A stretch of 19,010 nt of DNA, from NCBI GenBank assembly GCA_051117555.1, contig JBNPEG010000043.1, positions 1-19,010 of the forward strand. The letters run 5' to 3'. Below, piece after piece: positions 1 through 19,010 of this stretch. Origin of the DNA: Elainellaceae cyanobacterium. GTDB taxonomy: Bacteria; Cyanobacteriota; Cyanobacteriia; CAZCXK01. The first letter of the stretch is position 1, and every line of letters begins with the position of its first letter. The position numbers and the translations under genes were made by a program. The notes under the pieces were generated by a model. That model was not told the DNA's origin, made no database searches, and saw only the letters and a list, made by a program, of their open reading frames with translations.

Positions 1-58
1 GGAGTTGATCTGTAATGGCAAGGGGAACGTGCACATCCATATAAAACTGAACTGCCAT
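1..58 (-). CDS. DUF5615 family PIN-like toxin, 5' part only (runs off the window)
   Basis: Reverse complement reads MAVQFYMDVHVPLAITDQL, matching the hydrophobic-strand-D-x-H/N start of PIN-like DUF5615 proteins. Its ATG (58-56) directly follows the TAG of the DUF433 gene. Confidence 0.75.
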   Translation of the reverse strand, partial: MAVQFYMDVHVPLAITDQL

Positions 59-373
59 CTACAGCAATCCCTGAGCTTTCATGCGAATCGCGAAAGGAGA
101 CAGCGGAACAGAATCAGTCTCTTGCTGCACTTGTAGCCATTCCTGACGGATTTCGGTATCCAGTTCTGGCTGATTGTCAAAATAATAGGCCATCGCCGCA
201 TGGGCTTCAGCAGGCTGTAAGTAAGGATAGTGACGGCAAAGTTCTCCGACCGACCAACCGTGAGCAAGATAATCCATCACGATCTGTGCTACTCGAATAC
301 GTGGCAGACGAGTCAGGCGAGCAGCTTGCCCCTCTATTTTTTCAATATGGGGATACGGGATTATGGTTGTCAT
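59..373 (-). CDS. DUF433 family antitoxin-like protein
   Basis: YPHIEK...RIRVAQIVMDYLAHGWSVGELCRHYPYLQPAEAHAAMAYYFDN is the DUF433 signature. Start moved from 463 to the ATG at 373 (MTTIIP). Confidence 0.88.
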   Translation of the reverse strand: MTTIIPYPHIEKIEGQAARLTRLPRIRVAQIVMDYLAHGWSVGELCRHYPYLQPAEAHAAMAYYFDNQPELDTEIRQEWLQVQQETDSVPLSPFAIRMKAQGLL

Positions 374-500
374 AGGGAGAACGTCTAACGCATTTGATAT
401 TAACCTTACCTCTTTTATTATCCGGGAAGGATGGACGCTAACATCCTCCTCACAAATTGCCACGCTGCGAAAATTGGGGCAATCAAGAGCGATTTAGTTT

Positions 501-604
501 GTAGCAAAGCACCGCGTGCCCATCAGCCCAGATACGATAAACAAAGTCTATTGGTTAGATTTTTGTTGGTGATGGGCACGCGCAAAACTCTCTGTCCATC
601 CTAC
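501..604. repeat. REP/REPIN-like palindromic intergenic element
   Basis: Perfect 13-bp inverted repeat CGCGTGCCCATCA (513-525) / TGATGGGCACGCG (570-582). Begins GTAG and ends CCATCCTAC, the GTAG...CTAC ends typical of GTAG-family REPs. Confidence 0.7.
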
Positions 605-662
605 GACTGGAAATCAATGCAGTTCAGTGATCTGAGTGATGAAACCAATGGATTGAGTTGGT

Positions 663-977
663 CAAAAAACGGAACGCACCCTCAAACCAACGCATTGCCC
701 TCTCGAACTAAAGGAACGCGCCTTCAAACTAAAGGAAAGAGCGTGCGAACTAAAGGAACGCGCCCTCGAACTAAAGGAAAGGGCGACCAAACTAAAGGAA
801 CGCGCTCTCAAACTAAAGGAAAGAGCGACCAAACTAATGCTTTTCGATCCCGAACTAAAGGAAAGAGCGACCAAACTAAAGGAACGCGCCCTCAAACTAA
901 AGGAAAGGGCAACCAAACTAAAGGAACGCACCCTCAAACTAATGCGTTTCGATCGCAAACTAGCGGAACGCACGCTC
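663..977 (+). repeat. 21-bp tandem repeat array, 15 units
   Basis: Units (A/G)AACTAAAGGAA plus a 9-nt tail (CGCGCCCTC or AGAGCGACC type), in exact 21-bp phase from 663 to 977. Confidence 0.95.
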
Positions 978-1032
978 AAACCAAGTATTTTCTCTATGCG
1001 AGCAAAGGATTGGAGAGCGTTTAGGCTTTCGT

Positions 1033-1054
1033 GTAAGTGCGACCGTCCTCGGTC
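1033..1054. repeat. Small REP-like hairpin
   Basis: GTAAGTG-CGACCG-TCCT-CGGTCG: 6-bp perfect stem preceded by a GTA(A)G tetranucleotide-like end. Confidence 0.4.
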
Positions 1055-1186
1055 GTGGGTTCCTTAACGGTAGGGTCACAAGTGAGACGTTATGCTCCGC
1101 ATTGCCAGGGCACACGCACTTAATTCACACAAACCTAAGCCCGTAGGGCTATATAAGGCACGGCTGCCCCATTCCATCATTCGTCT

Positions 1187-2503
1187 TCATGATTCGTGCG
1201 ACGGATGTTTCGGCATGATCAATAACTTATCGACCCGATTGCCATCCATATCCATCACTTCAAATCGTAGATTACGCCATTCAAAGTGATCGGCAGCCGC
1301 CGGAATGCGCCCTAGATAGGTAATTACAAATCCACCTAGGGTCTGATAGTTACCTCGTTCTTCACCGGGTAAATGGGCGATGTCGAATAGTTCTTTAAAC
1401 TTGTCCGCTGGCAACATCCCATCAATGAGCCATGACCCATCTTCTCGCTGAATGGCTGGAGATTCGTAGGGCTGATCTGCAAATGGAATATCGCCAATAA
1501 TCACTTCTAGCACATCGTTGAGGGTGACAATTCCTTGAATGGCGCCATACTCATCGACCACGATCGCAATGTGGGTGCCCGATTGCTTAAAAAGTTCTAA
1601 CACTTTTAACGCCCGCGTGCTTTCTGGCACAAACAACGGCTGCTGCAACATATCTGTGAAGTCGAGGGGTTGATTAGATAGGCAGCGAGCCAGCACATCT
1701 GTCACGCTTAAAACACCCAGCACATTATCGAGCTCGTCATGACAGATCGGAAAGCGGGTATGACGGCTGTTAATCAGCTTTTGTCGGTTGACTTCGTGGG
1801 GATCGTTGAGGTTCAGCCAGGTGATATCAAAGCGGGGCGTCATCAACGAACTCACCTGCTCATCCCCGAGACGAAACACGCGCTCAACCATGTCTTGCTC
1901 GGCTTCCTCAAACATGCCCGCCTCTGCCCCTTGGCGGACTAAGACTTTGATTTCTTCCTCGGTGACGAGCGGTTCTGCCATCAATGATTCGACGCCTAAG
2001 AGCCTCAAGACTCCCTCGGTCAAGGCGCTCAGCAAATGAACAATGGGAGACGCGATCGCCGCTAAGATTTGCATTGGTTTTGCGACCGCAGTGGCGATCT
2101 TTTCAGGGTCGCTCAGCCCCAACCGCTTCGGTACGAGTTCACCAATGACCAGCGTGAGCAAGGTAATACAAATCACAACTGTCACCAGGGCGATCGCCTC
2201 GCTGAGCGTTTCTAAGCCGGGAATCAGCGCGATGTAAACTGCTAAGCTCTCCGAAAGCGTTGCGCCGCCAAACGCACCGGCCAAGATACCAATCAGCGTA
2301 ATGCCGACCTGCACAGTCGATAAAAAACGGTTGGGAGAATTTGCCAATTCAAGCGCAACGCGGGCATTCTTATCTCCTTGATTGGCTAAGTCTTGAAGGC
2401 GTGTTTTGCGGACAGAGATGACAGAGATTTCTGCCATTGCAAAAACGCCGTTTGCAAGCACTAGCAGCAGAATGATGAGAATCTCAATGGTGACAGAAGA
2501 CAT
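1187..2503 (-). CDS. HlyC/CorC (CNNM-like) membrane protein: DUF21 + CBS pair + CorC_HlyC domain
   Basis: N-terminal NGVFAMAEIS...FLSTVQVGITLIGILAG...GELVPKRL (DUF21), CBS motifs MTPR, HTRFPI and VVDEYGAIQGIVTLNDVLEVIIG, C-terminal DGSWLIDG...YQTLGGF...MDGNRVDK. Confidence 0.93.
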   Translation of the reverse strand: MSSVTIEILIILLLVLANGVFAMAEISVISVRKTRLQDLANQGDKNARVALELANSPNRFLSTVQVGITLIGILAGAFGGATLSESLAVYIALIPGLETLSEAIALVTVVICITLLTLVIGELVPKRLGLSDPEKIATAVAKPMQILAAIASPIVHLLSALTEGVLRLLGVESLMAEPLVTEEEIKVLVRQGAEAGMFEEAEQDMVERVFRLGDEQVSSLMTPRFDITWLNLNDPHEVNRQKLINSRHTRFPICHDELDNVLGVLSVTDVLARCLSNQPLDFTDMLQQPLFVPESTRALKVLELFKQSGTHIAIVVDEYGAIQGIVTLNDVLEVIIGDIPFADQPYESPAIQREDGSWLIDGMLPADKFKELFDIAHLPGEERGNYQTLGGFVITYLGRIPAAADHFEWRNLRFEVMDMDGNRVDKLLIMPKHPSHES

Positions 2504-2574
2504 GCGTTGACGTGCTAAATTGGGGAATCTCCCACAACCGAATAGTAATCAATGAGTCTAGGTCGCATAGCGGG

Positions 2575-3114
2575 TTATGCAAACTGCTCTCGAATGGCTT
2601 CGATGCGTTTGCGATTGACCCCTAAATCAGACTGTCCTAACCGGGATGCCGATCGCACATGAATAACTCCGTCTGACTCATCTAGGTAAAACTCGACGTC
2701 ATCGACAAAGCCCATCAGCGCGCTCGAAAATTCGGCATAGAGATAGGTCTTGTCTTCCGTGACGATATTGGTTCGCTCCATCGTTTGAATCACGGATTTG
2801 AGTTTTTCCATTGCCTCAGACGGAGATGAACTGTAGGTCAGCGGTTCGACATGATGCTCCTCATCTGATGTGGGGCTTTGACTATTAACACAGTTTGGGC
2901 TGTCAGGGCAGGGGGCAAGCTTGCCCTCTTTAACGCCGAGGTTATCGGGGCGCGTACCAGAAAACGAAAACATTGAACCTCCAGCAATATTGGTAACCGG
3001 TTGGGCGATCGCCTCTGATGAACTCACCGGAGCGGCGATCGCATTTGGAGTTCCCAACCCGATTAGAAAGAAAAGCACGATAGAAATGAGCAAAGACAGT
3101 CTTAGTTTGAGCAT
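2575..3114 (-). CDS. DUF1499 domain protein with N-terminal signal/TM segment
   Basis: LAPCPDSPNCVNSQ...FVDDVEF...IHVRSASRLGQSDLGVNRKRIE is the DUF1499 signature. Likely start is the ATG at 3114 (track start 3147). Confidence 0.9.
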   Translation of the reverse strand: MLKLRLSLLISIVLFFLIGLGTPNAIAAPVSSSEAIAQPVTNIAGGSMFSFSGTRPDNLGVKEGKLAPCPDSPNCVNSQSPTSDEEHHVEPLTYSSSPSEAMEKLKSVIQTMERTNIVTEDKTYLYAEFSSALMGFVDDVEFYLDESDGVIHVRSASRLGQSDLGVNRKRIEAIREQFA

Positions 3115-3166
3115 AGGTCTGTTCAATCCTAGGAATACCTTGCTCAATACTACTTAACATTTAGGC

Positions 3167-5056
3167 TTAGCGATAGGCAATTGTGCAGTCAGCCGACTGA
3201 GCCGTAGCGTGTGGAGGAACCAACCCCACCACATGGGGCACCGGGCGCGGCACATAGCGCACCATCGACTCTCCCTGATAGGCCAACGAGGTGCTTGCTC
3301 CCGAATCGAGCATGACCGCATCTTGCAGCCCCAACTGAGCGAGCATCGTCCCTAGTGACACCGAATCAACCCGATCATTGGAAACGCCAATCACAGGTTG
3401 CCCTGCTTGATTAACGCCCCAAAAGGCTCGATGACGATAGGCATCAAAGTCAAACAACCCGCCAAACGATTCGGGAGCGCGGGGTTGCCCGTCTTTGACC
3501 AGCCATGCAGCACCAACAAACGCATCTGTGACATCTGCCATCTCTGCCTGAATGCCTGCCAGAGAGTTGTGCGTATTGGCATCAAACGGGACAAATTTCA
3601 CCGCATCTGAGCTAATCAGCACTAAGGGGCGATTGATCAACCTCGGATTCTCGCTCGCATTGCCTGGAACAAACTCCCCCGTACTTTGGCTGAGCACCGG
3701 CCCAATCATCGTATTGGAGTCGAGATACTTCATCGAGAAAAAGCCACCATCAACTGCCGCCATAACATCGGTGTTAGCAATAATCTCAGGGACTTGATAG
3801 CGACTGTCTGCATGGATTGTGACGGGTTTGCCACCTGAAATTAGAGTAAGAGGAACATCATCCATCACAGGCTGATCGAGCCGAATCGGAGCCGTAAAGT
3901 CAAATGCGCTGGCCCACAGCCGAGGCTGAGAACCTCCCCATGCCCGTGAGGCCACGATTTCTAACTGGGACTGACCAATGCGATCGATCGCCAGTAGATT
4001 TTGTGAGTCTCCTGCAAAGCGATTCTCGCGATCATCCATTGTCAGCGCTGCCCGATAGCCCGCTTCGCGAACTGCCCAAGCGACCCGTGCGTCATACTTC
4101 CCCTCAGGATAGGTGAAATAGTGAATCGGGCGGCCCAACTCGGCTTCTAGCACGCGACGAGATTCCACAATTTCATGCTCAAGCTCTGCGTCGGACACCT
4201 CTCGCAAATCTGCCGGATGCGTGACGCTATGAGCTGCGATCGTGACGAGCGGATCGGCTGCCATCTCGCGCAGTTGTGCCCAATTAACGCCGGGTCTGCC
4301 GTAGTCTCGCCCAACCTTATAGGTATAGATCGAAAATGATCCGGGATAGCCGTATTTCTGGAGGAGGGGAAAGACGTGAGTATAGTGCCCTAGATAGCCA
4401 TCATCGAAGGTAAGCAGAATGGGCTTTTCGGGGAGGGGAAGCCCGGTGCGCAGATGGTCAACCATCTGATCAAGGCTGATGGGAGTTAGCCCATTTTCTT
4501 GAATATATTGCAGGTCTTCTTCAAATTCTTCGGGAGTAACATCGAAGAAGACTTCTTTTTCGGCCAAGATGTCGTGATACATGATCACCGGAACTTGAGC
4601 AAGCCGCGCCCGTCCGTGGATGGTCGGCCAGGGGCTGGGGGCTAGGGAGGCTACGATCTGCGGTCCCAATGCTTGAATAAATCTATCTAAGCCCGATTCG
4701 GGCGTTTGCAGCCAGGTTGCGACTTGAACAGCCTGATCGGCGATCGCCCCAATTTCTGGCTCGGCACTGCCCTGATTTACTGGACAGGCTGACGTCAGCG
4801 AATCGGGAGAAGGCGAATCGGGAGAAACTATATCAGCGTCAAGGGAAACTGGATCGTCCATACCCGGAATCAATGGCTCATCTACCGGGATTTCGTCTGT
4901 TGGGATTTCATCTGCCGGGATTTCGTCTGCCGGAAGGGCGATGTCAGACTCAGACGGAAGTTGGCTAACAGATGAGGAGGCAATAGAGGCGATCGCAGAC
5001 GCAATCAGAGCTGTTAAGCTCAGGCGAAAAAGGCGCGTTTGCACAGGGGGCACCAT
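3167..5056 (-). CDS. Polysaccharide deacetylase (NodB/CE4) fused to phosphodiester glycosidase (NAGPA-like) domain, exported
   Basis: VPVIMYHD, LTFDDGY, AHSVTH and FTYPEG (CE4 motifs). C-terminal AVDGGFF...RAFWG...AVMLDSGASTSL (phosphodiester glycosidase). N-terminal signal-like segment. Confidence 0.88.
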   Translation of the reverse strand: MVPPVQTRLFRLSLTALIASAIASIASSSVSQLPSESDIALPADEIPADEIPTDEIPVDEPLIPGMDDPVSLDADIVSPDSPSPDSLTSACPVNQGSAEPEIGAIADQAVQVATWLQTPESGLDRFIQALGPQIVASLAPSPWPTIHGRARLAQVPVIMYHDILAEKEVFFDVTPEEFEEDLQYIQENGLTPISLDQMVDHLRTGLPLPEKPILLTFDDGYLGHYTHVFPLLQKYGYPGSFSIYTYKVGRDYGRPGVNWAQLREMAADPLVTIAAHSVTHPADLREVSDAELEHEIVESRRVLEAELGRPIHYFTYPEGKYDARVAWAVREAGYRAALTMDDRENRFAGDSQNLLAIDRIGQSQLEIVASRAWGGSQPRLWASAFDFTAPIRLDQPVMDDVPLTLISGGKPVTIHADSRYQVPEIIANTDVMAAVDGGFFSMKYLDSNTMIGPVLSQSTGEFVPGNASENPRLINRPLVLISSDAVKFVPFDANTHNSLAGIQAEMADVTDAFVGAAWLVKDGQPRAPESFGGLFDFDAYRHRAFWGVNQAGQPVIGVSNDRVDSVSLGTMLAQLGLQDAVMLDSGASTSLAYQGESMVRYVPRPVPHVVGLVPPHATAQSADCTIAYR

Positions 5057-5229
5057 ATTGACGCAAATTCACAGTGGGATTACAGCTTAGTTCTACACGA
5101 TTTTAGGACTGTCTTCAGGTTTTCTGCACAACATTGCCGGAGAACATTGGGCAGAACATCACAAGCAATCTAGAATCGATATCGCATAATTGATTTTTTA
5201 TAACCAGATCTTTACGATTCGTTAAAAAC

Positions 5230-5244
5230 ATAAATGATAGTTAT
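5230..5244. promoter_or_regulatory. Putative LysR-type (RbcR/CmpR/CcmR class) binding site upstream of rbcL
   Basis: ATAA-ATGATAG-TTAT dyad containing T-N11-A, in the AT-rich divergent intergenic region before rbcL. A second T-N11-A dyad TTAA-AGAAC-TTAA lies at 5363-5375. Confidence 0.45.
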
Positions 5245-5531
5245 CTTTAAGCAAAGAAGTTTGAAAGTTCGACTTATTAAATTATTCCGAATACCTGATA
5301 TAGTTTCATTGAAACCAATAGTGCAGGGTCGGGTCAAATAGCCAGGTCGAACAGACATTCAGTTAAAGAACTTAAGTGAATGCTGACCTACTTTTTACCC
5401 TGATTTGTATCAGCTTCAATAGCCAGCGTAAGTTGCCCTTTGAGACATGTTTGACCTGTTTCGTTGGATTTTTTCTAAGCGGGCAGGGTTCTATTGGTTC
5501 GGTTTTGAGTGATTCATTAGGAAGGGGAAAT

Positions 5532-6962
5532 ATGTCTTATTCTCAAACACGAACTCAGTCAAAGTCTGGGTACGAAGCTGGGGTAAAGGATTATAAATTA
5601 ACCTATTACACCCCAGATTACACGCCCAAAGATACTGATATTTTGGCTGCATTCCGTGTCACGCCTCAGCCTGGGGTGCCCCCTGAAGAGGCTGGTGCAG
5701 CCGTTGCAGCCGAGTCGTCTACAGGAACTTGGACCACCGTGTGGACAGACCTGCTGACTGACCTCGATCGCTACAAAGGTCGGTGTTACGATATCGAGCC
5801 AGTGCGGGGCGAAGAAAGTCAGTTTATTGCTTATATTGCGTATCCGCTCGATTTGTTTGAAGAAGGATCTGTTACGAACCTGCTGACCTCCATCGTGGGG
5901 AACGTGTTTGGATTTAAGGCGTTGAAAGCGCTTCGTCTAGAGGACTTGCGAATCCCAGTTGCCTATCTAAAGACCTTCCAAGGGCCTCCTCACGGAATCC
6001 AAGTCGAGCGCGACAAGATCAACAAGTATGGTCGTCCGTTACTCGGCTGTACGATTAAGCCCAAGCTGGGTCTGTCTGCGAAGAACTACGGTCGCGCAGT
6101 ATATGAGTGCTTGCGCGGTGGTCTTGACTTCACTAAAGATGACGAAAACATCAACTCTCAGCCGTTTCAGCGGTGGCGCGATCGCTTCTTGTTTGTAGCC
6201 GATGCCATTCACAAGGCACAGGCTGAAACGGGTGAGATCAAAGGTCACTATCTCAACGTCACCTCTGCCACCTGCGAAGAAATGCTAAAGCGGGCGCAGT
6301 TCGCAAAAGAACTGGGAATGCCCATCATCATGCATGACTTCCTCACGGGTGGCTTCACCGCTAATACGACCTTGGCGAAGTGGTGCCGCGACAATGGCTT
6401 GTTGCTTCACATTCACCGAGCCATGCACGCCGTCATCGACCGTCAGAAAAATCATGGTATGCACTTCCGGACCCTAGCGAAGTGTTTGCGGATGTCAGGT
6501 GGTGACCACATCCATACCGGAACGGTTGTCGGTAAGCTAGAGGGCGATCGCGCGGTAACGATGGGCTTTGTCGATCTGTTGCGTGAAAATTACATCGAGA
6601 AAGATCCCTCTCGCGGTATCTACTTTACTCAAGACTGGGCATCCATGCCGGGTGTGATGGCAGTCGCATCGGGTGGTATCCACGTTTGGCACATGCCTGC
6701 CCTCGTCGAAATCTTTGGCGACGACTCCGTCCTTCAGTTTGGTGGTGGCACGCTAGGTCACCCGTGGGGTAATGCGCCAGGTGCAACCGCTAACCGGGTT
6801 GCTCTAGAAGCGTGCGTTCAGGCTCGTAACGAAGGTCGCAACTTGGCTCGTGAAGGCAACGATGTCATCCGCGAAGCAGCGAAGTGGTCACCTGAGTTGG
6901 CAGCGGCCTGCGAACTGTGGAAGGAAATCAAGTTCGAATTCGAGTCGGTCGATACCGTCTGA
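5532..6962 (+). CDS. rbcL: Rubisco large subunit, Form IB
   Basis: [30 protein letters not shown] start, [10 protein letters not shown] carbamylation motif, KLEG loop 6, [13 protein letters not shown]. True start is ATG 5532 after GGAAGGGG (476 aa). Confidence 0.99.
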
Positions 6963-6965
6963 TCG

Positions 6966-7039
6966 AAGTTTTGAATATAAAGTTTTGAGTTTTGGGGCGA
7001 ATCGCTAACTCAAAACTCAAAACTTGAACCTCAAAACTT
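6966..7039 (+). repeat. Inverted heptamer (GAGTTTT/AAAACTC) stem-loop between rbcL and rbcX
   Basis: AAGTTTTGA (6966-6974) pairs with TCAAAACTT (7031-7039). AAGTTTTGAGTTTTG (6980-6994) pairs with CAAAACTCAAAACTT (7011-7025). Confidence 0.8.
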
Positions 7040-7059
7040 TCTAAAGGTCGGTATCCCTC

Positions 7060-7500
7060 ATGGATCTTAAGCAAATCGCCAAAGATACGACCAAGACTCT
7101 GATTAGTTATCTAACTTATCAGGCAGTTCGAACGGTTGTGAGTCAGTTGCGCGAGACAAATCCACCTTTATCGTTCTGGCTGAATCAATTCTCTTCGGCT
7201 AGCAAGATTCAAGATGGTGAAGCATATCTGCACGATTTACTGCAAGTGAATCAGCAGCTTGCGTTCCGGATTATGACCGTTCGGGCTCATCTTGCAGAGG
7301 AGGTCGCCGACTTCTTGCCTGAGATGGTGAAATCAGGAGTCCAAGAAGCCAACATCGACCATCGTCGTCGATATCTAGAGCGAATCACGCAGTTAAATTT
7401 GTCTGAAGCGGTTCCTCGCTCAGATTCGATGTCTGAGCAAACAAATTTAACGTCGGATTTACCAGAGTCGGAATCTGATTCGGAGAATCGCTCCGATTGA
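7060..7500 (+). CDS. rbcX: Rubisco assembly chaperone RbcX
   Basis: MDLKQIAKDTTKTLISYLTYQAVRTVVSQLRETNPP...QDGEAY...RIMTVRAHLA; located between rbcL and rbcS. Confidence 0.98.
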   Translation: MDLKQIAKDTTKTLISYLTYQAVRTVVSQLRETNPPLSFWLNQFSSASKIQDGEAYLHDLLQVNQQLAFRIMTVRAHLAEEVADFLPEMVKSGVQEANIDHRRRYLERITQLNLSEAVPRSDSMSEQTNLTSDLPESESDSENRSD

Positions 7501-7604
7501 TGGTGATGGAGGCTAGTTTACTTCGTCTGAATCGAAGGCTAGCATTCGTCGTGTCGTTATATCAATTCCTTGCACAAACAGTACGCTAGAAGGATCAACA
7601 AACT

Positions 7605-7946
7605 ATGAAAACTCTTCCAAAAGAGAGACGGTACGAAACACTGTCCTATCTGCCCCCGCTGACGGATCAGCAGGTTGCGAAGCAGATTCAGTACATTCTC
7701 GAGATGGGATATATTCCTGCGATCGAGTTTAATGAAACCTCTGAACCCACGGTCTACTATTGGACGATGTGGAAGCTGCCTTTGTTCAATGCGACGTCCG
7801 TTCAAGATGTGTTGAACGAAGTTAGCGAATGCCGCAACGAATACCGCGATTGCTTCATTCGTGTGGTTGGATTTGACAACATCAAGCAGTGTCAAGTCTT
7901 GAGTTTCATCGTGCATAAGCCCGGTGCGAGCACGTTTCGGTACTAG
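7605..7946 (+). CDS. rbcS: Rubisco small subunit
   Basis: [19 protein letters not shown]...[10 protein letters not shown]...[22 protein letters not shown]. Confidence 0.99.
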
Positions 7947-7973
7947 GCGGTCTGGCAACACAGATTTCCCTTA

Positions 7974-8060
7974 GTAAGGGCGTGTAAAAATAGCCTCATG
8001 GGAGTGCGTTACGCCGACGCTTTAGCGTAGCCATGCCTGAAAGGCTATACAGCACCCTAC
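7974..8060. repeat. Degenerate composite REP-like element after rbcS
   Basis: GTAAGGGC start and GCACCCTAC end. Internal GTGCGTTACGC and TAGCC...GGCTA palindromic modules. Confidence 0.45.
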
Positions 8061-8244
8061 GTTTTTGACTGTGTCAGGTTGCCATAATTCTAGGGACATT
8101 GCAGTAGTGTGATGTCCCTATGTCATGAATGGCGGCATTGCTCGAAAGTAGGATTGGGGGGTGAATGCTCGGTTTCTTTGCTAATCCAGACGCCGGAAAT
8201 TTTCCTAACCCCCATGATGATGTTACTCAGAGTCCAGCAGACAT

Positions 8245-9309
8245 ATGACTCAAACGCACCGTGCTGGCGATCGCATCCGATGCTTAACCCTTGATCAAGC
8301 ATCCATGATGCCAGCGTACCGGGAAAAATGGCGAGTCATAGCCCGCTCTATAGAGCCGATTAATCAAGCTAGAGTTGCGACGACCATTCGAGCGGCATAT
8401 CGACTTATCCGCCAGCCAGAGCCCCAGATAATTTTTGTTGAGAGCCCTCGCGCGGCTCTAGAATTTACTTACCCTGACCGCACGCTCATTGGTGATCCGG
8501 TCAAGCGAGAGTTAAAGCAGTCTCTGTTAATCAGGCTTTGGAGTCAAATCGAATCGCAATTAGATTTGGCATTTAAGTATCGACTCTGGAAATTTCTCAA
8601 ACGGATGCTTTGGTATTTTCGGGAGTCTGAATACGACTGGGTCTTGCAGTCTCCGAGGCACGCTAATCTGACGCCAGATGATTGTCTATCAAATTCTGCC
8701 GAATTTATATGTCAGCTTGAGGACAAGATTTCTGCAATGACCTGGTGTGCCAATGCCTGCTGGATGAACTTTTGCATCTCGGTGTTGGATTGCGCTCACG
8801 ATCATGATAGATGGCAGATCTATCAATCCTTGCTCAAAGAGTGTGGCTGGATTTTTCCCTATCAACAGGTGTGTATCGTGTGCGATCGCCCCAGGGTGTT
8901 GCGGTTCGATGCTCAACAGCGATTTCATGCAGAGGGGCAGCCTGCGATTCAGTTCGCGGACAACACGAATCTCTATGCCCATCACGGTCAGCAGCTTCCC
9001 GAATGCTACGGCACTGTGCATCCCAGAGATTGGCACCCCCAGTGGCTGTTTGGAGAACGTGATGCAACCGTGCGGCAAACCCTTCTTCACGGGATTGGCT
9101 ATGCTCGACTTGTGCAAGACCTTGCGATTCGAGAGATAGACGAATGGGACGGCTATAATCTTGTACACCTTGTTCCGCCGGGTTCAGATCAATCACCGAT
9201 TCGTTTATTAACCTGGATGGATAATAGCGACGCGATTCAGGTGTTTGAAGTTGCGTCGCAGGCTGAGTCTGCACAAGCCGCTGTTCAAGCACTTGGCGTC
9301 TTAAAGTAG
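8245..9309 (+). CDS. DUF6745 domain protein
   Basis: CGWIFPYQQVCIVCDRP...FDAQQRFHAEGQPAIQFAD...LYAHHG...WLFGE...LLHGIGY pattern, and N-terminal YREKW...AAY...P.IIF..SP. Confidence 0.82.
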   Translation: MTQTHRAGDRIRCLTLDQASMMPAYREKWRVIARSIEPINQARVATTIRAAYRLIRQPEPQIIFVESPRAALEFTYPDRTLIGDPVKRELKQSLLIRLWSQIESQLDLAFKYRLWKFLKRMLWYFRESEYDWVLQSPRHANLTPDDCLSNSAEFICQLEDKISAMTWCANACWMNFCISVLDCAHDHDRWQIYQSLLKECGWIFPYQQVCIVCDRPRVLRFDAQQRFHAEGQPAIQFADNTNLYAHHGQQLPECYGTVHPRDWHPQWLFGERDATVRQTLLHGIGYARLVQDLAIREIDEWDGYNLVHLVPPGSDQSPIRLLTWMDNSDAIQVFEVASQAESAQAAVQALGVLK

Positions 9310-9447
9310 AGTTGTGCCGCAACTTTGATGGACGTAATCCTGTTCGATATTTTTAAGCTATTTTAGTCCGTTTGCTCAAGTTATTATAGAGAGGGGTGAA
9401 TACACGGGCAGTGTACCGATACCACGCAATTCCTCGAACCCGACCTA

Positions 9448-9684
9448 GTGAAGGATGACTGGAACTTTTTAGAAGTTTGGTTAGATCCAATGCAGTCCCC
9501 TCCCTACGTTTTGCTGTTACTAGGTGACAAAGGGAAGTTTTATTATGTTTTCGATCCCGCTGAGCATTATAGGCTTGTCAAAACTTTTCAGAACTATGAA
9601 GAAGCTCAACTCTGGCTACTAGAGGATGAATACGAGCCGATTGAAGGACGCCTATCTAGTCTTGAAGTTTGCCAGAGTGCTTGA
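9448..9684 (+). CDS. Conserved small cyanobacterial hypothetical protein
   Basis: 78-aa ORF with protein-like composition (PPYVLLL...DPAE...YEEAQLWLLEDEYE), filling the gap between genes. GTG start. Confidence 0.75.
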   Translation: MKDDWNFLEVWLDPMQSPPYVLLLLGDKGKFYYVFDPAEHYRLVKTFQNYEEAQLWLLEDEYEPIEGRLSSLEVCQSA

Positions 9685-9757
9685 AAATCGTTGTACGCAA
9701 CGTTATACCAATTCTGCGAGAGTGACGCAAACTCTAACGCCCCCAGCAGCCCATACC

Positions 9758-9795
9758 AATCCAAAATCTAAAATCTAAAATCTAAAATCTAAAAT
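9758..9795 (+). repeat. Heptamer short tandem repeat (STRR-type), AATCTAA x5
   Basis: AATCCAA followed by AATCTAA x4 plus AAT, between convergent genes. Confidence 0.9.
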
Positions 9796-9803
9796 TTGCT
9801 GCC

Positions 9804-11624
9804 TTACTTCCAAATGCGAAGATTGAGATTCAAGTCTTCTACGATGCCGATCATCATTTGCAAGGTTTCAAAATATTCTTGGGCGGGGGCAAAGTCTAAA
9901 ACACTGCGGAATATCCTCGGTTCAAACAAATCTTTGTGAGAGCGAACGGCAATATAAATTTGGTTAGCGACAAACGCCACATACAGGTCGCGGTTGACTT
10001 TCTTTCTCAACTCAACGAGTCGTCGCATGAGGCTGGTTGAGAGAATATAGCGAGCTTCGATCTGGTCATTGCCATACACGGCAAAGAGGCGTTCAAATTC
10101 GGGGTCTTCAAGCTGAATCAGCTCACCCCGCGTTTGATTGATTGATTGAAAGGCTTTGCCTAACCCGCCAAACCACCGTTCTGCCACGTCAGGAATGACG
10201 ATGGTTCTCCCATTGAAGGATTTATTGAAATTGGCTTGAAAGAAAAGTCCCTTGAAGATTGTTTTATACTGGCGATCGCCATCACCATCACGGACTTCCT
10301 TTTCTGCATGAATCTCCGAAAAGAAAATCGTGGTATCGCCCCAGCTTCCCTCAACACAGTCTTCTTCTTTGAATCGATCGGGTGCGCTTTTCTGAAATAG
10401 CCAACTATTAATGAACGCTCCCCGATTGGATTGACCCACTGGATGCAGGGAATAGGTGAGATTGCCGCTAGGGTCGATGAACTGAACGATTTGTCGGATG
10501 ATTTTATGCTTAAACTCTCGGCGGTAGTTTTTAATCACCCCTCTATAGATAAGGATATAAATAACGGCACCACCGGCTATTAAATGGGGCAACAGTCCCG
10601 ACAGGGCAAGGCTAAGCAACCCAACTACTGCCGCCATCGCGAGGCTAATGGCAATCAGAGTCAAGACAATCTTTTTGCGTTGGCTTTCAAATACTGCGAG
10701 TCTTTGATAAAGCTCGTTATCGTAATGTCGACGAAAAGTAGTGAGCGTTTTGAGCTGGAGTGCTTCAGTCGAGTCGGGCGAGGAGGGCGTTGTATGCCCT
10801 TGGGGCGATCGCCCCGTGGGTGAAAAATTGCGAGTTGTGACTATCGGGGGAGATACATCAGCAGGTGGGGCGATCGCCCCACCTGCGGTCAACAGCGTCA
10901 CGGTTTGGGTTGCCCAGGCTTTCACTCGCTCATGAGACGATGCCGTGAGTTGACGACAGAGTGCCAATGCTTGATCGGGTTTATCAGCCTCTTGATAGGC
11001 CTTGACCAAATACATCTGCGCCTGAGCTGTTTTGAGTTCACTCATGTTGGCTCGCTGAGCATATGCTTCAAACGCAGCGATCGCCACCGGATATTGATGA
11101 CTTTCAAAGGCTTGATGAGCGCGATGATAGAGCGTGTCTAAATTTGATAGAGATTCCGGAGGAGATTCAACAGATGATTCAGCAGGGGGTTCTTGAGGGG
11201 ATTTAGTAGGCAATTTGGCAGAGTCTTGGGTAGGCGATTCGGACGGCTGAGAATGCGTCACAGCGGCAGGTGTGCGTCGTGTCAGATATTGGCTGAGATC
11301 CTCAGATGACGAGGATGGTGATTCACTGGCGATGGGCTCAGGCGGAGCCAGCGTAGGCAGAATTTGACTCGCCCATGTTTTCGCCGTTGGGTTAGAACTA
11401 TGGGTTAACTGGTTGGCTAGGGCGATCGCCCGTTGAGTCTGTCCGGTTAAATGATAGGCTTTCACCAAGCTCATTTGAGCCTGCAACACGTAGGTCGATT
11501 CTGAACCGGAATCAGGATCAGAATATGACTGACAAAATTGTTCTAATGTGTGGATGGCGTCGTCGTAGTGACCTGCTTTGAGCGCTGCTATCCCTGCGTG
11601 CAACGCCTCCAGTTGAGTAGACAT
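9804..11624 (-). CDS. DUF3137 membrane protein with two N-terminal TPR-like modules
   Basis: C-terminal FKGLFF...FNG.T.V.PD...LEDPEFERLFAVYGNDQIEARYILS (DUF3137), two TM helices, duplicated AQM.LVKAY...A.AL...L..S.....WA module. Lies downstream of lemA. Confidence 0.85.
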   Translation of the reverse strand: MSTQLEALHAGIAALKAGHYDDAIHTLEQFCQSYSDPDSGSESTYVLQAQMSLVKAYHLTGQTQRAIALANQLTHSSNPTAKTWASQILPTLAPPEPIASESPSSSSEDLSQYLTRRTPAAVTHSQPSESPTQDSAKLPTKSPQEPPAESSVESPPESLSNLDTLYHRAHQAFESHQYPVAIAAFEAYAQRANMSELKTAQAQMYLVKAYQEADKPDQALALCRQLTASSHERVKAWATQTVTLLTAGGAIAPPADVSPPIVTTRNFSPTGRSPQGHTTPSSPDSTEALQLKTLTTFRRHYDNELYQRLAVFESQRKKIVLTLIAISLAMAAVVGLLSLALSGLLPHLIAGGAVIYILIYRGVIKNYRREFKHKIIRQIVQFIDPSGNLTYSLHPVGQSNRGAFINSWLFQKSAPDRFKEEDCVEGSWGDTTIFFSEIHAEKEVRDGDGDRQYKTIFKGLFFQANFNKSFNGRTIVIPDVAERWFGGLGKAFQSINQTRGELIQLEDPEFERLFAVYGNDQIEARYILSTSLMRRLVELRKKVNRDLYVAFVANQIYIAVRSHKDLFEPRIFRSVLDFAPAQEYFETLQMMIGIVEDLNLNLRIWK

Positions 11625-11694
11625 ATCAACATCCTAAAGAATCTGAACTTCAATCATCACTAACCAATCAATGGGTTCAGACGTGACCCTGTTC

Positions 11695-12255
11695 TTATGA
11701 CTGGTTAAATAAATTGCGAACATCCACATTGCGGCGTTCTGTCTCGGTCGCTTCAAATAGATGTTTGCGGCGATAGTTCATCATGTTTGCGAAAATATTG
11801 GTCGGAAACATTTCCACAGCATTGTTGTAGTCGGTTACGGCACTGTTATAAAACCGACGTGCCGCAGAAATTTGTTCTTCAATTTCGTTGAGCGATCGTT
11901 GAAGCTGAAGAAAGTTCTGATTGCTTTTCAGGTCTGGATATGCTTCCACAGACACCATGAGGTTGCCCAGTTCTCTAGAAATCTGATTCTCGACTTCAAC
12001 CCGCGCGTCTTGAGTCAGCCTGCCTGATACAGCTCTTGCCCGCAGTCCGGCGATATTGGTTAATGTTTGTTGCTCAAACTGCATATATTGCTTTGCGGTT
12101 GCCACCAGGTTAGGAATTAGGTCACACCGCTTTTTGAGCATGACATCAATACTGGCAAACGCGTTGTCAACCTGGTTTTTCTTGCCGACCAGACTGTTGT
12201 ATAAGATGATTGCGATCGCCGCCAATGCGATCAAAACGATTAACGGAAGCCACAT
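11695..12255 (-). CDS. lemA: LemA family protein
   Basis: N-terminal TM, YNSLV...IDVMLKKRCDLIPNLV...EAYPDLKSNQNFLQLQ...ARRFYNSAVTDYN...FPTNIFA. Confidence 0.95.
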   Translation of the reverse strand: MWLPLIVLIALAAIAIILYNSLVGKKNQVDNAFASIDVMLKKRCDLIPNLVATAKQYMQFEQQTLTNIAGLRARAVSGRLTQDARVEVENQISRELGNLMVSVEAYPDLKSNQNFLQLQRSLNEIEEQISAARRFYNSAVTDYNNAVEMFPTNIFANMMNYRRKHLFEATETERRNVDVRNLFNQS

Positions 12256-12445
12256 TATCGGTATTCCTCAGTATGTTGAGATTTTTATTTAAAGAGAAAT
12301 TCATGCTGCTCAATTCTACTCACTAGAATTTAGAGCGTCCAAAACGACTGATTCTTCTCGAAGAAAAAGGGGCTCCAACAAATTCCCACAAGTGGAAACT
12401 TACTCTAAAATTAGACGGAAGAAAAAATCAGGGACGCATGAGTTT

Positions 12446-12811
12446 ATGGATGTCAAAAGTTCGATGGCTGCCGCGATGTCAATTGAAGGAGCCGTCGCTG
12501 TGGCTCTAGTGGATTGGACGAGCGGAATGACGCTAGACTTTGCGGGTGGAAACGCCATGTTTAATATTGAACTTGCGGCGGCATCGAATTCCCAAGTCGT
12601 CAAAGCGAAGCTACAGGTAATCAAAACGCTGAACTTAAACGACAGTATTGAAGATATTCTGATCACCCTGGGCAAGCAATATCACTTGATCCGTCCGGTA
12701 CGCAAAGATATGAAGCTATTTTTTTATTTGGTTTTGCGGCGCGACCAGGGAAATCTGGCATTGGCGCGATACAAGCTGCGTGGGATTGAGAGCGAGCTAG
12801 AGATGAAGTAA
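12446..12811 (+). CDS. Roadblock/LC7 (MglB-like) fold small protein
   Basis: IEGAVAVALVDWTSGMTL...ELAAASNSQVVKAK...IEDILITLGKQYHLIRP...FFYLVLRRDQGNLALAR resembles roadblock-like proteins. Likely ATG is 12446. Confidence 0.7.
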   Translation: MDVKSSMAAAMSIEGAVAVALVDWTSGMTLDFAGGNAMFNIELAAASNSQVVKAKLQVIKTLNLNDSIEDILITLGKQYHLIRPVRKDMKLFFYLVLRRDQGNLALARYKLRGIESELEMK

Positions 12812-12923
12812 GCAGTGGTCTATAAGCATTTCAAACCGACTTGACATCCTGACACAAACGCAGCGAGTTTGTACCATTACAATGATCTAATTCATTGTTC
12901 ATTCGTCAGGAGTGGTGTGGGTT

Positions 12924-14828
12924 ATGTGTGGAATCGTCGGCTACATTGGAACTCAAGCTGCGACGAGTATTTTGCTTGAGGGACTACAGCGACTCGAATA
13001 TCGAGGATATGATTCTGCGGGAGTTGCCACGGTTTGGGATGGCAAGATTCGTTGTATCCGTGCCAAGGGGAAACTCTATAATCTGCAAGCGAAGCTAGCT
13101 GACGACCAAAATCCTGCTCAGATTGGGATTGGTCATACTCGCTGGGCAACTCACGGCAAACCTGAAGAACATAATGCCCATCCTCATTTGGATATGACAC
13201 GCCGCGTTGCTGTGGTGCAAAACGGCATTATCGAAAATTATCGTGACCTGCGCGATCGCCTTAAACAGAAAGGCCATGAGTTTATCACCGAGACAGATAC
13301 GGAGGTCATTCCCAACGTCGTGGCCGAATGCCTTGACGAGATGCGCAGCAGTGGTGAGATAAACCAATTTTTGTCGCCATTGACTGAGGCCGTGCGGCGA
13401 ACGGTACACACCCTTGAAGGATCATTTGCGATCGCCATTCTCTGTACCGACTATCCAGACGAAATCGTGATTGCCCGGCAAGACTCAGCGCCGCTCGTGA
13501 TTGGGTTTGGGCAGGGCGAATTCTTCTGTGCGTCGGATGTCCCCGCTATTCTGCCCTACACCCAAGCGATGATCACCCTTGAAAATGGAGAGATGGCGAC
13601 CCTGACGCCGCTGGGGGTGCAGATCTATAACTTTGAGGGCGATCGCCTCCGCAAGCATCCCCATCTGCTGACCGGAACCCACGTAGCCACTGAAAAGCAT
13701 GGGTTTCGTCACTTCATGCTCAAAGAAATTTATGAGCAGCCGAGTGTCGTCCGTGCCTGTTTAGAGGCGTATGTTGACAGCGAATGGACCGCCCATCAGA
13801 CCAACAATCCTATTCGCCTCAATTTGCCTGCCGACTTATATACTGACTTGAGCCAAATTCAAATTATTGCCTGTGGCACCAGTTGGCACGCAAGTTTGGT
13901 CGGCAAATATCTGCTCGAACAGCTTGCGGGCATTCCTACCCAGGTGCAGTATGCGTCCGAGTTTCGCTATGCCCCTCCGCCCCTCACCCCTAATACTTTA
14001 ACGATTGGTGTTACGCAGTCAGGCGAAACAGCCGACACGCTATCGGCGCTGAATACAGAGCGGCTGCGTCGGAGTGAGCTGGCTCCTGACTTTCAAGCGC
14101 GGCTGTTGGGCATCACCAACCGCACCCAAAGTACCTTGACCCGCATGGTAGATTGCGTGATTAATACCCACGCAGGCATTGAAATTGGCGTAGCAGCGAC
14201 CAAAACATTTTTGGCTCAGCTTGTGGCTTTCTACTGTTTGGCGTTGGATCTTGCCTATCATCGTCAAACCCTGTCATCCGAGCGACTAGAGCAGCTTCTC
14301 ACCGATTTGTGTCAGCTTCCATCTCAAATTGAAGCAAATTTAGAAGCCCAAGAGCACTATGCGGAAGAACTGGCGCACCAGTTTACCGAAACCCAAGACG
14401 TAATCTTTGTGGGGCGCGGCATTAACTTTCCGATCGCACTGGAGGGCGCACTGAAGCTCAAAGAAATCAGCTACATTCATGCAGAGGGGTATCCAGCCGG
14501 AGAAATGAAACACGGCCCGATTGCCTTGTTGGATGCAAAAGTACCAGTAGTGGCGATCGCTGTTCCAGGAAGCGTGTATGACAAAGTGTTGTCAAATGCG
14601 CAGGAAGCAAAAGCCCGTGATGCCCGACTCATCGGCGTTGTCGCTATGAACGATATCGAAGCCGGAGAAACCTTTGATGCACTACTGCCCGTTCCTCTTG
14701 CAGATGAGCTGTTATCTCCGATTCTGACGGTGGTTCCTCTGCAACTACTGGCATATCATATTGCTGCACGACGAGGCTTGGATGTGGATCAGCCGAGGAA
14801 TTTGGCAAAAAGCGTTACGGTTGAATAA
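12924..14828 (+). CDS. glmS: Glutamine-fructose-6-phosphate transaminase (isomerizing)
   Basis: MCGIVGY N-terminal nucleophile Cys, GHTRWATHG, TQSGETADT, EGALKLKEISY, C-terminal PRNLAKSVTVE. Start must be ATG 12924 so that Cys is residue 2. Confidence 0.99.
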   Translation: MCGIVGYIGTQAATSILLEGLQRLEYRGYDSAGVATVWDGKIRCIRAKGKLYNLQAKLADDQNPAQIGIGHTRWATHGKPEEHNAHPHLDMTRRVAVVQNGIIENYRDLRDRLKQKGHEFITETDTEVIPNVVAECLDEMRSSGEINQFLSPLTEAVRRTVHTLEGSFAIAILCTDYPDEIVIARQDSAPLVIGFGQGEFFCASDVPAILPYTQAMITLENGEMATLTPLGVQIYNFEGDRLRKHPHLLTGTHVATEKHGFRHFMLKEIYEQPSVVRACLEAYVDSEWTAHQTNNPIRLNLPADLYTDLSQIQIIACGTSWHASLVGKYLLEQLAGIPTQVQYASEFRYAPPPLTPNTLTIGVTQSGETADTLSALNTERLRRSELAPDFQARLLGITNRTQSTLTRMVDCVINTHAGIEIGVAATKTFLAQLVAFYCLALDLAYHRQTLSSERLEQLLTDLCQLPSQIEANLEAQEHYAEELAHQFTETQDVIFVGRGINFPIALEGALKLKEISYIHAEGYPAGEMKHGPIALLDAKVPVVAIAVPGSVYDKVLSNAQEAKARDARLIGVVAMNDIEAGETFDALLPVPLADELLSPILTVVPLQLLAYHIAARRGLDVDQPRNLAKSVTVE

Positions 14829-14855
14829 AGCGCTAATCAAGGTGAGGTTTTCTTC

Positions 14856-15107
14856 GTGAGTCAGATTCAAATTGAAATTCCTGAAGAAGTTCTGATTAGT
14901 TTGAAAGAAACGCCTGCCACGCTTTCGCGTGAATTGCCGTTGCTTGCGGCTATTAAACTGTTTAAACTCGGTAAACTGTCTTCTGGTCGAGCTGCTCAAC
15001 TGGCAGGAATATCGCGGGTTGAATTCTTGACTCTCTTGGGTCGTTATCAGGTTTCTCCTTTCCCATTCACTGCTGAAGAATTAGAACAGGATGTCCAAAA
15101 CGCCTGA
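14856..15107 (+). CDS. UPF0175 family antitoxin
   Basis: LAAIKLFKLGKLSSGRAAQLAGISRVEFLTLL HTH signature. GTG start after GAGGT. Confidence 0.88.
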   Translation: MSQIQIEIPEEVLISLKETPATLSRELPLLAAIKLFKLGKLSSGRAAQLAGISRVEFLTLLGRYQVSPFPFTAEELEQDVQNA

Positions 15108-15237
15108 AATTCAGGTCATCGTGAATACGTCTCCTCTGCTCTATCTGCATCAGATTGGGCTTCTAGATTTGGTGAGTAGTTCTTTTGCTAGATACAGACT
15201 CTGCGATCGCCCCTTCAAATATCACGTCTTTGCATAA
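15091..15237 (+). pseudogene. Truncated DUF3368/PIN toxin
   Basis: Overlaps the antitoxin stop. Translates MSKTPEIQVIVNTSPLLYLHQIGLLDL (typical DUF3368 N-terminus), then unrelated sequence and a TAA after 48 codons. Confidence 0.78.
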
Positions 15238-15255
15238 GGAACAGGTTTCCTTAGG

Positions 15256-15420
15256 TAGGGGCATGACAGGTATGTATTTAGCGTAACGCCCTAGAGATCC
15301 CCCTAAATCCCCCTTGAAAAAGGGGACTTCAACACCCTGTAAATAGCCCCCTTTTTCGGGCAGCGTCAGCGGGGGATCTCACACATGCGCTAAACGCATA
15401 CGCATGACATGTCATGCCCT
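15256..15420. mobile_element. MITE-like insertion (15270-15401) inside a GTAG-type REP palindrome
   Basis: Direct repeat GCATGACA at 15261-15268 and 15402-15409. Terminal inverted repeats GTATGTATTTAGCG / CGCTAAACGCATAC (12/14). Internal AGATCCCCC...GGGGGATCT palindrome. Confidence 0.72.
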
Positions 15421-15454
15421 TATTACCTAAACCCCTACAATCATTGGATTTGGG

Positions 15455-15691
15455 TTAATCGTTCAACCCTTTGAAGTAACGCGTGAGAATACACATCACC
15501 TCATTGGGATTGACCGTGGGAATCGGTTTTGACCATTCATAGGGTTGCGCATAGTTGAGCTGATACATCTGCATGATGTGTTGATTCACGGCTTTGAGCG
15601 AACCAACGGCAATCACGCGCAAGGGTTCACGGTCGTCGTTATCGCGCGACAATGGGTCAAACCGCTCTGGCGGTTCGTTGGGATTCACCAT
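15455..15691 (-). CDS. Small cyanobacterial hypothetical protein (REPL...GS..AV...I..M....YA...EWS...P...EVM.IL.R family)
   Basis: 78 aa with a strong RBS (AAAAGGAG) about 10 nt before the ATG. The motif pattern resembles a recurrent cyanobacterial family of unknown function. Confidence 0.78.
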   Translation of the reverse strand: MVNPNEPPERFDPLSRDNDDREPLRVIAVGSLKAVNQHIMQMYQLNYAQPYEWSKPIPTVNPNEVMCILTRYFKGLND

Positions 15692-15720
15692 AATGAAACA
15701 CTCCTTTTTGCTTGTTTGAA

Positions 15721-15891
15721 GGAGCGCTCAAACGAGAAGCCATCCCTCTTCAAGACATGGCGAATTGGATGGCTACAGGAGTGTGGTAAAACAGTCCATA
15801 GCCTTCGATTCTGCCTCCACAGGGTCGAGGGTTAGTCTCCCGGCACGTGTGTCCGCACTGCTGGGGGACGCTGCTCATGTTTGAGCGCTTG
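15721..15891 (-). ncRNA. Candidate structured leader RNA
   Basis: 11-bp closing stem AGCGCTCAAAC (15723-15733) / GTTTGAGCGCT (15879-15889), two internal hairpins, and a promoter directly upstream. Confidence 0.5.
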
Positions 15892-15898
15892 ATAGCCG

Positions 15899-15927
15899 AG
15901 AATACCGCACGTCGTCCGCAAAAACAA
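15899..15927 (-). promoter_or_regulatory. Putative sigma70-type promoter
   Basis: On the minus strand, TTGTTT (15927-15922), a 17-nt spacer, then TATTCT (15904-15899). The predicted start falls at the 5' arm of the closing stem. Confidence 0.45.
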
Positions 15928-16035
15928 CCGTATTACTCAATTTCTTTGTCGAAGCTTGAAAATGGGGAATCTGTGTTCTGATCGAGGGGAAACCTCTGAT
16001 ATGATTGGCTTGGAGCCGAATAGCCCTGCCCAAAC

Positions 16036-16224
16036 ATAATCACTTCGAGTGCTTTAATAATCACTTCGAGTGCTTTAATAATCACTTCGAGTGATTAATT
16101 TAGCTCTTTGAGTGTCTTGATCATCACTCAGAGTGTCTTGATCATCACTCAGAGTGTCTTGATAATCACTCAGAGTGTCTTGATAATCACTCAGAGTGTC
16201 TTGATAATCACTCAAAGCATCAAA
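16036..16224 (+). repeat. 21-bp tandem repeat array, 9 units
   Basis: ATAATCACTTCGAGTGCTTTA type x3, one degenerate unit, AT(C/A)ATCACTCAGAGTGTCTTG x4, one degenerate unit; all in 21-bp phase. Confidence 0.95.
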
Positions 16225-16376
16225 AGATTCAGAATCCCTGAGTTCTAATCTAGCTGTTTGGGAAAAGAGGCAATTAGGCAAACCACTACGCTGCGCGATC
16301 GCCACCCAATCATCACATTAGTGGCCACACACATGCGATCGCTTGATTGCCATGCTTTCGGTAAATCAGGAAATCG

Positions 16377-16616
16377 CTATCTGGGGTAAACATTCGTGGA
16401 TAAGTCACCTAAGCCACTATCCAGGCATCCAACTAAATCTCCAGCCAGTTCCAAAGCAGAGGGAGTGGTGTGATTGGCAGAAGGTCTGATTTCTTCTTGC
16501 AAGGATACAGCAGACTCTTCCTCATTGGCCAATTCGGTGGTGAGGAACTGCATGACCTTGAGCTTATCGGCACGGGATAATTGCTTGAGGGGAGCAAATA
16601 AGTCTGTAGCAGTCAT
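16377..16616 (-). CDS. Orphan antitoxin-like small protein, possibly C-terminally truncated
   Basis: LSRADKLKVMQFL..EL N-terminus and SALELAGDLVGCLDSGLGDLSTN C-terminus, both reminiscent of antitoxins that precede PIN toxins. No toxin ORF follows. Confidence 0.6.
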   Translation of the reverse strand: MTATDLFAPLKQLSRADKLKVMQFLTTELANEEESAVSLQEEIRPSANHTTPSALELAGDLVGCLDSGLGDLSTNVYPR

Positions 16617-16792
16617 GGCGATGTGATTAGTGGGGGGCAATCTATTGTGTCATGGTCTATCCTGGCAAGAAGGTTTCGCTTATCAAGGGCGATCGCATTG
16701 GGGCAAAGCGTTATTATTGGCAAAGTGAGCATAACTCCATAGCACCCAGGTTAAACATTTATTATCATCTATCTCAAATAGAAACTTGGACT

Positions 16793-17833
16793 ATGAATAT
16801 TGATCTTGGCAGATTGAGAATAGAGCGTGTTATTGCACATGACATACCTCTTCAAACACCAGGAGAGGGAGAACAGAATTTACTTTTTAGTGAAGTTGAA
16901 AGCCCTTTGGACCAGGAAAATAAAAACTTTTTTAAAGAGAGAATAAATAGAAGTCTTGCATCCGCAGCTTTTGACGTTATTGCTGATCCGGCAACAACCT
17001 CGCCAGTACCTAAATACATTCATCAACTCATTTCTGGTGATGGCCAGAAGTTCGTCGAAATATCACAGAATATATCTCAACACCTTTACAATTGCCAAAA
17101 CCGTGCAAATTCAGAGGGCATAGTAGTTTTAATACAGGCGGCCATCCAACAGTCACATAGCTTGGTAATTCTTAAGCTAGAAAAAGAGCAAGGAATTCGC
17201 GTACACCAAGAAAATATAAACGGAAAAAGAACTTTTGCAATTGAACAGTTTACCGATTTAATGATGACAGATGGGACAAAGGTATTTAAAGTTGGCTTGT
17301 TTTATAATTTTGGGCAAACATCAGAAACTATTCAAGGCCGTGTATCAGACAAACAAAGAAAATATGATGTCGGAATTTCCGATTTCTTCTTAAGAAAGTT
17401 CTTGGGTTTTAAGTTTAAGGAAGCACCAAGCATAACGACTAAAAACTTCTTTCACTCAACAGAAGAATTCATTAATCAAAATTTATCTGATTCGCAAACA
17501 AAGGCAAATTATACAGTTGCCCTAATAGCCACCCTAGGAAATCAGGAAAACACAATTGACCCCTGGAGATTTGCTGAACAAAACATGCAAGTAGCCGACA
17601 GAGCTAGATATGTCAATTTTGTTCAAGAGCATGGAATTCCTACTGAAAAATTTATAAAAGATACAAGCCAGATTAAGAATCATATTAGGAAAGTGCAAAT
17701 GGAATTTAAAAGTGGTATCCTTATACTTGGCAAACCAGACGTTTTTAACGAGCAAGTTCAAATTACTAGAATGGGTGAGGAAAGAGTTAGAGTCTCGCTC
17801 GAGGATGAAATTAAACGAACCTCTGGGAAGTAG
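16793..17833 (+). CDS. Nucleoid-associated protein, NA37/YejK (NdpA) family
   Basis: IERVIAH start, F...S..I...LY..Q, ILKLE, KVFKVGLF, D.Q...SDFF...FLG and T..FF.....FI pattern; 346 aa. Likely ATG is 16793. Confidence 0.78.
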   Translation: MNIDLGRLRIERVIAHDIPLQTPGEGEQNLLFSEVESPLDQENKNFFKERINRSLASAAFDVIADPATTSPVPKYIHQLISGDGQKFVEISQNISQHLYNCQNRANSEGIVVLIQAAIQQSHSLVILKLEKEQGIRVHQENINGKRTFAIEQFTDLMMTDGTKVFKVGLFYNFGQTSETIQGRVSDKQRKYDVGISDFFLRKFLGFKFKEAPSITTKNFFHSTEEFINQNLSDSQTKANYTVALIATLGNQENTIDPWRFAEQNMQVADRARYVNFVQEHGIPTEKFIKDTSQIKNHIRKVQMEFKSGILILGKPDVFNEQVQITRMGEERVRVSLEDEIKRTSGK

Positions 17834-17874
17834 TTTCTTTGCGTCTTGGCTCAACCAAGAATCTCAGTTTATCG

Positions 17875-18873
17875 ATGATCAATTTAGATCCTGATGCTCT
17901 AAGAGAAGCTTATGAGAAACAAAGGCCTTTGTATAAGGAATTTGCTTCTTATGTATGTGATGTTCTTGACCGAGAGATTCGTCAAAGAAATATAAGAGTT
18001 CTCAGTGTTAAACATAGGGCAAAAGAGGTAGAAAGTTTCGTAAGAAAGGCACTTCGACAACAATATTTCTCTCCTATCAATGAAATAACAGATAAGGCTG
18101 GTGTTCGAGTAACAACCGTATATCTGAATAGTTTAAAGCACATTTCTAATCTAGTCTCTGAAAAGTTTTTAGTGCACAAACATGAAGATAAAAGATTAAG
18201 CCTAAACCCTCACGAGTTGGGATACCTTGGAATACATTTTGAAGTGAGCTTAAAGACTGACGAATTTCAGTGTGATGTTGCACATGAAAAATATAAGGAT
18301 TTGATCTGCGAAATCCAACTACACACTCAAGCACAAAATCTCTGGGCTGGTGTGTCTCATGAGTTGTTGTACAAGCCTGTAGATCAAGAACTCTCTATTC
18401 AAACAAAGAGAGATATATTCCGACTCATTGCCCTTGTCGAAATTTTTGATAACGAGATTGAAAATGCAAGAGAAGAAATGTCTAAAGCAATGTCTGATGA
18501 GAGCTATCCACAAGAAATCAAGATCCTGAGGAAGCTGGAGGAGTATTTTCGCAGGTTTACTGATAAGCCTTTTGACAAGGAACTCTCTGCTAAAATTATT
18601 AATAGGCTTATGATGACATTTGAATCTCAAAAAACATCTGAAATTGATTCGACGCTAGATGAGTTCATTGAATCGAAAAAAGATAAGATAAAAGAAATTT
18701 TTGATGACTATTCGGATGATGAAAGACGTAATCCTCTGCTATTTCAACCGGAAAGTTTGCTAATATTTGAACGATTAGAACATAATAGCTTTTTGTTGAA
18801 GGAGATTTGGAATCAGTTCTTCCCACTTCGTTTACTAGAGTCCTTTGGAGCCATTTGGGGCGTTCGCGTTTAG
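17875..18873 (+). CDS. RelA/SpoT synthetase-domain protein (small alarmone synthetase-like) with C-terminal extension
   Basis: HRAKEVESFVRK, ITDKAGVRV, GYLGIH and CEIQLHT...WAGVSHELLYK map onto the synthetase motifs RxKxxxSxxxK, DxxGxR, GYxxxH and ExQxRT...WA...H...YK. No HD hydrolase domain. Start is ATG 17875 or TTG 17839. Confidence 0.88.
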   Translation: MINLDPDALREAYEKQRPLYKEFASYVCDVLDREIRQRNIRVLSVKHRAKEVESFVRKALRQQYFSPINEITDKAGVRVTTVYLNSLKHISNLVSEKFLVHKHEDKRLSLNPHELGYLGIHFEVSLKTDEFQCDVAHEKYKDLICEIQLHTQAQNLWAGVSHELLYKPVDQELSIQTKRDIFRLIALVEIFDNEIENAREEMSKAMSDESYPQEIKILRKLEEYFRRFTDKPFDKELSAKIINRLMMTFESQKTSEIDSTLDEFIESKKDKIKEIFDDYSDDERRNPLLFQPESLLIFERLEHNSFLLKEIWNQFFPLRLLESFGAIWGVRV

Positions 18874-18885
18874 ATAATCTGTCTC

Positions 18886-19010
18886 GGGAGCATGTCAGGT
18901 TTGCAGAATTGAGCGAAAGCGTTGAGGATAGAGCTATCGTGACACTGGGTAGCAACATGACTCCGGAGCAAAAGGCCCAACTGCAACCGCATCTCGATGC
19001 TATCGCCAAA
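18886..19010 (+). mobile_element. Left end of ISKra4-family (IS256-related) insertion sequence, transposase ORF starting at 18957
   Basis: GGGAGCATGTCAG terminus followed by MTPEQKAQLQPHLDAIAK, resembling the N-terminus of cyanobacterial ISKra4-type transposases. Only 125 bp are visible. Confidence 0.62.

Follow-up and report, generated by a model that had tools for sequence, protein, structure and literature searches.

Our analysis of the window (the whole 19,010 bp stretch of Elainellaceae cyanobacterium DNA described above, which is an entire contig, C236) indicates that two adjacent genes near its right end probably constitute a horizontally acquired, two-gene abortive-infection module that resembles type I PANGU. 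The module encodes a YejK-like protein of the NA37 family and a small RelA/SpoT-type synthetase (SAS); in the latter, a helical linker joins an intact catalytic domain to a C-terminal domain that is helical and acidic (table 1). Type I PANGU, as described in a 2026 preprint (bioRxiv 10.64898/2026.04.06.716658), is made up of a YejK-like nucleoid-associated protein (NAP), Pag1A, and a gRel toxSAS, Pag1B; Pag1A is reported there to leave phage-degraded DNA and bind the C-terminal domain of Pag1B, whereupon pppGpp is synthesized and the infection is aborted. The original prediction for this DNA took the pairing of such genes to be uncharacterised, and allowed that it might match an already named system; Pag1A and Pag1B are such a system as far as the preprint describes them, and from sequence comparisons our pair looks like a distant PANGU-like member and not like something new in kind.

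Table 1. Positions in the window of the gene pair, its protein domains and the surrounding features
Feature	Position	Strand	Remarks
NA37/YejK-like nucleoid-associated protein gene	16793..17833	+	346 aa plus stop; presumed Pag1A-like sensor/activator
Small RelA/SpoT-type synthetase (SAS) gene	17875..18873	+	332 aa from ATG; presumed Pag1B-like effector
Catalytic synthetase domain, SAS residues 1-165	17875..18369	+	conserved residues in 34 homologues
Long alpha-helical linker, SAS residues 175-206	18397..18492	+	DSSP on AF2 model
Acidic all-helical C-terminal domain, SAS residues 213-328	18511..18858	+	seven helices in model; presumed NA37-binding 'DMK'-like domain
Cassette block common to same-genus genome	16335..18885	.	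blastn vs L001
87-aa ORF within shared block	16377..16640	-	in L001 alone among 17 loci
Contig-end repeat	18886..19010	.	begins exactly where cassette homology ends

The gene pair and its products

Both open reading frames are intact and have the same orientation, as had been predicted. The ATG start of the NA37 gene agrees with 31 homologues. The SAS gene has two possible starts, the ATG in table 1, which P0003, the database protein, has in common with its homologues, and a TTG at position 17839 (ORF 17839-18873), so that the gap between the genes is 41 bp or 5 bp, respectively, and both spacings had been foreseen. A promoter/terminator scan found 9 promoter-like sites where 6.5 +/- 2.5 are expected, and was uninformative. 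Pfam searches placed the two products in the expected families, PF04245 (NA37; E 2.8e-15, 57 bits, cut-off 24.6) and PF04607 (RelA_SpoT; E 1.7e-15, 57.7 bits, cut-off 27), respectively. NCBIfam gave nothing meaningful for the NA37 protein, and for the SAS only a sub-threshold match to GTPPhKinYjbM (43.8 bits against a cut-off of 320).

The AF2 model of the NA37 protein (pLDDT 82.3) has a single significant match in the PDB, E. coli YejK (9be2; Foldseek E 5.1e-9 over 337 columns), with which it shares Pfam family and fold. E. coli YejK is encoded by a standalone chromosomal gene, whereas the window's gene, with no other NA37 gene anywhere in the 6.06-Mb assembly, lies within a mobile cassette (below).

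In the SAS, residues R48, K50, S54, K58, D73, G76, R78, Y117, G119, H121, E146, Q148, T151, H162, Y166 and K167 show complete or at least 85% conservation among 34 homologues and align with the corresponding RelQ/RelP motifs; D73 lies within a TDKAG motif and Y117 is the G-loop tyrosine. Judged by these residues the active site, including the G-loop tyrosine, is intact; the preprint reports that Y129A in Pag1B, the equivalent of Y117, abolishes defence. The structures closest to the AF2 model of the SAS (pLDDT 90.4, pTM 0.80) are RelP (6ewz; Z 18.3, rmsd 2.5, 186 residues aligned) and RelQ (5dec; Z 17.2), and weaker matches were obtained with CapRel (7ztb; Z 13.0, rmsd 4.0, catalytic part, model residues 2-194) and FaRel (Z 7.9). 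In a wide structure search the matched rows spanned residues 2-191, so these matches barely sample the C-terminal domain. The modelled catalytic fold is thus closest to that of the (p)ppGpp-making RelP/RelQ and less near that of the tRNA-modifying CapRel or FaRel; the product itself may be pppGpp, (pp)pApp or a modified tRNA. RelQ and RelP, housekeeping small alarmone synthetases whose structures and sequences are the nearest to the SAS catalytic domain, differ from the SAS in their length of about 200 residues and in having neither the C-terminal helical domain nor an NA37 partner.

Conserved pairing in related loci

We found 17 related loci in all, in Cyanobacteriota, Chloroflexota, Actinomycetota and Methylomirabilota. 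One is cut by a contig end and is excluded from the pairing count; at the other 16, in four phyla, an NA37 sequence is always immediately upstream of the SAS gene on the same strand (13 intact, two frameshifted, one a C-terminal remnant), with -4 to +42 bp between the genes, so the conserved pairing that the original prediction called for is present. The two proteins have diverged together (r 0.95 over 78 pairwise identities, a value as high as which was reached in 0 of 5,000 Mantel permutations). The family is large, with 1,940 representatives (clustered at 50% identity) at E <= 1e-30. A full-length SAS is present in only 2 of 401 genomes of the phylum. Eleven relatives elsewhere in the phylum have the catalytic domain alone in common with it; they carry another tail, and no NA37 gene is found within their 1.5-kb flanks. 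These comparisons fit a partner-specific SAS tail, a C-terminal domain that strictly co-occurs with NA37 and might well be a protein-protein interface.

Relationship to type I PANGU

We measured homology against a gammaproteobacterial gRel/NA37 operon, which stands in here for the Pag1A and Pag1B sequences; it is a Klebsiella plasmid operon, DUF4231-NA37-RelA/SpoT, whose gene order is that of the 'Cluster 1 with SLATT' layout described in the preprint. The NA37 family profile (A2) aligns by hhalign with the Klebsiella NA37 protein over 335 columns (probability 99.6, E 2.4e-24), and the full-length SAS profile aligns with Klebsiella gRel and its 28-member family over 308 columns (E 4.2e-31); the SAS N-terminal domain profile on its own matches the gRel family with E 2.9e-25. 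When only the C-terminal domains are compared, profile against profile, they align end to end over 109 columns with probability 92.1 and E 6.3e-7 (cross-domain comparisons, as controls, reached E 0.0065 and 0.27); against the single Klebsiella sequence the comparison is not significant (E 0.048, control 0.15). The NA37 protein and both SAS domains therefore appear to be homologous to the proteins of this operon, the homology of the C-terminal domain being moderate, and the identity of the SAS to gRel is about 20-22%.

The pair shares with type I PANGU, as far as the preprint describes it, an upstream NAP gene, a SAS of ~330 aa with a catalytic domain, helical linker and acidic helical C-terminal domain, the conserved G-loop tyrosine, defence neighbourhoods and a spread across phyla. 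It differs in that the main text of the preprint names neither cyanobacteria nor Chloroflexota, which are hosts of the present family, and in that the survey filters given there would exclude a 41-bp gap and a contig-edge position; the family includes other loci with 39-42-bp spacing or contig-edge positions that fall outside those filters. The acidity of the C-terminal domain also differs: SAS residues 200-332 have a pI of 4.89 and a net charge of -7, and all 34 family members have an acidic domain here (median pI 4.65, median net charge -9), whereas the sampled gRel C-terminal domains are less so (median pI 5.4, median net charge -2.5) and 3 of 28 are basic, so that net charge is of limited use as a marker.

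When compared by eye with the trimmed Dataset S5 rows of PMC7229694, the catalytic motifs of the SAS look nearer to 'actRel2' than to 'gRel', so the SAS may fall outside the gRel subfamily named in the preprint. It is conceivable, although we consider it unlikely, that an actRel2-like clade in Cyanobacteriota, Chloroflexota and Actinomycetota represents NAP-gated synthetases that were assembled on a branch of their own, with a far more acidic partner-binding domain and, in some lineages, a 4-TM third component as membrane effector or anchor; its product or trigger might then differ, for example in responding to cyanophage-induced chromosome degradation.

A probably foreign cassette and its genomic surroundings

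The pair was predicted to be AT-rich, and it is; its GC content is 0.366 compared to 0.488 for the genome, and only 0.064% (about 7) of 10,924 windows of 2,081 bp across the genome are equally low. Comparison by blastn of the window with the related locus (L001) of a same-genus genome gave a single match, from 16335-18885 to 4458-7023 (94.9% identity over 2,566 columns), and no other shared DNA in 13 kb. This 2.55-kb block is the sole DNA common to the two and lies in different contexts in the two genomes, so that it has the behaviour of a cassette. A look for direct or inverted repeats at its ends gave nothing convincing. The low GC, the differing contexts and the presence of full-length SAS in so few genomes of the phylum together suggest that the cassette is foreign and was acquired horizontally, which we hold to be probable as part of the joint reading of the pair as a PANGU-type-I-like abortive-infection module.

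The same evidence bears on the idea that the pair is not a defence system at all, but a physiological module, with an accessory nucleoid protein acting through an alarmone synthetase so that the cell answers DNA damage in general with a stress response or growth arrest. Its window neighbours are indeed the housekeeping genes rbcL, rbcX and glmS, PADLOC finds no known defence system near the pair in the window (weak PDC candidates alone), and 7 of the 17 related loci have no strong defence matches. The other 10, on the other hand, have PADLOC matches with E <= 1e-20 within their 6-kb flanks (a raw count without matched control), so that a good part of the family does have defence genes, known or candidate, as neighbours, a context that the original prediction had wanted examined; the systems include type I and IIG restriction-modification, Druantia plus a CBASS cyclase, Lamassu, MADS, Old/Gabija-like, Iet and Hma. 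The patchy distribution, the foreign composition and movement of the cassette as a unit also speak against such a role, and the genome already has its housekeeping alarmone control in a long RSH. We consider a non-defence module quite improbable.

PADLOC itself matches the SAS only weakly, to PDC-S33 (E 3e-11, 41 bits). A similarly weak match, mostly to the N-terminal domain, is seen at 16 of the 17 loci and gRel proteins match equally weakly, so PANGU is not modelled in PADLOC 2.0.0. We rejected the SAS as a PDC-S33 candidate, since the match is not full-length.

Proposed mechanism and its competitors

Beyond the encoded architecture, the steps of the mechanism that we favour for this PANGU-like module are modelled on the one preprint on homologous systems. 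The YejK-like protein would reside on chromosomal DNA, the SAS being inactive meanwhile; degradation of the host chromosome by a phage would free an NA37 dimer, which would bind the acidic C-terminal domain of the SAS in a 2:1 complex. Once bound, the SAS would move pyrophosphate from ATP onto a guanine nucleotide, yielding (p)ppGpp, and the drain of ATP and GTP would stop transcription and translation and so abort the infection. The NA37 protein would be sensor and activator, not antitoxin. The original prediction had offered both roles; a DNA-state sensor that gates the synthetase in abortive infection matches the results given in the preprint for Pag1A and Pag1B, and the antitoxin option does not, so its functional idea seems to have been largely right and its claim of novelty not.

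A classical toxSAS toxin-antitoxin pair, with a constitutively toxic SAS and the upstream NA37 gene as antitoxin, is very improbable. At locus L006 the SAS is kept beside an NA37 remnant of only 67 residues, which a cell should not survive if the SAS were a true toxin, unless this particular SAS is inactive. Typical antitoxins, moreover, are far smaller than the 346-aa NA37 protein. The upstream gene and the tight spacing among the relatives do recall the toxSAS operons of PMC7229694 (FaRel, FaRel2, PhRel and PhRel2), where the SAS is likewise part of a conserved bicistronic layout, but the partner here belongs to a DNA-binding family and is not a small antitoxin or SAH; the main text and three supplements of PMC7229694 do not contain 'NA37', and the two 'nucleoid' passages listed from the supplements concern YbaB/EbfC. 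In the preprint, the type I PANGU homologues are reported to be non-toxic singly or jointly, with Pag1A activating and not neutralising its partner. CapRel SJ46, a fused toxSAS toxin-antitoxin and tRNA pyrophosphokinase, is comparable to the SAS in that a single chain carries both a RelA/SpoT catalytic fold and a regulatory C-terminal domain, and it acts by phage-triggered abortive infection, as the window's module would. It is structurally less near than RelP and RelQ (above), however, and it senses phage proteins directly without a partner gene, while in the present family the partner gene is conserved.

The roles of the two proteins could also be reversed, with the SAS as sensor and signal maker and the NA37 protein as an effector that, for example, compacts or occludes DNA. 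In CBASS, Pycsar and Thoeris a sensing enzyme makes a signalling nucleotide to which a separate effector responds, and the extra domain of the SAS could in principle serve as a sensor in this way. Pfam, however, detected no nucleotide-binding domain in the NA37 protein, and the strict co-occurrence of the C-terminal domain with NA37 fits a protein-protein interface. In type I PANGU, moreover, direct nanomolar binding of the Pag1B C-terminal domain by Pag1A, and gating of it by release from DNA, are reported in the preprint, and we regard a second-messenger system as highly improbable.

An optional third gene

Five of the 17 loci have a small membrane protein gene adjoining the pair, and in four cyanobacterial loci other than the window a conserved 4-TM gene directly follows the SAS gene. 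That the window's cassette is a decaying remnant, short of this gene and non-functional, is hard to credit even though the 4-TM gene was not found in the assembly and cassette homology ends at 18885, since both genes are intact with dN/dS of 0.26 (NA37) and 0.32 (SAS) relative to the sister copy, 12 of the 17 loci have no third gene, and two genes are reported in the preprint to suffice for type I PANGU.

Type II PANGU, in which the preprint combines a NAP (Pag2A) with a transmembrane effector (Pag2B), resembles the present family in its YejK-like sensor and in the membrane protein at those five loci; it differs in that the effector here would be the SAS, the membrane protein being an optional third gene that is absent from the window. 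The membrane protein has no detectable similarity to DUF4231/SLATT. We tried the 4-TM protein as a SLATT relative and found no support for it (hhalign E 0.13, no match in Pfam or PADLOC, unnamed atlas clusters). The optional membrane gene is a lead toward a three-component variant.

If the PANGU-like reading is correct, the pair would extend phage sensing by nucleoid-protein release to cyanobacteria, Chloroflexota and a large divergent family. Many cyanophages degrade host DNA, so such a module is plausible as a cyanobacterial defence. It would add no new principle, as this mode of sensing has just been described in the PANGU preprint.

Other features of the window

The window has 24 HIP1 sites, where 0.47 are expected from shuffled sequences, and the last of them is at 16689-16696. 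The original prediction was correct that none lies beyond 16696, but this is at most mildly unusual, because 339 of 11,061 genome windows (3.1%) of the same length (2,314 bp) are likewise free of HIP1. The statement that the pair lies beside an IS found no confirmation: no transposase was seen, and the last 125 bp (18886-19010) are identical to positions 2-126, one end, of contig C84 on the opposite strand, where a different gene flanks them; this demonstrates no more than a repeat shared by the ends of two contigs.

The 87-aa ORF of the shared block belongs to no Pfam family and has one weak PADLOC match (PDC-M52A, E 4.7e-5); its conservation does not reach beyond the genus and its dN/dS is 0.71 (on 18 substitutions), so it is probably not part of the system. 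The toxin-antitoxin debris that had been noted near the pair is borne out in part: a 48-aa ORF at 15091-15237 has a weak PADLOC match to PDC-S70 as its sole match, and the ORF that it overlaps, at 14856-15107, is of the UPF0175 antitoxin type (E 1.2e-27).

A mobile pair of NA37 and RelA/SpoT-type genes

The window is one entire contig of a cyanobacterial assembly (6.06 Mb, 256 contigs), and its right end carries two co-oriented ORFs. [quoted passage not shown] The 5–41 bp separation in the original prediction is correct, since SAS has two possible starts: the gap is 41 bp with the ATG and 5 bp with a TTG at 17839, from which the frame is also open. Purifying selection acts on both genes, as judged against the sister copy in a genome of the same genus (locus L001): dN/dS is 0.26 for NA37 and 0.32 for SAS. 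Elsewhere in the genome there is a single further RelA/SpoT gene, whose 767-aa open frame fits a long RSH, and a second NA37 gene was not found in the assembly.

The pair is as AT-rich as was claimed, with a GC fraction of 0.366 versus 0.488 genome-wide; an equally low value occurs in about 7 (0.064%) of the 10,924 same-length windows of the genome. HIP1 sites (24 in the window, 0.47 expected from shuffles) do stop at 16696 as noted, but this is a weak sign of foreignness because 3.1% of genome windows are HIP1-free over such a length. The window and L001 have a single block in common (94.9% identity), the rest of 13 kb being different, so the pair moves as one cassette of some 2.55 kb. Of 401 genomes sampled from the phylum, two have full-length SAS, and these belong to the window's genus; after the sister copy (95% identity) the nearest relatives are Chloroflexota copies (48%), followed by other cyanobacterial copies (41–45%). 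The NA37/SAS feature is real, conserved and foreign.

No insertion sequence or transposase is seen in the window, although one had been thought to adjoin the pair. Its final 125 bp recur without mismatch at one end of a 61-kb contig of the same assembly, where they lie beside an unrelated predicted transporter ORF, and this repeat begins at the very position at which the sister-cassette homology breaks off. All that the identity establishes is a repeat present at two contig ends. The "toxin-antitoxin debris" receives some support from a UPF0175 ORF that, with an overlapping 48-aa ORF, resembles by sequence a toxin-antitoxin pair whose toxin is truncated. The 48-aa ORF weakly matches PADLOC candidate defence profile PDC-S70 (E 1.8e-5, first 24 of 161 positions). 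The window's own neighbour genes are housekeeping genes, with weak candidate PADLOC matches only; the foreign cassette and core genes of carbon fixation are 9 kb apart. A tandem array (21-bp unit, 5 copies, 98% match, nested in 42- and 63-bp periods) is situated just outside the common block.

Coordinates of features in the window and in related loci
Feature	Location	Strand	Remarks
rbcL, rbcX, 113-aa ORF	window 5376-7961		5376-6962, 7060-7500, 7605-7946
UPF0175 antitoxin-type ORF	window 14856-15107		E 1.2e-27; overlaps 48-aa ORF
UPF0175 locus	window 14856-15237		
Tandem array	window 16036-16214		
Block common with L001	window 16335-18885		
NA37 gene	window 16793-17833	+	346 aa; ATG start matches that of 31 homologues
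SAS gene	window 17875-18873	+	332 aa from ATG used by database protein and homologues; PF04607
125-bp repeat	window 18886-19010		
4-TM gene	L001:7022-7603	-	
4-TM gene	L007:6991-7563	-	
4-TM gene	L008:6970-7542	-	
4-TM gene	L017:6970-7533	-	
4-TM gene	L006:3100-3669	+	E 9e-48
NA37 remnant	L006:1873-2079		
SAS related in catalytic domain only	L023-L033		G004, G013, G031, G034, G040, G052, G073, G082, G097, G109, G139
Klebsiella pneumoniae operon (L037)	plasmid NZ_CP092398.1, 295627-304649		DUF4231-NA37-RelA/SpoT; conjugative IncFIB plasmid

Conservation of the pairing

The SAS alignment was scanned against one genome per species, giving 17 loci from Cyanobacteriota, Chloroflexota, Actinomycetota and Methylomirabilota (the family has 1,940 representatives at 50% identity and E <= 1e-30). 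Sixteen of them have an NA37 sequence immediately upstream in the same orientation, and the 17th starts within the SAS gene, so the predicted pairing is found wherever it can be assessed. Thirteen upstream copies are intact and two are split by frameshifts, both in MAG contigs whose names give low coverage. The remaining one, in actinobacterial locus L006, is reduced to the final 67 profile positions, followed by a SAS that looks intact and by a 4-TM gene (below), which points to decay or to a variant able to function in the absence of the NAP. Identities of NA37 and SAS co-vary across the 13 intact pairs (r 0.95, a value not reached in any of 5,000 Mantel permutations), a pattern that common cassette ancestry would also produce.

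Eleven more genomes of the phylum, from a class other than the window's, have relatives of the SAS catalytic domain only (E 1e-26 to 1e-42) in proteins of 349–425 aa (one broken copy 226 aa) with a different C-terminal part, and no NA37 gene was found in their 1.5-kb flanks. The presence of the SAS C-terminal domain therefore tracks that of the NA37 partner; judged by sequence, these relatives are another SAS family, partner-less or differently partnered.

Relationship to type I PANGU

The pairing was thought to be uncharacterised, but it is described in a preprint of April 2026 (bioRxiv 10.64898/2026.04.06.716658) on PANGU, bicistronic anti-phage operons built around a YejK-like NAP; our literature search found no other publication on it. 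In type I the NAP, Pag1A, is partnered with Pag1B, a "gRel" toxSAS with an N-terminal synthetase domain, a helical linker and an acidic, "DNA-mimicking" C-terminal domain. Pag1B is an inactive tetramer, a Pag1A dimer binds its C-terminal domain (KD 9.4 nM), and the trigger is release of Pag1A from DNA as T4 nucleases degrade the chromosome (same preprint). A YejK domain is also among the newly validated defence domains of the DefensePredictor paper (PMC13092281). "NA37" is absent from the main text and three supplements of Jimmy et al. 2020 (PMC7229694), and two "nucleoid" passages from its supplements are YbaB/EbfC entries.

As a stand-in for Pag1A/Pag1B we used the Klebsiella operon L037, whose layout is that of the preprint's "Cluster 1 with SLATT", the SLATT-bearing type I PANGU. 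Its genes overlap or are separated by short gaps, and a DEAD/DEAH helicase gene adjoins. Its SAS shows, by eye, the motifs of the gRel rows of Dataset S5 (PMC7229694), which include Ferrimonas futtsuensis, and belongs to a family of 959 proteins (E <= 1e-10), mostly from Gammaproteobacteria, E. coli included. The window SAS is only about 20–22% identical to it. Profile-profile comparison of the two families aligns full-length SAS (E 4.2e-31, 308 columns), its catalytic domain (E 2.9e-25, 162 columns), NA37 (E 2.4e-24, 335 columns) and, end to end, the C-terminal domain alone (E 6.3e-7, prob 92%, 109 columns), where cross-domain controls gave E 0.0065 (19 columns) and 0.27 (1 column); against the single Klebsiella sequence the C-terminal domain is not significant (E 0.048). 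In the trimmed Dataset S5 alignment the window SAS motifs look nearer the "actRel2" rows (Ferrimicrobium, Planobispora), and by this visual comparison its subfamily would be nearer actRel2 than gRel. Neither SAS family is modelled in PADLOC 2.0.0, which assigns no named system; both have only weak PDC-S33 matches.

The AlphaFold2 model of SAS (pLDDT 90.4, pTM 0.80) has an alpha/beta domain (1–165), a long helix (175–206) and a helical bundle (213–328). For the catalytic domain the best structural matches are RelP (Z 18.3, rmsd 2.5, 186 aligned) and RelQ (Z 17.2), a result borne out by Foldseek; CapRel (Z 13.0), Tas1 (11.6) and FaRel (7.9) are weaker matches. Nucleotide-binding and catalytic motifs are kept (R48/K50/S54/K58, D73 of TDKAG, Y117-G119-H121, E146-Q148-T151). 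The C-terminal domain is acidic in all 34 members (median pI 4.65, net charge -9), the catalytic domain near neutral. The NA37 model (pLDDT 82.3) has E. coli YejK (9be2) as its sole significant PDB match (E 5.1e-9, 337 columns).

The window pair thus appears, by comparison through the Klebsiella stand-in, to be a new, divergent member of the kind described in 2026 and not a new kind, and its best reading, which we consider fairly probable, is an abortive-infection module like type I PANGU. The original proposal of a "DNA-state sensor" gating the synthetase is essentially the preprint's model for the homologous pair; the alternative that NA37 is an antitoxin fares badly, as Pag1A and Pag1B are reported to be non-toxic singly or combined. 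The nucleotide product and trigger of the window pair are predictions from low-identity homology, and the reference mechanism comes from one preprint.

Neighbours of the related loci

Defence-gene neighbourhoods had been suggested as a check: 10 of the 17 loci have PADLOC matches at E <= 1e-20 within 6 kb (a raw figure without matched control), four have weak matches only and three none. The ten flanks carry PDC-S03 (L001), type II methyltransferases (L002, L016), MADS and Lamassu LmuB (L003), methyltransferase and Vsr (L010), type IIG restriction-modification (L011), Druantia DruA and DruE with a CBASS cyclase (L012), an Old/Gabija-like ATPase (L013), IetA, IetS and HmaC (L014), and type I restriction-modification (L017). 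For scale, the proportions near defence genes in the preprint's data are 8.2% (NAP operons) and 4.2% (standalone NAPs).

Directly after SAS, five of the 17 loci encode a conserved protein, about 190 aa long and predicted to have four TM segments; its gene is convergent with SAS in four cyanobacterial loci (mutual identity 49–53%) and co-directional in L006. No Pfam family, PADLOC family or DUF4231/SLATT similarity was found for it, and the gene was not found in the window's genome. The cassette homology between the window and L001 stops exactly at the stop codon of this 4-TM gene, whose product may be an optional third component of the NA37/SAS system.
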